DNA of 64,000 nucleotides from an uncultured archaeon (GTDB lineage: Archaea; Thermoproteota; Nitrososphaeria; Nitrososphaerales; Gagatemarchaeaceae), in assembly GCA_963817525.1 (NCBI GenBank), contig CAWFOU010000001.1, positions 896,001 to 960,000 on the forward strand, read 5' to 3'. The notes beneath the pieces are model-generated. The model was given only the letters and a program-made list of their open reading frames with translations, made no database searches and was not told where the DNA came from. This document shows, piece after piece, positions 1-64,000 of the stretch. The position numbers and the translations under genes were made by a program. The stretch's first letter is position 1; every line of letters begins with the position of its first letter.

Positions 1-450
1 CCAAGTTCACACTGCCTCCCAGAGGCCATTCGCACTGGCTTTTGGTAGCACGTTTGAACCTTGGTGGATTGCCTCGTATTCAAATGGAACAGTCCTCAAA
101 CATTTCCTTGTAAATGGATTTGCCAATGGCTGGGAGGTCTCCCCCGGGACAAATGTTATTCGAATCTCATATATTCCGGATTCGGTGGCGACATTTGGGA
201 TCGTCTTGAGCCTGGTCGGGTCAGTGTGCATTTTCCTCGGACTGGCAATGCGTCTCAGGCACGCCAGAACCAAGAAATTCGAATCCCCCTAGTCGACGAA
301 GGGCGCCAACGCGAAGAAGAAGAAATAGGCGTATATTTCGATGATTGTGGAGAGAGCACGTGCAACTCGAATCCGCGAACAAGACCGGTTCGCCTTCACC
401 AATCAACCCCATAGAGAAATCCAAAACATGCGCTTACAAGGCGCATTTTC

Positions 451-1143
451 TTGCGCTTCCTTCAAGTCTTTTCCGGCCATCGGGCTTGCGTATTCCGACG
501 TTCACTGTGCGAGAAATTGACTAGCCATTCAGTCGAGGAGTTACCAGCCAGAGTTCGGCTGGCCCTCAGCTTGGCGCCTGACGAGTTCGACTATTCGCTG
601 TCTGTTGGCTCGGCGAACACGGAAATCGGGAATGTGAACATAGACATACAGAGAGATGAAAAGCTAAGCATTATTGGCGACGCAAGGTTCCTCCCGATCC
701 GAGACGAAGTCTTTGACCTCGTGTTCTTCACGGATGTCATAGAACACGTTCCAGAGGGTTACGAGTTGCGATCCCTGCAAGAGATATGCAGAGTCCTAAA
801 GAAAGAAGGAAAGATCATTTTGAGCACGCCGAACGACACCGGGTTCTTCCGGTCGCTAGATCCAGGCGTCTATTTAGGACGTCACAGACACTATAGGTTT
901 GCAGATCTCCGAGACATGCTAGATAAAGCCAATTTCGCCGCAGAGCTGGCTTTCACTTCAGCGGGCTTCTCCGTTGCGTTCGGCGTTCTGATTCAGGATC
1001 TCATTCTGTTCCCGTTGAAGAAAATAACACGTTACAGGTTGCCCTTGCCGCGTGCGATTGAAAGGAGTCTTGCCAAGGACTACGCGCGGATTTACAGAGA
1101 CAACCGAGGGTACGAGATATTCGTCCGGGCCCAAAAGACGTGA
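451..1143 (+). CDS. Class I SAM-dependent methyltransferase (Methyltransf_11-like); start uncertain
   Basis: Motifs SVGSA..NVNIDI, GDARFLPIRDEVFDLVFFTDVIEH, RVLKKEGKIILSTPN. Confidence 0.85.
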   Translation: MRFLQVFSGHRACVFRRSLCEKLTSHSVEELPARVRLALSLAPDEFDYSLSVGSANTEIGNVNIDIQRDEKLSIIGDARFLPIRDEVFDLVFFTDVIEHVPEGYELRSLQEICRVLKKEGKIILSTPNDTGFFRSLDPGVYLGRHRHYRFADLRDMLDKANFAAELAFTSAGFSVAFGVLIQDLILFPLKKITRYRLPLPRAIERSLAKDYARIYRDNRGYEIFVRAQKT

Positions 1144-1156
1144 TTTGTGAAAGCCA

Positions 1157-2185
1157 ATGGTCCCTCCGAAGATAAGCCTCTTTTCGAGCAAGAATCTCGA
1201 TCGAGACTTGTGGAGACAGCTTCTCGAAGGAAGCGTGTATGCCAATCTCTATCAGGACGACGACTGGGCCACCTTTCGCGAGACTGAAAGGGAGTATAGC
1301 ACCTTCTGCGTTGCCGAGGACGAAGGACAGCCGGTTGGTATACGCGTATGGAAACGCAAAATTCGCGTAGGATTTGTACTGGAGAGTGCGGGCGGACCGC
1401 TCTATTTTCCGGAGTCGGAGCTGCTCGCAAAACGCTTGCTGGAACGTGTTCTTCCTCTCGTTCGAACCGGTTGCATGGCTGGCAGCTTTACCTTTTCGCC
1501 GCTTTTCAATTCTCGCGTGATAACTGGCTTCGACGGAATAAATCCCAACAGGGTCACCTTCGCGATTGACTTGACAAAGAGCGCGGACAAACTCTGGAAC
1601 GGCATATCGAAGTCAGCACGGTGGAGTGTTCGCACAGCCGAACGAAGAGGAATCATAATCAAGGAGAGTGACGATTTCGAACAGTGGATTGACTTTCACA
1701 AAATACACCTTGAGGAGTCGAGCAGGAAGGGTTACGAGCACATAGCTCTCTCGGCGAGCGGAATCAGGTGGATATATGACGTTCTTCGTCCCAAAAAGAA
1801 ATGCGCTTTGCTTGTGGCCTTGTTGGACAACACGGTGGTGGCAGGCTCGCTGCTGTATGTTTCCCGAAACACCCTACATTGGGTGCGCAATGCTTCAAAT
1901 CCCAGGTATTTGGCATTCCAGCCAAACGACTCGCTTGCATGGAGTGCAATCATGCTCGGCAAAAATAGAGGGGTTTCGCTACTTGACTTGTTCGGCGCGA
2001 CGAAGGGGAAAAACCTTCCCGGAGCCGGCATCTATCAATTCAAGAGCAAATGGGGAGGAATTGAAGTGTCTGATCCGGTTTACATGACAGGCAAGGCATA
2101 TTCCATTGCTTCTCGGCTTCAGCGGTCGTCTCCGTTGGCAAGAAGTGTCATTGACTTCTTCAACGCATCAATCGTTCGCGCCTAA
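1157..2185 (+). CDS. FemAB/FemX-like GNAT acyl/aminoacyl-transferase
   Basis: IDLTKSADKLWNGISKSARWSVRTAERRG, PNDSLAWSAI, DLFG..GIYQFKSKWGG are typical of FemAB/Acetyltransf_6 proteins. Confidence 0.85.
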   Translation: MVPPKISLFSSKNLDRDLWRQLLEGSVYANLYQDDDWATFRETEREYSTFCVAEDEGQPVGIRVWKRKIRVGFVLESAGGPLYFPESELLAKRLLERVLPLVRTGCMAGSFTFSPLFNSRVITGFDGINPNRVTFAIDLTKSADKLWNGISKSARWSVRTAERRGIIIKESDDFEQWIDFHKIHLEESSRKGYEHIALSASGIRWIYDVLRPKKKCALLVALLDNTVVAGSLLYVSRNTLHWVRNASNPRYLAFQPNDSLAWSAIMLGKNRGVSLLDLFGATKGKNLPGAGIYQFKSKWGGIEVSDPVYMTGKAYSIASRLQRSSPLARSVIDFFNASIVRA

Positions 2186-2287
2186 GAGAGGCTTGCCGAC
2201 CTATCAGCGTCCTCCTCCACTAGACGCAGGACAAAGGCTGCCAATCCAAGTTGTTCGCGGAAGCAGATTAAATGAAAGCAGGGATTT

Positions 2288-3084
2288 TCAAGTTCGCCGC
2301 GCCTCAATGATTTCGCCTTTGGTCTCTGCACTAAACCCCAAAGTCCTCAATCGAGTCACAATGGGTCGTGGGTTCCTGTGGTATTCCACGGCTATGTCAG
2401 AAATTCGTTCAAAAGAAGTGTCAGGGGTATTGCCAATCAAATCGTACTCGCAGCCCTCGCAGTCAATTTTGAGGAAGACGTCTCGTAGATCATTGCTGTC
2501 CAGAAAAAAGCTCAACGATGAAGGTCCCAACCCTCCAGTCATACGTCTGTTGAACATCCGAATCTTCTCGCCTTGCTGGTTAAGTCTGACGTTTTCTAGC
2601 GCTATCCTAAATCGCTCAGGGTCAGGTTCGAATCCAAAAACAACGCTCGCCCCGGATAAGGCGAAGTCCAGAGAGCAATCGGCTATCGATGCCCCAACGT
2701 CAACGACCTCTCTCCCACTCAGGTCGCGTTTGCCATAGACCCTCATCGCGAATACTTCGTCCAATACGTGTGAATAAGCTCATCGATCAGCCTTAGCTTG
2801 AGGCCGTTCGGCGTTTCGACAACACATTCTCCATCCCGCAAAGTGTAGATGAAACCGTTCGCCGAGTTATACCGCCGATACAAACCTTCGTAGAATTTCT
2901 CGTGTTTAGTTTTCGAGAGCGGCAATTTTTCGCCGTCCCTGAATTTCGCTTCGCCAGTTGATAGCAAGCCGAAATAGATTCCTAAGACCTCTGGCCAATT
3001 TGTCACGTATCTATGGAGCATCATGAAACCCTGGAGACTTCTTAGGTGAGGCAACCCAAATTCCATCCATTCGTTTCGCAGCAC
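2288..3084 (-). CDS. FkbM-family methyltransferase, split by a frameshift near 2765
   Basis: VVDVGASIAD, GFEP, FLKIDCEGCEY; ORF 2743..3084 joins in another frame at a CA repeat. Confidence 0.8.
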
Positions 3085-3255
3085 ACATAAGCTTCACTGC
3101 ACTCGGGGCGGCTCTTGCCGATAATGTCAGCATCTTGAACGATACAGGACAGATTCCAATCAACATTCTCCCAATATCACATATTAAGGTTGAGCGCCAG
3201 CCGTTGCATTGTATCCTCATGCAAATCCGACGTTCTTCAGAATTCATGAACGCGG

Positions 3256-4515
3256 ATGTCCGAAAAAAAGCTCCAATCGGTACGAGTCCGATTGATTAGC
3301 CCTCTTTCCTTACCCAATCCATATTTTCGTACGAAATTCACGCCAAACATGGCGAATTCAACCCCAACCGGACAACAACTCGGTCAGAACAGAAAATCCA
3401 CGCCAAGGGAGTTTGAGAGATTGTTCTCAGAGTTTGTTGGATCACGAGAAGGTGTAGCCACTCGTTCCGGAAGGGCAGCACTGGCGCTAGCGCTTCAATG
3501 CTCAGGAATCCGGAAGGGTGACGAGGTAATCATCCCTTCAGTCGCGTGCGGCGCAGTGGCGGACGCGGTGTTCAGTCTCGGAGCCGTTCCAGCGCTCGCC
3601 GACTGCAACATGGTCGACGGAAATATCGATGCGAGCAAACTGGAAGGAACCTTGTCGAAGAAGACCCGCGCGCTAATCGCCGTACATTACCAGGGCCTGC
3701 CATGCGACGTAGACCAGATTGCCGAATTTGCTCGGAAAAATGAGATAACGTTAATAGAAGACTGTGCTCATTCGATCGGTTCACGATTCGCATCAAAGAA
3801 TCTGGGGCTTTTCGGGGATTACGCCGTATACAGCTTTGGTCCAGATAAGGCGATGACGACGGGGAGTGGCGGAATGCTCGTATCGAGTGCGGAGGCACAC
3901 GGCGACTCAATCAGGAAGCTTCACACGACTCTTGGTAATATGAAAGATGATGGCGGATTAGGCTTGGTCAAGAATCTTGCTGAAACTCAATTGACGCGCA
4001 ACAAACGTGCATACGGAGTAGCATGTATGTCGTATTTCCCGATTCAGAGGATGGTATCATCGATGATCCATCGCGGCTACGAGGTCAATCAAGGACCTAT
4101 TTCGAAGTTGGCCGCCGGAATCGGTATTGCGCAACTCCAATCAATCTCTCAGGTGTTGATAGCGAGAGAGAGGAATGCCGGGCGCATGCAAGACATGCTC
4201 GAAAGGAGTGAGAGTTTTCAGGCGCCTGAATTTTCCAAGACCAAAGAACCGGTCTTCCTGAGATTCACAATCTTAAGCAAATCTCGCGCTCACAGAGACG
4301 CCGTAGTGCTCAGATTAAAACGAAGTGGAATCGAGGCGGGCCCGGTTAACTGGAGAGTTCCGCTTCATCAGTCTTCCAAGTACTCACCGTTTTGCGAACG
4401 CCGCGTCTCTTATGAGGGCGCAACCGCGTTTTGTCAGAGGTTTGTCAATTTGCCCTGCCACCAACTACTCGAAGAAGACGACTTTGAAACTATGAATCGC
4501 TGTCTGACCTTATGA
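3256..4515 (+). CDS. DegT/DnrJ/EryC1/StrS PLP-dependent sugar aminotransferase
   Basis: SGRAALALAL, GDEVIIP, AVHYQG, IEDCAHS, YSFGPDK (PLP lysine), NLPCH. Confidence 0.92.
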   Translation: MSEKKLQSVRVRLISPLSLPNPYFRTKFTPNMANSTPTGQQLGQNRKSTPREFERLFSEFVGSREGVATRSGRAALALALQCSGIRKGDEVIIPSVACGAVADAVFSLGAVPALADCNMVDGNIDASKLEGTLSKKTRALIAVHYQGLPCDVDQIAEFARKNEITLIEDCAHSIGSRFASKNLGLFGDYAVYSFGPDKAMTTGSGGMLVSSAEAHGDSIRKLHTTLGNMKDDGGLGLVKNLAETQLTRNKRAYGVACMSYFPIQRMVSSMIHRGYEVNQGPISKLAAGIGIAQLQSISQVLIARERNAGRMQDMLERSESFQAPEFSKTKEPVFLRFTILSKSRAHRDAVVLRLKRSGIEAGPVNWRVPLHQSSKYSPFCERRVSYEGATAFCQRFVNLPCHQLLEEDDFETMNRCLTL

Positions 4516-4659
4516 GTTCCACCGGGAATGCAATTGACTCGGTCACTCTACGCATTATCGAATCGATCTTTGCTTCTTGCCTCCGTGATAGAGGCGGCAG
4601 CGAGTCCCATCACTACAAAAATCATCTGAGTAACCTTCAAGAAGGGAACCAGAAGTACA

Positions 4660-5616
4660 TCAGGACCCTCCAGCCCCTTCTGCGCGAATACTTGCCTTCC
4701 TCACCCTAACGCTGGAAGAAATTGCTCCCGGTCTAATGGGGACGAAGCGGGAGAACATGGCTCTTGGTTGTTTCCTTGCAAACGCCTTCATGAACCTCCC
4801 GTACTTGAAACTCTTCATCATGTATTTCGGGAAACTCAGGTTAGCTTCGTCATGCAATATGCTTTGCTCAACGCCTATGATCTTCACGTTTGCTGCGCGC
4901 AGCCTCAAATCGAAATCGTAATCTTCCCCCGATACAAGCAGCGAATCGAATCCTCCAATCGTTAGAAAGGTGCCCCGTGTTATGAAAGCAGGACTGGTGT
5001 AGGAAGAATCTCCCCGATATCCGAGCCTTTCCGCCTGCCTCACCCTCGCCCAAAATCGCTCTCCCACCGATACCTCTGGAATACTAACTGCTTCGGCATG
5101 TTCTGACCTTACCCGGCGGACGCATTCGGCAACAACGTCAGATTTGACGCTCATGTCCGAGTCCAAGAATAACAGGAACTCCCCTAGAGCGGCGGCGGCC
5201 CCGAGGTTGCGTTGTGCGGACCTGGCGTCTTCGTAGCCTTGTGTCGCGAGCTCTATCAATCGCCCCCCAGAGCTCTTCGCGACTTGTTGTGTTCCGTCGG
5301 TACTCATGTAATCGACAACGATGACCTCATGTGGCCATCTGATGAACTGGGCAATCGAATCCAAGCAGCGCGCCAGGAGTCCAGAGCAATTCCTCGTTGG
5401 GACGATGATGGAAACGAGGCTTTCGATTGTCTCCGACATTCGTTTCCGGTGCATGAGAAGTCGACCTACTCCATTAAGCATTGCTGTGGCCGATCCTCGT
5501 GACGCAGCTCTTGGACTCAGGTCGATGGAAAGTCTGAGGCTCGCGTTCGACCCGAGGAATTGATTCACCGATTCCACTTCCCGAGCCATCCGACTCGTCG
5601 TTGGCACATCGTGCAA
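4660..5616 (-). CDS. GT2 glycosyltransferase (true start probably near 5440; C-terminus possibly frameshifted)
   Basis: VSIIVPTRN, EVIVVD..STDGT, RNLGA, FLDSD, GEDYDF. Confidence 0.9.
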   Translation of the reverse strand: MHDVPTTSRMAREVESVNQFLGSNASLRLSIDLSPRAASRGSATAMLNGVGRLLMHRKRMSETIESLVSIIVPTRNCSGLLARCLDSIAQFIRWPHEVIVVDYMSTDGTQQVAKSSGGRLIELATQGYEDARSAQRNLGAAAALGEFLLFLDSDMSVKSDVVAECVRRVRSEHAEAVSIPEVSVGERFWARVRQAERLGYRGDSSYTSPAFITRGTFLTIGGFDSLLVSGEDYDFDLRLRAANVKIIGVEQSILHDEANLSFPKYMMKSFKYGRFMKAFARKQPRAMFSRFVPIRPGAISSSVRVRKASIRAEGAGGS

Positions 5617-5649
5617 TCCTTTTAAGCGTCAAACCCCCAAACGGCAGCA

Positions 5650-5859
5650 ATGAGCGAATCAGGCGGAAAAATCGCTGTTCTGATTCCAGAAAATCTCTAT
5701 CGAAGCATAAGCGCCGAAATCAGCGATACAGGCTTCGCGTCGGTTGACGATTATGTCGTATATGTGCTGAACGTCGTAAGCCAAAAAAAATCAAGCGATT
5801 CACCCCCATCAGACGCCGAACGAGTAACTGCGCGTCTAAAGGCGCTCGGGTACATCTAG
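5650..5859 (+). CDS. Small CopG/RHH-like protein with C-terminal RLKALGY motif
   Basis: AVLIPENLYRSI..GFASVDDYVVYVL RHH-like pattern; ends ERVTARLKALGYI; TATA-like tttaag about 25 nt upstream. Confidence 0.8.
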   Translation: MSESGGKIAVLIPENLYRSISAEISDTGFASVDDYVVYVLNVVSQKKSSDSPPSDAERVTARLKALGYI

Positions 5860-7326
5860 CGTCCAATCGCCCTTCAAATGACCACGCACCGACCACAGAG
5901 CAACTCCGTCGATATAGCTTGGTATGGGAAGTTTGAGCAAGTTTAGCACCGTAGGCACAATGTCGTACACAGATAAAGTCCGGTTTGCCAGGTTCGTGCC
6001 GCGCAGTCCCTCTTCCCCATAACAAATCAGAATCCCGTCCAAGGCATGAATCCCTTTCTTAGTGAGTAACGGATTTCCAACATATTTGCCGTTGTTCAAC
6101 CGAGTGGTGTCGATAGCCCAACCGTCAGGAGCTTCAACAATCAGTTGACCTGGAGCTTGATCCACGCGTTTACCGTTATAGAGGTCCTTCGTAAGTAGGT
6201 AGCTTTTCAGCAATCCCGATTTCTTAAGTTCAGCCAAGTCCGCCATTAGGCGAGTGTGCGTCGAAGTGAATTCTCCGGCGTCTTTGCCGGAAATCCTGAG
6301 CCATGCTACAGGTTCGTTGATATTGAATGCAGAAACCCGACGGTTGGCTTGGTTGGCACCTTGGTCTAGGACCAATCCAGGACCCAGCACTCTCTTCATT
6401 AGCGCCAGCGTTTGAGGTGCGTGATTAAGCAAGAAGACGTACAACGAAGATGCCATTCCTGATTTTGCTAGCATATCCCAGTTGATGCCAGCACGCCCGG
6501 TGACTCTCGAAAGTCCAGACCTCTGAATATCGAGATATTGGTTAGCGGCGAGCCATTCATTGATGAATAGGATTTTGTCGACTCTTCTGAACCCATGATC
6601 GGACACAATCAATAACGTGTCTTCCTTCTTCATTCTCCTAAGCAATTCCCCAAGCCAATTGTCCAGAAGAATGAACATCTTGTCGATTACAACCTTGTCA
6701 TCGTAGCTAAAGTGAAACACCTCGTCGGGTAAGTTGTCAACAAGAACCACAAGATCCCAACGTTCTGAATCCACCATCTTCAGAGAGGCCTCGATTCTTT
6801 TGGAAAGCTCCTTTAGCTGCGTCGCTGAGTGAACATTGGCCCCCTCCGTCATTATTGCCTCGATCTTCTGCTCTGTATCTAGGTCATCATAGCCGTAACC
6901 ACTGAAATCCACGCCGTCGGGTAATTTTGGCGGGTAGTAGGAAAAATCTCGCACGAATCTCCCGGTTATGAATACGCCACTTACTTCTGGCGCGGGATGC
7001 ACAAATGGCACGCCCATCACTAAAACTCTTCTTCCCGCCCACGATACGTAGTCCCAAAGAAAGGGAATGTCCGAGTTGCGCATATTAGATGGAGGACGTT
7101 CATTCCCTCTCATCTCGAACATCTCGAAAATACCATGCTTCCCTGGATTCACTCCAGAGAAGATGCTCGTCCACGCTGGAGCAGTCACGTAGGGATAAAC
7201 AGACCGAAGACATGCTAAATTTCCGGGTTCGATGACTCTCTCGAAATTCGAAAGTTTGGCTCTCGTCATGGCTGACTTCAGGTCGTTAACTGAAAGCCCG
7301 TCGAGGCCCCACAAAATTACGGTCAA
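5836..7326 (-). CDS. Alkaline phosphatase superfamily (type I phosphodiesterase/nucleotide pyrophosphatase) protein
   Basis: GLDG, TAPAWTSIFSGVNPGKHGIF, IVSDHGF, GIH..DGI, DIVPTVL. Confidence 0.9.
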   Translation of the reverse strand: MTVILWGLDGLSVNDLKSAMTRAKLSNFERVIEPGNLACLRSVYPYVTAPAWTSIFSGVNPGKHGIFEMFEMRGNERPPSNMRNSDIPFLWDYVSWAGRRVLVMGVPFVHPAPEVSGVFITGRFVRDFSYYPPKLPDGVDFSGYGYDDLDTEQKIEAIMTEGANVHSATQLKELSKRIEASLKMVDSERWDLVVLVDNLPDEVFHFSYDDKVVIDKMFILLDNWLGELLRRMKKEDTLLIVSDHGFRRVDKILFINEWLAANQYLDIQRSGLSRVTGRAGINWDMLAKSGMASSLYVFLLNHAPQTLALMKRVLGPGLVLDQGANQANRRVSAFNINEPVAWLRISGKDAGEFTSTHTRLMADLAELKKSGLLKSYLLTKDLYNGKRVDQAPGQLIVEAPDGWAIDTTRLNNGKYVGNPLLTKKGIHALDGILICYGEEGLRGTNLANRTLSVYDIVPTVLNLLKLPIPSYIDGVALWSVRGHLKGDWTLDVPERL

Positions 7327-7450
7327 GACGCGAACGGCTCTCCGCTATCTTCCAGATCCTTCGAAAGACGTCCGCCTGACTTTCGAAAGAAGTGGAATCC
7401 GGATGATTCTCGACGGGCGCTTCCAAGAAGAATGTCTTCGATCCTCATAG

Positions 7451-8593
7451 TCAAATCGCCGGGTCTTTCTTTCGTCCGATTGCGGCGTCAAGTGATTTCG
7501 CAGATACTTCTGCCGCAGTGTCCCAATCAAACCTCTTGCTGAAGTCGGCGGCCGCGCGTGAAATCGCGTTCCATCTGACAGTGTCTCTTAGTATTGATGA
7601 GACCTTATCTGCTATCACGGAAGCATTAACCGACTCCAACAATAAGCCGTTGGTTCCTCCGGCAAGCAAGTCAATCTGAGATTTGGTCACGAGAATGGGA
7701 ACGCCAGCAGACATCGCCTCGACCGCTGAAATTGTCCAACCTCCCTCGTCTATGGAGGTACAAACATATGCAGAAGCCGACTTAAGCAGAGCTGCCTTCT
7801 CTTCTTCGGAAACAAAGCCGCAAAACGTCACGAGGCGGTCTAACCCCAAAGAGCGGGTCAAAGACCGTAAATGACTTTCGTAGTCACCTTTGCCAATCAC
7901 GAGAAGATGAACTCCAGGGGCAGTCTTTTCGAGTATGCTAAGGGATCTTATCAGATCCTGCACTCCTTTGTACTTCTTAAGTCTGCCCAGGTATACGACT
8001 GATAAGTTGGGGCGTCGCGGACTTGGGGCTAGATTCACAAGAACTCGAAATTCAGGAGAAACCCCTGGGAACGCAACCTCAATTTTCTCTTTCTTGAAGC
8101 CTTCTTCGATCAAGCGTCGTCTTGAGTATTCGGAGATTGTCGTTACTTCGCAATTGCGATAGACCCAAGGGATGAGAGAGGAAAGTCCGTAAAGACAGAG
8201 CGTGGGGAGCAAATTCTTCAGTTCGGCTTCTTTCAAGAGAACGCCCTTGTTATCAATCGAATAGATTTGGGCCACTACGGGGATTCTTGATACAACCGGT
8301 CCGAAGAATGGAATCGTGTTTATGCTCTCAAATACGACGTCATAATTAGCAATCTCATTTCTGCGACTCATAAACTTGAAAACATGAAAGTACACTGTGT
8401 ACTTATTTCCGAATCGCCTAATTCTGACACCGTCCAGAACCTCGTCCCTTCGTGCGCCCTTGAAGCTCGAGCAGATCAGGGTTACACTATGTCCCGTTTT
8501 CGCCCATCGAGTTGTAATCTCATGCATATGCACTTCGGCACCCCCGGCATCTGGATTTAGCACGTCGCGCCAGTTTACTGCGAGGATCCTCAA
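7451..8593 (-). CDS. GT4 glycosyltransferase
   Basis: NWRD..NPDAGGAE, YLGRLKKYKG, EGGWTISAVEAMSAG. Confidence 0.93.
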   Translation of the reverse strand: MRILAVNWRDVLNPDAGGAEVHMHEITTRWAKTGHSVTLICSSFKGARRDEVLDGVRIRRFGNKYTVYFHVFKFMSRRNEIANYDVVFESINTIPFFGPVVSRIPVVAQIYSIDNKGVLLKEAELKNLLPTLCLYGLSSLIPWVYRNCEVTTISEYSRRRLIEEGFKKEKIEVAFPGVSPEFRVLVNLAPSPRRPNLSVVYLGRLKKYKGVQDLIRSLSILEKTAPGVHLLVIGKGDYESHLRSLTRSLGLDRLVTFCGFVSEEEKAALLKSASAYVCTSIDEGGWTISAVEAMSAGVPILVTKSQIDLLAGGTNGLLLESVNASVIADKVSSILRDTVRWNAISRAAADFSKRFDWDTAAEVSAKSLDAAIGRKKDPAI

Positions 8594-8664
8594 AATATCA
8601 CGGTCAATTGTCCTATTCCAGCGCCCGTTGCACTCCTCGAAACCAAGCTAGGAATTGAAAACCA

Positions 8665-9474
8665 TTACCACTTCAAAATTGGATCGTATTTCGGCGCATC
8701 GGCCGTCAAATTTTTCTGATACCACTTCAGAATGTTCAAGCGGTAAGCTATTCCAAGCACGTCGACTCCCATCCGTATCATGGATCTGAGTGGGAAACTT
8801 GCCTTTAGGTCAACATTGACAGGCAGCTCCTTTATTCGCATCCCTAGTAGGGTGGCGACTGTGAGAATTTCTACATCAAAGGCGTACTTCTTCACTGAAA
8901 TCAGCGGCATTATCTGCTCTAGCGCGCTAGTTCGAAAAGCTTTGAAGCCGCATTGAGTGTCCGTAATCCTAGTCCTTGTCAATAGCTGAACCACGGCGTT
9001 GAATCCCAAGCTCAAGACGCGTCTGACGAAAGGCTGCGAAACTTTGGAATTGACGTTTCTCTTCGAGCCAATTGCAATATCGCAACCAGAAAGCGCCTTG
9101 ATGTAGAGGTTGACATTCCAAGGATCTATCTCACAATCACTGTCGAGAAAAATGGAGAACTCCCCCGAGGCAAAGGTAGACCCGAATCGCAAGGCCTCGC
9201 CCTTACCCCTGTTCGAAGGATATCCGACTAGCTTCAAATGTTCGCCGAGTATCTCGTTGGCGAATTCACGAGTGCGGTCGGTCGAGCCATCATCTATTAC
9301 AATTATTTCAAATTTATAGGGGGTTTTGCTAAGTACACTCGAGATATTCTGGTATGCCAGCTTTATACTGCCCTCCTCGTTGTAGGCGGGCAACAGGACA
9401 GAGATTTTTCCCAGAGCCACCGGTGCGGCAAGTTCAACTCTCGAACCAAGAGTTGACCTTCCGTCTCTCTGCAT
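8665..9474 (-). CDS. GT2 polyprenyl/dolichyl-phosphate glycosyltransferase
   Basis: LPAYNEE, DDGSTD, NRGKG, FLDSD, DTQCGFKAF, AFDVE. Confidence 0.92.
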   Translation of the reverse strand: MQRDGRSTLGSRVELAAPVALGKISVLLPAYNEEGSIKLAYQNISSVLSKTPYKFEIIVIDDGSTDRTREFANEILGEHLKLVGYPSNRGKGEALRFGSTFASGEFSIFLDSDCEIDPWNVNLYIKALSGCDIAIGSKRNVNSKVSQPFVRRVLSLGFNAVVQLLTRTRITDTQCGFKAFRTSALEQIMPLISVKKYAFDVEILTVATLLGMRIKELPVNVDLKASFPLRSMIRMGVDVLGIAYRLNILKWYQKNLTADAPKYDPILKW

Positions 9475-9579
9475 CGCCGATTGTGGGACAAAGTTTGCTT
9501 ATAGTCCTTTTCCCAAGGTTCTACGAGAAAGCTGGCCAGTTCGAGGTTTGGCGTGAATTCTCGGCAATCCTCTTTTCGA

Positions 9580-10906
9580 TCAAGGGAGGGTCAGAGAAAA
9601 TCTTCCAGTCACGCTCACGGGAACAAGAAAACTCGACAGCGGAGCTACGGGACTATGGACGACGAGATAGGGCCCTATCACCACGACCGTTGAGCCTGGT
9701 GGGACAGATTCTACATTCAAGTAGGATACATACGTTACCAGCCAAGGCGGATTGTCACGCAAGGCCAGAGTAATATTTTGTGGAATCCAAACCCAGTTAG
9801 GTTCGATGTTCGGCAATAGCATGCCGTCACGGTTAGAGCCATAAATTGCACCGCCCGTGTAGTGCGCGTTGAGGTATGCCAACAATTCCTGATCATAATT
9901 GTATCCGAAATCCTCGACCCCGATTGTGTGGTTAGGACTCAAGTCAGTCGCCAGATACGATTGTGCGGCGAATTGCATCACAACCAAGAGAGCGACAAGG
10001 ACAAGAAAGCCCTTCCTTTTCCCTAGAATCTTGAGATAAAGACTATGGAGGCCGACCCCCGCGGGAATGCACATCAAGACGTTCAGGATATACGGGTACT
10101 CCGTTGCGGCCCCATTTTCAATGAACCCGATGGTGAGAAACAGTGTGAGAACCGAAAACGCTATCGGCAGACATTCCACTGCCGACCTTTTCCCTGTGCT
10201 GAACGCATAGCCGGTCACAATCAGGGGGGATATGGCAAGAAATTCAATCCACGCAATCGCGGCGTCCGATAAAGAAGTAGGAATTGCCAGCAAGGTCGCT
10301 CCCTCTCGACCAGCGGCGAGCGCTAGTGACGAGGAATTTCTTGCTAAGAGAATCCACACTGCGGCTGACACTCCGACCAGCAACGAATCAAGAACAAATG
10401 GTTTCATCAGTCTCCTTCGGTAGGCAACATACGCGAACGCTGGAATTAGCGGAACTGCCAATTGCCTGCTCAAGGCGGCTACAAGGGCAAATGCCCCACT
10501 CGATCTACCAAGATTTCTGTATAGACTATAGACTGTGACGACTACGAACAGACCTCCAAAGGGGTCGAGATAAAATCGCATTCCGAAGCGAATCGTATAG
10601 AACGATGTGAGAAATAGTAGCGAACCGACTAGGCTCGAATCATTAGATTCCAATTTGTAAATTACAATCGCGGTTGCGAGCACCGCGAACGCAGAAAGGA
10701 TTCTCGCCGAGATCATGCTGTTAGAGAGAAAGGCGAACGTAGAAGCCAGCAGCTGCGGTACAAAGACAAAATCCTCCGTGAACGATTGGACCTGAGCTGA
10801 GGATTTGTCTTGATTCCAAGAAATATTGAACCTCATCATCGTTCAGCCGTTCGAAGGGAACGCTAGTTGCTGCAATAACTGCCCAAAGTAGCAAAATTGA
10901 AAGCAA
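9580..10906 (-). CDS. Multi-pass GT-C (ArnT/PMT-like) membrane glycosyltransferase, frameshift near 10770
   Basis: N-terminal TM followed by LNDDEVQY acidic motif (ORF 10721..10906), continuing into multi-TM ORF 9580..10839. Confidence 0.65.
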
Positions 10907-11141
10907 ACGCCTGTCTGCGTGACGGAATTGTTTGGAGGCTCCACCCCACGCGAGAAAGGAAGGAATCAGCTCTAAGCACCCTGATTGCCTGAAAGGCAGG
11001 TTGCACCTAGGTGAATGAAAGCAGCGTGGGCGGAATGTCGCGACTGGTTCGTGCTGATGGTCATCACCCTAGACTTGCTCAAGTGGGACTGAGTTACAGG
11101 AAAGGCGCGCAGGTCTCCATTGATGAGCGGGAGGTCGCTAA

Positions 11142-12298
11142 TCACGAGTGGGTAACTTGACGATACAGCTGTTCCACATTCTCAGTAACACGCTCCCAGT
11201 CATTCTGCTCGGCGAAGCGTCTCGCCGCCCCCCCCATCCGTAATCTCAGCTCATTATTTCGAAGCAAGTTCAGGATGGCGTTGGCCAGCGCAGTTGGCTC
11301 GTTGGGCTGAACCAAGATACCCGTGATCTGGTCTTGAATTACATCCACAATTCCGCCGACTCGTGAACCGATTACGGGTTTACGTGTCGCCATTGCCTCG
11401 AGCAAGGCGAGCCCGTAGCCTTCAGAGCTATCCCTGCTTGGGAGTACAAACAAATCGCACGCGGCGTAGTACTGCGGCAGCAAGTCCTCTGAGACGCTTC
11501 CAGCAAACACGACGCTCCCCTCCAATCCAAGATCTCTAGCCAGCTCCTTGTTGTAGTCAGCAAGCTCGCCACCACCCACCACAACTAGGCGCGGACGTCA
11601 ATGTTCTCGTTCACAATCTTGAAAGCCCTGATTAGATTGTCCAGACCCTTGTACGCATGCCAACGTGTCAGAGCGCCAACGAAAAGAACGACCTTCTTGC
11701 CGGAGAGATTGTGCAATTTTCTGACGAACTCCCCATCGATTGAAGGATTGAATCTCGCCGTATCGACCCCATTCGGGATGACAACCACCTGCTTCCGGCG
11801 GCGTCTCAGAATACGGGAGGTCATCGCATATGTTCGCGTAGTCGCGATAATTTTCTTGTATTGGCTAAGATAAAGGGGAGAAAGCAGGTCGTGAGCCCGA
11901 ACTAACACTCCTGCGGCAGATGTTACTGGCGGTAGATCGTTGTGCCACGTCAATATCGCGGGAATTCCCCGCACCCTGCTAATGAAAGCAAACAAAGCCG
12001 CCAGATAAGGACTCGGGAAGTTGCAATGTATCACGTCGTATTTCTCCGAAAAGATGTTCAGCGGAGAGACCGCAATTGGGGTCCCGTACAGTCTGAAAGG
12101 GGCTCGCATCCGCCTCACACGAACGCCGCCCTCGAGGGTCTCACCAACCGTCAGAGGGTTATGTGCGCAGTAGACGGTGACTTCGTGCCCGCGTTCGGTA
12201 AGACAGCGGGCCAGGTTATGTACATAGGTTTCCGCCCCGCCTATCCAGGGTGGATAGAAGCTGTTGACTATGCATACCCTCATTTGCGGACCCGCCAT
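11142..12298 (-). CDS. GT4 glycosyltransferase split by a frameshift near 11587
   Basis: N-half FYPPWIGGAE..IPNGVD; C-half LPS..EGYGLALLEAMA; break at a GC dinucleotide run. Confidence 0.9.
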
Positions 12299-12316
12299 CC
12301 GCGGAGCGCCTTGCGT

Positions 12317-13894
12317 TCACTTGTCAGTGCCGCTCACCCGTAGGCGCAATATCCGTCGCTCGATTCCCAGGAAGACTCCGAACGCGAACTTCAGGGAGCC
12401 CATATTGTTGACGGCTATGGAGAGCCTGACGAGGTCGTCCTCGTCCAAGCCGAAGAAGATTGGCACGAGCACCGTATATGCGGCTACGAATACCACCGCG
12501 TCTACGAGTAACCCTTCGACGCTCAGAAGTCCCCCGAGCGGAAGCGCCGCGACCACGAGCCAGGCGACGAGGCCTGCGGAGAAAATGCCCAACAGTGGTC
12601 GAACCGCGACATGAGTTTTTAGGTATCGCCGAGAAAGGAACAGGCCTGGAACGACCGACGCCAGATTTGAGACGAGGAGCGCCAGCATAATCCCCTCGGC
12701 GCCGAGGCCAAGAGAAAAGACAAAAACAAGGCTCGCGAGCACAAGGGCGACTGCTGCCGAGACCGATATCAGCATGGTGAACCTACTTCTTCCGACTCCG
12801 TTGAAGAAGGAAGGAAGTACGGTCAGTCCCACGGCGACGGGCAGGTAGGAGATAGCAACCAGCTTCAGTAACACAATCCCTTGCGAATATGCCGACCCAT
12901 AGAACAGATCGAAGAGAGGGCCGGCCCCCGCGAGAATGAAAAAGACCATCGGGGTCAATATCAGGGAGACATACCTCACGGCGTACGCGAACGCCAGCGC
13001 GATGTCTTCTTCGAGGCCATGCAGCTCCGCGAACGAGCGAAACAGCGCGTTCGCCACCGCGCCCGAGATTATGGTTATTGCGACGGTGACGTTCAGCGCG
13101 GCCTGGTAGTATCCGATGGCGGCGTTGGCCACGACGGCCGCAAGGATGACCGTGGCGTATTGCGAAGCCAGACCAGAGATTATGCTGCCCGTGAAGAGGG
13201 GAAGGCCGTAGCCGACCATCGCCCGGAGGTCTGCGAAGAAGTGGCTAGGTTGCCCGGAAGAGGACCTCGTGCGCAGTAGGTAGATTGCGAGGGTGGCAGC
13301 GAAGCCTTCGATGAGATATGAGGTGATATGCCCAGAGATCGCACCATATACGCCGAATCCTGCGAGTATCAATCCCACTCCAAGCACAAGTTTCACGACG
13401 GACTGGAGAACGTTGAAGCCGCTCACCTGTGCCATTCACCCCCACCCGATGAGGGTGGACGTGGCGCACTGCGTAACGGCTATGGCCAAGACATAGACAG
13501 AAGTCACCTGCGAATACTGGACAAGCTCTGGCCTGTGAAGGAAGGCAACCACGAAGTAAGGCGCCAGGGCCAGATCGAGGGCGGACAGGGCCAGGCCGAA
13601 GAGCAGCGAAAAGATGACGGCGGTCCGGGTCATGCTGGCCGCGCGCGCGGCGTCTCCGGTGGACAGAGCGAAGGCCACGTATCTTGTAACCGCCGTGCTG
13701 ACGCCAAGCCCGACGAACAGCTGAAGGATCGACGGCACGACGAACGCTAGGGTGTAGAGTCCGTAGCCGCCCGGCCCGAGTAGCCTCGCGAAGATGATGA
13801 TTGCGATTGTCGCGACTGCGGTCGACACGAGGTTGCCTATGAAAAGGACGAGCGTCCCTCTCGCGGACGCCTGCGCGACGCTCACCGACGACAA
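12317..13894 (-). CDS. Wzx/MOP-family oligosaccharide flippase with an in-frame TGA at 13436-13438
   Basis: ARLLGPGGYGLY, many TM helices, AIGYYQAA; the two ORFs are in the same frame, separated only by TGA. Confidence 0.88.
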
Positions 13895-13949
13895 GCTGTC
13901 TGACCTTGGTGTCGCTCGTATATTTGTCCGTGCGGCCGAGCGTCCGACC

Positions 13950-14829
13950 CTAGTCGGCTCCTTTGCGCAGAATCGTCGAGACGGTGAACAAGATTATCCC
14001 GGTGAAGAAGGTGAAGAGCCCGAAGATTGCCACTGAAAAGCCGATCAGTGCATACGTGAGAACGAGGTCGGTTATGACCTGGTCTCCCAAGAAGAGAAGA
14101 TACGCGTGTAGCACGAAGTAGATGCCTAGCAACGTTACGACGAGTCCTGGGATGCCATAGAAGGTCATTGGGTGTCTGATTGAGGTGAGCTTTATCGCGC
14201 TGGTGAGCACGTCCACCGTATGGTAGATAGGGTTGTGTGTCGAGGTCTTGCCGACCCCGTACATGACGGAGACAGGGACTCCAGCACTCGGAGCCCCTGG
14301 GTGGAGGCGTCCATGAGTATCTCAGAGTCGACCCCCATCCCCGACTCCGAGGGGCGGAGAGCCTCGATTGCCCTCCTGTTGTACGCCCTGAACCCTGACT
14401 GTGTGTCAGAGACCCCGGGGACCGTCACAGCGTCAAGAGCTTGTTTCCGACCTTCCTGTAGCTCGGAATCCCTTTGTTTTCCGGGTGGAACCTCGACCCT
14501 ATGACCACATCCGCTTGGCCTTTGGCAATCGGGTCCAGCAGCTTCGGGATGTCCGACGGGTCGTGCTGGTCGTCGCCGTCGATGGTTATCATCACGTCCG
14601 CACCCAAATCCCTGCTCGCAGAGAAGAGCGACCGGAAGGCATCCCCCTTCCCCTTGTTCCTCTCGTGCCTTATGACATTCGCCCCCAGCTTCTCGGCGAT
14701 TGCTGCAGTCATGTCGCCGGAGCCGTCGTCGCATACGATGACTCTGTCCACATATGGCAGGGTGCCGACGATGACTTTGCCGATGGTCCTCTCCTCGTTG
14801 AACGCCGGGATGCAGGCGACCTTAATCAA
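13950..14829 (-). CDS. GT2 (DPM1-like) glycosyltransferase with C-terminal TMs, two frameshifts
   Basis: IPAFNEE, DDGSGD, IDGDDQHDP, then DTQSGFRAY, then TM tail in successive frames. Confidence 0.85.
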
Positions 14830-14916
14830 AGGCTGGCACCAGGCAGGACTGCCTCCTCACTGTTGGTTACGCGTGTCCTAAAGCCTTTAAGTCTTATCCG
14901 AGAATTCTCGATATAC

Positions 14917-15794
14917 GATGTTCTTGGGCGACTCCTTGGCTATCTCAAGGCCAATTGGGGCGCCCCGTTCGTGGTCGCTTTCATCCTGCTGCTCGTCGTT
15001 TCCGCGGCGGAGCTCTCATCAGGAGCGACCCACTCAGCTAACGGCATCGCAATTTACGGATTCTGCTTACTAGCAGCAGGAGTCGCACTCCAAATTGCGT
15101 CTTACGTCATGTATCGTGGGACGGGCACGACCTCACCCAGATCCTGCCCCTGAGACCACCGCTGCGCCCCATTCGAAGGGGCTCCCGCGCAACACGAAGG
15201 TGGTCGCGGTCGCCGCGGCTGCCTTGATACTTCTGGCTGGTGGTGGTAGGCTATCCCATGCTGTCGCACCCAGGGGCGCCGGCTGGCGGGGCCTCGACTA
15301 GCGCTTCTTCGTCCGGATGCGCCGGGCCTCAAACTGCTGGCACCGTGTACATCAGCACGAACGCGACGGTCTCGATCGAGATCTGCGGCCAAAGCTACAT
15401 CGTTCTAGCGGGCACTGGAGGAGGCCTGACCTATTCTTATCATGTGGGCATTTTGACTTTCACCGCCCCAAGCTCGGTCAATGGGAGCGCCTTCAAATTC
15501 TGGTATGCAATTATCGGAGACAACACGCCTGCACGCGCAAGTAGTGAGACCCTTACATTGACCCTTCCCCCCGGACTTTCCTCACAGCTCGGTGATACAG
15601 CTCTACTACACCGCACCTCCGGCCCCCGCGCGGTCGACGACCCTCGCGGCCAACTCCACATCGTCAGCCTCAACCCTATCATCGGCATCGACCGCATCCT
15701 AATCTTCTTCATCATCCTCCTTCGCCTCAATCTCGACTGCGATAGCAAGATTGGTCGGGAGTCTGTCGCCCACTTGTTCACTGGCGTTCGTTGA
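14917..15794 (+). CDS. Membrane-anchored hypothetical protein, frameshifted; boundaries approximate
   Basis: TM segment ANWGAPFVVAFILLL, a second hydrophobic segment, then a beta-rich S/T-rich extracellular-like region in successive frames. Confidence 0.5.
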
Positions 15795-16650
15795 ATCTGA
15801 GCCCGGCTACAGTCCCCCGGAGGAAGCTCGACGCGGTCTTTAGCCGGCCTTCCGATGTACTTAGTGGGTGATGGATTAGGGAGTACGCCCCCAGAAAGGG
15901 GAGCACGCAGACGGAGTAGAACACGAAGTCGCGTCTGCTGTAGTACCTCTTGAGCACGATGATCCCGTTCCTCTCCGTGTAATAGGCCCTTGTGCTGTCT
16001 ATATGGACGAGCGACCAACCGAGGTCGTGCCAGACCTTCGAGTCCGGGTTGACGACGGCCCTGTATCCCCTGGCATGCAGCCTGTGGGCAAAATCCACCT
16101 CGCTGAACCTCATCGGGAAATTGGCGCAGTCGAACCCGCCTATCTCCTCGAAGGCTTGCTTCTTGACCATGAATGAGTTGTGAAATGAGAAAGTGTCAGT
16201 CAACGCTCTCGGGATGTCGGTGCGCAGCGTGTAGAACCCCGGGAACCTGCCCTCCACGATGTATGAAGTCCATACCTTCTGTGGCTGCGCCAGGTAGTAG
16301 ATTATCGGGGCCGCGACAGCCACATTCTCCTGTGTAAAACAGGCCACCAGGCCGCCAATTGCCCCGCGGTCTACAATGTTGTCGTCATCAAGAAACAAGA
16401 GGTAGTCACCGTGGGAAGCCGCGGCGCCCGTGTTCCTCGAGCAGGAGAGGAGGAGCCTGGTCGGATTCCTGATGACCCTCGCGCCCGGGAACTTGCTGCA
16501 GAGCTCCTGCTCGACGGGTCTATCGGAGGCGTCGTCTACAACGACGACCTCGATTTGTGGGAAACCGCTCGCGTAGACAGACTCCAAGCACCGGACCAGC
16601 TTGTCAGCCCTGTTTCTGGTAGGGATTACGACGGAGACCAAAGAGACCAA
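15778..16650 (-). CDS. GT2 glycosyltransferase
   Basis: VSVVIPTRNR, VVDDAS, SRNTG, FLDDD, EVDFAHR. Confidence 0.92.
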   Translation of the reverse strand: MVSLVSVVIPTRNRADKLVRCLESVYASGFPQIEVVVVDDASDRPVEQELCSKFPGARVIRNPTRLLLSCSRNTGAAASHGDYLLFLDDDNIVDRGAIGGLVACFTQENVAVAAPIIYYLAQPQKVWTSYIVEGRFPGFYTLRTDIPRALTDTFSFHNSFMVKKQAFEEIGGFDCANFPMRFSEVDFAHRLHARGYRAVVNPDSKVWHDLGWSLVHIDSTRAYYTERNGIIVLKRYYSRRDFVFYSVCVLPFLGAYSLIHHPLSTSEGRLKTASSFLRGTVAGLRFNERQ

Positions 16651-16787
16651 GGCTTGGCGATGTTGGTGGATTCGCCGTGACTTGATATCTCTTGCCCGGC
16701 CCCGCCTCGCATTACGCCGGGAACATCACGTGAAGGCGAAGAGTAAGCCGTCAGGTTACGGCCTGGTTCTCTAGCCGGCCTTTGACT

Positions 16788-17057
16788 TTACTGCTTCGCA
16801 GTCGGAGGCGTTTGAACGGATGAGGTGCCGGCGCCGCCGATGGATGTGGGGGCCACCTCCGGCATGGGCTCCGGAGGAGGGGTCGTAGCCATTGTCCATC
16901 CTATCCACGCGAGAATGCCCAGGAGCACGACCACCGCTAGGAAGGCCGTGAGCTCCAAGATCGCTTTAGTGAAGAAGTAAAGCAGCAACCCGTAGATCAC
17001 GATACCTAGGGCGCTCCCGACTAGGATTACGGCCCCGATCGACCTATCGCTTGCCAA
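16788..17057 (-). CDS. Conserved small two-TM archaeal membrane protein
   Basis: D..IGAVILVGS..GIVIYG and WIGWTMATTPPP motifs. Confidence 0.75.
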   Translation of the reverse strand: MASDRSIGAVILVGSALGIVIYGLLLYFFTKAILELTAFLAVVVLLGILAWIGWTMATTPPPEPMPEVAPTSIGGAGTSSVQTPPTAKQ

Positions 17058-17142
17058 TCTATTGTCGGAGACATAGGCAGTGGATATAATGATTTACGCC
17101 CCGATGCACGCGGAGAGAGCGACCGAGGGTGGCCGCTAGAGG

Positions 17143-18087
17143 CTATGCTAGCTGGGCGGCCACCTGCTTCTGCAGTCCATCGGCGAGAGACGTGACGGGC
17201 TTGTAGCCAAGGTCGGACTTTATCCTCGTAATGTCGGCGGAGGTATTTTTCACGTCGCCCAGGGCGCTGCCCAGCCGTTTGATCTTCGCCTTCTTTCCTA
17301 GTATGGACTCGATGGTCGAGACTACCTCGCTGAGAGGAGTCGAGCCTCCCGCGCCGACATTGTAGGTGCTCCCGGGCCTCGCTTGGGCGGCGAGCATCGT
17401 CGCCGCCACCGTGTCAGCGACGAACGTGAAGTCGCGCCGTTGTGCACCGTCGCCGTAAACGGTGATAGGTTCGCCTCTGGCTATCCTTGAGATGAAGATG
17501 TTGAAGGCCATGTCAGGCCGCTGCCTGGGCCCGTACACCGTGAAGTACCTCAGGGCGACGGCGGGGACAGAGTAATTCCTGAAGTAGACGTAGCACAGGT
17601 TCTCCGCTGCGAGCTTGGTCGCGCCGTAGGGGGAGACGGGCCTTGGCGTGGTCTCCTCCGGGGTGGGGAGTGCCTCTGCGTCCCCATAGATAGACGACGA
17701 TGAGGCGTAGACGAACCTCTCGATGGTCGGCCTCTGCTTGGCCGCCTCGAGTAGCCTCTGCGTCCCTACGATGTTGTCCTTCACGTAGTGCGAGAAGAAG
17801 GTGCCCCAGCTCGTCCGGACGCCAGGCTGGGCCGCGAGATGGTAGACGCATTCAACATCCTTCAAGAGCGGAGCGAGCCCAGCAGAGGAGAGGTCGACCT
17901 CCATCAGACGGAACTTTTTCGTCTTCCGAAGCGCGGCGAGGTTGGAGAGCTTTATCGCCCGCTGGTAGTAGTCCGTGAAGCAGTCCACTCCTAGGACCGT
18001 GTCCCCTCGCTGGACGAGCGTCTCTGACGAGTGAGACCCGATGAAACCCGCAGCTCCGGTGACCAGACACTTCAAGCCGCGACGCAC
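17143..18087 (-). CDS. NAD-dependent nucleotide-sugar epimerase/dehydratase (UDP-glucuronate epimerase-like)
   Basis: TGAAGFIG, HLAAQPGVR, ASSSSIYG, YGATK, RYFTVYGPRQRPDMA. Confidence 0.95.
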   Translation of the reverse strand: MRRGLKCLVTGAAGFIGSHSSETLVQRGDTVLGVDCFTDYYQRAIKLSNLAALRKTKKFRLMEVDLSSAGLAPLLKDVECVYHLAAQPGVRTSWGTFFSHYVKDNIVGTQRLLEAAKQRPTIERFVYASSSSIYGDAEALPTPEETTPRPVSPYGATKLAAENLCYVYFRNYSVPAVALRYFTVYGPRQRPDMAFNIFISRIARGEPITVYGDGAQRRDFTFVADTVAATMLAAQARPGSTYNVGAGGSTPLSEVVSTIESILGKKAKIKRLGSALGDVKNTSADITRIKSDLGYKPVTSLADGLQKQVAAQLA

Positions 18088-19418
18088 CTAACGCTCGGGT
18101 CCCCGGCCCGGGCTTGAAAGTTGAGCCCCGGAAGCCGATATTTGTCGCGGTCATAGAGCCGCCTCGCGTCGAAAACGAAGGGGGTCCGCATCAGCTCCAG
18201 AAAGTCCCTCGCCCGGAGTTTCTTGAAATCATCCCAGGCAGTCATCACGACCGCGGCGTCAGCGCCTCGGATGCATTCACGCGGGTCTTCATAGTAAACC
18301 GCTTGCCCCCCGAGTTCCCTCTTTGCCCCTTCAATCGCTTCGGGATCGTCATCCTCACTCGCGCGCCCTTGCTGAATAGCGACCTCGCGAGCACGATGGC
18401 GCGCGAGTCTCGCACGTCGTCGGTGTCCTTCTTGAAGGCTGCACCAAGGACGGCGATTTCCTTTCCCGTAATCTCTCCCAAGGCTCTCTCGACAGCTGAT
18501 ACGATGAGTTCAGGCTGCGTGTCGTTTATCTCGAGCACCGAATGCAGAAGAGAGGCGTCGATAGAGCGGTCGAGGGCAAAGGCGCTAAGCGCTCGCGTGT
18601 CCTTTGGAAAGCACGCACCTCCGAACCCCGGACCCGCGTGCAGATACTCGTGCCCGATTCTCGGGTCAAAGCCCATTCCGCGCGCAACTTCCTCGACGTC
18701 GCCTCCCGGGATGGTCTCGCAGACTCTTGCGATGAAGTTCGCGAAGCTGATCTTTGCAGCAAGGAACGTGTTGCTTGCGTACTTTATCAGCTCGGCGTTC
18801 TCTGCGCTGGTCACGACGACAGGCGGCGATTTCTGGGCCATAGAGTCTTTGGTAGAGCGCTTTCATGACAAGCCCCGAGCCTTTGTCCACCTGCCCTATG
18901 ACTATCCTGTCAGGGTGAAGCATGTCCTCGACCGCCGCGCCTTCCCGGAGGAACTCAGGGTTCGAGCAGAGCCCAAAGCCGCTTCCACATTTCTTTCCGG
19001 ACTCCCTTTCCAATATCGGTCTGACGACCGCGTTAGTGGTACCGGGAGTGACGGTGCTCTTGAGGACCACGGTGTGCCTCTTCCTGCTCAAGGCGAGCTG
19101 CTTTCCTACCATGGCGGATGCCGCGGTCACTTGCGAGAGGTCAATGGAGCCATCGGACTGCGAGGGGGTTCCCACCGCGATGAGGATGACATCCGCGCCT
19201 TGGATGGAGTCATAGCTGCTCGAGAAGGCGAGCCTCCCTTTGACAACTCCGGACTTTAGCAATGCTGGGAGCCTCTTCTCGTGAATCGGGGACACACCGC
19301 GGCCAAGGCTAGAGATCCGCTCTCCGTCCACGTCAATCCCGGTCACCTCGAACTTGGTCGAAAGGCAAGCCGCCGTGCAGAGACCGGCGTAGCCTAGTCC
19401 GACGACGACGACTTTCAA
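18088..19418 (-). CDS. UDP-glucose/GDP-mannose dehydrogenase family, several frameshifts; 3' end approximate
   Basis: GLGYAG, NPEFLREG, AELIKYASN, GFGGACFPKD, AFKKDTDDVRDS. Confidence 0.9.
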
Positions 19419-19496
19419 CGCCTATGCCGAGACCGACCCGCGTTATTAGGTATCTTGGGCCAGGATGAAACCTGAAGCAGAGCTTACGCTAGGTCT

Positions 19497-19543
19497 GGAA
19501 AAAATAAAGAGGAAAAAAGCTGTCTCTAGCTTAAGACAGCTTT
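19497..19543 (-). terminator. Terminator of the S-layer operon: 10-bp hairpin followed by T-tracts
   Basis: aaagctgtct (19516-25) / agacagcttt (19534-43) inverted repeat spanning the stop codon, followed on the minus strand by TTTTTTCCTCTTTATTTTT. Confidence 0.75.
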
Positions 19544-20287
19544 CTTACTAATATTGCTAGTTCGAGGACTAGAGTGATTGCTGCGAGTGCTGCAACAACC
19601 AAGACGTATGTCTGGTCGTTGTTCACGCCGTTGTTGAGTGTGGTTAGTTGACCGCTGATGCCGCTGACTCCTGCGATTCCTTGAGTTATCGAGGCTAACG
19701 TTGTCGTCAGTCCGGTGACTCCGGTCTGCAGGGTGTTGACTGCGCTTGTCAGGGATGTGAGGTCGGTGGTGATGGTCGCGAGGGATGCCTGTAATTGCGG
19801 TGAGTTGGGTCGTATCTGGGTTGATGACTGCGGATGTGGTAGTTACTGTCGTCGTCGCCTGTGCAACGGTGACCGTTGTGGTTGACGTTACGGTGGTTGT
19901 CGATCCTGTGGATGTTCCAGAGTATGCGAAGGTCGTCGTCCCGGAGCTACCGTCTTCGTAGACCGCGGTTACCGTATAGGTCCCGCTCGTCCACATCTGA
20001 CCGCCCGCCACGAGGACGTATGAATACGCCCCGGTGGTCGCTGCGACCGACGATTCTCCCGTGTCGACCGCTCCCATGGGGCCCGTGGTCGTTACGACCA
20101 CGTCGTTGCCCGAGGCGGAAGGCGCTGGAGTGACGGTTCCCGTGACAGTGATCGTTGCATTCCCTGAGTAGCTGGACGCGTTGGTGGAGACCGTTACAGT
20201 CGAAGCTCCCGCTGCGAACGCGGCCACTGGCCCGAGGACCAGGAAGGCCGCGAGGAGGACTGTTGCGATGGTTCTGGTTGTGTTCAT
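19531..20287 (-). CDS. SlaB-like S-layer stalk/anchor protein, frameshift near 19792
   Basis: Signal peptide, Ig-like domain, Thr-rich linker; corrected frame reads heptad-like QASLATITTDLTSLTSAVNTLQ.. then TM YVLVVAALAAITLVLELAILVRKLS*. Confidence 0.75.
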
Positions 20288-20304
20288 TCTCGATCACCTG
20301 GTGA

Positions 20305-23300
20305 CTAACTGATAGTCACCGAGGCAGTGCTTGTGGTTGAGATAGCGGTTCCGCTACTCGATGTTACGAAGATGGTCACGCTGTATGTGCCTGGAGGTAG
20401 ACCGAAGAGCGCGTTGAACGCGGTCACTGATCCGCCGGCTGGCGCAGAGATTGTTGCCGTGGAGATGTCGACTGTCTGTCCGAGTGCGTTGTGCACTACG
20501 GCGTAGACGAAGCCGGTGATGGGTGCATTGGAGTGGTTGGTGAACGTCGTGGTGACGCCGTTGTAGACTCCTTGAGTCGACTGAGTTGGTGAGCCGGTCG
20601 CCGACACGCACGAGGTGCTGTTGCACGACGTTGACGAGACGGAGCCGACTGTTACGCTGAGTGGTGTGTTGAGGATCGCAGTGCCCACTGGGGCGCCTGC
20701 AGGCGTGGTTGTTCCTTGCTTGCTGACGACGAGTTGGACTACTGTCGGTCCTGATGCTGCGCCCGCGGGCACATCGAATGTCGCACTGCCTGCTCCGACG
20801 CTGTTAGGTGCGATTACACCCACAGTCGTGCCGGTGTAGGAGGTGCTCACGAATGCGCTCTGGACGTAGTTGAAGACGATGTCGTACACTGCGGACGGAT
20901 TGAGTGCGTGCGCCGTGAGGATGACTGCATGGCCTATTGGTGCACTTGACATGTTCAGATTGGCGCTTGAGGCCAACACGAACTCTGCATATGCATCTTC
21001 AGCGCCAGTCACTCCATAGTGCGCTGTGGTCTGGACTGAGAAGTACTCTACGGTACCCGTCTCAGTTGTTGTGGGCGTGTCCGCTAGCGTGATTGATACC
21101 CCGCTGGGGACGGCTCCTGTTGAGGTTGCTGTAAAGGTCGCGAGTGCTGGCGCACTGGTCAGAACTGTCCCTGCCACGCTTGTTCCCAAGGCGACAACGT
21201 AAGATCCGCCGGACGCGAGACCAGTACCTGTCAGGGTCTCTGCTGCACCGACGGCCGCCACGCTTGGAGAAGCCGAGAGTAGGGCTATGTTGCTGAAGAG
21301 TAGGTCGCCATAGGCAGATGTGTACAGGCCGTCGGGGAAGTTCGCTGGCCCGACGTCGTCACCTGGCACTAGTTGTCCCGCAACCAGGTTTCCAAAGATC
21401 GCACTTGCACCCGACGCCGTTTCGATGTCCAGTATGTGGACTCCGCTCGAGTCGCTGGGTATAGTGACTTGGACTCCTGGGATTGGGACGCCGCCAGTCG
21501 CAGTTGTGGTGAAGGTGCCTAGTATCTGGGAACCGCTGATAGCGTTCCAGACGATGCTGTAGGCTGTGTCGGCAAGGAGCCCGTGGATGCCGTAGCCGTT
21601 ACCTGTCCTGACTACGGTCGTCTGACCTGCTCCGCCTTGGTTGATGCTGAGCGCAGATACGCCTGTCGGAGGTATTCCGCCTATGGAGTTGACTGTCGGC
21701 GCATACGTCACCGCTCCTGCTGCGGTGGCGACTGCTCCGCTGACGCTACCCGTTGCGGTGATGGTCTGGACGCCGCCTGCCAAGTCAGGTACTTGGGCAG
21801 CCGCCGTGTAGACCTCGCCGTTGGTGGCTACGCTTGTGCTGCCAGTCAGCGCCGTGCCTCCAATCGCTAGGGTAACGGAGTCGGTTGCTCCGAAGCCGTG
21901 GACGTAAGCGCGGAAGTTGGTGACGGTGTAGTCAACGGTGCTCGCGGAGAGTCCGCCGGTTGTGGTGTCAATCCAAGGCGTTATGCCGAAGGATGGGCTG
22001 AGGATGTTAGCTGGAGGCGATGCCTCTGTCACTGTGAGAGTGTAGGTTTCAGCTGTGGTCGGCGTGGCGGTCAAAGACCAGGGTGTCTCTCCCAACGCTT
22101 GGGTTGAGAAGAACGCTCCGCTTGCTGTGGCGCTACCTGGTACAAGGATTGCCGTCAATACCGCTCCTGCTGATGGAGTTATGGTTATGGGGCTGCCCGG
22201 AACGAATCCGTAGCCGAAGACTCCAATGGTGTTCTGGCGTGGTGCGGTGCTAGTTGTGGATGGCGTTTGGACTGCACCGGGCTTGTAGCTCGATGCGTCG
22301 GTTGTCGCGACTCCGGTGCTTGTGCCGCTGCCCACGATCGATGAGATCAGGACACCGCCCCAAGCAGTCGGAGAGAGTTTGATGTTCCCATTCGCATAGT
22401 TGAATGTAGTCCCGTCGATGACTACACTAACGGGCCCGAAGGGCACGTTAGTTGTCGGGGACACAACTAGGAATGTTCCGGCTCCGCCGAAGGATCCCGA
22501 CGTCCCCACGGTGACTGCTGCGTGGTTGGTCGATACACCGCCTATCGTGATGCTGCTTGCTGCAATCGTTCCTGCAGGCAAGCCGTGTGCCTCAACGAGT
22601 ATGGAGGTGGGTGCGGACCCGACGAAGCTGAAGGTTGTCCCTCCCGCTTGCGAGTTATAGAACGCCGCCCATGGGTTGATCGTGTACGTCGTCGTCGCGG
22701 TCAAGCCCGAGGTAGCACCCGTTGCTGTGATCGAATGTGCCCCGCCGGTCGCGTCTGCGACTGCGGTCGATTCAGTGACAGCGCACGAGCCGTAACCAGT
22801 TCCGGTCACGGTACTCACGCTCGCTCCTGTCGTGCAGGTTGTCGAAGCCGACGCCCACACGGCCGTGGCGATGGATACGGACTCACCAGAGCCGAAGCCC
22901 AAGACCGTTATCGTTGGGCTGATCGATTCCTGTGGGTAGCCGTAGTTGGTTGGGTAGGTTATCGAGATGCTGGGTGTTACGGTGATTGTTGCAGTACCAG
23001 TTACTGTGCCAGTTGCGACGGCGATGGTCTGAGCGCCACCTGGCATGTTCGGCACCAGAACTTCGACTTGGAAGTTTCCGGACGCCGTCGTTGTCAGAAG
23101 CCCGCCGACGACAAGGCTGTCGACCTCGGGTGTGGTGGTGCTGACGCCAGTAGCGCCGGTCAACCAGGGAACTGTAGTGGTTCCGACTGTTGTGGTGATT
23201 GATACGGTTGCCGACGGGCTGAAACCGGTGCCAGTTATGACAACGATTGAGCCGGGGGTACCCGATGTCGTGGCGGTTAGTTTGCCGCTTGATATTGTTG

Positions 23301-23448
23301 ACAGGGATACCGTTGGTGTCGCTGCGTGCACCGGCGAAGCCGGGAGCAGAAATACCATTCCTGCTATTCCAGCAAGGAATAGCAGCCCTATCGTTCCTAA
23401 AGAAGCTAGTCTGTTGTTTGGTGTTATATGCGTTTGCATATTATTCAC
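20305..23448 (-). CDS. Large secreted T/S/G-rich beta-sandwich repeat protein, probable major S-layer glycoprotein (SlaA-like)
   Basis: 1047 aa, signal peptide, repeated Ig-like units, strong TATA box, in an operon with the SlaB-like gene inside a glycosylation locus. Confidence 0.75.
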   Translation of the reverse strand: MNNMQTHITPNNRLASLGTIGLLFLAGIAGMVFLLPASPVHAATPTVSLSTISSGKLTATTSGTPGSIVVITGTGFSPSATVSITTTVGTTTVPWLTGATGVSTTTPEVDSLVVGGLLTTTASGNFQVEVLVPNMPGGAQTIAVATGTVTGTATITVTPSISITYPTNYGYPQESISPTITVLGFGSGESVSIATAVWASASTTCTTGASVSTVTGTGYGSCAVTESTAVADATGGAHSITATGATSGLTATTTYTINPWAAFYNSQAGGTTFSFVGSAPTSILVEAHGLPAGTIAASSITIGGVSTNHAAVTVGTSGSFGGAGTFLVVSPTTNVPFGPVSVVIDGTTFNYANGNIKLSPTAWGGVLISSIVGSGTSTGVATTDASSYKPGAVQTPSTTSTAPRQNTIGVFGYGFVPGSPITITPSAGAVLTAILVPGSATASGAFFSTQALGETPWSLTATPTTAETYTLTVTEASPPANILSPSFGITPWIDTTTGGLSASTVDYTVTNFRAYVHGFGATDSVTLAIGGTALTGSTSVATNGEVYTAAAQVPDLAGGVQTITATGSVSGAVATAAGAVTYAPTVNSIGGIPPTGVSALSINQGGAGQTTVVRTGNGYGIHGLLADTAYSIVWNAISGSQILGTFTTTATGGVPIPGVQVTIPSDSSGVHILDIETASGASAIFGNLVAGQLVPGDDVGPANFPDGLYTSAYGDLLFSNIALLSASPSVAAVGAAETLTGTGLASGGSYVVALGTSVAGTVLTSAPALATFTATSTGAVPSGVSITLADTPTTTETGTVEYFSVQTTAHYGVTGAEDAYAEFVLASSANLNMSSAPIGHAVILTAHALNPSAVYDIVFNYVQSAFVSTSYTGTTVGVIAPNSVGAGSATFDVPAGAASGPTVVQLVVSKQGTTTPAGAPVGTAILNTPLSVTVGSVSSTSCNSTSCVSATGSPTQSTQGVYNGVTTTFTNHSNAPITGFVYAVVHNALGQTVDISTATISAPAGGSVTAFNALFGLPPGTYSVTIFVTSSSGTAISTTSTASVTIS

Positions 23449-23473
23449 TATTTTCGTAACTGCCAGGTTCCAA

Positions 23474-23490
23474 ATTATAATATATAAGCA
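23474..23490 (-). promoter_or_regulatory. Archaeal TATA box of the S-layer operon
   Basis: Minus strand CTTATATATTATAA about 30-40 nt upstream of the start. Confidence 0.7.
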
Positions 23491-23665
23491 TAGTGGATGA
23501 TTCGTCTACTGGGAGGCAGAAGCGCGCTCTGATTCCCGAAAGAGAGCTTCGAACGGGCTTGTTCTAGAAATAGGGACTGCTTTCCGGCTATTCCAAACAC
23601 AGGTTCAAAATCAGGGTCCAGAATCCAGATTCAGGCTCTAGTTTTGCTTTTTCCCGCACAGCCTA

Positions 23666-25471
23666 TCAGCCCTTGAGCTGGAAGATGACCACGCCGGACT
23701 GGTTGTAGACCAGCTGGAAGCTGGTGTCGCTTGGGTAGATGTTGAACGGGTCAGACGTGGCGTTCGGCAAAGCGACGGTCCCATAGGTGGTCAAGACCAC
23801 GTAGGTCGGCGCGGTGGTGCCGTTGCTGGCCGAGGTGATGTCGACGGGCGTGGCCAGGGGGGCGTACCCAGACTCTCTCCCGTAGACGAGCAGGTAGTAG
23901 TTGAAGTTCGAGTTGGTTATCGAGGCCACCTGGCTGTCTGCCGGCGTGTTGGCGTCCATCCACTCCATCGCCTTGAGGATGCCGTGCTGGGTCTGGTTGC
24001 TTATCCCCCCGTCAGTGGCGGCGTCTCCGACGAGCTGCCAGCTCCACGAGTCGACGAAGAGCATGAGGAACACCACGACCAAGACCCCCAGCCTCCAGCG
24101 CCTTTCTTCGCGCCTCCCGACCACCTTGTTCCTCTGCCTGAGCCTCCGGTCGACGGTCTCGGGGATGAGGAAGTCGAACCCTAGGGCGGCGAGGATCAGG
24201 AGCGGGACGAGCGCCATATAGGAGAAGCGCCAGGCGGTCTCCGTGAACGGGGCGACGGCGAGTATAGCGACGAGCCAGACGACTACCATCCACACCGCAG
24301 GGTTCTTCAGCCGGACGGCGACGTATACCCCGAGCGCCGCGAGCGCGATGGTGACGATGGCACCCAAGTCGTCAGCGACTTCGACGACGATGTACCTGAG
24401 CACGGGCCACCCCGCGAGATACTTTGAGATTGTGGTGTCCACAGGGACGTTTCCCCCGCCCGGCGCCGTGACGAACTGGATGAGGAGCGTCACGAGGTCG
24501 GGCCTAAGCGCGGCGGCTATGACCCCGGGGACGACGAGCACCGCGGCGACGGCGATGGCGGGGATGCTCACCTTCCTCTTGATGACAAAGACCGCGATGG
24601 GCAGGGCGACCAGCGCGGGTATCACAGTGACGTAGGAGTAGTGCGAAAAGTACCCGCTGCCCACCGCGAGGATTAGCGCGAGCCACAGTCCAGGGTTGCG
24701 CGGCTGCTTCAGCACTGCGGGGACGACCGCGAAGAGTAGCAGGATCGAGAGTATCCCGTAGAAGTTCGCGTAGAGGCCCGAGTCGAAGACGCTCCCGAAC
24801 CATATGAAACCGGTGGCGACGTAGAGGAGCGACCCGACGAGCCCCGCGCGCTTCGAGCTGGTAAGCGAGGCGACAGAGACGAACACGAGGAGTGGCGACA
24901 AGGCGGCGAGTATCGCCATCGCGTATTGCGTGGCCACGAGGACTATGTCGCCCGACAGCGCCACGAGAGAGCCCATCAGGAGGTGGACGCCGTAGTAGAG
25001 TATACCGCCAGGAAACACGGTGGTCTCTCCCGACTGGAGGGCGCCAGTGATCATAACATGCTGGGAAAAGTCTACGCTGGAGAACTGGGGGAATATCGGG
25101 TACTTGTAAAAGTGCGCGACGACGAGCAGCGCCTGCGCGAGAACCAGGCCCAGCACGTAGAGGTCGAGGCGCTCGGGCTTGACCCAGAGGGTGAACCTGC
25201 GCCGGAGCAAGATGGGCGCGGCGAGGGCGACCAGCGAGGCGGCGAGCATGATCTCCAGCGTCTCGGGGCCTATCCCCACCATCAGCTTCCCTCCGATGTT
25301 GATCCCGCTCGTCCTTGCCACGAGGACCAGGACGTCCACGGCCATGCTCAGCCCGAAGGCGAGCCCAAGCCGCTCGGCGAAGGAGAACTCGCCGCCCAGC
25401 TCGAAGATCTCCATGAAGGCCATCCCCGGGAGGAAGAGGAGGGCCATGAACTCCACGTACCCCAAGAGCAA
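23666..25471 (-). CDS. Multi-pass membrane protein, putative GT-C glycosyltransferase
   Basis: Many TM helices, D..QH loop and YYGVH motif, C-terminal AMEWMDANTPADS soluble domain. Confidence 0.65.
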   Translation of the reverse strand: MLLGYVEFMALLFLPGMAFMEIFELGGEFSFAERLGLAFGLSMAVDVLVLVARTSGINIGGKLMVGIGPETLEIMLAASLVALAAPILLRRRFTLWVKPERLDLYVLGLVLAQALLVVAHFYKYPIFPQFSSVDFSQHVMITGALQSGETTVFPGGILYYGVHLLMGSLVALSGDIVLVATQYAMAILAALSPLLVFVSVASLTSSKRAGLVGSLLYVATGFIWFGSVFDSGLYANFYGILSILLLFAVVPAVLKQPRNPGLWLALILAVGSGYFSHYSYVTVIPALVALPIAVFVIKRKVSIPAIAVAAVLVVPGVIAAALRPDLVTLLIQFVTAPGGGNVPVDTTISKYLAGWPVLRYIVVEVADDLGAIVTIALAALGVYVAVRLKNPAVWMVVVWLVAILAVAPFTETAWRFSYMALVPLLILAALGFDFLIPETVDRRLRQRNKVVGRREERRWRLGVLVVVFLMLFVDSWSWQLVGDAATDGGISNQTQHGILKAMEWMDANTPADSQVASITNSNFNYYLLVYGRESGYAPLATPVDITSASNGTTAPTYVVLTTYGTVALPNATSDPFNIYPSDTSFQLVYNQSGVVIFQLKG

Positions 25472-25563
25472 GATGAGGGAGCCTGCGCGGGGCGGCTATA
25501 AATCCGAAAGGGCGCCGGGCTCCAGCCACTTTCCCAGCTGCGAGAAGAGGCGTCTATGTGGAG

Positions 25564-25584
25564 TTTAAATATTGATTACGTAAT
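25564..25584 (+). promoter_or_regulatory. TATA box plus palindromic operator of the RHH/protease pair
   Basis: tttaaata (25564-71) followed by the perfect palindrome attacgtaat (25575-84), 9 nt before the ATG. Confidence 0.6.
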
Positions 25585-25593
25585 GAAGAATGC

Positions 25594-25920
25594 ATGGTAA
25601 ACGTAACCGTCTCGCTCCCGGAGGATGTGGTGAGGCGGCTCAGGAGGACTGTCAAGGATCGCTACGGGGGACGGAAGGGCGCGCTCTCAGGCCTTGTAAG
25701 AGAGGCCCTGGAGGAGCGCATCGGATCTCTTGAGACTTCCACCCCGGCATCTCGATTCAAGGCGCTCGACGGAGGGCGCGAAGTCGCAGAGGGCGCGAGC
25801 CTAGACGAGCTGGCCTCCAAGCTCAGGGAGGGTGGGGTGGACCCCCGGACGGTCAGGATAGTCTCCACGACGCCCGTGAGACAGACCGTCAGGGCGGGGC
25901 TGAGAGGGAAGAGGACGTGA
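25594..25920 (+). CDS. Ribbon-helix-helix (CopG-like) protein
   Basis: NVTVSLPEDVVRRLR..KGALSGLVREAL. Confidence 0.8.
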   Translation: MVNVTVSLPEDVVRRLRRTVKDRYGGRKGALSGLVREALEERIGSLETSTPASRFKALDGGREVAEGASLDELASKLREGGVDPRTVRIVSTTPVRQTVRAGLRGKRT

Positions 25921-26309
25921 GCGCGCTGCTTGGTCTCACGCCAACGCTGAGGATCGTCCTGCGGAACCCCCTGCTTGGGAAGAGGTACCCCGTGGAGGGC
26001 GAGGCCCTGGCCGTGGTCGACACCGGATACGAAGGGTTCGTGGCACTCCCCGAGGAAGTTTTCGCCTCTCTTTCTTTAGACCAATTGCAGCTAGAGAAGA
26101 GAAGGCTCGTCCTCGCCAACGGAAGCGTCCTGAACTCCAAGGGAGCTTACGGGGCGTTCAGCGCGCTCGGCGCCGGGCTCCACGCCGAAGGCTTCGTCGA
26201 GACCTACGACGGTCTCCAGGAGGTCCTCCTCGGTGTAGAGGCGCTCTCTCGCGCCAGAGTGCTCCTCGACTATTGCAACAGGAGGATGACTGCGGAGCCT
26301 TGTTCGTAG
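25917..26309 (+). CDS. Clan AA (retropepsin-like) aspartic protease
   Basis: VVDTGYEG catalytic motif and LLG..L second motif; 4-nt overlap with the RHH gene. Confidence 0.85.
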   Translation: MSALLGLTPTLRIVLRNPLLGKRYPVEGEALAVVDTGYEGFVALPEEVFASLSLDQLQLEKRRLVLANGSVLNSKGAYGAFSALGAGLHAEGFVETYDGLQEVLLGVEALSRARVLLDYCNRRMTAEPCS

Positions 26310-26318
26310 TGCGCCCTC

Positions 26319-26918
26319 CTATCGCGGCGCCACATTGCTGACGAGCGCCGTGTTGCCCGCCGACTTTAGGGTCGTGAACCCGCCCATCTTCAGGAAGGCT
26401 TCTGTGGTCGAAGCGCCGTGAGTCTCGAGTATGCAGGGGAACGACACGTGCGTCGAAAGGAGGGCGCTCTCGCACCCCTCGCAGTCCATCTTCATGAAAT
26501 CGAACTTCTTCTCGAGGAACTTCAGGGAGAAGGGCTCTTCGAACACCTCGGCGTCCCAGCCGTTCTTGGCCGAGTTGTCGCGCAGCCTGGCGGCCCTTTG
26601 TGGGTCGGGCTCCACGCAGAGGAACTTCTTGGCCCCCAGGAGTCTGTAGAGCTCCACGGTCTCCCCCTCGCCCGCCCCCACGTCGAGGACGGTCTTACCG
26701 GTATAGTCGAATCCGCGGGGCGCGTAGAACTTGCTCCACGTCCCCCACTCGTAGAGCATCATGCCCGCGCGGTCCCTGCTCATCATGAGCTTGTCTAGGG
26801 GGGTGGAGACCTGGACTAGGTCGGAGCCCGGGACGCCCTGGAGGCCCCACTTCCAGAACTGGCGGATGACGCTCAGGCCCGAGAAGGGGCTGATGGAGTG
26901 GTCGAGCAGCTTGAGCAC
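26319..26918 (-). CDS. FkbM-like SAM methyltransferase
   Basis: VLDVGAGEGE, CVEPD, MKMDCEGCE; GTG start after AGGAGG. Confidence 0.8.
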   Translation of the reverse strand: MLKLLDHSISPFSGLSVIRQFWKWGLQGVPGSDLVQVSTPLDKLMMSRDRAGMMLYEWGTWSKFYAPRGFDYTGKTVLDVGAGEGETVELYRLLGAKKFLCVEPDPQRAARLRDNSAKNGWDAEVFEEPFSLKFLEKKFDFMKMDCEGCESALLSTHVSFPCILETHGASTTEAFLKMGGFTTLKSAGNTALVSNVAPR

Positions 26919-27137
26919 GGGGAGGCGCCTCCTCCTTGATATGCCGAACCTCGGGACGATCAAGCTGGGGAAGCGACCTTCCCCACGCGAGCCCGGTCGG
27001 CCATTTAAGTTTGCGAGCAAGGGGGCTCGAATCTACAAGCCACTAGGAAGGCAAAACCGGGCGAAGGCCGGGGAAAGCACGAAGGAACTAGTATACGATT
27101 TCCATTAAGCATAAATATATCATGAAATTATTTTACG

Positions 27138-27635
27138 GTGAATCACGGTCTTACGAGCATGGGAAGATTAGACGAGATAGACATGAAGATCCTGGGGGCT
27201 CTCCACAGGGACGCCTCGATATCGATACCAAAGCTCAGCCAGGACCTGGGGCTCAACCTCTCGGTGACCTACAGCAGGATAAAGCGCTTGATCAGGAGGG
27301 GGATAATCCAGCGCTACACCCTCGACATCAACGAGTCGAAGCTCGGGCTGCCGGCAGGGGTGGTGGTGGGGCTCAACCTGGACCCGAAGCAGAGGGAGCA
27401 GGCCATCGGGGAACTCATGAAGCTACCCCAGGCAAGGGAGCTGAAGGAGGTCACCGGTAGGTTCGATGCGTTCCTGACCCTGCGTGGGCGCACCATAGAG
27501 GAACTCCACAAGGCGACCTCGGACGTCGTCGGGAGGATCCCTGGCGTGACGCACACGGAGACCTTCGTCGAGGTATCCGAGAGGGAGCCTGAGCTGAGCT
27601 ACAACCTCGCGTCGGCACCTGAGATCCAGGCCTAG
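27138..27635 (+). CDS. Lrp/AsnC transcriptional regulator
   Basis: LDEIDMKILGAL, HTH, RIKRL..GII, VTGRFD. Confidence 0.95.
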   Translation: MNHGLTSMGRLDEIDMKILGALHRDASISIPKLSQDLGLNLSVTYSRIKRLIRRGIIQRYTLDINESKLGLPAGVVVGLNLDPKQREQAIGELMKLPQARELKEVTGRFDAFLTLRGRTIEELHKATSDVVGRIPGVTHTETFVEVSEREPELSYNLASAPEIQA

Positions 27636-27724
27636 CGACGCCTAGCAACCTCGACCCTGATCTGCGAGACCATCTAAGTGGCTGAGGGGCGGACCTTAAG
27701 AAATCCCCGCCGCGGGGGTGGTCG

Positions 27725-27934
27725 ATGCGAAGGAGAGCCGTTTCGCCGGTCGGAGTGGCCGCGGCATTCTCCGTCGCAGTCGCGCTGGGCATCTGGGCCG
27801 CCATGGGCGAGGCGCGGCTCGGCGGCCAAGGGCCGTGGGCGGCGCGTGGCCTTGTCCTGATAGCCGTGGGGGTCTTCGCCTTGACCACGTTCGCGTGGTC
27901 GAGGCTCCACACCACAAAGGACGAGGCTCTGTAG
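27725..27934 (+). CDS. Small two-TM membrane protein
   Basis: Two hydrophobic segments; TATA-like cttaag about 25 nt upstream. Confidence 0.5.
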   Translation: MRRRAVSPVGVAAAFSVAVALGIWAAMGEARLGGQGPWAARGLVLIAVGVFALTTFAWSRLHTTKDEAL

Positions 27935-28107
27935 CTAGGAAAGTCGCCTGCCGCGTCCGAGCCGGACGATAAGGCGGCGAAGGTGACCCGTTCGAAAGTC
28001 CGACTGTTGCAATAATTGGGGAGCTGGGCCTGAATTCCGGAGATTCTTCCCGACCTAAGGGTTCGGCAGCAATTCGTAAATATGACCAGCGACCCCAAAC
28101 AGGGGCT

Positions 28108-29493
28108 TTGGCGCTCCCCATTCCGTCCAGGGCAAGAGACGCGAAGACCGCCTCTGTGGTGGTGCTCCTCGTGCTTGGCTTGGCCGCCGTTGCCATCTTA
28201 CCCCTTGCCGGGACTCACGGGCAGAGCCAACCTCAGCCGGCCGTCGTCATCCAGGACCAGGTCCCGCTCACAGTAGACTCGGTAGACCAGAACGGTAGCG
28301 CCATCTCAGGCTACTTCGTCGTGCTTTATGGCGGAAACGGGAGTGAGATATCGACGGGTACCACTCCGGCGGCGTTCTCGGTCAACTCTAACAGCACCTA
28401 CAGCTTCCAGGTGCAGCGATACGGCGCCTGCACCTTCAGCCGTTGGTCGAGCGGGGTCACGGACGACTCCCTTGCCTTTAGCGTCACCACCTACGCCCTG
28501 CACTTGACTGCGATTTATGATTGCGGCGCTGCCGCGCTGCCAAGCGTAGGCCTGGTGCAGCTTGCGGAATCGACCTGCTCGTACGTCTGCGGGAACGGCT
28601 CGGTCGTCGCCAAGTTCCCCTCTGGCGTGACCGCCGGTAACATGCTCGCGCTCACCGTCATCAGCGACGATCTGACACCCCTGAGCGTCTCGGACTCGCT
28701 TGGCACCACGATACAGCTGGGCGCGAGTTCTACCAGCACCGCTTGCGACTCGAACACCAGGACCTGTCAGGCGGACTTGTACTGGGGGATGTTCCCTGCG
28801 TCGGGCAACGACTCGGTGACGGTGAAAGAGGCCGGATCCGACCGCGCGCTCAGGGTGCAAGCTTGGGAGTTCAGCGGGGTCAACGCTATCGGTGGAGGTT
28901 GCAGCCCCGTGAGCTACCCCGCAGGTTCGGTTCTGCTGGCCACTGGCCGGGACGCCTACGGCGCGGGGCCCGGATTCACGTGGGAGGGGTACGCCGCCTC
29001 TGGCTTGGCGGGAAGTGAATATCAGGTGGCCGCGAGCTCCGGGTCGACCGCTTTTCCCTTTTCAACCGGGATAAATAGCGTGGAGGCCGCGGCAATCTTC
29101 ATGCGGGCACCGGCGACCGTCGAGTGCGGCGCCGCCGGAGTGACGACCAATACGAGCACCTCCTCTAGCACAGGCCCAACAGCGGCCTTTCAGCTCTCTG
29201 TCGGGGTCGACAGGTTATCGTACACTGGCAACGAGTCCATGCTCGTGAGCGGGAGCGTCTCCCCACCTCCGAGCTCACCTTCGAACGCGACCATCATCAT
29301 CACCAGCCCTGTCGGCGTAGTGGCGAGCGCTACCATCCAGGTAAGCTCCACGAACGGCTCCTACTCCTACCGCTTCGTCACGGGCGGAACTTCCGGTTGG
29401 GTGTCGGGGACCTACACGGTAACGGCTCTCTGTGTCGCTTTCGGCGAGACCGAGGTCGCGACCGCGACTTTCACCTTCGCCATTCCTGCGTAG
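28108..29493 (+). CDS. Secreted/surface beta-sandwich protein
   Basis: N-terminal hydrophobic segment, Ig-like domains, last domain similar to the SlaB-like N-terminal domain. Confidence 0.75.
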   Translation: MALPIPSRARDAKTASVVVLLVLGLAAVAILPLAGTHGQSQPQPAVVIQDQVPLTVDSVDQNGSAISGYFVVLYGGNGSEISTGTTPAAFSVNSNSTYSFQVQRYGACTFSRWSSGVTDDSLAFSVTTYALHLTAIYDCGAAALPSVGLVQLAESTCSYVCGNGSVVAKFPSGVTAGNMLALTVISDDLTPLSVSDSLGTTIQLGASSTSTACDSNTRTCQADLYWGMFPASGNDSVTVKEAGSDRALRVQAWEFSGVNAIGGGCSPVSYPAGSVLLATGRDAYGAGPGFTWEGYAASGLAGSEYQVAASSGSTAFPFSTGINSVEAAAIFMRAPATVECGAAGVTTNTSTSSSTGPTAAFQLSVGVDRLSYTGNESMLVSGSVSPPPSSPSNATIIITSPVGVVASATIQVSSTNGSYSYRFVTGGTSGWVSGTYTVTALCVAFGETEVATATFTFAIPA

Positions 29494-29560
29494 CCCTTCG
29501 AGTCGAAGGAACGAGCCCACCGGCATACGTTTTATAGGCTCGGCGGAGAAACGGCGCAAT

Positions 29561-30259
29561 GTGGCGGACCCGTTCGTCCTCGTGGACCAGTTCGCGGCGC
29601 AGGGGAGGCTCAAGCCCGCGCTCGTCGCGAAGCTGAAGGCGAGGGCTGGGTACCTCAATGGGGCAGTGGGGCGCGTCGAGAAGGCGACGGGCCTCAGGTA
29701 TCCGCCGTACTACGTGGAGCCCACCCTCCCGCTGGCGGTCACCTCGGTGGAATACGGGAGCGTGGGGGCGTTCTTCGCCCGCGTCATTCCCACGCCCTTC
29801 GAGGGGAGGCTCTCGATAATCGTCCAGTTCACGGCGCCCCTCCTGCTCTTTGGGACCAAGGTGACCGTGGAGGCGGTGGCGGCGCACGAGTTCACCCACT
29901 ACGTCGACCTCGTCAGGAGGCTCAGCACGAAGGACATAATCAGCGAGGAGAGGGTGAGCACTCTCTTCGAGGCGGGGTACGCGGACGAGGAGAGGGTGGT
30001 CAGCCCGGCCAAGGTGTTCGCGAGGGACAAGCCCCTTGCGAAACTGGTGGAGAAGAAGTTCACCCCCAACCTCACCGACCCGAAGCTCGACGACAAGGTG
30101 AGCAAGGGGTGGGTAGCGAAGGGGCTCCCCACGAGGAGGGTGGCCACCGAGGAGAACAACGTGAGGCTTGACATGACGGTCATCGCGAGGACGCAGTTCG
30201 ACCCGTCCCTCCTGGACAGGCTGAGGGCGATGCAGGCGCCAAAGGCTGCCCGCAAGTGA
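29561..30259 (+). CDS. Hypothetical protein with HExxH zincin-like motif
   Basis: AAHEFTHY; GTG start about 25 nt after a ttttata box. Confidence 0.7.
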   Translation: MADPFVLVDQFAAQGRLKPALVAKLKARAGYLNGAVGRVEKATGLRYPPYYVEPTLPLAVTSVEYGSVGAFFARVIPTPFEGRLSIIVQFTAPLLLFGTKVTVEAVAAHEFTHYVDLVRRLSTKDIISEERVSTLFEAGYADEERVVSPAKVFARDKPLAKLVEKKFTPNLTDPKLDDKVSKGWVAKGLPTRRVATEENNVRLDMTVIARTQFDPSLLDRLRAMQAPKAARK

Positions 30260-30275
30260 GGTTGGGGCTGGGCAG

Positions 30276-31940
30276 TTGGACTTGCAGCGGCTGAGCGCGG
30301 ACGAGAGGAGGCAGCTCCTCGAGGTGGCGGACGACGTGGTGGGGGAGTCTGGCAAGGCCCTCGCCGTCGCCGCATACGGGTCGAAGGTCGCGGGGTACGC
30401 GAGGCCCGACTCGGACTATGACCTCATAGTCGTGGCAAAGAAGTTCAGGGGGAGGATCAAGTATCGATACGTCCACTCGCCGGTCACTGCGGCGGCCCTG
30501 GTGGTCGAGGAGGAGCTCCTCGACAGGGACGCGGTCAAGGCCTATCTGGGGGAGTTCGTCTCCGGGAGGCTCCTCAACGTCTACGAGCCCCTGCTAAACG
30601 GGGACATGATAAGAAAGGCCGAGGTCGAGTCCAAGAAGAGGGTGCTCGCGGAGGAGATCCTCGAGATAGAGTCGCTCTACGGGGAGTTCTCTCAGGACCT
30701 TGTTATCCCGCTCGAGTACTTCCTCTTCAACAAGCTCCACAAGAGGGCGATGGTCTACCCGCCGGCCCTCTACAGCTACATCAAGACCTACACGTGCCCG
30801 TCGGGGGAGGAGAACAAGGCGTTCACCCTCGAGGGGTTCGCAGAGGCGGCCATCTCACTCCAGTCGAGAGGGATTCTTAGGTTCGAGACCAAGGAGGGCG
30901 CGCCCCAAATCAGGATATCCGGGGAGGGGCTGAAGAGCAGGGCGTTCGCGAGCACGCTCTCCCTTTTCAACCTCACCACGAGGGGGGTGAGGCAGTACGC
31001 GGTCCACGGGTACGCTGGTAGGGTGGGGTTCAACGTCTTCAAGGACGAGGCGCTCTCGAAGGTGAAGAGGATGCAGGAGAAGTACGACCCCCCCATCGAG
31101 CTTGAGGAGCCCAAGCGCCTCATAGGGTTGGAGGAGGGGGTGATGCTCCCCAAGACCGAGCAGATGGTGCAGAGGCTCGCGACCATCTCTGGGCTCACGG
31201 CGTACACGAAGAGGGAGAAGAGCCTCGGGGAGATCTACTCCACGGCGAAGCTCCTCACCCTGAAGGGGGCGAACGGTGGGGAGGCGAAGTTCGTCCTGAA
31301 GTACTTCGCGGACATCCGCTCGATGAAATGGGCGCTCCTCAACGTGTGGTCGCTCTCGCACAAGTTCAGCACGTCGCCCCAGGCGAGGATGCACAGGGAG
31401 TACCACGCATCCGTGGCGCTTAGGTCCAAGGGGGTGGCCACCCCCAGGATAGTCGGGGCGGTCCTAGACGAGAAGGTGCTGGTGAAGGAGTACGTCGAGG
31501 GCGAGAGGTTCTCTGACATGGTTCAGGCGATCCTCACCGGGAGGTCTGAGCAGACGCGGGTTGTGGAGAGGTTCGGAGAGGCGATGGGTGCGGTGCACAA
31601 GGCGGGTTTCTCGCTGGGCGACTCCAAGGCCACCAACGTGATAGTTAGCGGGAAAGGGACGCTCTACTTCACTGACCTCGAGCAGGCGGAGGAGGGTGGC
31701 GATCAGGCGTGGGACGTGGCGGCGTTCATCTACTACCAGGCCAAGCTCTCGCTCAAGGAGGCGGGGACGAGGAAGGTCGCGGACGCCTTCTTCAAGGGAT
31801 ACAGGGAGGAGAACGGCGCGGAGAACATCGCAATGGCGAGGAGCCCGAAATACGTGGCGCCCTTCAGGCCACTCTCGGTTCCGGCCATGCTGAAGGTGGT
31901 GAGGGAGTCTATGGACGCGAACTCCGCCGGGATCGCATGA
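30276..31940 (+). CDS. Nucleotidyltransferase-domain / Kdo-RIO-Bud32-like kinase fusion protein
   Basis: YGSKVAGYARPDSDYD (NTase) plus VLK, LGDSKATN, FTDLE (kinase-like). Confidence 0.85.
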   Translation: MDLQRLSADERRQLLEVADDVVGESGKALAVAAYGSKVAGYARPDSDYDLIVVAKKFRGRIKYRYVHSPVTAAALVVEEELLDRDAVKAYLGEFVSGRLLNVYEPLLNGDMIRKAEVESKKRVLAEEILEIESLYGEFSQDLVIPLEYFLFNKLHKRAMVYPPALYSYIKTYTCPSGEENKAFTLEGFAEAAISLQSRGILRFETKEGAPQIRISGEGLKSRAFASTLSLFNLTTRGVRQYAVHGYAGRVGFNVFKDEALSKVKRMQEKYDPPIELEEPKRLIGLEEGVMLPKTEQMVQRLATISGLTAYTKREKSLGEIYSTAKLLTLKGANGGEAKFVLKYFADIRSMKWALLNVWSLSHKFSTSPQARMHREYHASVALRSKGVATPRIVGAVLDEKVLVKEYVEGERFSDMVQAILTGRSEQTRVVERFGEAMGAVHKAGFSLGDSKATNVIVSGKGTLYFTDLEQAEEGGDQAWDVAAFIYYQAKLSLKEAGTRKVADAFFKGYREENGAENIAMARSPKYVAPFRPLSVPAMLKVVRESMDANSAGIA

Positions 31941-31944
31941 GCGG

Positions 31945-32243
31945 CTAGTTCTTCGACTTGAAGGTCGTGTAGCCGCAGTTGCCACAGGAGAGCCTGTCCT
32001 TGTGCTCGGCCATGAAGTACCCCTTGCCGCAGCGGGGGCATTCCTTCTTCAGCCGCTCCGCGGTCTCGCCGCTCACCTTGTAGAGCTTCCAGACCTGGAC
32101 GTTGGCGCGGGGCTTGCGCTCCTTTCGTACCTTGCGTACCTTTGGGGCCTCCACTGCTTCGGCTCCCGGAGGGGCCGGCGTGGCAGCCGCGGGCGCTGGC
32201 GCAGGCGCGCTGCGGGCGGAGGAGCCTTTGCTTTTTGGGACAT
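31945..32243 (-). CDS. rps27ae: 30S ribosomal protein S27ae (eS31) with Ala/Pro-rich N-terminal extension; frameshift near 32205
   Basis: CPRCG..MAEHKDR.SCGNCGY; ATG overlaps the S24e stop (TAATG). Confidence 0.92.
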
Positions 32244-32605
32244 TACTTCTTCTTGCCTGCCGTTGCCTGTTGCTTAGCCTGAGCCGCAGCCTGCTGGGCC
32301 TTCTTCCTTGCCTCCTTGGCGGCCTTCCTCTCGTCCTTGGTCATCAGCCTCTCGGCCAGATAGCCCGGGGAGACCGCCTTGAGGGAGGCCTCGGTGTCGT
32401 ACACCCTGAAGGTGCCGACGAGGTCCTGGGAGCCTGACCCCGAGGCGAGCTTGATGAGCGACACCCTGTTCTCCTCGACCTTCATGGACTGGGCGACCTC
32501 CTTCACCGCGTCCCTCCTGCTAAGGGCCCCCGCCTTCAAGGGGAAGAGCACCTCGACGTCGGTGCGCCCGAGGAGTTTCGAGTCCTTCTTCTCAACAATC
32601 TGCAA
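32243..32605 (-). CDS. rps24e: 30S ribosomal protein S24e
   Basis: LLGRTDV..SRRDA..VY pattern and conserved position. Confidence 0.88.
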
Positions 32606-32676
32606 TCTTGCGTTCGAACACCCCGCGAGGCGGGGTGATTAAAGGCATTTCGGCCTGTCCGGCGAAAGTCAGGGGG

Positions 32677-33217
32677 TCAGGCCGACATCTGCTTCAAGAT
32701 GGCGCGGGCGCTCGCCTTTGACCTTGCGTCGACCTTCACGGCGACCACGCCCTGGAGGGGCTGGCCGTAGAAGACGACGGCCCCCAGCGGGGCGTCTATC
32801 ACCGCCGGGATGGTGAGGAGGTCCTCCTCTCCGTCGATCAGAACCATCACGGGCTTCTCCCCGGCGAAGGCCCTCTTCATCGCGCCGAGGGCGGCCTTTG
32901 TTATGCGCCCGGCCGGGTTCTTCGCCCTGATGGTAGGGCCGTGGGCGATGTGGGGAATCTCGCGGGGGGTCCTGCGCTCCACTCCGTCGACCACGAAGAC
33001 ATCGGGGGACCGCCCGGTGGTCTCCTGGATGGTCTCGGTCACCCTGTCCCCGACCGTGACCACGAACTGGCGAGCGCACGACGAGGGCGAGGAACTCCTC
33101 TCCCCGGACCTCGGCGGCGGGGAAGAGCCTGCCCAGGGGCTTCTTGAGCTTCCTTCTGAGGGATGGTGTGAGCACCCTGTCGCCCGCGGGAGGCCTAGGC
33201 GAGGCTCTCGCCTTCAA
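32677..33217 (-). CDS. GTP-dependent dephospho-CoA kinase (DUF359), frameshift near 33070
   Basis: LKKPLG, TVGD, VVDG, NPAG, DGEEDLL, YGQP. Confidence 0.9.
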
Positions 33218-33221
33218 GGGC

Positions 33222-33410
33222 CTAGCTTACCTTGAGAGCGTATCGACCGGGTACGGTGATGTTGAGCGTCTGCGCGACGTTGGAGTGCTGCACGTCCAGC
33301 ACGATGATGAGCCCTGACCACTCGCTGCTGAGCTCGTTGGAGTGGTCGTTGGGGCATACCTTGTCGTGGGTGAGCATGTGGCACTTCCTGCACGCCTGCT
33401 CTCTCGCCAT
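33222..33410 (-). CDS. spt4: Transcription elongation factor Spt4 (RpoE'')
   Basis: ACRKC..CP..WSGLIIV..PGRYALKV. Confidence 0.95.
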   Translation of the reverse strand: MAREQACRKCHMLTHDKVCPNDHSNELSSEWSGLIIVLDVQHSNVAQTLNITVPGRYALKVS

Positions 33411-33440
33411 GCTACTGTCACTCTCTCCTCTGGTCTCGCG

Positions 33441-34022
33441 CTAGGCCGCTCTTGCGGCCGCCTTCGCCTGCTTCTGGACCTTGTTGACCTCTTCCTCCAC
33501 CCACTCGAGGGCGCCGAGGAAGGGCTGGCGACAGGTCACGCCTATCTTGCCCATCGATATGCCGTGGCCGAGGCTCACCGCGGTGATCCTCACTCGTACC
33601 TTGCTCCCGACCTTGAGGGTCCGCTTGCTCTGGGAGGCGGTGATCACGCCCGACTTTACGTCGCTCGTGAGGTAGTCGTCCATGATCTGGCTCAGGTGCA
33701 GGAGGGCGTCCGTCGGGCCTATCCTGACGAAGGCCCCAAAGTCCGTGATCTCGACTATCTCTCCCTCCACTATCTCCTGCTTGAGCGGGAAGAACGAAAG
33801 GACCTGGAACCTCACCTTGTGGTAGGTGGCGCCGTCGCCGGGGATTATCTTCCCTATCTTGTCTACCTTCACGTTGTTGACGAGGACGAGGTACCCGTTC
33901 TCGGGGCTGATGGTGCTCTCGTACTTTTGCTTGAGCAGGTCGAGCGCCACGTTCTCGAGGTTGTTTCCGAATTTGTCGGGGGGGACCCTGACCACGTCTT
34001 CAAGTTCGACTAGTTGAAACAT
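33441..34022 (-). CDS. rpo7: RNA polymerase subunit E' (Rpo7)
   Basis: GDGATYH, FGAFVRIGPTDALLHLSQI, RQPFLG. Confidence 0.97.
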   Translation of the reverse strand: MFQLVELEDVVRVPPDKFGNNLENVALDLLKQKYESTISPENGYLVLVNNVKVDKIGKIIPGDGATYHKVRFQVLSFFPLKQEIVEGEIVEITDFGAFVRIGPTDALLHLSQIMDDYLTSDVKSGVITASQSKRTLKVGSKVRVRITAVSLGHGISMGKIGVTCRQPFLGALEWVEEEVNKVQKQAKAAARAA

Positions 34023-34135
34023 GATATACCCTAGGTAGAGTTTCGGCCTTTTCCAACCCTAGAAAAAGATTTCGATGTCTGTCGGATTTCAGTTCGCAAA
34101 GGGCAGAGCGAAGTGCGTTTCCACCCTGCAAACGC

Positions 34136-34558
34136 TCAGGCGTAGACCCGTCCGCCCCGGAGGGTGATAACCGTCTGCACCCGGGAGGCGCGCAGCCTCT
34201 CCGCCAGCTCGGAGTCGATGGTCGCGACCGCGGCCCCCTCGCGAAGGGCGTAGGAGATTATCTCGTCGTCGGGCTTGCCCTTGCCGTCGGGCTCCAGGGC
34301 GAAGGCCCCCTCGTCGAGCAGCTTGAGCGCGAGGGCGGCGAACTTGCCCGTCTTGTCCCTCTTGGCTGCGAGCCGGGCGAGCTCGTCGCGCACCGACGCG
34401 AGGATTACTGGGGTGAAGCCGCCCAGCTTCTCGGCGATGTCCCCGCTCCAGGGGGTGGGGTGCTCCATCACGGCGACGAGGAAGCTGCTGTCGAAAGCCA
34501 CGGGCCGCTTCTTTCGGGCGGTTTGGGCGCGGGCCTTAGCGGACGAGGCCTGAGCCAA
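34136..34558 (-). CDS. PIN-domain protein (Fcf1/Utp24-like)
   Basis: FDSSFL, DDEII, VATID; conserved position after eIF2 gamma. Confidence 0.85.
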   Translation of the reverse strand: MAQASSAKARAQTARKKRPVAFDSSFLVAVMEHPTPWSGDIAEKLGGFTPVILASVRDELARLAAKRDKTGKFAALALKLLDEGAFALEPDGKGKPDDEIISYALREGAAVATIDSELAERLRASRVQTVITLRGGRVYA

Positions 34559-35806
34559 TCAGGCGCCACCTCTCGGCGATCCTCCTGCTAATCGCGACGC
34601 GGCCCCCGTCCTCGGCGACGACGGGCTTCTTCAGGTCGAGCTCCGCCACCGTGTCTCGGGCGGAGGTGACCGTCCCCAGCGTGGAGGCGGTCCCGACGTT
34701 GAGCCTGAGCGTCTCGGTCGCCTTCACCTTGTCCACCCTGATGAGCGCGGACGACCCGACGGCCTGGTCGAAGAGCTGGAGGTCGACGGTGATGTGCGTC
34801 CTCACGGGCGGCAGGCTGCCGGGCTTGCCCACGAGATTGCCCACGAGGACGTCGCCCTTTGTGAGGCGAGGGTCGAGGGCGGTCCCAAGGGCGATGAGGC
34901 CTCCGGGGCCTACCTTCTGCGTCATGCCCGCCCCCGTCCCGAGGCTCGCGACCTGGGTGGCGATCGGCGTGAACTTGCCGCTCCTCTCCTCGAGGAGGCC
35001 CGGCGATATCTCGATCTCGTCCCCGACGCTGATCTCCCCGCGCACGAGGCTCCCCCCGAGGACTCCCCCGACGAGGGCCTTTACGTCCGCGCCTGGCCTG
35101 TTGACGTCGAAGCTCCTCAGGATGTACATCTGGGAGGCGGCGGTGAGGTCGTGCTTGGGGGTCGGGATGTTCTCCTCTATGGCCTCTATCAGCGCGTCGA
35201 TGTTGATCCTGTTCTGGGCGGAGACCGGGATGACGGGGGCGTCGGCGCCCACCGTGTTGGCGAGGAACTGCTTGATCGCCTCGTAGTTCTTCTTCGCCCC
35301 CTCGGAGTCCACCCTGTCTATCTTGTTCTGGACCACGACCATCTTCTTCATCCCCAGCATCTGCAGCGCGAGCATGTGCTCCCTGGTCTGTGGCATGGGG
35401 ACGGGCTCGTTGGCGGTGATGACCAGGATGACCCCGTCCATCAGCGCGGCCCCCGCGAGCATGTTGGTCATCAGGCTCTCGTGGCCGGGGCAATCCACGA
35501 AGCTCACCGCACGGAGGAAGTTGGTGGGCTTGCCGCATATTGGGCAGACGGGCGAGGTGGAGTACGCCTCAGGAGGGGGCGTCTCGGGGCACTTGTAAAA
35601 GGCCGCGTCCGCGTACCCGACCTTGATGGTGATCCCCCGCTTAAGCTCCTCGCTGTGGGCGCTCGCCCAGACCCCGGTTATTGCTTGCACGATGGAGGTC
35701 TTCCCACTATCTACGTGACCTGAGTGCCGATGTTGCACTCGGGCTGCTTGGGAATCAGCCGCTGGACCTCTGCGGGCGGCGCGGTCGTGGACTGCTGTTG
35801 GGACAT
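34536..35806 (-). CDS. eif2g: Translation initiation factor 2 gamma subunit, frameshift near 35723
   Basis: KQPECNIGT..GHVDSGKT, RGITIK, DCPGHE, WRLIG. Confidence 0.96.
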
Positions 35807-35866
35807 TAGGAACGGATTTGCTGACGGCGAGGCTGCGTGTATTTAAGATGTTGAGGTGGACTGAGC

Positions 35867-36208
35867 CTACTGGACCTTCACGGCGTTGAGCTGGTAGACC
35901 TCGTCGTTGATCAGGCCGCCGCGCACTAGCTTCCTCCTCTTCTCCCCCTCCACGGCATTGCGGAAGCCTACGCCCTCGGTCAAGAGGACGTACCTCTTCC
36001 CTCCACCGAGGATGTCGGCGCGCATGGGGAAGCCCGCCTTGTCACTCCCGCCGGTGATCTTGACCTTGTAGTTCTGCCCGACCGGGGTGAGGTCGACGGT
36101 GTCGCCCAGCCGCCTACCCATGAAGAGCAGGGCGGTCGCGTCCTTGGCCTCGAGGACCTCGGACTTGCCGGTCTTGGCGTCGCTTACTACGATTTTGAAC
36201 GCGGGCAA
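35867..36208 (-). CDS. rps6e: 30S ribosomal protein S6e
   Basis: KITGGSDKAGFPMR, GEKRRKLVRG. Confidence 0.96.
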   Translation of the reverse strand: MPAFKIVVSDAKTGKSEVLEAKDATALLFMGRRLGDTVDLTPVGQNYKVKITGGSDKAGFPMRADILGGGKRYVLLTEGVGFRNAVEGEKRRKLVRGGLINDEVYQLNAVKVQ

Positions 36209-36325
36209 CTTTCAACCACTCCCCTTGGGCTCGGTTATTAAGCAGATTGACATTCTGCTTTTCGAGCCGAGACACAGGGTTCGTAGGCGCTTAAATATCA
36301 CGCGAAGGATTGAGGTCTCGTCGAC

Positions 36326-36598
36326 ATGGCCGAGAAGATTCCTGGATGGATAGAGCGGATTCTACTTCCCCAATTGGGTGACATCAAGGGGGAAATCAAG
36401 GCAGTAAACGGCAGGGTCGACCGGCTGACAGGCAAGCTCGAAGCGCTGGAGGGGAGGATGGAGGGAGAGTTCGCCGCAGTTCATTCAGAGATTAGGCGCG
36501 TCGACGAGAAGGTCGGGAACTTCGAAAAAATGCTCAAGCTGGCCGACAGGATGACGGTGGTCGAGAGCAGGGTCTCTACCCTGGAATCGCTCAAGTGA
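36326..36598 (+). CDS. Small coiled-coil protein
   Basis: WIERILLPQL followed by heptad repeats; ttaaata box about 28 nt upstream. Confidence 0.75.
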   Translation: MAEKIPGWIERILLPQLGDIKGEIKAVNGRVDRLTGKLEALEGRMEGEFAAVHSEIRRVDEKVGNFEKMLKLADRMTVVESRVSTLESLK

Positions 36599-36605
36599 GC
36601 CGCGA

Positions 36606-39600
36606 CTAAAAGCCGTAGAGCATGTCCTTCGCGGAGCGGATGGCGACTATCTCTTCGAGGGCCTGCAGGTCGTCCGGGGAGAGGGTGGACGCGTACTTGC
36701 CCTTTAGGATCTTCGCGTCGTGGCTCGTGGGGATCGAGTAGAGGTCCTCGTCCTCCTTGATCGTCCTGCCGAGGGTGGGGCCCTTCACCGAGATGGCCAC
36801 CTGCATACCCTTCCCGGCCTCCGCGATGTTCTTGCCGTTCTCCTGGATCTGCTCGACCACTCCCACCTCCTCCCCCTTCTGGTTCATCAGCCGCACCTTG
36901 GGGCGTAGCCGCCCCGCGAGGACCTCGACCCCGAAGACCGCGGGGTCGTTCCTCCTGAAGAAGTTCCCCTTCAGGGCCTTCACCTTGGCGGGCATCGTCA
37001 CGCTCTGGAGCGCGGTCCTCTCGTCCTCCTCCTTCTCCTTCGCGGCCCACTGGACGTATCCCTCGACCGCGTCGTAGATGACCTCGGAAGTGATTATCTG
37101 GACGCGCTCCGCGCTCTCCTTCGCCTCGGGGAGGACCTTGACGTCGAACCCGATTATCGCGCCCAGGTATGGGTCGCGCTCGGCGACCGCCTCGGCCTCG
37201 ATTATCTCCGCCTTGGAGATGTCCCCGATGTCCGCTAGGCGGACGGGGATGGCCCGCTCCTCGAGCATCTTGAGGAGCGCCTCCAGGCCCCCGATGCTCC
37301 CCGCCTTGACGACGACCCCGACGCTGTCGCTCTTCCGCCTCAGGGTGCTCAGGTCCTTCTCGAGGTCTGTCTTCAGCGTCGCGAACTCGGCCTCGTCCCG
37401 GAAGGTCATGACCGCGGTCCCCGGGATGACCCCCTCGAGGTCGGGGCTGACCAGCTTGACTCCGGCGGCGGCGTAGACCTCTTCCACGGCGGTGAACTTG
37501 TCCCTCGGGTCGCGCATCTCGTCGAGGGGCTTGGGCATGAAGAGTGCCTTGACCTTGGTCTGCGCGGCCCCGTCGCGCTTCACTATCACTATCTTGTCGC
37601 CCACGTGGAGGGTCCCGTCGGTGAGGATGATGTTCGCGGTCTGCCCCATCCCGACCTCCTCCTGGAGCTCGAGGACTATGCCCTTCGACCTCCCCGAGAC
37701 GTCGGCCGCGCCCTGGGCGAGCTTGGTGGTCAGGAACTGCTGGGCGAGCCCGATGAGGACGGCGAGGAGCTCGGGGATGCCCACGCCGTACCTCGCTGAG
37801 ACGGGGACTATCGAGACCTGCTTGCGAAAGTCCTTGATGCGATAGAAGGCCTCCGCCTGGAAGCCAGCCCTGGAGAGCCCGCCGACGACGTTGTAGAGGC
37901 GCTCCTCGAGCTCGTCGTTCCACTCAGGGGGCTGCAGCTTGAGAGCGGCGGACAGCGCGATGCTCCCCTTGCCCGTCACGGTGTCCTTTCGCCAGCCCCT
38001 TATCATGTCCACCTTGTTGAGGGCGACCAGGAAGGGGACGTGCCTCTCCTTGAGTATCTCGATGCTCTCCATCGTCTGGTTCTCGAGGCCCTTCAGGACG
38101 TCGACCAGGAGGATGGCGATGTCAGCGGCAGAGCCGCCGCGCATCCTCAGGTTGGAGAAGACCTCGTGCCCCGGCGTGTCGATGACGAGCAGGCCCGGGA
38201 TCTTCAGCGAGCCCCCCGTTTTCGAGAGAAGGGGGCCGCATATCGCCTCGAGTGTCTCCATCGGGAAGAAGCTGGCGCCGATCTCCTGGGTGATCCCGCC
38301 CGCCTCGCGGGCCTGGACCCCCGTCCCTCTTATTTTGTCGAGAAGAGATGTGTTGTGGATTATCAGGCTGTTGCCAAGGAAGTTGTGATAGTCGTCGACC
38401 GTGAAGTCGTAGACGTCGCATGCCCCTTCGATCACCTGCAAGCCCGAGACTTGGACGCTGGCGTAGTTGTTGATGGTCTCGACGAGAGCCTTGCTGTCGT
38501 AGCCGGGGAGCGCTTGGGGGAGGTGCCTTACGACGTCCCGGCTTATCTTCGAGCGCGTCTGAAAGGTGCTGATCTGGAAGTGCTCGTCCCAGTTGACCCT
38601 CTGACCTTCCCTGATCTTCCTTAGGAACTCACCGGGTATGGGGGTGATGTCGAAGACCCGGTTCGTCTCGGATGTCTGCGTCTTGATCTTTGCTGCCAGC
38701 ATCTTCTCTTTTTCCCCAAAGCCGATCTGGTCGACGAAAGCCCTGACGTTGTCCCTCCCGCTGATGAATACCTCTCTGCTATGGCCGCCCTTCCCGAAAT
38801 AGGCCAGGCAGCCGAACCTCGCGAGCAGCATCGGCAGTTGCCTCATCAGCTCCGCGCCCTCGCACCCGACCCCGATGTTCCTCCCTTCCTGGACGAAACC
38901 TTCCGCGTCGAAGAATCCGCGGAGGAACTTTGCGACGACGGGATCCGGCATCATCGAGATGGTGTCCGGGACGTGGATTGACCTGCTCTTGTCAGCCGTC
39001 GGATAGTCGAAGACCTCCACGAGGAACCGGTGAAGCGACTTGCCACCCTTGTGGCTCACGATGAAGCTCGTCCGGCGCCATGCCTTGCTCGCTCCCACGC
39101 CAAAGGGCAGTTCGAGGTTGATGAGGAAAAGGTCCATCAAGTAAGTGGACGTGTTGGCAAGGTACCCAGATTCCGCGACGCCGTCCCCGAAAAGCAGGCC
39201 GACGAGATACGCTAGGGCCTCGAATCCCTTCTCGTCCTTTGGCACCGCTATCCACGGTGATCGGTGGGAGGCGCGTCTCTTTCGAGAGGCGAACTTCACG
39301 CCTTCGACTTGGTCGTAGGCGTCGGCCAGGGAGATCCCCACCTCCTTGACCGCGTTCCGAAACACGCTCGCTCTGAAGTATCCTTGCTCGAGGTGAAAGA
39401 TGAACTGGGAGTCCCCGAGGTCCTTCCCAACCCTTTGCCTTCGTCCGTTCGAGAAGGCGACCAGCTTGGCTACGAGAGGTTGGGAGGCTCTGACCAGGAA
39501 ATCGTCGGAGAGTCTGGCCAGGATCCTCGACTTGACGGCCTCTAGCCCGTTTGAGGTGACGTTGACCCTCGCGGGGATCACAAGGTGGTCGCCTAGCGAC

Positions 39601-39989
39601 AGACGCTGGGCTTCTACATAGGAGAGCTCCCCGTTGGCAGACATGGCGAGGAACTTGTGCTCGGGGGTGCACCTGACGGCGTAGCCTGCTTTGGTCGTGA
39701 CCTCGATAAGCCGGTCGGCCCTGAGCTTCCAGACGTGCGACGCTCGTTTGGCTATGACCCTACCTTCCGGCGAGGTCGATAGTAGTTCCAAACCCTTCGC
39801 TTCGAAGGAGACGCCGTCTGGTCTTTCGATAGGTTGGCCTGACTTGAATTCCTGGAAGAGCGCGTCCGCCCTGGCCACCCTACCGTCCGCAAGTTGGATG
39901 AGAGTGTCAGCGCTGACGCACTTGCCGGCATCCGTGTGCCCCAGCACGACTACGACTGGTTGTCGGAGTTTTTGTTCTGACTGGGACAT
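36606..39989 (-). CDS. infB: Translation initiation factor IF-2 (aIF5B), intein-containing
   Basis: LRQPVVVVLGH..GK / TSLLDKIR, EAGGITQ, DTPGHE, NKVD, PKPLDEMRDP. Confidence 0.97.
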   Translation of the reverse strand: MSQSEQKLRQPVVVVLGHTDAGKCVSADTLIQLADGRVARADALFQEFKSGQPIERPDGVSFEAKGLELLSTSPEGRVIAKRASHVWKLRADRLIEVTTKAGYAVRCTPEHKFLAMSANGELSYVEAQRLSLGDHLVIPARVNVTSNGLEAVKSRILARLSDDFLVRASQPLVAKLVAFSNGRRQRVGKDLGDSQFIFHLEQGYFRASVFRNAVKEVGISLADAYDQVEGVKFASRKRRASHRSPWIAVPKDEKGFEALAYLVGLLFGDGVAESGYLANTSTYLMDLFLINLELPFGVGASKAWRRTSFIVSHKGGKSLHRFLVEVFDYPTADKSRSIHVPDTISMMPDPVVAKFLRGFFDAEGFVQEGRNIGVGCEGAELMRQLPMLLARFGCLAYFGKGGHSREVFISGRDNVRAFVDQIGFGEKEKMLAAKIKTQTSETNRVFDITPIPGEFLRKIREGQRVNWDEHFQISTFQTRSKISRDVVRHLPQALPGYDSKALVETINNYASVQVSGLQVIEGACDVYDFTVDDYHNFLGNSLIIHNTSLLDKIRGTGVQAREAGGITQEIGASFFPMETLEAICGPLLSKTGGSLKIPGLLVIDTPGHEVFSNLRMRGGSAADIAILLVDVLKGLENQTMESIEILKERHVPFLVALNKVDMIRGWRKDTVTGKGSIALSAALKLQPPEWNDELEERLYNVVGGLSRAGFQAEAFYRIKDFRKQVSIVPVSARYGVGIPELLAVLIGLAQQFLTTKLAQGAADVSGRSKGIVLELQEEVGMGQTANIILTDGTLHVGDKIVIVKRDGAAQTKVKALFMPKPLDEMRDPRDKFTAVEEVYAAAGVKLVSPDLEGVIPGTAVMTFRDEAEFATLKTDLEKDLSTLRRKSDSVGVVVKAGSIGGLEALLKMLEERAIPVRLADIGDISKAEIIEAEAVAERDPYLGAIIGFDVKVLPEAKESAERVQIITSEVIYDAVEGYVQWAAKEKEEDERTALQSVTMPAKVKALKGNFFRRNDPAVFGVEVLAGRLRPKVRLMNQKGEEVGVVEQIQENGKNIAEAGKGMQVAISVKGPTLGRTIKEDEDLYSIPTSHDAKILKGKYASTLSPDDLQALEEIVAIRSAKDMLYGF
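38352..39920 (-). mobile_element. Intein (523 aa) with LAGLIDADG homing endonuclease in the IF-2 P-loop
   Basis: Begins CVSADT after GK, ends VYDFTV..IIHN before T; block B TPEHKF; YLVGLLFGDG and FLRGFFDAEG motifs. Confidence 0.96.
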
Positions 39990-40040
39990 ACGAAATCAGC
40001 ATTCGGGGGCCGGGGCCAGCCACCCCTAATTATCCCTTGC

Positions 40041-40499
40041 CTAGGCGCCGGGCACGGTGAACAGGGCCGATGTGGGGAGGGAGATCGCCACGCCTGAGAA
40101 GGCGACCGCGAAGAAGGTGGCATTGTATGTGCCAGCGGCGAGCCCGAACTCTACCAGCTGGGCGGCGACTATTGCCCCGGGCGCGATGGTCGCGGTGGCC
40201 TCTGAGAAGTAGACCATCTGGCTGGAGTTGTTTCGAAGCACCATGAACACTATCCCAGTCACGCCGACGGTCAGGTGGTTGCTGTAGGACACCGTGTCGG
40301 CCGTGCCGAGCGGTCCGACGCCGGGCGCCGGCGCCCCGACCATCGTCCAGACCGTCGTCCCACCCACGAAGGTGTCCGCCGAAGCGGCCGCGGCTGAGCT
40401 CAGTACGAGTAGCGCCGCGATGGCGAGGCCCGCCGTGAGGGAGGAGTTCACGTAGGTCGGAGAGGGGCGGAGCGTTTTATCTCTTGCGAAAGAGCGCAC
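40041..40499 (-). CDS. Small secreted single beta-sandwich protein similar to the S-layer C-terminal domain
   Basis: Signal peptide; SNHLTVGVTGIVFMVLRN..GLAAGTYNATFF..SGVAIS parallels SlaA TNHSNAPITGFVYAVVHN..GLPPGTYSVTIF..SGTAIS. Confidence 0.75.
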   Translation of the reverse strand: MRSFARDKTLRPSPTYVNSSLTAGLAIAALLVLSSAAAASADTFVGGTTVWTMVGAPAPGVGPLGTADTVSYSNHLTVGVTGIVFMVLRNNSSQMVYFSEATATIAPGAIVAAQLVEFGLAAGTYNATFFAVAFSGVAISLPTSALFTVPGA

Positions 40500-40566
40500 C
40501 GGGGCGGAGCTCCCGCTCGGTGTTGAAAAATAAAGGAGGAGAGCGAAAGGCTCGTAGCCTTTGCTC

Positions 40567-41622
40567 TTAGTTCTTGGCGCCGAACTTCAGAGGACCTAAC
40601 GAGAAGCCGTACTCTTGCTGCTGTGCGAGGAAGGTGCTCTCCACGCCGGTGAGCATGACCATGCACTTTACGCGGCCTTCGAGGGTTGGGTCCACGCGAG
40701 CGCCCCAGACGATCCTGACTCTTGGAGGTAGCGACTTGGTTACAAGTTCGCCTGCCTTGGTGACCTCCTCCAGCGTCACGTCCGAGCCGCCTGTCACGTG
40801 GACGAGTACCCCTTGAGACTTGGTCACGTCCCTGATGTCGAGCAGCTGACCTTCGATGGCTTGCCTGATTGCGACCTCTACCCTGTCGGAGCCCTTTGCC
40901 TCGCCGACACCGATGGCCGCCAGACCCTTGCGCTCACATATGGCGCGGAGGTCTGCGTAGTCGATGTTGATGAGGGAGGCTGTGGTGATGGTCTCGGTGA
41001 TGCCCTTCACGAACTGGCCTACCAGCTCGTTGGCAACTCCCAGCGCCTGCTGTAGTGGCAGGTCGCCTGCGACCTTGGACAGCTTGGTGTTGTCGATGGC
41101 CACGACGGTGTCACAGTACTGGCGGAGAACCTTCAGTGCGTTCTTCGCGTTGTCGTACCTGAACCTCTCTACAGAGAACGGCAGAGTCACGACGCCTATC
41201 ACTAGGCGGCCCTGCTTCTGCAGCTCCTTGGAGAGCACTTCTATCGCGCCCGTGCCGGTGCCTCCTCCGAGGCCTGCGCACAGGAAGATGATGTTGCTGT
41301 TTTGTGTTTCCTTCTGGAAGTCCTCAAGCGACTCCCTTGTCGCTGCCGCACCGCGCTGTGGGTACCCTCCGGCACCCTGGCCGTGCGTGAGCTTCTCACC
41401 GATTAGGATCCTGCGATCCGCCTTGGTGATGCTGAGGTGTGCTGCGTCTGTGTTGGCGGCAATGAGCTTACCGCCGGCGATGCCTCGTTCCTTGATCCAC
41501 GAGACAATGTTGCTTCCGGCTCCGCCGACACCTATGACGGTGACGTTTGGCTTTGCCATCCGCATCACTGCTGCGATCTTTTCGGCTTCTATGAAGTCCA
41601 TTCCTTCGTTGCTTACTTCCAT
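40567..41622 (-). CDS. ftsZ: Cell division protein FtsZ
   Basis: GVGGAGSN, NTD, GLGGGTGTG, T7 loop INIDYADL, IVWGA. Confidence 0.95.
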   Translation of the reverse strand: MEVSNEGMDFIEAEKIAAVMRMAKPNVTVIGVGGAGSNIVSWIKERGIAGGKLIAANTDAAHLSITKADRRILIGEKLTHGQGAGGYPQRGAAATRESLEDFQKETQNSNIIFLCAGLGGGTGTGAIEVLSKELQKQGRLVIGVVTLPFSVERFRYDNAKNALKVLRQYCDTVVAIDNTKLSKVAGDLPLQQALGVANELVGQFVKGITETITTASLINIDYADLRAICERKGLAAIGVGEAKGSDRVEVAIRQAIEGQLLDIRDVTKSQGVLVHVTGGSDVTLEEVTKAGELVTKSLPPRVRIVWGARVDPTLEGRVKCMVMLTGVESTFLAQQQEYGFSLGPLKFGAKN

Positions 41623-41778
41623 CTTGACACTGCTATAGAAGAATTTTCTACATAACGCTTATGAATTCTGATAAGTTAACATCCGCCGAACACTAACCTA
41701 ACGCGGCATTCAGACACTTTTGTTAAAATAATTTGCTCAAGCTTATTAATGCCAAGCGAGTCCTTATCTTAACGTGTC

Positions 41779-42360
41779 TTGACGTCCGCCGAGCCGGCCG
41801 CGCAGCCCATAACCATCATAGAGCTCATGTCGGGCTGGGCCAGGGACAACGGAGTCATACTCAGGAGCAGGATACCCGCAGAGAAGAAGGTCCTGGCCGC
41901 GATAATGTGCGCATCGGGCTACACCTATCGTGACACGTCGAAGATACTCGGCGGGATCTCCCATGTCGCGGTGCACGACGCCCACAAGAACTTGATGGCG
42001 GCCCTGCCTCCTCTGCAAAAGAAGAGGAGGGAGGTGAACATAGAGGAGAACGTGGTCGACCTCAACGCCGAGACGAAGGCGGTGATTTGGCTGGCGAGGG
42101 ACGAAGACAGCGGGGAGATACTGTCCTTCCGCTGCTCCACGACCAGGTCTCCCATGGACCAGAAGAAGTTCATCGACTCCGTTCTCTCGGTGTGCACCGA
42201 AAGGCCCCTCCTCAAGGTGGAAAGGGGTTCGAGCTATCCGAATTCTCTGAGGCAGCTGGACCTATATTTCCAGATAGTGCCGACGGGCACCCCCATCAGG
42301 AAGAGGATAACGAGCTTCTTCCTAGGCGCTTCTGAGCCCGAGCCCAAAACGAAGAGCTAG
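41779..42360 (+). CDS. IS6-transposase-derived protein with all three DDE positions substituted (probably domesticated)
   Basis: HTH GYTYRDTSKILGGISHVAV; KKRREVNIEEN (cf. AIDET); IWLARDEDSGEIL; PLLKVERGSSY (cf. VDRG.WY); RITSFF (cf. RIE.FF). Confidence 0.75.
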   Translation: MTSAEPAAQPITIIELMSGWARDNGVILRSRIPAEKKVLAAIMCASGYTYRDTSKILGGISHVAVHDAHKNLMAALPPLQKKRREVNIEENVVDLNAETKAVIWLARDEDSGEILSFRCSTTRSPMDQKKFIDSVLSVCTERPLLKVERGSSYPNSLRQLDLYFQIVPTGTPIRKRITSFFLGASEPEPKTKS

Positions 42361-42453
42361 AGAGGCCGTTAGGCCAACGAACTTTCGGGTGGGAGGGGCT
42401 CTAGGCCCTTTTGCGCTTCGGCCTCGGCCGGAGCGCGATGGACCTGAAGAGTA

Positions 42454-42819
42454 TCAAGCGGGAGGACATGCCCTCTCCAACACCATGCCTATCGCTCTGG
42501 TCCTTGCGGTCGCCATCTCCCCCTCCGTGCCGCACCTCGAGTAGCAGTCTGAGGCCCTCTGCACGAAGAAGAGCGCCTGCGAGACCTTGCGAGGCACGGG
42601 GGACGCGTCGCCCGCGAGGGTGAGCTGACCCGCCGTCTCGTACCAGAAGCCCGCCTCGGCGTTCTCGCCGACCTTCTCGAGGTCGCCCGCTATCCATTCG
42701 CAGACGCTGTCCCACTCGGAGGAGGCCTCGATGTCGTCGAGGACGCTCATCAATGATCTTACCGCACTACGATAGTCCCCCGTCTGCTCCAGCGCGAGGG
42801 CTCGCGATACTTGACCCAT
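42454..42819 (-). CDS. Small helical-repeat (TPR/SNAP-like) hypothetical protein
   Basis: GDYRSA, EAGFWYETAG, RASDCYSRCG patterns. Confidence 0.55.
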   Translation of the reverse strand: MGQVSRALALEQTGDYRSAVRSLMSVLDDIEASSEWDSVCEWIAGDLEKVGENAEAGFWYETAGQLTLAGDASPVPRKVSQALFFVQRASDCYSRCGTEGEMATARTRAIGMVLERACPPA

Positions 42820-42917
42820 GTGCGAGGGACAAGTGCCGCGGCGCGTCTAAGATTCCGCGCCTCAACTATATTCGAGTAAGCGGTTAGGAAATTGTGATGG
42901 TAAGCGAGCTTTTTCGG

Positions 42918-43337
42918 CTAGGAGAAGTAGGCGTTGCACTCCCTGTCGAAGGACTCTCTCGAGTCGGAGGCATGGATCGCGTTGTCCGTCAGGCCTATCG
43001 CGAGGTCTCCCCTTATCGTGCCCGGGGCGCTCTCCCAGCTCTTGGTGGCGCCGACCATCCTCCTCACGGTCGCGACGGCGTCCCTGCCCTGGATGACCGC
43101 GCCGACGGTCAGCCCCCCGGAGAAGGAGGCGACCAGCTCCCCGAAGAAGGGGCGCTCCTTGTGGACGCTGTAGAACTCCTCTGCCTTGGCCTTTGTCATG
43201 GTCTGCGCTTTCAGCTGGAGGATCTTCATCCCCCTCTTCTCGAACCTGCCGAGTATCTCGCCGACGAGCCCGCGGGCGACCGCGTCGGGCTTTACGACGA
43301 TGAGCGTCTTCTCGTTGGGGTCTGGCTGCGACGACAT
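42918..43337 (-). CDS. ndk: Nucleoside diphosphate kinase
   Basis: VKPDAVARGLVGEI, PGTIRGD, NAIHASD. Confidence 0.97.
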   Translation of the reverse strand: MSSQPDPNEKTLIVVKPDAVARGLVGEILGRFEKRGMKILQLKAQTMTKAKAEEFYSVHKERPFFGELVASFSGGLTVGAVIQGRDAVATVRRMVGATKSWESAPGTIRGDLAIGLTDNAIHASDSRESFDRECNAYFS

Positions 43338-43347
43338 GTCGATCTCC

Positions 43348-43533
43348 CTATCTGCTGAGCTTGTTTCTGCGCGCCCACTTTAGCTTGCGGGGGTCCCTCT
43401 TCAGCTTGAGGTCGTTCGTCTTGCACTTGTTCGAGCAGAAGCTCTTGGAGGTCCCGTCGTTCATCACGAGGAGGATGCCCGTCCCCAGGTGGACGTCCTT
43501 CCCGCAGAAATGGCAGCGCTTGGGGGTATACAA
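43348..43533 (-). CDS. rpl24e: 50S ribosomal protein L24e
   Basis: CHFCG..GTG..FCSNKC..RDPRKLKW. Confidence 0.96.
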   Translation of the reverse strand: MYTPKRCHFCGKDVHLGTGILLVMNDGTSKSFCSNKCKTNDLKLKRDPRKLKWARRNKLSR

Positions 43534-43661
43534 TTCAAACTGTCACCGAGTCTTCCTAGATTGAGAATCGAGGCCTAGAGCGGTCTCCATATAAATATAG
43601 AGAGTAATGAAAGCGCGAGAAACCGGGTGGGTGCCTAAATAGTCTCTCGAACGAATAAGCT

Positions 43662-44927
43662 GTGGCAGCCACAGACGACGTCGAGGACAAGGTGGCAGAC
43701 CACCTTGTCAAGAACGGCGACGACCTCCATTTCACTAGGTGGTTCTGGAAAGGGTGCGAACCCCTTCCAAGAGATGTGGCGGCCTATTCCAAATTCGCCG
43801 GGTTGGTTTCAGACTATTCGAAAGGAATCAAAATAGTCCCGGAGGGCATGGGGGTGGGATTGGGTTCGTCCGTATCGTGGGCCACTCAGACTACCATGCC
43901 CAAGCTTGGACACTATCTTACCGCCTTCATCAAGCTGGGAACTCCGGGGGAGGGAATGGTCTGGCTGACCATGGAGTGTACCCACGGTCAAGCTATTCCC
44001 GTGGGCCCTTTCCTTCAGGTCCCAAGCGAGGTTCGGTCTTGGAGAGATATTGAGCAGGCTTTGGCCCAAATCGGGTCTCCGGCAGACCACAATCCGCGAT
44101 TCAGCAAGGCGTATCTTTTTGGGTTTCTCGTGGGGATAATCATTGGCGACGCTCACAAGCCGAAACAAGGTCACAGCCATAGGCACATCAATGTCACACT
44201 AAGCAAAAGGTACGAGACGAATCTCTCAATCGGAGACTTCGCGACTTATTGCGCCAATCAACTTGGACTGCGGATGGAGAGAAAGCCGGATCTGCCAAAG
44301 CCAGAGGACAAGCCCTACGGATTCTATGTTTGGGCCTCCCAGTCCTCGCCTTTTGTCGACTGGATTTTCAATGTGGTCCTTGGCTTGGAAGATGGTCAAC
44401 ACACGACCTACGACGCTGTTCGGATGGACTGGGCATTTGAAGCGCCCCTCGACTTCCGACTAGGCATCATACACGGAATCGCCGAATCAGACGGCTCCGT
44501 GAGCGTGGCGAGTCAGACGGTCGAGTTCTGGGTGATTCCTGACTGGGACTTCATGATCAAGCTGCTCGCCACCTTTGGACTCAAGGGGTTTCGAAACAGA
44601 GAAGCCGTCTCGTTGGTAAAGACGCAGGCAACAGATTCCTTCAGGGTTCCGGTCTTCGCGGCGCATCTTCGGACGACCAGGTACGCCCTCCTGGAGCTTA
44701 TGGCGACGACGAGAAAGCTTGACAAGAAGGAAAGAATTCCCTCTGACGTTCGACAAGAGATAGTTCGACTCGCCGCGGAGGGTTGGTCGATTCCGAAGAT
44801 CATTGTTGAAATCGCTAGAACGCGGAAGCTACTAGTGTCCTTCGAGGCAGGACAGCGCTGGGCGAGGAAAAGCGGTAAGTATCAGCCTAAATCTAGGCAG
44901 CCTTCAAAAGAGGAAAATATTACGTAA
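43662..44927 (+). mobile_element. Free-standing two-motif LAGLIDADG endonuclease-like gene with C-terminal HTH
   Basis: YLFGFLVGIIIGDA and FRLGIIHGIAESDG motifs; no intein splice residues; antisense insertion between rps28e and rpl24e; lower GC than neighbours. Confidence 0.8.
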
Positions 44928-44948
44928 AATCAGACACGAAATTGTAAA

Positions 44949-45176
44949 TCACCTGATTTTTCTTGCCTCGCGTTCAGTATCTCGCAACAATAGTATGTCC
45001 GCGAGCCTGATGGGCCCCTTTACGTTCCTGGTGAGGATGCGGCCCTTCTCCTTCCCCTCTAGTATCTTTACCCTGACCTGGGTGATCTCGCCCGCCACCC
45101 CGGTGCGCCCGACTATCTGGACAACCTCCGCTGGGGTGATCGACTCTGCGCTCTGTTTGCTGCTGCCGCTGCTCAA
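44949..45176 (-). CDS. rps28e: 30S ribosomal protein S28e
   Basis: [31 protein letters not shown]. Confidence 0.97.
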
Positions 45177-45182
45177 CTATCG

Positions 45183-45584
45183 TTACGCCTTTGCTGTGGC
45201 TGCCTGTGGGGCGCCCCTGATCCTGGACAGCTCCTGGGTGACTTGGTCGAGGATGGCCTGCCCCTCCCCCGCCTCGGTCACTGCCGCCGCGGCGGTCGAG
45301 ACGTCGATGCCTATCGCGGGGCCGATCTGGTCCTTTGAGGAGACGAACACGTAGGGTATCTTCCTTTCATCGCATATTATCGGCAGGTGCGCCACGACCT
45401 CCGGGGGCTGGACGTCCTCGGCGATTATCACGAGCTTGGCTAACCCCCGCTCCACCGCCTTGGTGGTCTCGTTGGTACCCTTCCTGACCTTTCCGGTCCT
45501 AGACGCCTGTCTGAGGACTTCGTAGGCTGCTTCGGAGACCTCTTTCGGGGTCTCGAACTTTACAAAATAGGGTTTCGGGGTCAT
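45183..45584 (-). CDS. rpl7ae: 50S ribosomal protein L7Ae
   Basis: KGTNETTKAVERG, IAEDVQPPEVVAHL. Confidence 0.97.
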   Translation of the reverse strand: MTPKPYFVKFETPKEVSEAAYEVLRQASRTGKVRKGTNETTKAVERGLAKLVIIAEDVQPPEVVAHLPIICDERKIPYVFVSSKDQIGPAIGIDVSTAAAAVTEAGEGQAILDQVTQELSRIRGAPQAATAKA

Positions 45585-45650
45585 ATTTCAAAATCTCCCA
45601 GCCCTGCCCTTTTCGTCGGATACTTAAGCCTTGATAGGTCGCGCGGAGCG

Positions 45651-47408
45651 TCAGGGGTGCGCGAGGATGCAGCGCCCGGGGCCGTCCACCCTCACGAACC
45701 CGTAGCGCGGGAACTGGACGATGTCCCCCTGCCCGAGGTTGGAGAAGGCGGCCTCCGCGTACCCCTTCCTGACCTTCAGGCTGTCGGGGTTCGGAGTCTC
45801 GTCGTCGAGGAAGAGCTCGGAGGGCTCGAGGACCTTGACGTCCATCTTGGAGACGTCGTCCACGACCCACTGGACCTTGCGGAGCTCCAGGAGCCGCTCG
45901 TCTCCGACGAACTCGGCCTGGGACTCCTTGCCCCTCTTGGTTAGCCTCACGTTGTATAGGTCCATGAGCCTGAAGACGTCGCCAGCCTTCATCGCGGCGA
46001 CGTCCGCGCGCGGCACCCAGAGGGTCGGGTTGGCGGGCACGTGGACCTCCTTCTTTCCCAGGCTCTCGTAGGTGGGGTGCATGGGCAGGACCAGGTCCCT
46101 GGAGGGACCGGCCTTCACCTTCAGCTGGATGGGGTCGGGGACGAAGAAGATCCTGATGGAGATGGGGTCGAGTATCTTCCTGTTGACCGCGAAGAGGAGG
46201 CTCCAGTCGAAGGTGTGCTCGGTCTTGCCGTACCCGACCTGGGCGGTGAACTGGCGGATGGCCTCGGGGACGATCCCCCGGCGCTTCACGCCCTCTATCG
46301 TCGGCATCCGGGGATCGTCCCAGCCTGTGACGACCTTCTTCTCGACGAGGGGCCGGAGGAGCCTCTTCGAGACGGGGGTGCCCTTGAAGTTGAAGCGCGA
46401 GAACTGCTCGACCACGACGTCGGGGAAGCCGAGGAGCTCCCTGATCTTGTCCTGGAGGGAGACGTGGAACTCGGAGCTCCTGAGGACGTGGGTGACGCCG
46501 CAGAGCTTGTCCTCGACCACGACCTCAAAGTCGTAGACGGGCCAGACGACGTACTTGGTACCCACCTGCGGGTGGGAGGCGGTGATGACCCTCAGGATGT
46601 TCGGGTCCCTCAGGGAGTGGTCGAGGTCCTCCATGTCGCCCTTGAGCCTGATGACCCACTCGCCCTCCTTGTACTTGCGCCCTAGCATCCCGTCCCAGAC
46701 GGCGACGTTGGCCTCCACGGTGCGCCCCCTGTGCTCGCATCCCTTGCCCTCGAACCTCAGCTTCTTGACGAGGTCGGCGGGGCACGAGCAGGCGTAGGCC
46801 GCCCCCATCTCGATGAGCCTCCTCGCGTGGTAGTAGAGGACCTCCATGTCGGAGGAGACGCTCTTCTCGTGGTCCCATCTGATCCCAACCCAGGTGTACC
46901 CGTCCCTGAAGGACTGGTAGTACTCCTCCTTCACCTTCCTGGGGTTGGTGTCCTCGAACCTGAGCCAGAGCTCTCCCGCGTACATGTCCCTGTACGCGGC
47001 GTTGATCACCCCCGCCATCGCGTGCCCGATGGTCATGTACCCGGACGGCTCGGGCGGGAGCCTGAGGACGACCTTCCCCTTCACCGCGTTGGGGAGAGGG
47101 GGGAACTGGCTCGCGTGGGCCTTCTCCTCGGCCTTCTGCGTCGCCCTCTTCTGGTCCCGGGCGGCCAGCGCGTCCGGGTAGCTCTCTTCGAGGAGCTTCT
47201 GCTGCTCTTCGGGGGAGAGGGAGTTCACGCGCTTGACCACATCCGCGGCCGCGGCGGCGACCTCCTTCGGCATCGACCTCAGGTCGGGCGACTCGCCCAT
47301 GCTCTTGCCCACCACCGCCCCCCGGTCGGCCACCCCCGCGTGGGAGACCGCGTTCAGGAGGGCGTTCCTCTCCATCGCCTTGAGCTGCTCTGGGGTGAGT
47401 GATGTCAT
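45651..47408 (-). CDS. gltX: Glutamyl-tRNA synthetase
   Basis: RLPPEPSGYMTIGH, RFEDTNP, VTHVLRS, VSKR, GWDDPR; real start at MTSLT. Confidence 0.96.
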   Translation of the reverse strand: MTSLTPEQLKAMERNALLNAVSHAGVADRGAVVGKSMGESPDLRSMPKEVAAAAADVVKRVNSLSPEEQQKLLEESYPDALAARDQKRATQKAEEKAHASQFPPLPNAVKGKVVLRLPPEPSGYMTIGHAMAGVINAAYRDMYAGELWLRFEDTNPRKVKEEYYQSFRDGYTWVGIRWDHEKSVSSDMEVLYYHARRLIEMGAAYACSCPADLVKKLRFEGKGCEHRGRTVEANVAVWDGMLGRKYKEGEWVIRLKGDMEDLDHSLRDPNILRVITASHPQVGTKYVVWPVYDFEVVVEDKLCGVTHVLRSSEFHVSLQDKIRELLGFPDVVVEQFSRFNFKGTPVSKRLLRPLVEKKVVTGWDDPRMPTIEGVKRRGIVPEAIRQFTAQVGYGKTEHTFDWSLLFAVNRKILDPISIRIFFVPDPIQLKVKAGPSRDLVLPMHPTYESLGKKEVHVPANPTLWVPRADVAAMKAGDVFRLMDLYNVRLTKRGKESQAEFVGDERLLELRKVQWVVDDVSKMDVKVLEPSELFLDDETPNPDSLKVRKGYAEAAFSNLGQGDIVQFPRYGFVRVDGPGRCILAHP

Positions 47409-47467
47409 GGTGCTCGAGGCCTTCGCGCCACGGTCGCATTGGTCGTCATATATCGTTGCGGAGGGCG

Positions 47468-48550
47468 CTACCAGTCGCGCTCGACGGCGAACTTGGCGAC
47501 GGCGTCGAGGCAGTCGACGGCCTCCTTCGCCTCTGCCCCCTCCTCCCAGTTCGCCTCCCTGAGCATGGCCCTGGCCTCGTTGACGAGGCGAGAGGACATC
47601 CTCCGGGCGTAGTCTATCGTGCCGTATTTCTCGATGAGGTCCATGACCTGCGAGGCCTCCTTCTTGCGCCGCTCGCGAGGGAGCTTGAAGACGGAGGCCA
47701 CCCTCGCCCTCTCGGCGTCGGAGCAGAGCGAGAGGAGCCTGATCAGCATGAGCGTCCGCTTGCCCTCGAGCAGGTCGTCCCCGATCTCCTTGCCGTACTT
47801 GGACTGGTCTCCCGAGAGGTTCAGGATGTCGTCGTGGATCTGGAAACCGACCCCGAGCTTCTTCCCCGCCTCCACCATCAGCTTGAGCGAGGCGTTGTCG
47901 GCGCCGCCTATCACCCCGCCGAGGCGCAACGGGCCGATGACCGTGTACCAGGAGGTCTTGTGAGTGCACATGGTGAAGTAGTCCTCTTCCGTGAGGTCCC
48001 ACCTTCCCCCGACCACCCAGCCCAGCTCGATGTGCTGCCCCTCGGTGGTCTTGCTCACCATCGTGTAGAACTCCTCCATCACCCTGATGGTCTTCTCGTC
48101 GCTCAGCCTCTCCTGGTTCCTCAGGAGGGCTCCCCACATCAGGGCGTGGAGGGCGTCGCCCGCGTTGAGGGCGAGGCGCCAGTCGTACTTTTTGTGGAGG
48201 GCGGGGGAGCCCCTCCTCATCTCGGAGCCGTCCTCGATGTCGTCGTGGATGAGGATCCAGTGCTGGAAGATCTCTATGCATGCGGCGGTGGTCAGGACCT
48301 GCTCCTCCTTCCCCCCGAAGGCCTTACACGCGCTGACGCACATGAGCGCCCTCATCCCCTTGGCCGGCCTCGCGGGGTAGTCGCGCAGCATCTTGTAGAG
48401 GAGGTCGATCTCCCTGATCGGGCTGCGCTTGGGTAAAAAGTCCTCGAGGATGAGCTTGTCCACGGCCGACTTTACTCTCACCATCTCTGTGAGCATCTTG
48501 TCGGTCTGCATGGTCATGGCCGGGTCACGCATCCGCTCCCCCAGCCCCAT
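47468..48550 (-). CDS. idsA: Polyprenyl (GGPP) synthase
   Basis: LIHDDIED..RRG, EGQ, FQIHDDIL, DLLEGK. Confidence 0.93.
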   Translation of the reverse strand: MGLGERMRDPAMTMQTDKMLTEMVRVKSAVDKLILEDFLPKRSPIREIDLLYKMLRDYPARPAKGMRALMCVSACKAFGGKEEQVLTTAACIEIFQHWILIHDDIEDGSEMRRGSPALHKKYDWRLALNAGDALHALMWGALLRNQERLSDEKTIRVMEEFYTMVSKTTEGQHIELGWVVGGRWDLTEEDYFTMCTHKTSWYTVIGPLRLGGVIGGADNASLKLMVEAGKKLGVGFQIHDDILNLSGDQSKYGKEIGDDLLEGKRTLMLIRLLSLCSDAERARVASVFKLPRERRKKEASQVMDLIEKYGTIDYARRMSSRLVNEARAMLREANWEEGAEAKEAVDCLDAVAKFAVERDW

Positions 48551-48597
48551 GGCGCCCGAGAGAGAAAAGGGTGGCGGCGGTGCTGAAGGAGAGTTCC

Positions 48598-49359
48598 CTA
48601 TCCGCTGGAGACACCGTGGGGGACCTTGACCGTGGTGCCTTTGAACCGGACGCCACTTAAGGCTTTGAGGAATTCCGCCGGCCGCAGGCCCGAGACGAGG
48701 CGCACCTCGGTCCCCGAGGAGGCCATCCTCATCGCCTCGGTCAGCTTGAGGGAGATCCCCCCGGTGGCGTCCGTCCGGGCGGGGAGGAGCTTCGCCTCGC
48801 TCAGCTCGCCGAGCGACTCGATGACGGCCTCCTTCTCGTCGAGGACGCCGTCGACGTCCATCGCCATCACGCAGCGCGCGGCCCCGAGCATCTCGGCCAG
48901 CTCGACGCATATTGTGTCCCCAGAGAGTATCCTGAACCCCTTGCCGTCGTGGACGACGTCCCCGAAGGTGACGGGGGTGGCCCCGCCCGAGAGGAGGCGC
49001 TCAAGGAACGACGGCCCTCCCTCCTTGTCGAGTAGGGTGAAGGGAGAGAAGGGGTAGGGGTGCATCCCCGCCGTGGAGAGCGACGCGCAGACCTTCGCGT
49101 CGAGGGCGAACATCGCGTCCCGAGTCTCGCTCACCCCGGCAGGGGAGGCGGAGGTCTTGCGCGAGGAGAGCCCGTACTTCCTCGCCACTGTGTGCCCGAA
49201 CGAACCGCCGCCGTGGACGACCACGATTGGGAGCCCCGAGGCTACCATCGCCCTTCCGAGCCCCCTGACCGCCTTCTCGCGGTATGAGAACGCGACCTTC
49301 TTGTCCGTGACAACGGAGCCTCCGAGCTTCACGACGGTCACCGGTTTCATTCTGTCCAC
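48598..49359 (-). CDS. ipk: Isopentenyl phosphate kinase
   Basis: KLGGSVVTDK, HGGGSFGH, LSGD, DATGG. Confidence 0.93.
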   Translation of the reverse strand: MDRMKPVTVVKLGGSVVTDKKVAFSYREKAVRGLGRAMVASGLPIVVVHGGGSFGHTVARKYGLSSRKTSASPAGVSETRDAMFALDAKVCASLSTAGMHPYPFSPFTLLDKEGGPSFLERLLSGGATPVTFGDVVHDGKGFRILSGDTICVELAEMLGAARCVMAMDVDGVLDEKEAVIESLGELSEAKLLPARTDATGGISLKLTEAMRMASSGTEVRLVSGLRPAEFLKALSGVRFKGTTVKVPHGVSSG

Positions 49360-50276
49360 GCCCTCGCCCCGGAGGTCGGGATCCTGGTGAAGAACGCGTC
49401 GTACCCCCGAGCCGCGAGCTCCTTCGCCACGGCGGTCGCGTCCTCCTCACGCGGGGGCGGGACGGCCAGGACGCTGCCCCCGCCTCCGGCGCCGGTCAGC
49501 TTCGCCCCGAGGCACCCCTTGCTGAGGCACAGGTCGACCAGCTGGTCGAGCCTCTTGTTCGAGGCGCCGGCGCGGGCGAGGACTGCGTGGGCGTAGGTCA
49601 TGAGCCGGCCCAGGGTGACGGCGTCCCCCTCCACGAGTGCGTCGGCGCAAAGGCGCGAGACGAGCGTGGCGCTCTCGCACAGGCTCTCGAAGAGCGACGG
49701 ATAGGTCTCCTTCATCCCCGTGACCCTCGTGATCAGGCGTCCCGTGTTCCTCCTCCTCCCCGAGAAGGCGACGAGGAGCGTGACCGGGGCGGGGAGCTCC
49801 ACCCTGCGTGGCTCCTCTCCCCTCTTGAACAGGATCACCCCTCCGAGGGCTGAGGCGGCTGCGTCGATGCCGGAAGGGTTGCCGTGGACGAGCCTCTCTC
49901 CGGCCTCGCCGGCCTTGGCGAGGGCGGCCCCCTCGAGGCCCCAGCCCTCCAGCGCGCTGACCGCCCCGACCACCGCGACCATCGTGGCGGCGGAGGAGCC
50001 CAGGCCTGCGCCCCCGGGGAGCTCGGAGGCTATGGAGATGGAGACCCGCGGCCGGGCATTTTTCGACTTGTAGAGCGTGTCGACGACCCTCCTCGCGGGC
50101 TTGAGCGCTTCGGGGTCTCGGAGGTCGGACACTATCGCGAGGCGGTCGCTCCTGGTGGCCTCGACCCTTACCTTCCTGTCGATGGCCGCCGCGAGCGCGG
50201 TCGCCCCGTGGACGACAAAGTGCTCCCCCGAGATTATGACCTTCCCTGGGGCTTCGGCGACTCCCTTCAGGGGCAT
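49347..50276 (-). CDS. mvk: Mevalonate kinase
   Basis: APGKVIISGEH, GAGLGSSAA, HGNPSGID, KLTGAGGGG. Confidence 0.95.
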   Translation of the reverse strand: MPLKGVAEAPGKVIISGEHFVVHGATALAAAIDRKVRVEATRSDRLAIVSDLRDPEALKPARRVVDTLYKSKNARPRVSISIASELPGGAGLGSSAATMVAVVGAVSALEGWGLEGAALAKAGEAGERLVHGNPSGIDAAASALGGVILFKRGEEPRRVELPAPVTLLVAFSGRRRNTGRLITRVTGMKETYPSLFESLCESATLVSRLCADALVEGDAVTLGRLMTYAHAVLARAGASNKRLDQLVDLCLSKGCLGAKLTGAGGGGSVLAVPPPREEDATAVAKELAARGYDAFFTRIPTSGARAWTE

Positions 50277-50322
50277 GCGGCCTCCTTTCCGGCGCCCGAA
50301 GTTAAGGATGACTGGGTGGTCC

Positions 50323-51030
50323 TCAGAACCGGTCGTGGCGCCTGGGGCGCTCGTCTTCCTCTTCTTCCATGTCGGCCTCTGTGACCTTGGTCTCAAAGTC
50401 GTCGATGGTGTACTTTAGCTGCTGGTCCCCCGTGAGTAGCGAGGAATGGGTTAGGACGGACCTCGCGAGGAGGTAGAATATCGTGGCTAGCGAGCGCCTG
50501 CCGCGGTTGTTCCCGGGTATGACGAGGTCGATGTCGTCCGTGATGTTGTCCGTGTCGCAGACCGCGATGACGGGCGTCCCCATGTTGGCCGCCTCCACTA
50601 TCGCCTGGGTGTCGGAAGCGGGGTCGGCGACGACTATCAGCTCGACGTCCAGGTGCCCGGGGAAGAGCGGGTTGGTGAGCGTCCCGGGCATGAACCTGCC
50701 GACGACCGGGATGGCCTTTGTGACCTCGCAGAACTTCTCCACCGGGACCTTCCCATAGTCGCGGCTGGTGTAGACCACGACGTTCTGGGGGCCGACGAAG
50801 GAGATGAACTTGCCAGCGACGTCTATCCTCTGGAGCGTCTTCGAGTAATCTAGAAGGTGGAGCCCGTCCGGCCTTGGTCGGGTGGTGAACTGCTCCATGT
50901 TCTTCGTCCTGACCTGGGTCCCGATCCTGATACCCGTCGCGAGCAGCGCCTTCTCTGAGAGCTGGGGCACGATGAATTTTTCGTCAGACCCTGCGTCGTC
51001 CCCTTCTTCGGAGGACATCATGTTAGCCAC
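50323..51030 (-). CDS. rps2: 30S ribosomal protein S2
   Basis: GRFMPGTLTNP, DTDN, IPGNNRG. Confidence 0.96.
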   Translation of the reverse strand: MANMMSSEEGDDAGSDEKFIVPQLSEKALLATGIRIGTQVRTKNMEQFTTRPRPDGLHLLDYSKTLQRIDVAGKFISFVGPQNVVVYTSRDYGKVPVEKFCEVTKAIPVVGRFMPGTLTNPLFPGHLDVELIVVADPASDTQAIVEAANMGTPVIAVCDTDNITDDIDLVIPGNNRGRRSLATIFYLLARSVLTHSSLLTGDQQLKYTIDDFETKVTEADMEEEEDERPRRHDRF

Positions 51031-51089
51031 TTCGCTGTCAAGCCGAGCCTTTCGCCATCTCAGGGAACCTCATTTAAGGGTTGCAGGCG

Positions 51090-52355
51090 CTAGGGACGAA
51101 GGGAGGCCATCTTGGCTCCCGTCCCGAGCTCCTCCCCGATCCTCAGGAGCTCGTTGAGCTTCGCAGTCCTCTCGCCCCCGACCACGCCGCACTTTATCAT
51201 CCCGCAGCCAAACCCCACAGCGAAGTGCGCCAGGTGCCCGCCCTCGTTGTCCCCCGAGCGGTGGGAGGCGGCAACAACTTGGCCCGTGTCCTTGGCGAGC
51301 TCGGCGAAGCTCTGGGCCTCCGAGAGTGTCCCGATCTGGTTGACCTTCATGATGACCGCGTTGGTGCTCTTTTTCGAGATGCCCGTCCTGAGCCTCCCTA
51401 CGTCCGTGGTGTAGAGGTCGTCGCCGACCACCAGGGTCCTGTTTAGCGAGGCGTGGAGCTCGGCGTAGCCCTGGAAGTCGTCCTCGTAGAGCGGGTCCTC
51501 CAGGTAGAGCAGGTCGTACCTGTCGCAGAGCTCGGAGACGAAGACCTTCTGCTCCTCGCGCGAGAGCGTCTTCTTCGTCGTCCTGTAGTAGTAGGCCTTC
51601 TTCTTAGGGTCGTAGAGGCTGTCGGCAGCGACATCCACGCCAACCCGGATCTCCGCGCCCGTCTCGTCCCGGACCGCGGCGGCCACGTCCGAGACCACGC
51701 CTATCGCCTCGACGTCGGTCAGGCCTGGGGACCAGCCGCCCTCGTCTCCCTTGCCCACCGGGTAGTCTAGCCTCTTCGAGAGGACCTTTCCGACGCCCTT
51801 GTGGACCTTGAAGTTCAGCTCGATGGCCTGGCGGATGCTCTTCGCCCCCACGGGGACGACGAGTATCTCCTGGAACGCCGGGGAGAGGTCGCTGGCGTGC
51901 TTGCCCCCGCCGATGGTGTTCCCGAGGGGGTAGGGCATGCGCCCGGACTCTGGGTCTATCACCCTGCAGAGCGGGACGCCTTGGACCCTGGCCTCGGCCT
52001 CGGCGGCCGCGACGCTCACAGCGTAGGCGGTGGAGCCGCCGATCTTCGAGTAGTTGTTGGTCCCGTCGATGGCCCTGAGGGCCTGGGTTATCGCCTCGGC
52101 GTCGGAGGCCTCGAGCCCGACGATCTTCGAGGCGTGCTTCTTGTTGAACTGGGACGCGGTCTTGTCCGGGTCGTCGTCGACGAAGGGGACGGCCTCGTTT
52201 GTCCCCCGGCTGGCGCCGGAGGGCGAGAGCGCCCTTCCCAGCATGCCGTCGACTATGACGTCGGCCTCGATCCCAGGGTCACCTCGGCCGTTGAAGCAGA
52301 CCCTGACCTTCACTCGCTCTATCTTCAAGGACGCTTGTGTCACGCTCGCCCGCAA
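51090..52355 (-). CDS. eno: Enolase
   Basis: PSGAS, GGKHA, GDEGG, EDPL, GDDL, KVNQIG, SHRSG. Confidence 0.96.
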   Translation of the reverse strand: MRASVTQASLKIERVKVRVCFNGRGDPGIEADVIVDGMLGRALSPSGASRGTNEAVPFVDDDPDKTASQFNKKHASKIVGLEASDAEAITQALRAIDGTNNYSKIGGSTAYAVSVAAAEAEARVQGVPLCRVIDPESGRMPYPLGNTIGGGKHASDLSPAFQEILVVPVGAKSIRQAIELNFKVHKGVGKVLSKRLDYPVGKGDEGGWSPGLTDVEAIGVVSDVAAAVRDETGAEIRVGVDVAADSLYDPKKKAYYYRTTKKTLSREEQKVFVSELCDRYDLLYLEDPLYEDDFQGYAELHASLNRTLVVGDDLYTTDVGRLRTGISKKSTNAVIMKVNQIGTLSEAQSFAELAKDTGQVVAASHRSGDNEGGHLAHFAVGFGCGMIKCGVVGGERTAKLNELLRIGEELGTGAKMASLRP

Positions 52356-52357
52356 GC

Positions 52358-52570
52358 TCAGGTCGGCGGGTTCTTTTGGGCGTAGTACGGCAGCACCTGG
52401 TCGATCAGGTCTACCGAGGATATCAGCATCCTCCTGCAGCAGTACCTCTTGATCTTCAGGTCGTCGAGGACCTTGCCCGGGTCTTCCCCGGCCTTGACCC
52501 TGCTCTCAAAGTCCACGAACTTGTCCCCTATCATCTTGCCGCAGGTAAAGCACCGGATTGGGATCATCAT
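52358..52570 (-). CDS. rpo10: RNA polymerase subunit N (Rpo10)
   Basis: [16 protein letters not shown]. Confidence 0.97.
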
Positions 52571-52580
52571 TGTTATCGAA

Positions 52581-53003
52581 TCACCTGTATGATTTCTGGC
52601 GTCTTCTTCTTGCTCCTGGGCCGCCGAACTTCTTGGGCTCGGTCTGCCTCGGATCGCCCGCTAGGAGGTATTTATTGTAGGAGGCCATCCTTTCCTTCAG
52701 GCTCGCGCCCTTCACCTGATCGATGAATGCGCGGGCTATCGCCATCGCCGCCGCGTCCGCCTGGCTCATGAACCCCCCTCCCGCCACGCTGACGTCCACG
52801 TCGTACTTCTCCCTGAGCTCGCCCACTATGACCACAGGGGCCATCATGTGGAGGCGCGCGACCTCGGGCGTCCAGACCTCGAGGGGAACGCCGTTGACCC
52901 TGATCCTGCCCTTGCCGACCGTCAGCGCTGCGGTGGCCCTAGAGGTCTTCCTCGCTCCCGGGTAGAGCTTGGGCCTGTTCGCGGGCCTTGTCTGTGTGAC
53001 CAA
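52581..53003 (-). CDS. rps9: 30S ribosomal protein S9
   Basis: [27 protein letters not shown]. Confidence 0.97.
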
Positions 53004-53010
53004 TTTTATC

Positions 53011-53520
53011 TCAACCGTTCCATCCGATGTTGTGCGCGAGCTCCGCGATGGTCGTGTACATCGGGAGCGGCCTCGTGGCCAGGGCCACGTCTATCTTCGT
53101 GAGTTTCACGCCCGTGTACTTTTCGGGGACGCCCATGAAGAACCTTACCCTCTTCAGGCCTAGTGTGCCCTTTGCCTTTGTCTTCGGGACCATCCCGCGG
53201 ACCATCCTCCACATGATGTTGTCCGGCCTCCTCGGGTGCAGGGGGCCATACATGGGGTTGACCTTGCTCCCGAGCTCGAGCCTCTGCTTCCACTGCTCGA
53301 TCACGGCGTCCCTCTTCCCCGAGAGCACCGCCTTCTCCGCGTTGAGCACGACCACCCTCCTTCCCCTGAGTATCTCCGAGGCCACCACGGAGCAAAGCCT
53401 GCCAGCGATGTGCCCCGACGCGTCGACGTAGAGCACGCCGTCCGCGGTGGGTTTCGGGCCCTTCGCCTCTGCCACCGTCGGAGGGGCAGCGACCGTAGCC
53501 GTCTTGGCCTTACTTGACAA
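53011..53520 (-). CDS. rpl13: 50S ribosomal protein L13
   Basis: VDASGHIAGRL, NAEK, GPLHPRRP, VRGMVP. Confidence 0.96.
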   Translation of the reverse strand: MSSKAKTATVAAPPTVAEAKGPKPTADGVLYVDASGHIAGRLCSVVASEILRGRRVVVLNAEKAVLSGKRDAVIEQWKQRLELGSKVNPMYGPLHPRRPDNIMWRMVRGMVPKTKAKGTLGLKRVRFFMGVPEKYTGVKLTKIDVALATRPLPMYTTIAELAHNIGWNG

Positions 53521-53872
53521 GGGCCACTCCGCTCCCTTCGGGGTACTTGTCGACGAACTCTTCTACATTGTAGGTCTTCCCGCCGGCGCCCTCTATCTTC
53601 GCCCTCGCTGAGGCGGAGAAGGAAAAGGCGCCCACGTCGAGCTTCTTCTCGAGGTTGCCGGTGCCGAGGACCTTCCCTGGGACGAAGACCGCCGAGACGC
53701 CTATCCTTGAGAGGCGGGCCACATTGACCTCTGGCCAGGTGACCGTCCCCGAGGAGAGGTATCTCGCGGCGTCCCCCCATATCCCGGACTTGTCGCCGCG
53801 GGCCTTCCTCTCGAGTAGGACGATGCTGCTCCTCAGGAGCTTGTTCGCCTTGGTCAGCTTGAGCGCGGTCAT
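53510..53872 (-). CDS. rpl18e: 50S ribosomal protein L18e
   Basis: EVNVARL, VPGKVLGTG, FSASARAKI; start MTALK. Confidence 0.94.
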   Translation of the reverse strand: MTALKLTKANKLLRSSIVLLERKARGDKSGIWGDAARYLSSGTVTWPEVNVARLSRIGVSAVFVPGKVLGTGNLEKKLDVGAFSFSASARAKIEGAGGKTYNVEEFVDKYPEGSGVALVK

Positions 53873-54516
53873 TGTGCTGCCTTCTCCTCGACTTCCTTCT
53901 GGAGCTCCTTTAGCTTCTCTTCGAGCTTCTCGATCGACCTGGTGACTATCTCCTTCGCGGGCATCGTCCCGCTCGTCTCCACCTTCAGGATGAACGTCCC
54001 CTCGCCCTTGCCTTCCGTGAGCACCGACGCGGTCGCGGGCTGCCACTTTGCGTGCTCCTTGCCCCTGCCTAGCCTGGCGTAGGCCTCGAGCTTGACAGAC
54101 TGGCCGACCGCGAGCTTGACTATCGGGATGTTGGGACTGACAGGGCTGATGTCCCTGTCCTCGGAGACCAGGTCGCCGGAGACCACGGTGCGCGGCTTGT
54201 CCTTCGCGGTCGCGTCGAGCACCAGGAGGACGCGGCACTTTTGGCACCCGAGCGGGCTGCCGCAGTCGCACTTTTCTGGGAGGACGTACCTCTCCAGGTC
54301 GGTCTTCAGCGGTATCATGCCCAGCCTGTGGGCGAGAATCTCGTCGTAGAGGACAGAGGAGTTCTCGAGTATCACGATGTCGTCGATCGCCATGGAGGGG
54401 ACCTCCGAGATGCAGAAGCGCCTCACGGCATTAGCGTAGCTACGGTCGACGCCCTCCAGCTGCAGGGCGATCGTGTCCTCGGTCTCTTGAAGGACCTTTA
54501 CCTTAGGCGCTACCAA
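53869..54516 (-). CDS. rpo3: RNA polymerase subunit D (Rpo3)
   Basis: ANAVRR..EVP, NSSVLYDEILAHRLGMIP, GKEHAKW. Confidence 0.97.
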   Translation of the reverse strand: MVAPKVKVLQETEDTIALQLEGVDRSYANAVRRFCISEVPSMAIDDIVILENSSVLYDEILAHRLGMIPLKTDLERYVLPEKCDCGSPLGCQKCRVLLVLDATAKDKPRTVVSGDLVSEDRDISPVSPNIPIVKLAVGQSVKLEAYARLGRGKEHAKWQPATASVLTEGKGEGTFILKVETSGTMPAKEIVTRSIEKLEEKLKELQKEVEEKAAQ

Positions 54517-54785
54517 ATCTGGATATCACTCACCGTGGGAACAGAGATTTTACGATGCAATTCCTGGGGTTTAAAAGCCTTAGCCGGTCTTCTTTGGCTT
54601 GTCTTCCGCCAAACGGTGATTTGCGAGCGCGTCCCGCGTCGGGCGATGTGGTGCTGGGTGTTTGGTTTTGAAGCGCCACGTGAAGCTTCACGAAATTATC
54701 AAGTCACTGGCCTTTCGCAATCTAGCCCTTGAGATTTCATTGGGGCTTAAGTATCAAACGGACGTATTGCGTTCGAATCGGCAGT

Positions 54786-56168
54786 TTGAATGAGCCCTTC
54801 GCGGCGAAGAATCGAGAGATATCGATGGCAAGACGGGAGACCATCGGAAGGCATCGGGAGATGTCTTGTAAGACGTACGAGTTGAAACTAGACAAATCTC
54901 ATCTCTCGAACGAGAATCTTCATGCGCTCCACCGCCTTTTCTTGGAGGCCAAATGGTTCTACAACGCCATGCTGACCTCCCCGGGAGGGCCTAACGCATT
55001 CGATTACAAGCAGAAGGACGTAGTCGTACTCAACAAGAAACGAGGACCAGAAGTTCGTCGAATCGCGACATTGACCTCCCACATGCGTCAGTCTATCATC
55101 GATAGGGCGAAGCAAGCCATCAGGGGGCTCGCCGTTCAGAAGAAGAGGCACAGAGTTGGGGCGCTCAGGTTTACCAGCCAAATCTCATCAATACCTCTGA
55201 AGCAATATGGTCGAACATACGACATCAGGGGAGAAAGGGTGAAGATTCAAGGCATTAAACAGCCTCTTAGGGTAAGAGGGACTGATCAAATCCCTGAAGA
55301 CGCGGAGTTTACGTCCGCAGACCTGATCTTCCGGAGCGGAGACTACTTCCTCCATGTCACGGCGTACGAGAATCCCAAGACTGAGACTTCAACGAAGACG
55401 CCAAAGAAACGGGCAGTAGGCATAGATGCCGGAATCAGAAACCAACTCACCCTCTCTAACGGAGTTATCGTCAACTCGGATATTGACCTCCCCGCTCGAC
55501 GCATCGGGCGCCTCCAAAGGGAGCTGTCACGACGGGGGTTGAAACGAGGGAAGAATTGGTCGAAGACCAAACTCAAGCTAGACTTGACATACAATAAGAC
55601 GACAAATCGTCGCCGCGACGTAAGGCACAAGATTGTGAGCTGTCTCACGTCAAACTATGACGCTATAGCTACCCAACGCGACAATGCCAATTGGTGGCAG
55701 AAAATGTGGGGACGCCGGATAGCTTCCTCAGCGATTGGTGGGATAACAAGAGACCTGAGGGCAAAGCCTCACTTTCCCGTCGCGATCGAGAGGTTTGTTC
55801 CTACGACGAAACAATGTTGCGAATGTGGAAAGATTCGCTCGGTAGGTCTGGACGAGCGGACCTACAGCTGCGACACGTGCGGGCTGGTCATAGACCGCGA
55901 TCTCAATGCAGCCACGAACATGTGGCTAAGGATACCTGCGGAGCGCAGGGAATCTACGCCTGCAAACACGAAGGCCGCTACGGAGGAGATGATCGGATAT
56001 CTCAACAATATCCCATTTACTTCCGCAAGCCGTGTGGAGGAAGCAGGAAGCCACCAGTTCAAAACTGGTGGTAGCTCACGCTCTGCGGCCCCTTCTTCCG
56101 CCCTTCTTTCGCGTGGTGTCGTGGGGGATCGGTGTCGCGTCCTCGATCCTACCGATCCTGAACCCTGA
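54786..56168 (+). mobile_element. tnpB: TnpB RNA-guided endonuclease (IS200/IS605 group, no TnpA seen)
   Basis: RuvC-I VGIDAG, zinc finger CCECG..CDTCG, RuvC-III DRDLNAA; probable TTG start at 54786 after a cttaagta box. Confidence 0.93.
55930..56099 (+). ncRNA. Putative TnpB omegaRNA/right end with guide; 5' boundary approximate
   Basis: gaag-ccaccagtt-caa-aactggtgg-tagctcac matches the typical IS605-group right-end hairpin; following bases would be the guide. Confidence 0.65.
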
Positions 56169-56624
56169 CCTCGCGATGGCCCTGATGGCCGCCTGGGCGC
56201 CGGGCCCGGGTGTCCTTGGGCCCGTCCCGCCGACCGCCCTGACCTTGATGTGGACCGCGGTGATCCCCTTGCCCTTCGCTACGTCGGAGGCCGCGGATGC
56301 AGAGCGCATGGCCGCGTAGGGCGAGGCCTCGAACCTGTCCGCCTTTACGTGCCTCCCTCCCGAGGAGAAGGATATGGTCTCGGCCCCGGTGAGGTCGGTG
56401 ATGTGGACTATCGTGTTGTTGTAGCTGCTGTAGATGTGGACCACAGCCCACTTTTCCTTGAGGGACTCGTCCTCTTCGAGAGAAGGCGTTATCTGCCCGG
56501 TGGTGACCCTGACGGAGGCCTCCTCGTCCTCTGCTAGGTCCTCTGTGGTGGGTGCCTCCGCCTCCACTTCGTCTTCATCCTCCTTCTCGATGTCTTTCTG
56601 GAGCTCTTCTTCGGGGATTCCCAT
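56076..56624 (-). CDS. rps11: 30S ribosomal protein S11 with acidic N-terminal extension
   Basis: [44 protein letters not shown]. Confidence 0.97.
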
Positions 56625-56640
56625 TCTCTAAAGCACTATC

Positions 56641-57216
56641 CTATGCGGCCGCTGCCGCTACGGGTGCGGGCTGCTCTACCGGGGCTGGCGCAACAGCGGG
56701 TGCAGCCGCGGGTGCTGCCGGCGCTGGGGGCTTTGGAGTGCCTATCCCTCCGGTGACCTGGAGCAGGCCCTCCTCCTCCGCGGTGACCTGGTACCCGGGG
56801 ATGTCCACCGTCCTCTTGCCTATCTTGATGTGGCCGTGGACGATGAGCTGCCTCGCCTGCAGGGGCGAGACCGCGGCTCCCTTCTTGTAAATCAGGGTCT
56901 GGAGCCTCCTCCCGAGGAAGTCCTCCACGCTGAGGTTCAGGACGTCGTCGAGGATGACCCCCTCCGCCACGAGGCCCCGCCTGCTGAGGCTGTCGAGTAG
57001 CTTCTTCCCGTCCTTGGCCCGGACGTCCGCCGAGGCGGCGAGCAGGTGCCTCGCCTGCTTCCTCACGTTGCTGAGCTCTCCCTGGGTCTTCCAAAGCTCC
57101 CTCTTGTTCCTCAGGCCATAGGTCCCGACGAGGTAGAGCTCCTGCGCGAGCTGCTCGCTCCTCCACGGGTTCTTCGGCCGAGAGAACGACTTGCGAGGCT
57201 TCTTTGGGTCTCCCAT
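56641..57216 (-). CDS. rps4: 30S ribosomal protein S4
   Basis: MGDPKKPRK, YGLRNKRELW, RRLQT, ARQLIVHGH. Confidence 0.97.
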   Translation of the reverse strand: MGDPKKPRKSFSRPKNPWRSEQLAQELYLVGTYGLRNKRELWKTQGELSNVRKQARHLLAASADVRAKDGKKLLDSLSRRGLVAEGVILDDVLNLSVEDFLGRRLQTLIYKKGAAVSPLQARQLIVHGHIKIGKRTVDIPGYQVTAEEEGLLQVTGGIGTPKPPAPAAPAAAPAVAPAPVEQPAPVAAAAA

Positions 57217-57230
57217 CTAATATCACTAGG

Positions 57231-57731
57231 CTACTTCTTCTCTTCGGCGGGCTTTGCCGCGGCGGCAGCCTGCAGCGTCGCCTTCCTCACGCCGACCGTC
57301 TTCCCCTTCCTCCCCGTGGTGCGGGTGCGCTGCCCCCTTACCTTGAGCCCCAGTCCGTGCCTGACGCCCCTCCAGCTCTGGACGTTCCTCTCCCTCTCGA
57401 CGTCCGCCTTGACCGCGAGGTCGAGGTCGGAGCCTACGAGCTGCTTTGTCTCTCCGGACTCTGGGTCCCTCTTCCTGTTGAAGGCCCACTGTGGGACGTT
57501 GAGCGAGGAGGTGTCTGCGAGCACCCTCTCGATGTCCTTGACCTGCGAGTCTGATAATTGTCCGAACCTCATCTTGGGGTCTATCCCGGCGCCGCTGACG
57601 ACGGCCTGGGCGAAGTTATAGCCCACCCCCTTCAGGTCAGCGAGGGCAGCCACCGCCTTCTTCCGCCCGTCCAGGTCCTTCCCCTTCAATCTGACTAGGT
57701 ACCTGAACTCGGAGGCCTGCGGGGACGACAA
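57231..57731 (-). CDS. rps13: 30S ribosomal protein S13
   Basis: KGVG, WRGVRH..GLKVRGQRTRTTGR. Confidence 0.97.
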   Translation of the reverse strand: MSSPQASEFRYLVRLKGKDLDGRKKAVAALADLKGVGYNFAQAVVSGAGIDPKMRFGQLSDSQVKDIERVLADTSSLNVPQWAFNRKRDPESGETKQLVGSDLDLAVKADVERERNVQSWRGVRHGLGLKVRGQRTRTTGRKGKTVGVRKATLQAAAAAKPAEEKK

Positions 57732-57794
57732 ATGATTGATTTTAGCCCCTAGGCGTCACATTATAAGAATTGCCGTGCCGGCTGCCAGAGTGGC

Positions 57795-57983
57795 CTAGGG
57801 CTCTTCCTTATTGATGAGTCCGAGGCCGATGGTCCCCGTCCCGGTAACCACGCCGACCATGCAGCCCAGCGTCTGGCCATTGGCCGCGAGCGTCCCTCCG
57901 ACCACCACGAGCGCCAGGCCGATGATTATCGGTAGGACGCTCCAGATTCCGAGCCCTGCTATTCTCAAATCGGTTATGCCCAC
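57795..57983 (-). CDS. Small two-TM membrane protein
   Basis: Two hydrophobic segments; ttaaaaa box upstream. Confidence 0.5.
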   Translation of the reverse strand: MGITDLRIAGLGIWSVLPIIIGLALVVVGGTLAANGQTLGCMVGVVTGTGTIGLGLINKEEP

Positions 57984-58038
57984 CGTCGGGAGGGTCTAGG
58001 CTCTTTTTAACCATCTCTGCAGGCCCGGAGAAAAGGCG

Positions 58039-58986
58039 CTACAGGATCTCGACGCTGTCCACCTTGCCGTCGCCGTCGAGGTCCAGGCCGTGCAGGACCA
58101 CAGCAAAGTCCGCGCCCTCCGTGTAGCCCGCGAGGACCTGCTCCGCCATGTTGGTGAGGCCTATCACCGCGGCCTTCGTCGCGGCCCCGGAGAGCCCCGC
58201 TGCGACCACGCACACCTTCGACGGGTCCCAAGGGTTCTTCACCTTGGCGACGACGGAGTCGAACTCGGAGAGGTACTTCCTCCCGGAGGCGTCGACGATG
58301 GCCCCGAAGAAGCCCTCCTCGGAGAAGCGGACGGGCATGTGCGCGTTGAGCTCCGCGGAGATAACGTTGGTCCGAGGCCCGCCCACCACGAGGAGGTTCG
58401 CGCCGTGGAGCTTCTCGGTCTTGAGGTCGACGTCGAGCTTCACAGGGAAGGTGCGCGGGAGGGACACGAACTGCCCGAGGGCGAACCCCAGCTGTATCGC
58501 GTAGTGCCCGTCCCTCCCCTGGGTGCGGTTAGGGCCGTGCGCCTCCGGAGAGCCCACGACTATCCACCCGTCGAGCTGGCCGTCATCGGTGATGAACTCC
58601 TTGAGGAAACGCCCCAGCCTCCCCGACCTGGAGAGGCTCGCGGGAGGGCCGAACTCCTCGCCCTTGACGTCGAACTCGATGGCGTAGCCGTCGGATGCGA
58701 GGGCGTAGAGCTGGGCCTTGCCTCCCCTCACGGACCTCTGGGAGACGCGCTTCACCAGCCCAGCCTCCTCGAGCGTCTTCATGTGGTAGTATACAGCCTG
58801 GTGGTAGAGCCTGAGCTCGCGGGCTATGCTCGATGGGTAGTTCGGGCCCTTTGCCAGGAGGCGGAGAATCTTGTGGCCGAGGCCCGAGGCCGCGGGGAAG
58901 AAGCCAGAAGGGTCGGTGTCGGCGAGGACCCTCTTCGCCCTGCCGTCGCGCTGCTGGGGGTCGACGAGGACCTTCTCCTTGCGCAT
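58039..58986 (-). CDS. ArsR-like HTH regulator fused to a domain with an S-layer-C-like VGGP..N motif
   Basis: ILRLL..YPSSIARELRLYHQAVYYH..LEEAGLV; IVVGSPEAHGP..RDGHY; NLLVVGGPRTN. Confidence 0.8.
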   Translation of the reverse strand: MRKEKVLVDPQQRDGRAKRVLADTDPSGFFPAASGLGHKILRLLAKGPNYPSSIARELRLYHQAVYYHMKTLEEAGLVKRVSQRSVRGGKAQLYALASDGYAIEFDVKGEEFGPPASLSRSGRLGRFLKEFITDDGQLDGWIVVGSPEAHGPNRTQGRDGHYAIQLGFALGQFVSLPRTFPVKLDVDLKTEKLHGANLLVVGGPRTNVISAELNAHMPVRFSEEGFFGAIVDASGRKYLSEFDSVVAKVKNPWDPSKVCVVAAGLSGAATKAAVIGLTNMAEQVLAGYTEGADFAVVLHGLDLDGDGKVDSVEIL

Positions 58987-59147
58987 GCCTGTTCTCTGGG
59001 GCGACTATTATTAAAGAAATATGCATGGTGGGCCCTGAAAATGGCAACGGCCAGCCTTGCCGTTTGCACAACGGGTTTTGCATACTCGCCCGAGGGAATG
59101 GAGGCTGCTTATTACGGGTCGGCGCCTCGCACCTGGTTTAGCAGAAC

Positions 59148-60934
59148 ATGTGCGGAATCATAGCGGCGGTCTCCTCGGAGGAGGAGGTGGCGCCGATCTT
59201 GCTCGATGGGCTGAAGCGCGAGGAGTACAGAGGGCTACGACTCCGCGGGAGTGGCGCTCCTGAACGGCAAGGGCGTCATCACGGTGAGGAAGGACGTGGG
59301 GAGGGTCAGCGAGCTGGAGCAGAGATACCACTTCTCCCGTCTCCACGGCAAGGTGGGGATCGCCCACACGCGGTGGGCGACGCACGGGGGCGTCTCCCAG
59401 AAGAACGCGCACCCCCAGCTCTCATGCGAGGGGGAGGTCGCCATAGTGCACAACGGGATAATCGAGAACTACTTGGAGCTCAGGCGCAAGCTCCAGGCGA
59501 GGGCGCACCGTTTCGTGAGCGAGACGGACAGCGAGGTGATCGCCCACCTGATAGAGGAGGGGTACGCGAAGGAGAATGACCCTGTCAAGGCCACCCTCGA
59601 CGCGACCAGGGTCATGAAGGGGCAGTACGCCTTCGTGGCCCTCTTCAAAGACAGGCCGGACCTCCTCGTGGGAGCGAGGTACGACGCGCCTCTGGTGGTG
59701 GGGATGGGCGAAAGGACCAAGTTCCTCGCTAGCGACGTGCTGGCGTTTCTGCCCCACACCGACAGGGCGGTCTTCCTCGACAACAAGGAGGTGGTCGAGC
59801 TCACCGCCGAGGGCCTGCGCGTCCTCAACCTGAGGGGGAAGGAGGTGGCCCCGAAGGACAGGGAGGAGACCAAGGTCGCCTGGGAGCTGGGGAGCCTCTC
59901 CAAGGCCAACTACGCGCACTACACGCTGAAGGAGATACACGAGCAGCCGAGCACGGTCCAGAGCGCCATCGCCCAGGACCCGGAGAAGGTCAGGGCGGTC
60001 GCGGAGAGGCTGATGGGGGCCAAGTCGGTGGTGCTTACCGCGGCGGGCTCCTCGTACCACGCGGCGCTCCTCATGCGCATCAGGCTCGCGGTCGAGGCGA
60101 AGATGAGGTGCGAGGTGATACTATCTGGGGACTTTGAGAGGGAGCTGCCCTTCATAGACCAGGACACCGTCGTCGTCGCACTGAGCCAGAGCGGGGAGAC
60201 GGCCGACGTGCTCGAGGCGGTGAAGATGGCGAGGAGGAACAAGGTGGGGGCAGTTGTCTCCCTCGTCAACGCGGCGGGTTCCTCGCTCGCGCGGCAGAGC
60301 GACCAGACGCTCCTCCTGAACTGCGGCCCGGAGGTGGGGGTGGCGGCCACTAAGAGCTTCACCGGGCAGGTGATGCTCGGGAACCTGATAATCGACCAGA
60401 TGACCGGAAAGGACACCATCGGGAACCCCGCGAGGCTCGGCACGCTTGTCGAGCACGCGCTGGAGACCGAGCCCCTCATGAAGAGCATCGCCCACGAGTA
60501 CAGCAGCCGGCCGGACTATTACTTCATCGCGAGGGGCGGCCACTACCCAGTCGCGCAGGAGGGGGCCCTTGAAGCTCAAGGAGCTCTCGTACATACACGC
60601 CGAGGGGATGCCCGCGAGCGAGCTCAAGCACGGGACCCTCGCCCTTATCGAGAAGGGGACGCCCGTGGTCGTGATCGCCCCGAACGGCCCGGGCTACAAC
60701 GACACGATATCGAACGCCCAGGAGCTCGCGGCGAGGGGCGCCGAGATAATCGGGATCGCCCAGAAGCCCCACCCCGTCTTCAAGCACACCATCAAGATAC
60801 CAGCCTCGAACGGGACGATAGCCCCGGTGATTGAGGTTGTGCCCCTCCAGCTCCTCGCGTACTTCATGGCGACGGAGAAGAAGAACGACCCCGACCACCC
60901 GAGGAACCTGGCAAAGTCCGTCACCGTCAAGTGA
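59148..60934 (+). CDS. glmS: Glutamine-fructose-6-phosphate aminotransferase, two frameshifts (near 59233 and 60570)
   Basis: MCGI, YRG/YDS, HTRWATHG, HNGIIEN, SQSGETAD, ELKHG, PRNLAKSVTV. Confidence 0.96.
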
Positions 60935-60950
60935 GGTTAAATCCCGACCG

Positions 60951-62018
60951 TTGGATAGCAAGGTCGTGGTAGAGAAATCGGCGGAGAGGGCTGCCAGGGA
61001 CAGCAAGGCGAAGAGATACCTGAGATACCCGGAGAAGGCGATAGAGGTGGGGCCCAAGAGCGTGTCGCAGCTCCTGGACGCGATGAGCGAGACCGGCTTC
61101 CAGGGCAAGAGGCTCGGGGAGGCGGCGAGGATCTGGTCGGAGATGACCCAGGCGAAGGGCCTAACGATATTCATGGGCTACGCGGGCTCGATGAGCACGA
61201 CGGGCCAGTGGAAGATCGTGAGGTGGCTCATAGAGAACAGGTACATCGACGTCCTCGTGAGCACGGGCGCGAACGTCTCGGAGGACATCTTCGAGGCGAT
61301 GGGGCACAAGTACTACCAGGGGACCTGGATGGCGAACGACGAGGACCTGCTCGACGCCAAGATAGACAGGTTCTACGACATCTACGCGGACGAGTACGAC
61401 TACCGCGAGCTGGAGAGCCTCATCAAGGAGTTCGCCGCGACCCTCGACCCCAAGAGGCCATACTCGACGAGGGAGTTCCTGAACAGGTTCGGCGAGTACC
61501 AGTGGAACAAGGGCATCAAGAGCATCACAGCGACGGCGTGGAAGCACAACGTCCCCATCTACTCGCCAGGCCTCATCGACAGCGGGTACGGGGTGGCGCT
61601 GAGCCTCCTGAAGCGCGAGGGCAAGCTCATCAGGCTGGACCAGACTCAGGACATGGAGGAGCTCGGCCAGATAGCGGAGAGGACGAAGAAGACGGGTGTG
61701 GTCTACATAGGGGGCGGTGTGCCCAAGGACACCATCCAGCTCGCGACGATAATCAAGTCCCTCGCCGAGGGAGGCGAGGACGAGACACCGCACGACTATG
61801 CGATCCAGATCACCACCGACTCGCCGCAGTGGGGAGGGCTCTCCGGATGCACCCTGGAGGAGGCCATCAGCTGGGGGAAGATCGCGGCCGACTCGAAGAG
61901 GAGCGTGGTCTACTGCGACGCGACGCTGGCCCTCCCGCTCATCGCTCACGCCATGAACGAGAAGGTGAGGAAGAGGGCGGACCCTCCCGACCTAAAGTGG
62001 GTCTTCAAGAACAAGTGA
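60951..62018 (+). CDS. Deoxyhypusine synthase-family protein
   Basis: GFQG, GGGVPK, GGLSGCTLEEAISWGK (catalytic Lys retained), DATLALP. Confidence 0.9.
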   Translation: MDSKVVVEKSAERAARDSKAKRYLRYPEKAIEVGPKSVSQLLDAMSETGFQGKRLGEAARIWSEMTQAKGLTIFMGYAGSMSTTGQWKIVRWLIENRYIDVLVSTGANVSEDIFEAMGHKYYQGTWMANDEDLLDAKIDRFYDIYADEYDYRELESLIKEFAATLDPKRPYSTREFLNRFGEYQWNKGIKSITATAWKHNVPIYSPGLIDSGYGVALSLLKREGKLIRLDQTQDMEELGQIAERTKKTGVVYIGGGVPKDTIQLATIIKSLAEGGEDETPHDYAIQITTDSPQWGGLSGCTLEEAISWGKIAADSKRSVVYCDATLALPLIAHAMNEKVRKRADPPDLKWVFKNK

Positions 62019-62031
62019 GCGCGGGCCACCG

Positions 62032-63684
62032 CTAGTAGCTCCCGAGCACGAGGCTGCCGTAGCCCGTGGAGTTCCTGATCAGCGCGAGGTAGCTCGTGGA
62101 GTTCAGGACGAGGAAGGATGGCTGGACCATTTGGGTCTCGAGGGGCTTTGAGCTCGAGAGGGAGTAGAAGGTGTCAGGTGAAAAGTCGATGCTCTTCTCC
62201 AGGTTCATCGAGGGGCCGTAGACGTTCACCTGGCTGCTAGAGACCGCGAAGAGGGAGCCGTCATCCCAGAGTAGGGTGGAGGCGGGGATGTCGACGTTGT
62301 AGAAGGTGCCAGACCCCGCTCCCGAGGAGCTCAGTACCTCTACCTCGTCGGAGGAGGGGATTGCGAGGAATAGGTTTGACCCGTCGGTCGCCACGCTCGT
62401 GTAGCCGCTCGAGTCGAGCGTCCCGCTCCTCAGGACCGCGCCGCTGGACGAGGAGAGGACGACGAGGAAGGGGTTGGCGCCGTAGTACGGACCACCGTAA
62501 TAGGTGGGCTGTGTCCAGTAGGTCTGCGAGAATATGGAGGCAACGATGCCAGAGCCCGCCGTGGACGCGACGAGCTCGTTGGGGTACTCGTCGCAGGTGT
62601 TCAGGTAGACCGTGTCGAACCAGGCCTGCTGGACTCCCTGCGCGGTGGTCGAGTACGCGTAGATGGTGACGGAGTTGCCGTGGGGGTTGGTGCATCCGAA
62701 CCCGCCCGGGTTGGTCCCGGCCTCGTAGAGATAAAAGTCGCTCGCGTCGGAGGTCTCGAGGTTGTAGGTGTCCGCGGCTATCGTCGTCGGGGACGGCCCG
62801 CTCGAGGACATCAACCAGCCGTCGTAGTAGGCGTAGAGAGCGTCGGTCCCCTTCTGCACCGGCTGCGAGCCGACTGGGTAGGGGGGCTGGCCGTTGTTCG
62901 GGAACTGGACCTCCACCGTGGTGTACAGCCTCAGAAGCCTCATGGTGTAAGACGTGCCCGGAGTCCCGGCCGAGCTGACCCTGAACAGGGTGGAGGTGAA
63001 CTGGTCGCCGTAGTATCCGTCCGAGATGTACGCGCTCCCGTCGGAGAGCGGGAGGACTGCCGTTATCTCCCCCTCCCCCGCGTCGAACGACCAGAGCTGG
63101 GCACCCGTCCCGGTGGAGAAGGCGAAGGCGGACGGCCCCTCGGCCATGAAGAAGTGGGCGGGGTCGCTCGGGTTCTGGTAGAGCTGCGCGTCCACGTCGG
63201 GCCCGCCCACCGCGGCCTCCAGCGTCTTCCAGTCGCCGCCGGGGGGCAAGGACCCCGAGGGGGAGGTCGCGAAGACGTTCCCGAGGCTCGTCACCACGGC
63301 GACTGAGGTAGGTAAGGAGGTCCCGGAGCCCGCCTCGACGACCAAGGAGGCCCCCACGGCGAGCGAGTCCTGCAACGGGAGCTCCTTGGAAACGGTGGAG
63401 TTCTGGAGCAGGAGGAACGAGAGGTCAGAGGGTATCAGGCCGTCGTTGGTGATCGTGACGTTCCCCCCGCGTGACATCCCGACCTGGAGCCGCTCGAGGG
63501 AACGCAGTTGGGCCACTTGACCGGCTTGCTGGCTCGCCGCGTCGGCGCTCTGTCCGGAGGAGAGGGCGCTGGAGATCGACTGGAGGCTGGCTATCACCAG
63601 GAGATAGATCATGATGAAGCCGTAGACGGAGCTGAGCCCAGCCCTGCCCCTCCTCGAGGTCCGGCGCGGACGCTTGACCTTCAC
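62032..63684 (-). CDS. Secreted protein with class III (pilin-like) signal peptide and PQQ-like beta-propeller
   Basis: Basic leader ending RAG followed by hydrophobic LSSVYGFIMIYLL; pilin-like N-domain ending VVTSLGNVF; TGAQLWSF repeat. Confidence 0.7.
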   Translation of the reverse strand: MKVKRPRRTSRRGRAGLSSVYGFIMIYLLVIASLQSISSALSSGQSADAASQQAGQVAQLRSLERLQVGMSRGGNVTITNDGLIPSDLSFLLLQNSTVSKELPLQDSLAVGASLVVEAGSGTSLPTSVAVVTSLGNVFATSPSGSLPPGGDWKTLEAAVGGPDVDAQLYQNPSDPAHFFMAEGPSAFAFSTGTGAQLWSFDAGEGEITAVLPLSDGSAYISDGYYGDQFTSTLFRVSSAGTPGTSYTMRLLRLYTTVEVQFPNNGQPPYPVGSQPVQKGTDALYAYYDGWLMSSSGPSPTTIAADTYNLETSDASDFYLYEAGTNPGGFGCTNPHGNSVTIYAYSTTAQGVQQAWFDTVYLNTCDEYPNELVASTAGSGIVASIFSQTYWTQPTYYGGPYYGANPFLVVLSSSSGAVLRSGTLDSSGYTSVATDGSNLFLAIPSSDEVEVLSSSGAGSGTFYNVDIPASTLLWDDGSLFAVSSSQVNVYGPSMNLEKSIDFSPDTFYSLSSSKPLETQMVQPSFLVLNSTSYLALIRNSTGYGSLVLGSY

Positions 63685-63772
63685 GGTGATTGAGTGGGGC
63701 GCGCTATTTAGCCGGCCACGTCGGCCGCTCCGCCAAAGGATTTATCCCGGCCCGCGGCGGGCCGGGCAAGAG

Positions 63773-64000
63773 ATGCACTACGACGGCTCCTTCGTGGTAC
63801 CAGTCACGAAGCAGAAGGTCTACGACTTTGTGATGGACCCGGCAAAGATCACGTCGATTTTCCCCGACGTCCAGGACCTCAAGGTGATCGACGAGAGCAA
63901 CTTCACGCTCAAAGCCAAGGTGGGCATCTCCTTCATCAGGGGGATGATGGACGTGAAGATGACAATCGTGGAGCGCACCCCGCCGAGCTTCGCGCGGATG
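63773..64000 (+). CDS. CoxG/SRPBCC-family protein, truncated by the window end
   Basis: MHYDGSFVVPVTKQKVYDFVMDP..FPDVQ..KVGISFIRG. Confidence 0.75.
   Translation, partial: MHYDGSFVVPVTKQKVYDFVMDPAKITSIFPDVQDLKVIDESNFTLKAKVGISFIRGMMDVKMTIVERTPPSFARM

Follow-up and report, generated by a model that had tools for sequence, protein, structure and literature searches.

A probable domesticated IS6 transposase head-to-head with ftsZ in Nitrososphaerales: a candidate regulator with operator-like boxes from a transposon end

Why would a gene that reads like a transposase stand head-to-head with a cell division gene, and what might its product do there? The question is raised by a 193-aa open reading frame (the ORF; 41779-42360, plus strand, TTG start) in the 64,000-nucleotide window analyzed here, which comes from an archaeal genome assembly whose 15 contigs total 2.82 Mb (completeness, 95%; contamination, 8.75%). 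A first-pass annotation took the ORF for an IS6-transposase derivative co-opted as a DNA-binding protein, possibly a regulator of ftsZ. As described below, domestication of the ORF is well supported, and a DNA-binding mechanism that uses operators derived from the ends of an insertion sequence (IS) is strongly suggested by sequence comparison. The ORF is of interest as a candidate regulator of a cell division gene in a phylum for which, to our knowledge, the control of division is almost a blank.

Layout of the locus

The ORF diverges from a canonical ftsZ (40567-41622, minus strand, 351 aa), which scores 319 bits against TIGR00065 (cutoff of 295) and is one of three canonical ftsZ paralogues in the genome. 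The two genes have a 156-bp control region in common (41623-41778), correctly described at first pass as AT rich and divergent: its GC content is 37%, compared with 60% for the whole window. With the genes for a 152-aa protein on the ftsZ side and a 121-aa protein on the ORF side, they make up a four-gene block (40041-42819) between aIF5B and NDK. The frame is intact, and its GC3 of 0.82 falls inside the range spanned by its neighbors (0.63 to 0.92), in agreement with the earlier description of an open frame with host-like codon usage. The start codon was examined in a spacer alignment of ten genomes of g1, the genus of the window genome (g2, g55, g56, g57, and g59 denote other genera of the same Nitrososphaerales family). 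Apart from the window genome, six have TTG in the start column, two have ATG, and in one the start is shifted by 1 or 2 bases. The TTG start is supported because TTG or ATG is kept at the same column in these relatives.

Is the ORF transcribed? Contigs from metatranscriptomes cover the ftsZ of close relatives in four of four runs. For the ORF itself, a 538-nt contig that is 88% identical covers 41788-42325 in one of the four, and in a second run, a 152-nt contig covers 147 nt. These data consist of contigs only, with no strand, ends, or levels, and uncovered stretches such as the spacer are uninformative; the contigs give a weak hint of ORF transcription, with DNA carry-over possible.

A remote IS6 homologue that has lost its triad

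How good is the case for descent from an IS6 transposase? The ORF matches the NCBIfam IS6 profile (NF033587) over residues 29 to 168 with an E value of 1e-7 and 31.8 bits, which does not reach the family cutoff of 125, and it matches Pfam DDE_Tnp_IS240 at an E value of only 0.06. An AlphaFold2 (AF2) model made from a 58-sequence alignment has a pLDDT of 86.7, with residues 171 to 186 below 50. The model begins with a four-helix domain (helices at 13-23, 34-45, 50-57, and 62-75) and continues with a core ordered beta1-3/alpha/beta4/alpha/beta5 (strands at 85-94, 100-108, and 114-120, a helix at 125-136, and a strand at 144-148), which is an RNase H-like fold. The protein can thus be divided into a helix-turn-helix (HTH) region at about residues 12 to 78, an RNase H-like core at about residues 84 to 170, and a low-confidence tail from residue 171. 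The top Foldseek matches of the model are DDE transposases (ISCth4, Mu, and Mos1), retroviral integrases, and RNase H; the best E value is 6e-5, but the TM scores are low (0.2 to 0.36). The first-pass derivation from IS6 is borne out by this combination of a weak profile match, a predicted fold, and low-TM matches to DDE enzymes. By sequence and model, the ORF is a remote but real IS6-transposase homologue and is catalytically dead.

Alignment to the transposase of an IS6 element on contig C7 of the same genome (IDET / ADGG / IERFF..K) places the triad columns of the ORF at E89, E148, and T178. The substitutions D>E, D>E, and E>T proposed at first pass are accurate for the ORF itself but do not describe its family. 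Among 58 family members, the first column is split between D (36), E (21), and Q (1); the second is mostly G (52), with three E and three D; and the third has G (27), S (21), T (6), E (2), A (1), or Q (1). The E-E-T combination is limited to the ORF and its two closest relatives. What the family does have in common is the loss: a complete DDE triad occurs in 0 of the 58, compared with 31 of the 33 nearest nonfamily representatives (202 to 252 aa), and D-D-E is also present in both of the live IS copies described below. The missing C-terminal helix was likewise called correctly. The ORF, like the rest of its family, ends about 15 residues past the third triad column and lacks some 35 to 45 C-terminal residues, and all family members (174 to 193 aa) fall below the range of active IS6 transposases (213 to 254 aa in the portion of the source available [PMC7986276]). 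As for terminal inverted repeats, none of the IS type flank the ORF within 41560-42560, as had been noted, but the cores of such repeats, and no more than the cores, survive as a pair upstream of the gene.

Copy number, orthologues, and selection

The window genome contains the ORF once, as expected of a domesticated gene, and one other IS6-related copy, the distant (33%) intact IS6 on contig C7. Orthologue matches (E value of ≤1e-5) were found in 47 of 97 genomes of the family, with one match per genome in all but a few, and these exceptions are mostly fragments or split matches. A search of 5.8 billion proteins returned 105 clusters, most of them 60 to 89% identical to the ORF and 180 to 195 aa long, together with about 20 shorter fragments and four that are only 38 to 44% identical. 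A profile search of 1.84 billion representatives gave 13 proteins at an E value of ≤1e-30, after which the scores drop to transposases of normal length. Among the copies that have their stop codon inside the fetched contig, 40 of 42 were intact at 174 to 193 aa, down to 36 to 49% identity across genera. The other two, in the g1 genomes G128 and G131, have a frameshift or an altered C terminus.

Are these frames maintained by selection? The NG86 estimate of dN/dS has a median of 0.165 in g1 (range, 0.09 to 0.32; 28 pairs from 8 genomes) and is 0.188 in g2 (124 usable of 153 pairs). Since the dS of ORF pairs is about 1 to 1.5, near saturation, these ratios are rough, yet they are far below 1, as co-option would have it. 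By part, dN/dS is 0.11 for the HTH and 0.17 for the RNase H-like portion; for comparison, it is 0.085 for ftsZ and 0.19 for the gene of the 121-aa neighbor. The ORF thus appears from its codon substitutions to be under purifying selection, the RNase H-like part included, dead though it is. Single-copy orthologues at conserved loci, purifying selection, and the loss of both catalysis and element ends together speak for domestication. All of the checks for domestication that were proposed at first pass gave a positive outcome.

Live relatives and the origin of the family

Two live elements illuminate where the ORF came from. The C7 element of the window genome is 767 bp long; its 14-bp terminal repeats (GATACCGTTAAGAT) are perfect, and it has a target duplication of 8 bp (GCTTCTAG). 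The other, in genome G019, is 717 bp long, with perfect 15-bp repeats (GATGTTGTTAGGATA) and with D, D, and E in place; that genome has five protein matches and at least two IS copies that are 99.7% identical. At the protein level, the G019 IS is 42% identical to the ORF and the C7 IS6 is 33% identical. A quick maximum likelihood (ML) tree puts the 21 family rows on one side of a branch with an SH-aLRT of 94 and makes the G019 IS the sister of the whole ORF family with an SH-aLRT of 99. The repeat cores of both elements match the boxes found upstream of the ORF (CGTTAAGAT in C7 and TGTTAGGATA in G019), and the G019 IS seems, on reading its sequence, to have its repeat core once more, inverted, beside its start codon.

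Transposon-end boxes in the ORF promoter

What remains of the element lies in the spacer. The box nearest the ORF (41763-41776, minus strand, CACGTTAAGATAAG) scores 19.2 bits and ends 3 nt before the TTG; on the plus strand, 41764-41773 within it reads TTATCTTAAC. Its inverted partner (41719-41732, plus strand, TTTGTTAAAATAAT; 14.9 bits) lies 44 bp away. Between the two is a conserved AT-rich block (41739-41751, plus strand, AAGCTTATTAATG) that is presumably the BRE/TATA of the ORF promoter. The scores refer to a 14-nt matrix (consensus, TCTGTTAAGATAAT) built from non-g1 sites only, to which the window genome contributed none. In those other genera, GTTAAG occurs at -53 to -71 of the ORF in 37 of 37 loci and the inverted partner C[TC]TAAC at -8 to -26 in 36 of 37, at a spacing of 41 to 46 bp. 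CTGTTAAGATAA and A.CTTAAC have a high information content, which falls to near zero across most of the sequence in between.

How specific are these boxes to the locus? A scan of the window genome with the matrix gave 28 matches of at least 13 bits, of which the proximal box ranks first, and both ends of the C7 IS6 are in the top 7. The 156-bp spacer alone holds 4 of the 28 (starting at 41667 plus, 41692 minus, 41719 plus, and 41763 minus), and the pair at 41719 and 41763 is the only inverted pair with a spacing of 36 to 51 bp in the 2.8-Mb genome. The bare core ATCTTAAC[GA] is found 10 times genome-wide, compared with about 14 expected by a hand estimate from base composition, so it is not enriched. 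Among the top 20 single matches, the eight other intergenic regions examined adjoin unrelated genes (histone deacetylase, gas-vesicle, Toprim, Rpb5, and unknown) and were set aside as noise.

On the ftsZ side, the most conserved block of the spacer (41658-41680, plus strand) reads CTTATGAATTCTGATAAG, then TTAAC, and is located 36 to 58 nt ahead of the ftsZ start. It hardly varies among 10 genomes despite an ORF dS of about 1.2, and CTTATGAATTCTGATAAG is unique in the genome. Within this block is box A (41667-41680, plus strand, TCTGATAAGTTAAC; 13.6 bits), and box B follows at 41692-41705 (minus strand, CGCGTTAGGTTAGT; 13.2 bits). Some caution is in order, as boxes A and B score only 13.2 to 13.6 bits and sit in an AT-rich spacer. 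A further box lies 7 to 9 nt from the ftsZ start in five of the nine g1 relatives scanned, and 49 nt from it in one; the window genome has none in that position.

Do the boxes occur at other fixed sites? A second pair (TGTTAAGATAA-N31-33-TTATCTTAACA) lies between a PAP2 gene and PGK at five loci in genera g2 and g55; in the three loci that were read, the boxes and their spacing are kept and the spacer has diverged. The matrix scan of the window genome found no cassette of the PAP2/PGK type. In five good g2 genomes, the exact pattern GTTAAGAT-N25-45-ATCTTAAC picked out only the PAP2/PGK cassette, in one of the five, a pattern that is too strict because the ORF promoters carry one-base variants. 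Where a g2 or g55 ftsZ, which may not be orthologous, sits 1.3 to 4.4 kb from the ORF, the 400 nt upstream of that ftsZ contain no box of at least 12.5 bits. No match at that threshold was found upstream of cdvA in any locus examined, and direct control of cdvA by the ORF protein is therefore unsupported.

Conserved boxes at two unrelated chromosomal sites, each with a randomized spacer, look like the footprint of a sequence-specific DNA-binding protein. The box pair, derived from an IS end and bracketing the ORF promoter, is a new element of the present analysis. Operator-like boxes were absent from the first-pass annotation, and their conservation strengthens its proposal that the transposase was co-opted to bind DNA.

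The company the ORF keeps: ftsZ and cdvA

If the protein binds DNA, which genes might it serve? Syntenic orthologues beside ftsZ do exist. The ftsZ of the window (at 94 to 96% identity) is found in 10 of 22 other g1 genomes, and in 9 of these 10, the ORF lies head-to-head with it; in the tenth (G118), the contig stops at the ftsZ start. The remaining 12 have neither an ftsZ of this type nor the ORF. In the closed genome G125, from a sister subclade, NDK abuts aIF5B and the four-gene block is missing. The stretch 40041-42819 therefore represents one insertion or deletion, and the co-occurrence within g1 counts as one event, not many. Outside the genus, the head-to-head arrangement recurs in g57 (G135) and g59 (G138). 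An ftsZ tree (FastTree) groups g1 with g59 at 0.98 and leaves the base, where g57 joins them, unresolved, and in a midpoint-rooted ORF tree, g57, g59, and g1 branch before the g55/g56/g2 group (two forks of 91 to 94, unstarred).

Elsewhere in the family, the neighbors are different. The order M50-AN1 peptidase then ORF is found in 25 of 38 non-g1 loci and is usual in g2, g55, and g56. In 15 loci, cdvA follows downstream on the same strand, 0.4 to 2.4 kb on, and a conserved reading frame separates the two genes in 14 of the 15; Pfam identifies the two copies scanned as DCC1-like thiol oxidoreductases. Among 19 g2 genomes with both the ORF and a CdvA match, the two are within about 3 kb in 16 and not in 2, and 1 is ambiguous. 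Of 55 g2 genomes, 30 have the ORF and 7 have a canonical ftsZ. The ORF is thus kept in g2 genomes that lack canonical ftsZ, and ftsZ therefore cannot be its only purpose. In the window genome, which is 95% complete, CdvA, Snf7, and AmoA profiles gave no match, with weak or silent controls for Snf7 and AmoA, and these genes may yet be present.

A proposed path from transposase to regulator

How might a transposase have come to this position? We propose that an IS6 element related to the live 717-bp IS became fixed in the ancestor of the family, probably just upstream of ftsZ, and there shed its outer ends along with the C-terminal helix and one or more catalytic residues. It would have retained the HTH, the RNase H-like scaffold, and, of the terminal repeat, the inner segment to which a transposase binds. 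The repeat core CTGTTAAGATAA would now form the inverted pair, about 44 bp apart, around the TATA-like element and the start site. Most likely, the ORF protein uses its HTH to bind these boxes and is a repressor of its own promoter; self-repression is proposed from the placement of the boxes on either side of the TATA-like element and the start site. The circuit was probably inherited from the IS, to judge from the repeat core beside the start codon of the G019 element. With boxes A and B 45 to 83 nt upstream of the ftsZ start, the protein probably modulates ftsZ as well, and the dead RNase H-like part may serve in multimerization or stabilize the binding of DNA. We infer the binding to the boxes, the sign of the regulation, and any effect on ftsZ from this arrangement. 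With a live progenitor type, a dead descendant, an inherited site, and a conserved promoter architecture all visible, the case is unusually legible.

These steps do not all deserve the same trust. That the protein was domesticated to bind DNA at specific sites and regulates itself seems quite likely. That it also regulates ftsZ in the window genome is drawn from geometry, namely, the common spacer with its four matches and the head-to-head synteny in three genera, and here our doubts slightly outweigh our belief. The reading as a whole, an exapted IS6 transposase that acts as a site-specific autoregulator and probably coregulates ftsZ, is the one toward which we lean, by a small measure. The weightiest points against the ftsZ link are the g2 genomes that lack ftsZ, the lack of boxes at g2 and g55 ftsZ and at cdvA, and the single insertion or deletion in g1. 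The box pair may also simply be inherited transposase autoregulation, which alone says nothing about a function for the host.

What else could the ORF be? One possibility, rather unlikely in our view, is a domesticated DNA-binding regulator for which ftsZ is not a target, its adjacency being inherited synteny of the insertion site. Its function would then be autoregulation plus targets such as the PAP2/PGK cassette or the cluster of M50-AN1, DCC1-like, and cdvA genes. Most ORF-bearing g2 genomes do without canonical ftsZ, the second box pair is conserved at five loci in two genera, and the M50-AN1 and DCC1-like neighbors recur in 25 of 38 non-g1 loci and 14 of 15 cdvA loci, respectively, all of which speaks for such a regulator. 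However, the only box pair of the window genome and 4 of its 28 matches are in the ftsZ spacer, the PAP2/PGK cassette was not found there, the eight other intergenic single matches adjoin unrelated genes, and the head-to-head arrangement with ftsZ is that of the early-branching g57, g59, and g1 (midpoint rooting; forks of 91 to 94, unstarred). At the other extreme is a dedicated division-gene switch, in which a dead IS6 transposase and its end sequence were recruited first to control ftsZ at the insertion site and later came to lie in a cluster with cdvA. We think this decidedly unlikely; if true, it would be an archaeal transcription factor derived from a DDE transposase, with transposon-end operators, that controls the cell cycle. 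The hosts concerned are soil Nitrososphaerales that have both FtsZ/SepF-type and Cdv-type division genes.

Truncated inhibitor proteins of Tn5 or IS1 are the model for a very unlikely alternative, a transposition inhibitor kept by the host, in which the dead transposase would bind IS6 ends and protect the genome from newly arriving IS6 transposases, by competition or by poisoning. The boxes and the repeats of the live C7 IS6 have one and the same core, both ends of that element rank in the top 7, and ORF-bearing genomes of the family are mostly free of other IS6 matches, whereas several ORF-less genomes from other families of the order have three to seven, many of them broken. But genomes of the same family that lack the ORF are also free of IS6 matches (E value of ≤1e-5), so the contrast disappears, and an inhibitor leaves the box pairs at fixed sites (its own promoter and PAP2/PGK) and the long synteny with division genes unexplained. 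Highly improbable is a partner of FtsZ, the divisome, or the nucleoid that acts by protein contact and not via specific DNA sites. It is suggested by gene neighborhood only (adjacency to ftsZ in three genera and, in another, cdvA at a distance of two genes) and is at odds with an HTH that is the most constrained part of the protein, with the conserved cognate boxes, and with the persistence of the ORF where this ftsZ is missing. Finally, could the ORF be a dying, immobile IS remnant without function? The frameshifted or altered copies in two g1 genomes and the absence of the gene from roughly half of the genomes searched in the family fit such decay, which is nonetheless scarcely credible given the 40 of 42 intact copies, down to 36 to 49% identity across genera, a dN/dS of about 0.17 to 0.19, and promoter boxes kept while the spacer between them was randomized.

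Comparison with known systems

How does the autoregulator favored here compare with systems already described? The closest is the family from which it descends. According to the available excerpts on IS26, its transposase Tnp26 binds the inner part of the 14-bp terminal repeat via its N-terminal HTH region, with TGT essential; the isolated N-terminal fragment is a much weaker binder than full-length Tnp26, and IS6 repeats have a common inner cTGTt motif. Tnp26 and the ORF both have an HTH at the N terminus ahead of an RNase H-like core, their motifs W.A.D..G/SxE(I/L)L and P...(V)DxG..Y align, and the ORF boxes carry the inner CTGTT of the family as these excerpts give it. They differ in that no member of the ORF family has a full DDE triad or the length of an active transposase (174 to 193 aa versus 213 to 254 aa) and in that the ORF, single-copy at a fixed locus, has neither flanking repeats nor a target duplication. 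The live G019 and C7 elements are set apart from the ORF by the same features, being full length with perfect 14- to 15-bp repeats and D-D-E plus K, and in the case of C7, by the 8-bp duplication.

In eukaryotes, DDE transposases exapted as regulators, with transposon ends as their binding sites, are well documented, and these transposase-derived transcription factors have lost catalysis and reuse target recognition at host promoters. The same principle is seen in the TldR proteins of bacteria, repressors derived from TnpB that, in the accounts available in part, have lost catalysis and recognize targets at host promoters. TldR is RNA guided, as described there, whereas the ORF has a DDE transposase as its source, a proposed protein-DNA recognition of element-end sites, and an archaeal host. 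A search of the full-text literature turned up no IS6-derived regulator in archaea and none paired with ftsZ, consistent with the first-pass statement that no description of the pairing was known.

For the proposed role, the nearest parallels are CdrS of haloarchaea and aCcr1 of Sulfolobales, small ribbon-helix-helix transcription factors that, in the published excerpts, control ftsZ2 or cdv genes. The likeness is confined to that role, a small DNA-binding protein encoded beside a division gene and acting on it. As far as those excerpts go, CdrS and aCcr1 are of cellular origin and have the ribbon-helix-helix fold, whereas the ORF is of transposon origin with an HTH and an RNase H-like part, and its regulation of ftsZ is only proposed; further, CdrS is cotranscribed with ftsZ2, and the ORF is divergent from ftsZ. 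Nitrosopumilus, according to the part of the source available, divides with Cdv and has an FtsZ that does not polymerize. Canonical FtsZ and SepF are patchy in the host phylum, and their presence beside a Cdv system is unexpected.

Further sites for the candidate operator

Where else does the box, described by a 14-nt matrix built from the promoters of the ORF in other genera, occur? One place is a cassette of 52 to 53 bp between a PAP2 gene and the gene for phosphoglycerate kinase, 5 to 8 kb from the ORF homologue in the relatives' loci L036, L037, L038, L039, and L052 (e.g., L038:14618-14670). It reads TGTTAAGATAA-N31-33-TTATCTTAACA and is kept in two genera, the spacer between the boxes having diverged. 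The ORF protein probably has its second target here. A near-perfect box, scoring up to 22.6 of 23.7 bits, also lies within the coding sequence of the ORF homologue itself (+241 to +274) in 8 of 9 genus-mates (L031-L034, L083-L085, and L087), where it spans the codons for Y-L-N. The ORF of the window's own genome, G000 (window 41779-42360, plus strand), has V-D-L-N at this position, and the box is absent. Scanning with the matrix also picked out a 1.3-kb stretch of G000 devoid of any long ORF (contig C7, 578136-579435), with matches of 15.0 and 14.2 bits set 214 bp apart.

Division genes and the ftsZ-ORF pair

G000 encodes three canonical FtsZ paralogues and SepF alongside a divergent thaumarchaeal FtsZ-like gene (entries for this set at C1:485042-486088, C1:1149321-1150298, C1:1086153-1086368, and C1:65487-66209); profile searches of this genome gave no match to CdvA or Snf7. 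Canonical FtsZ is patchy across the family and missing from 12 of the 22 genus-mates, which hints that close relatives differ in their division machinery.

For the same genome pairs, the median dS is 0.38 for ftsZ (window 40567-41622, minus strand) versus 1.2 for the adjoining ORF. The lower ftsZ value may reflect strong codon bias in that gene or its recombination among relatives. Two genus-mates carry altered ORF homologues: a frameshift splits the gene in G128 (L087), and the C terminus is changed and lengthened in G131 (L033). Either these are cases of real decay, or they are assembly errors.

Neighboring genes and a related element

The aIF5B/IF2 gene (window 36606-39989, minus strand) is interrupted after GHTDAGK by an intein some 515 residues long, which begins with C and ends in ..IIHN, followed by T. 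The intein is polymorphic within the genus, since residues 31 to 545 are absent in L032, L033, and G125 and present in L031, L034, and G118. An ORF of 421 aa (window 43662-44927, plus strand) is kept in relatives at 54 to 67% identity; a Pfam search returned no family except a weak HTH_23 match. By eye it has two candidate LAGLIDADG-like motifs, ..FGFLVGIIIGDA.. and ..GIIHGIAESDGS...

G019, a genome with an insertion sequence related to the ORF, carries a 717-bp IS6-type element (L040:5878-6594 and L041:5746-6462). The two compared copies are 99.7% identical, and there are five protein matches in the genome. The transposase frame contains an in-frame TAG, located after its second D and before its E. 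Either the element was recently killed yet still spreads in trans, or its stop codon is read through.

Follow-up and report, generated by a model that had tools for sequence, protein, structure and literature searches.

The closest described relatives of the locus presented here are the TnpB elements of the IS200/IS605 family (ISDra2, IS608 and the solo-tnpB IS1341-type). It resembles them by its OrfB_IS605 and TNB domains, its profile similarity to ISDra2, a right-end stem-loop, a short conserved terminus, a predicted guide derived from the flank and a clade member located beside a Y1 TnpA. Homing or retention is established for bacterial TnpB. In concept, homing endonuclease genes (inteins, group I introns) are also comparable: they are parked harmlessly in a conserved site of an essential gene which is itself the nuclease target, and are distributed patchily among close relatives. 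TldRs are described, in the excerpted accounts, as TnpB-derived, nuclease-dead and promoter-targeting, with a fixed locus and a fixed guide and without transposase. The rearranged RuvC-II (RIIr) TnpB class of Altae-Tran et al. 2023 (PMC10691335) carries a conserved RuvC-II substitution, as does the clade analysed here. The accessible part of that paper reports non-mobile TnpBs fixed in lineages with an apparently active RuvC and judges conserved RuvC-II substitutions, some of them nearly exclusive to archaea, to be compatible with activity (probably active). The case given there is a Gly replacement with an alternative Glu; unlike in the present clade, neither Gln nor a stop-codon substitution is mentioned in that part.

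The window is the whole stretch of 64,000 nucleotides analysed, from an uncultured archaeon of the Gagatemarchaeaceae. It carries a tnpB block between rps11 and rpoD (Table 1), which represents an unusual placement of an already known kind of mobile element: the right end of the element supplies the stop codon of rps11 together with the third base of the Ala codon before it. Unlike other IS200/IS605 elements, it has a Gln at RuvC-II within a segment shortened by seven residues, possesses neither left end nor TnpA, lies within the final codon of an essential gene, whose stop codon its right end supplies, and has a junction kept across lineages at dS values of about 0.7-1.

Table 1. Features of the rps11-rpoD region (positions are those of the window)
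Feature	Positions	Strand	Remarks
rpoD (RNA polymerase subunit D)	53869-54516	-	TTG start 54516-54514
Native rpoD leader / rps11-rpoD spacer, outside the element (limit at 54641 probable)	54517-54641	-	alignment with L051 and five element-free relatives
Inserted block, 1,438 bp	54642-56079	+	transposase remnant, tnpB and predicted omegaRNA/right end
Decayed C-terminal integrase-core (rve-type) transposase fragment	54644-54757	-	in-frame stops; abuts tnpB
Candidate archaeal tnpB promoter GGGGCTTAAGTATCAAAC	54742-54759	+	about 30-40 nt upstream of the TTG start
tnpB coding sequence	54786-56168	+	460 aa from an in-frame TTG; full-length ORF
Predicted 3' omegaRNA scaffold / transposon right end	55930-56079	+	GAAGCAGGAAGC (56040-51), hairpin (56051-71), TAGCTCAC (56072-79)
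rps11	56076-56624	-	S11 Pfam E 5.9e-42; TGA stop 56078-76
Predicted omegaRNA guide	56080-56099	+	directly 3' of the conserved right end

Both domains expected of a TnpB, OrfB_IS605 (WED/RuvC; PF01385, E 2.2e-13) and the C-terminal zinc ribbon Cas12f1-like_TNB (PF07282, E 6e-11), are detected above their cut-offs. The KNxxI N-terminal motif of TnpB is kept in homologues, and a profile of 29 homologues matches the ISDra2 TnpB structures (PDB 8BF8/8EXA/8H1J) at E 1.6e-25. The TTG start is invariant across four loci, with alternative ATG codons at 54825 and 54861. The upstream GGGGCTTAAGTATCAAAC is nearly invariant in an alignment of the window with L047, L050 and L051 and is a candidate promoter of tnpB. 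The C-terminus of the window copy is peculiar. The stop codon of its homologues is the TAG of TAGCTCAC, which is out of frame in the window and thus adds an unselected tail of 30 aa; these final 30 codons (56079-56168) are an antisense reading of rps11, into which the tnpB frame extends by 93 nt in a convergent overlap. The window TnpB is single-copy, the other eight matches not exceeding 33% identity across most of their length. A scan of genome contigs with this single protein returned one distant bacterial locus alone (33% identity), uninformative for the window locus. A search for the Y1 TnpA (PF01797) across the genome, which is 95% complete, gave no match, whereas control genomes do match. 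The first-pass annotation of a solo TnpB without TnpA is borne out.

The RuvC-I Asp (GIDAG), a RuvC-II Q-R-D, the CxxC...CxxC zinc finger and the RuvC-III DRDLN are all present. At RuvC-II the sequence reads QRDN and, once aligned, its Gln falls at the position of the canonical Glu, so that the protein does not display the canonical D-E-D triad. This segment is seven residues shorter than in canonical paralogues, and six TnpB paralogues of the same genome retain the Glu. The Gln is however invariant in the 29 aligned members of the clade, including one (L048) adjoining a Y1 TnpA (Pfam E 2.4e-39), and hence does not reflect decay of the window copy. The first-pass annotation had noted the missing Glu and questioned nuclease activity on this ground; the reading of the sequence was correct, but the concern is largely resolved by this distribution. 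The comparison points to a clade-wide rearrangement of RuvC-II, with DNA cutting by the clade only predicted. An Asp located two residues beyond the Gln (D286, at least 90% conserved) is a candidate for the replacement catalytic residue.

The right end consists of the hairpin CCACCAGTT-CAA-AACTGGTGG followed by TAGCTCAC. This motif is common to 12 related elements at other loci, with a (G)TAG(C/T)TCAC or GTCAC terminus, and their sequences diverge immediately beyond TCAC, which places the element end at 56079 and the start of the predicted guide at 56080. The inserted block has no counterpart in element-free relatives; its right limit was set by this family motif, and its left limit is approximate to a few bases. 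Covariation supports the hairpin (98.3% of 60 cells pair, four of the five pairs change on both sides, and the score was reached by none of 500 shuffles). Nucleotide identity to L047 rises to 93% in the 3' 150 nt against 80% over the whole element, and the fold of a 220-nt RNA at the right end has a z of -3.41. A search of Rfam over 54400-56400 with E up to 1 gave no match. The right junction is bridged by contigs in three of four soil DNA runs from one study. The 20 bases beyond it are antisense to the final rps11 codons (GGRRGRRA); the sole perfect 16-nt match of this guide in the genome is its own site at the rps11 3' end, and matches with up to three mismatches number 105 versus 193 for a reversed control. 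Both the position of the right end and the antisense guide had been proposed at first reading and hold on these grounds. An omegaRNA would be expressed from this end and its guide used by the protein.

On the minus strand 56079 is the third base of the final Ala codon of rps11 and is followed by the TGA stop; the insertion thus lies one base inside the last codon. The gene ends with GCG-TAA or GCG-TAG in relatives and with the element-supplied G-TGA in the window. The C-terminus of S11 is identical to that of the relatives, where stops are TAA (15), TAG (13) and TGA (1) among 29 loci. Because the last bases of the element replace the rps11 stop, two essential genes are left undamaged: S11 is unchanged, and rpoD (RNA_pol_A_bac, E 2e-17; RNA_pol_L, E 1.2e-15; 82-96% aa identity to relatives) retains its native promoter outside the insert. 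The junction geometry and the native TAA/TAG of relatives accordingly agree with the first-pass view of a harmless insertion that provides the stop codon.

At the empty sites of relatives, the sequence that matches the guide is immediately preceded on its 5' side by TTAC (14 of 29) or CTAC (6 of 29), as in ...TTAC followed by GCTCTGCGG, and all 20 guide bases are matched in three of the 29. Judged from these empty sites, TTAC may be the TAM; the TCAC of the right end differs from it by one base only, and avoidance of self-cutting is an assumption. TTAC is also the target of IS608. The copy expected at the left junction of the window is absent, which fits a left end that was lost later.

The left side is occupied by the decayed rve-type fragment. 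A tblastn search with the intact 65-aa transposase fragment of L051 recovers it at 51% identity, interrupted by stops; the fragment is also decayed in L047 and intact in L050 and L051, and the intact version gives a match to Pfam rve_3 (E 0.0024) that does not reach the curated cut-off. This side yielded no left-end hairpin, and upstream of L010 and L015 the sequence is not similar to that of the window. L048 and L049 possess a TTTAC 8-9 nt upstream of the start of homology, but the intervening 8-9 nt differ. A shared octamer, AGCGCCAC, was considered as a left-end signal and judged to be due to chance since it lies inside the transposase remnant in the window. The true left end of the element is lost. 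With its left end replaced by the integrase-type fragment, transposition is no longer possible: despite an intact right end, this is not an autonomous or mobilisable IS200/IS605 element.

Homologous TnpBs recur at the rps11-rpoD junction. L047 has the same junction (GGTAGCTCAC followed by GCTCTGCGGCCCC) and a TnpB with 75% aa identity; in P0003 the TnpB is 76% identical and carries the same antisense-S11 tail; in L050 and L051, seen on the rpoD side, a homologue (83% aa for L051) lies beside rpoD. The same block with the same junction is present in at least three other diverged lineages. The tnpB ORF is intact in the window, P0001, L047/P0002 and P0003. L050 and L051 share a 2-nt deletion that frameshifts it, indicating that tnpB is dispensable in that lineage. 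The distribution is patchy: among the 23 genomes of the genus searched (G000 included), all of which keep the operon, a single one carries the element at this locus. A 23-row tree built from the rps11-rps4 side places the window in a single unresolved radiation (94/99) together with L047 and seven relatives that lack the element. The four soil DNA runs contained no join skipping the element and no high-identity empty allele; the loose ends resembling empty sites came from other, more distant relatives.

Between the window and L047, TnpB has a dN/dS of 0.19 over about 405 codons, with a dS of 0.72 versus 0.84 for S11. Compared with L051, its N-terminal third has a dS of 1.06 versus 0.51 for rpoD and an omega of 0.09. 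These values indicate purifying selection on TnpB. With a dS about the same as in the flanking genes or higher, TnpB shows no trace of recent homing between these lineages.

Taken together, these data are rather more in favour than not of an IS200/IS605-family element (tnpB and omegaRNA) that has no TnpA, is now immobilised and persists by homing or retention. The element would have entered in antisense orientation on the 3' side of a TTAC, the complement of the rps11 TAA stop and of the base before it. The conserved right end ...GGTAGCTCAC restores G+TGA and so leaves S11 unchanged, rpoD keeps its native promoter outside the insert, and the left end would later have been replaced by the integrase-type transposase fragment. 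Transcription of tnpB towards rps11 would produce, from the 3' part of the transcript, the omegaRNA with its guide from 56080. TnpB-omegaRNA may then recognise and cut the TTAC-flanked empty version of its own site (GCTCTGCGGCCCCTTC target), and repair from a filled copy would re-copy the whole block. That the insertion is harmless and the guide directed to a strongly conserved coding end would account for a long persistence. Nuclease activity and homing are here predictions from sequence; the first-pass reading as a homing endonuclease is plausible. Unlike in homing endonuclease genes, recognition would be RNA-guided, and harmlessness is obtained by regeneration of a stop codon rather than by splicing.

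The RuvC-II Gln could also be taken as the mark of a host-exapted, nuclease-impaired RNA-guided DNA binder. Such a TldR-like protein would bind at the 3' end of rps11 or at its own junction and modulate transcription across the rps11-rpoD boundary, for instance by acting as a roadblock or terminator where two convergent units meet. Like TldRs as described in the excerpted accounts, the window element is TnpB-derived, has a fixed locus and a fixed predicted guide and is without transposase. The maintenance of this locus under purifying selection in several lineages, the change from Glu to Gln while six paralogues of the same genome keep Glu, the lack of TnpA in the genome and the single perfect guide match in the adjoining rps11 end are consistent with such a role. 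However, the Gln is clade-wide and occurs in a member beside TnpA. With respect to the loss of RuvC residues or C-terminal truncation that define TldRs, the RuvC-II Glu alone is replaced, the RuvC-I and RuvC-III Asp and the zinc finger being kept. Known TldRs, in the same excerpts, are nuclease-dead and target promoters, while the guide here matches the 3' end of a gene in cis and nothing at a promoter or 5' end. Clade-wide association with the gene is not observed either: the element is patchy in the genus (one genome of 23, though all keep the operon) and its tnpB is frameshifted in L050/L051. We consider this role unlikely.

Alternatively, the element could be a functionless relic, a dead-end insertion that survives as harmless and whose apparent constraint is left from a mobile past. 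The lost left end, the absence of TnpA, the C-terminal frame change with its unselected tail and the frameshift in one lineage fit this view, as does the statement, in the accessible part of PMC10691335, that archaeal TnpBs are numerous but rarely recently mobile. It is nevertheless improbable in view of the dN/dS (0.19 over about 405 codons at a dS of 0.72; 0.09 in the N-terminal third against L051), of the ORFs intact in the window, P0001, L047/P0002 and P0003, and of the extra nucleotide conservation across the omegaRNA region.

The convergent overlap of 93 nt, which is real in the sequence, could suggest that the main effect is that of an antisense RNA, the tnpB/omegaRNA transcript pairing with the 3' end of the rps11 mRNA and tuning S11 expression. 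This overlap, however, follows automatically from the insertion, most relatives that share the operon were not found to carry the element, and purifying selection on the protein would be left unexplained; we hold this effect to be very unlikely.

The first-pass annotation had delimited the element differently, as 54534-56079 with TCAC on both sides, an internal TTTTAAA box that could re-drive rpoD and an empty site made of the rps11 stop, 13 nt and the rpoD TTG. Comparison with relatives agrees with its right boundary but not with the left one. Two TCACs do occur at 54526-33, but the second (54530-33) is the complement of the rpoD ribosome-binding site GGTGA (complement of 54530-34). GGTGA and the TATA-like TTTTAAA (54570-76) are kept in all seven rows of the leader alignment, five of which are element-free relatives, and GCTTTTAAACCCCA is invariant in it. 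Homology by blastn breaks at about 54584-54595; CGACGCGG (54641-34, minus strand) matches the start of the L017 spacer directly after its TAA, and the native spacer probably begins at 54641. The rps11-rpoD spacers measure 84-129 nt in nine members of the genus; a further eight have 239-798 nt, and the value for one other genus is 37 nt. None of these 18 relatives with a measurable spacer has one of 13 nt. Since element-free relatives have a spacer homologous to 54517-54641 and TTTTAAA is the native rpoD promoter, outside the insert, a re-driven rpoD is unsupported and the TCAC-flanked geometry can be dismissed with near certainty.

Stop-codon supply may extend beyond this locus. In the genome, five of seven TnpB-linked right ends provide the stop of a convergent gene, terminating a frame of 130 codons or more on the opposite strand, versus 3.7% of 12,990 random TCAC sites, and two of eight further elements from other genomes do so. 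Orthologues of S11 and TFS have the same C-terminus with a native TAA/TAG. We tentatively propose, as a possibility that falls short of even chances, that the ...TCAC right end of this archaeal TnpB group is an adaptation by which insertion antisense, 3' of YTAC (complementary to G+TAA/TAG), regenerates G+TGA in conserved genes. If so, these elements can settle in the last codons of conserved and frequently essential genes (S11, TFS, a Cdc48-type ATPase), with the conserved coding end as guide target. Such an RNA-guided arrangement would parallel the strategy of inteins and homing endonucleases, and persistence by homing alone would be possible after loss of TnpA and of the left end.

The clade provides a natural Glu-to-Gln RuvC-II variant, a predicted nuclease worth assaying. 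The window locus itself shows how a TnpB element can occupy an essential ribosomal-protein/RNA-polymerase cluster at no cost. It may exemplify a long-lived TnpB with neither transposase nor left end, a persistence that is predicted if RNA-guided homing alone maintains the element. If general, stop-codon supply would account both for the places in which archaeal TnpBs accumulate and for the frequent targeting of conserved coding ends by their guides.

The cluster that holds the element is a minus-strand archaeal ribosomal-protein/RNA-polymerase cluster in the order rps13, rps4, rps11, rpoD, rpl18e, rpl13, rps9 and rpoN. The insert lies between rps11 and rpoD, and its product is TnpB-like: a profile built from 29 homologues matched the solved structures of ISDra2 TnpB (E 1.6e-25).

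Features of the rps11-rpoD insert and further stop-supplying TnpB elements of the same genome
Feature	Position	Strand or orientation	Basis or remark
RpoD (rpoD)	53869-54516	minus	Pfam
Integrase-core transposase C-terminus, decayed remnant with stops	54644-54757	antisense, upstream of tnpB	homology to L050/L051 fragment
TnpB-like open frame, between rps11 and rpoD	54729 to 56168	plus	OrfB_IS605 E 2.2e-13, Cas12f1-like_TNB E 6e-11
Near-invariant GGGGCTTAAGTATCAAAC, putative tnpB promoter	54742-59	precedes TTG 54786	conservation
Element right end, ...GAAGCAGGAAGC-CACCAGTT-CAA-AACTGGTGG-TAGCTCAC	last base 56079	plus	sequence read
S11 (rps11)	56076-56624	minus	Pfam
Stop-supplying TnpB elements	C7:655078 (L003), C1:466694 (L002), C1:317819 (L004), C7:60090 (L007)		convergent gene's TGA via ...TCAC

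The same right-end architecture is found at unrelated loci, and homologous elements diverge directly past TCAC. The comparison included loci of a congener (L010, L015), of other genera (L054, L055), of metagenomes (L048/L049) and of a bacterium (L046), together with three paralogue loci of this genome (L002, L003, L007). In a 12-sequence alignment 98.3% of the 60 cells of the 5-bp hairpin base are paired and four of the five pairs show both-sided change. None of 500 shuffles matched the hairpin score, and pairing in slid controls is 35-57%. This divergence and the paired hairpin place the element end at 56079 and the start of the flank-derived guide at 56080, as the first-pass annotation had read them. 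In L015 (reverse strand) a second, partial TnpB 3' end (...IPNTSASLVGEAGSP) occurs just downstream of the first right end, which suggests that related elements inserted in tandem or one within another.

On the minus strand rps11 ends ...CGC AGA GC|G TGA, the element providing the stop and the final base of the Ala codon. The substitution of the rps11 stop codon, already proposed from the sequence, is borne out by the relatives, whose S11 C-terminus is identical and closed by native stops (TAA 15, TAG 13, TGA 1; 29 loci). Similarity to the relatives ends at 56078. Their empty site reads ...TTAC|GCTCTGCGG... on the plus strand, with TTAC in 14/29 and CTAC in 6/29; all 20 guide bases are matched in 3/29.

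Stop-codon supply is not restricted to this locus. Right ends were classed by motif and linkage to a TnpB match, and for each the opposite-strand frame closing at the TGA from the terminal TCA was measured. Seven of the nine TnpB matches in the genome have a recognisable right end; a motif-bearing site without TnpB match (contig C7, 2 codons) was excluded. The frames closed measure 183 (S11), 305, 132 (TFS), 206, 292, 19 and 0 codons, so that 5/7 right ends close at least 130 codons, against 3.7% of 12,990 random TCAC sites. The convergent genes include a presenilin-like membrane protein (weak match) and unnamed frames. Transcription factor S is encoded by the 132-codon frame, which covers positions 1-100 of the 101 in the NCBIfam profile TFS_arch (E 1.3e-23). 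Nineteen relatives share its ...WR(S/Q/H/E/N/V)Y(S/A) end with a native stop, mostly TAG or TAA; the closest relatives read tcg TAG and this genome tc|G TGA followed by the right end. In other genomes two of eight further elements close long frames and six do not. The frame closed at L010, of 492 codons or more, encodes a Cdc48-type double-AAA ATPase (Pfam AAA E 1.4e-85), and that at L054 is pilin-like (172 codons). In the portions of the literature searched, no account was found of IS200/IS605 ends restoring a stop codon; such an account may nevertheless exist elsewhere.

A search of 5.8 billion proteins returned 196 TnpB homologues at E up to 1e-10, and only the three closest, P0001 (99%), P0002 (75%) and P0003 (75%), carry the antisense-rps11 C-terminal tail. 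In L047, the metagenome contig encoding P0002, the element converges on rps11 with a junction identical to that of the window. In L051 a TnpB homologue (83% at the amino acid level over its N-terminal part) adjoins rpoD, and L050 is a further sample of this type. Homologous TnpBs therefore recur at the junction, a check that the first-pass annotation had named. The 40 relatives searched lack any close homologue at the locus (best match elsewhere 48%).

The left side differs from the earlier reading, which had set the left end at a second TCAC (54530-33), reconstructed a 13-nt empty spacer and suggested that a box inside the element could re-drive rpoD. In the 18 measurable relatives the rps11-rpoD spacer is 84-129 nt (nine genus members), 239-798 nt (eight others) or 37 nt (one of another genus), and in none 13 nt. 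Alignment matches the segment 54517 to about 54641 to these spacers. The TTTTAAA box thought to drive rpoD is the native, invariant GCTTTTAAACCCCA of this alignment and the second TCAC lies in the complement of its CACGGTGAGTGA, which refutes both the left end and the element-borne promoter; GCTTTTAAACCCCA and CACGGTGAGTGA are the native rpoD promoter and ribosome-binding site. Since CGACGCGG (54641-54634, minus strand) corresponds to the first post-stop bases of the spacer in the relative L017, the rpoD side apparently retains the whole native spacer, and the insert covers about 54642-56079. No left-end hairpin or TTAC remains at its left.

The transposase fragment is intact (65 aa) in L050/L051 and decayed in L047; the intact form matches rve_3 at E 0.0024, under the cut-off. 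In the L051 lineage the native spacer and this remnant stand about 420 nt further apart (L051 2091-2360 minus strand, 2021-2513), the added DNA including an 89-aa opposite-strand ORF without significant family match. The window arrangement looks like a deletion derivative of that of L051.

The spacer is an insertion hot spot in the genus. It reaches 577-656 nt in L018, L027, L034 and L036, about 664 nt in L029 and L030, 798 nt in L035 and more than 1.3 kb in L026, L031 and L032, and in several relatives holds larger genes or differing short ORFs of the opposite strand (149-176 aa; 153 aa). Some contigs from all four soil DNA runs match the window to 54597 and continue into unrelated sequence, and in two runs contigs starting at 54589 have other sequence before them. 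The 9-nt overlap (54589-54597) could be a target site duplicated by another insertion in co-occurring strains, or strain-variable spacer.

The tnpB start is likely the conserved in-frame TTG at 54786. At the other end, the TAG of TAGCTCAC closes the L010 frame, and in many homologues ...RW* follows soon past AGSH as the end of the protein. The window, L047 and P0003 have 20 nt from AGC to that TAG, which places it (56072-74) out of frame, and tnpB continues for 30 codons into antisense rps11. This tail differs at 8/31 positions between window and L047 and is thus apparently without selection. An alternative plus-strand frame (55691-56074) crosses the hairpin and ends ...NWW before TAG 56072-74, like the ...RW* ends of homologues; its end marks the place of the reading-frame shift in this lineage.

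Alignment confirmed the QRDN without Glu noted at RuvC-II: its Gln occupies the position of the canonical Glu in 29/29 aligned clade members. D201 likewise never varies among them, and conservation at D286 and D357 is 90% or higher. L048, where tnpB lies downstream of a Y1 TnpA (Pfam E 2.4e-39), has the Gln too, as does its TnpA-less derivative L049 (94% identical). Six paralogues of this genome retain Glu, with 7 extra residues after it. D286, two residues past the Gln, is a candidate replacement ligand. In the portion consulted, Altae-Tran et al. 2023 (PMC10691335) describe conserved rearrangements of RuvC-II as probably active, with some almost confined to archaea, and also non-mobile TnpBs fixed in lineages; the likeness here is the conserved RuvC-II change, to Gln.

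No Y1 transposase was detected in the genome (95% complete; control genomes positive), in agreement with the absence of TnpA reported earlier. This TnpB is single-copy, the only perfect 16-nt genome match of the predicted guide is its own flank, and contigs of soil DNA runs (one study) span the right junction. In L048 (3440-3470) and L049 (950-980) TTTAC stands 8-9 nt ahead of the shared left-end sequence. The bases between differ, and those of L049 (CCTCATTGA) nearly repeat its right flank (CCTCATTGC, L049 2348-2360).

A host-exapted regulator is one main rival explanation. The L050/L051 lineage has a broken tnpB, frameshifted by a common 2-nt deletion in different samples (L050 about 855, L051 about 3003; window equivalent about 55157), which counts against a host-essential role. 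The other main rival is a plain relic. Between window and L047, TnpB has a dN/dS of 0.19 and a dS of 0.72 (about 405 codons), beside a dS of 0.84 and dN of 0 in the adjacent S11 segment; between window and L051, omega is 0.09 and dS 1.06 over the N-terminal 111 codons, with a dS of 0.51 for rpoD. Over the final 150 nt of the element, identity between window and L047 rises to 93% from an overall 80%, which fits RNA or right-end constraint. In the rps11-rps4 tree the window and L047 fall with seven element-free relatives in one unresolved radiation, so the history may be a single ancient gain with losses or spread by recombination or homing. The shared transposase remnant indicates a single origin of the block and is silent on its mode of spread, because break-repair homing would copy the whole block including the remnant. 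Taken as a whole, this is a real, well-placed and immobilised element of a known family, encoding TnpB and a predicted omegaRNA, whose persistence is most likely due to RNA-guided retention or homing at a conserved site that it occupies harmlessly.
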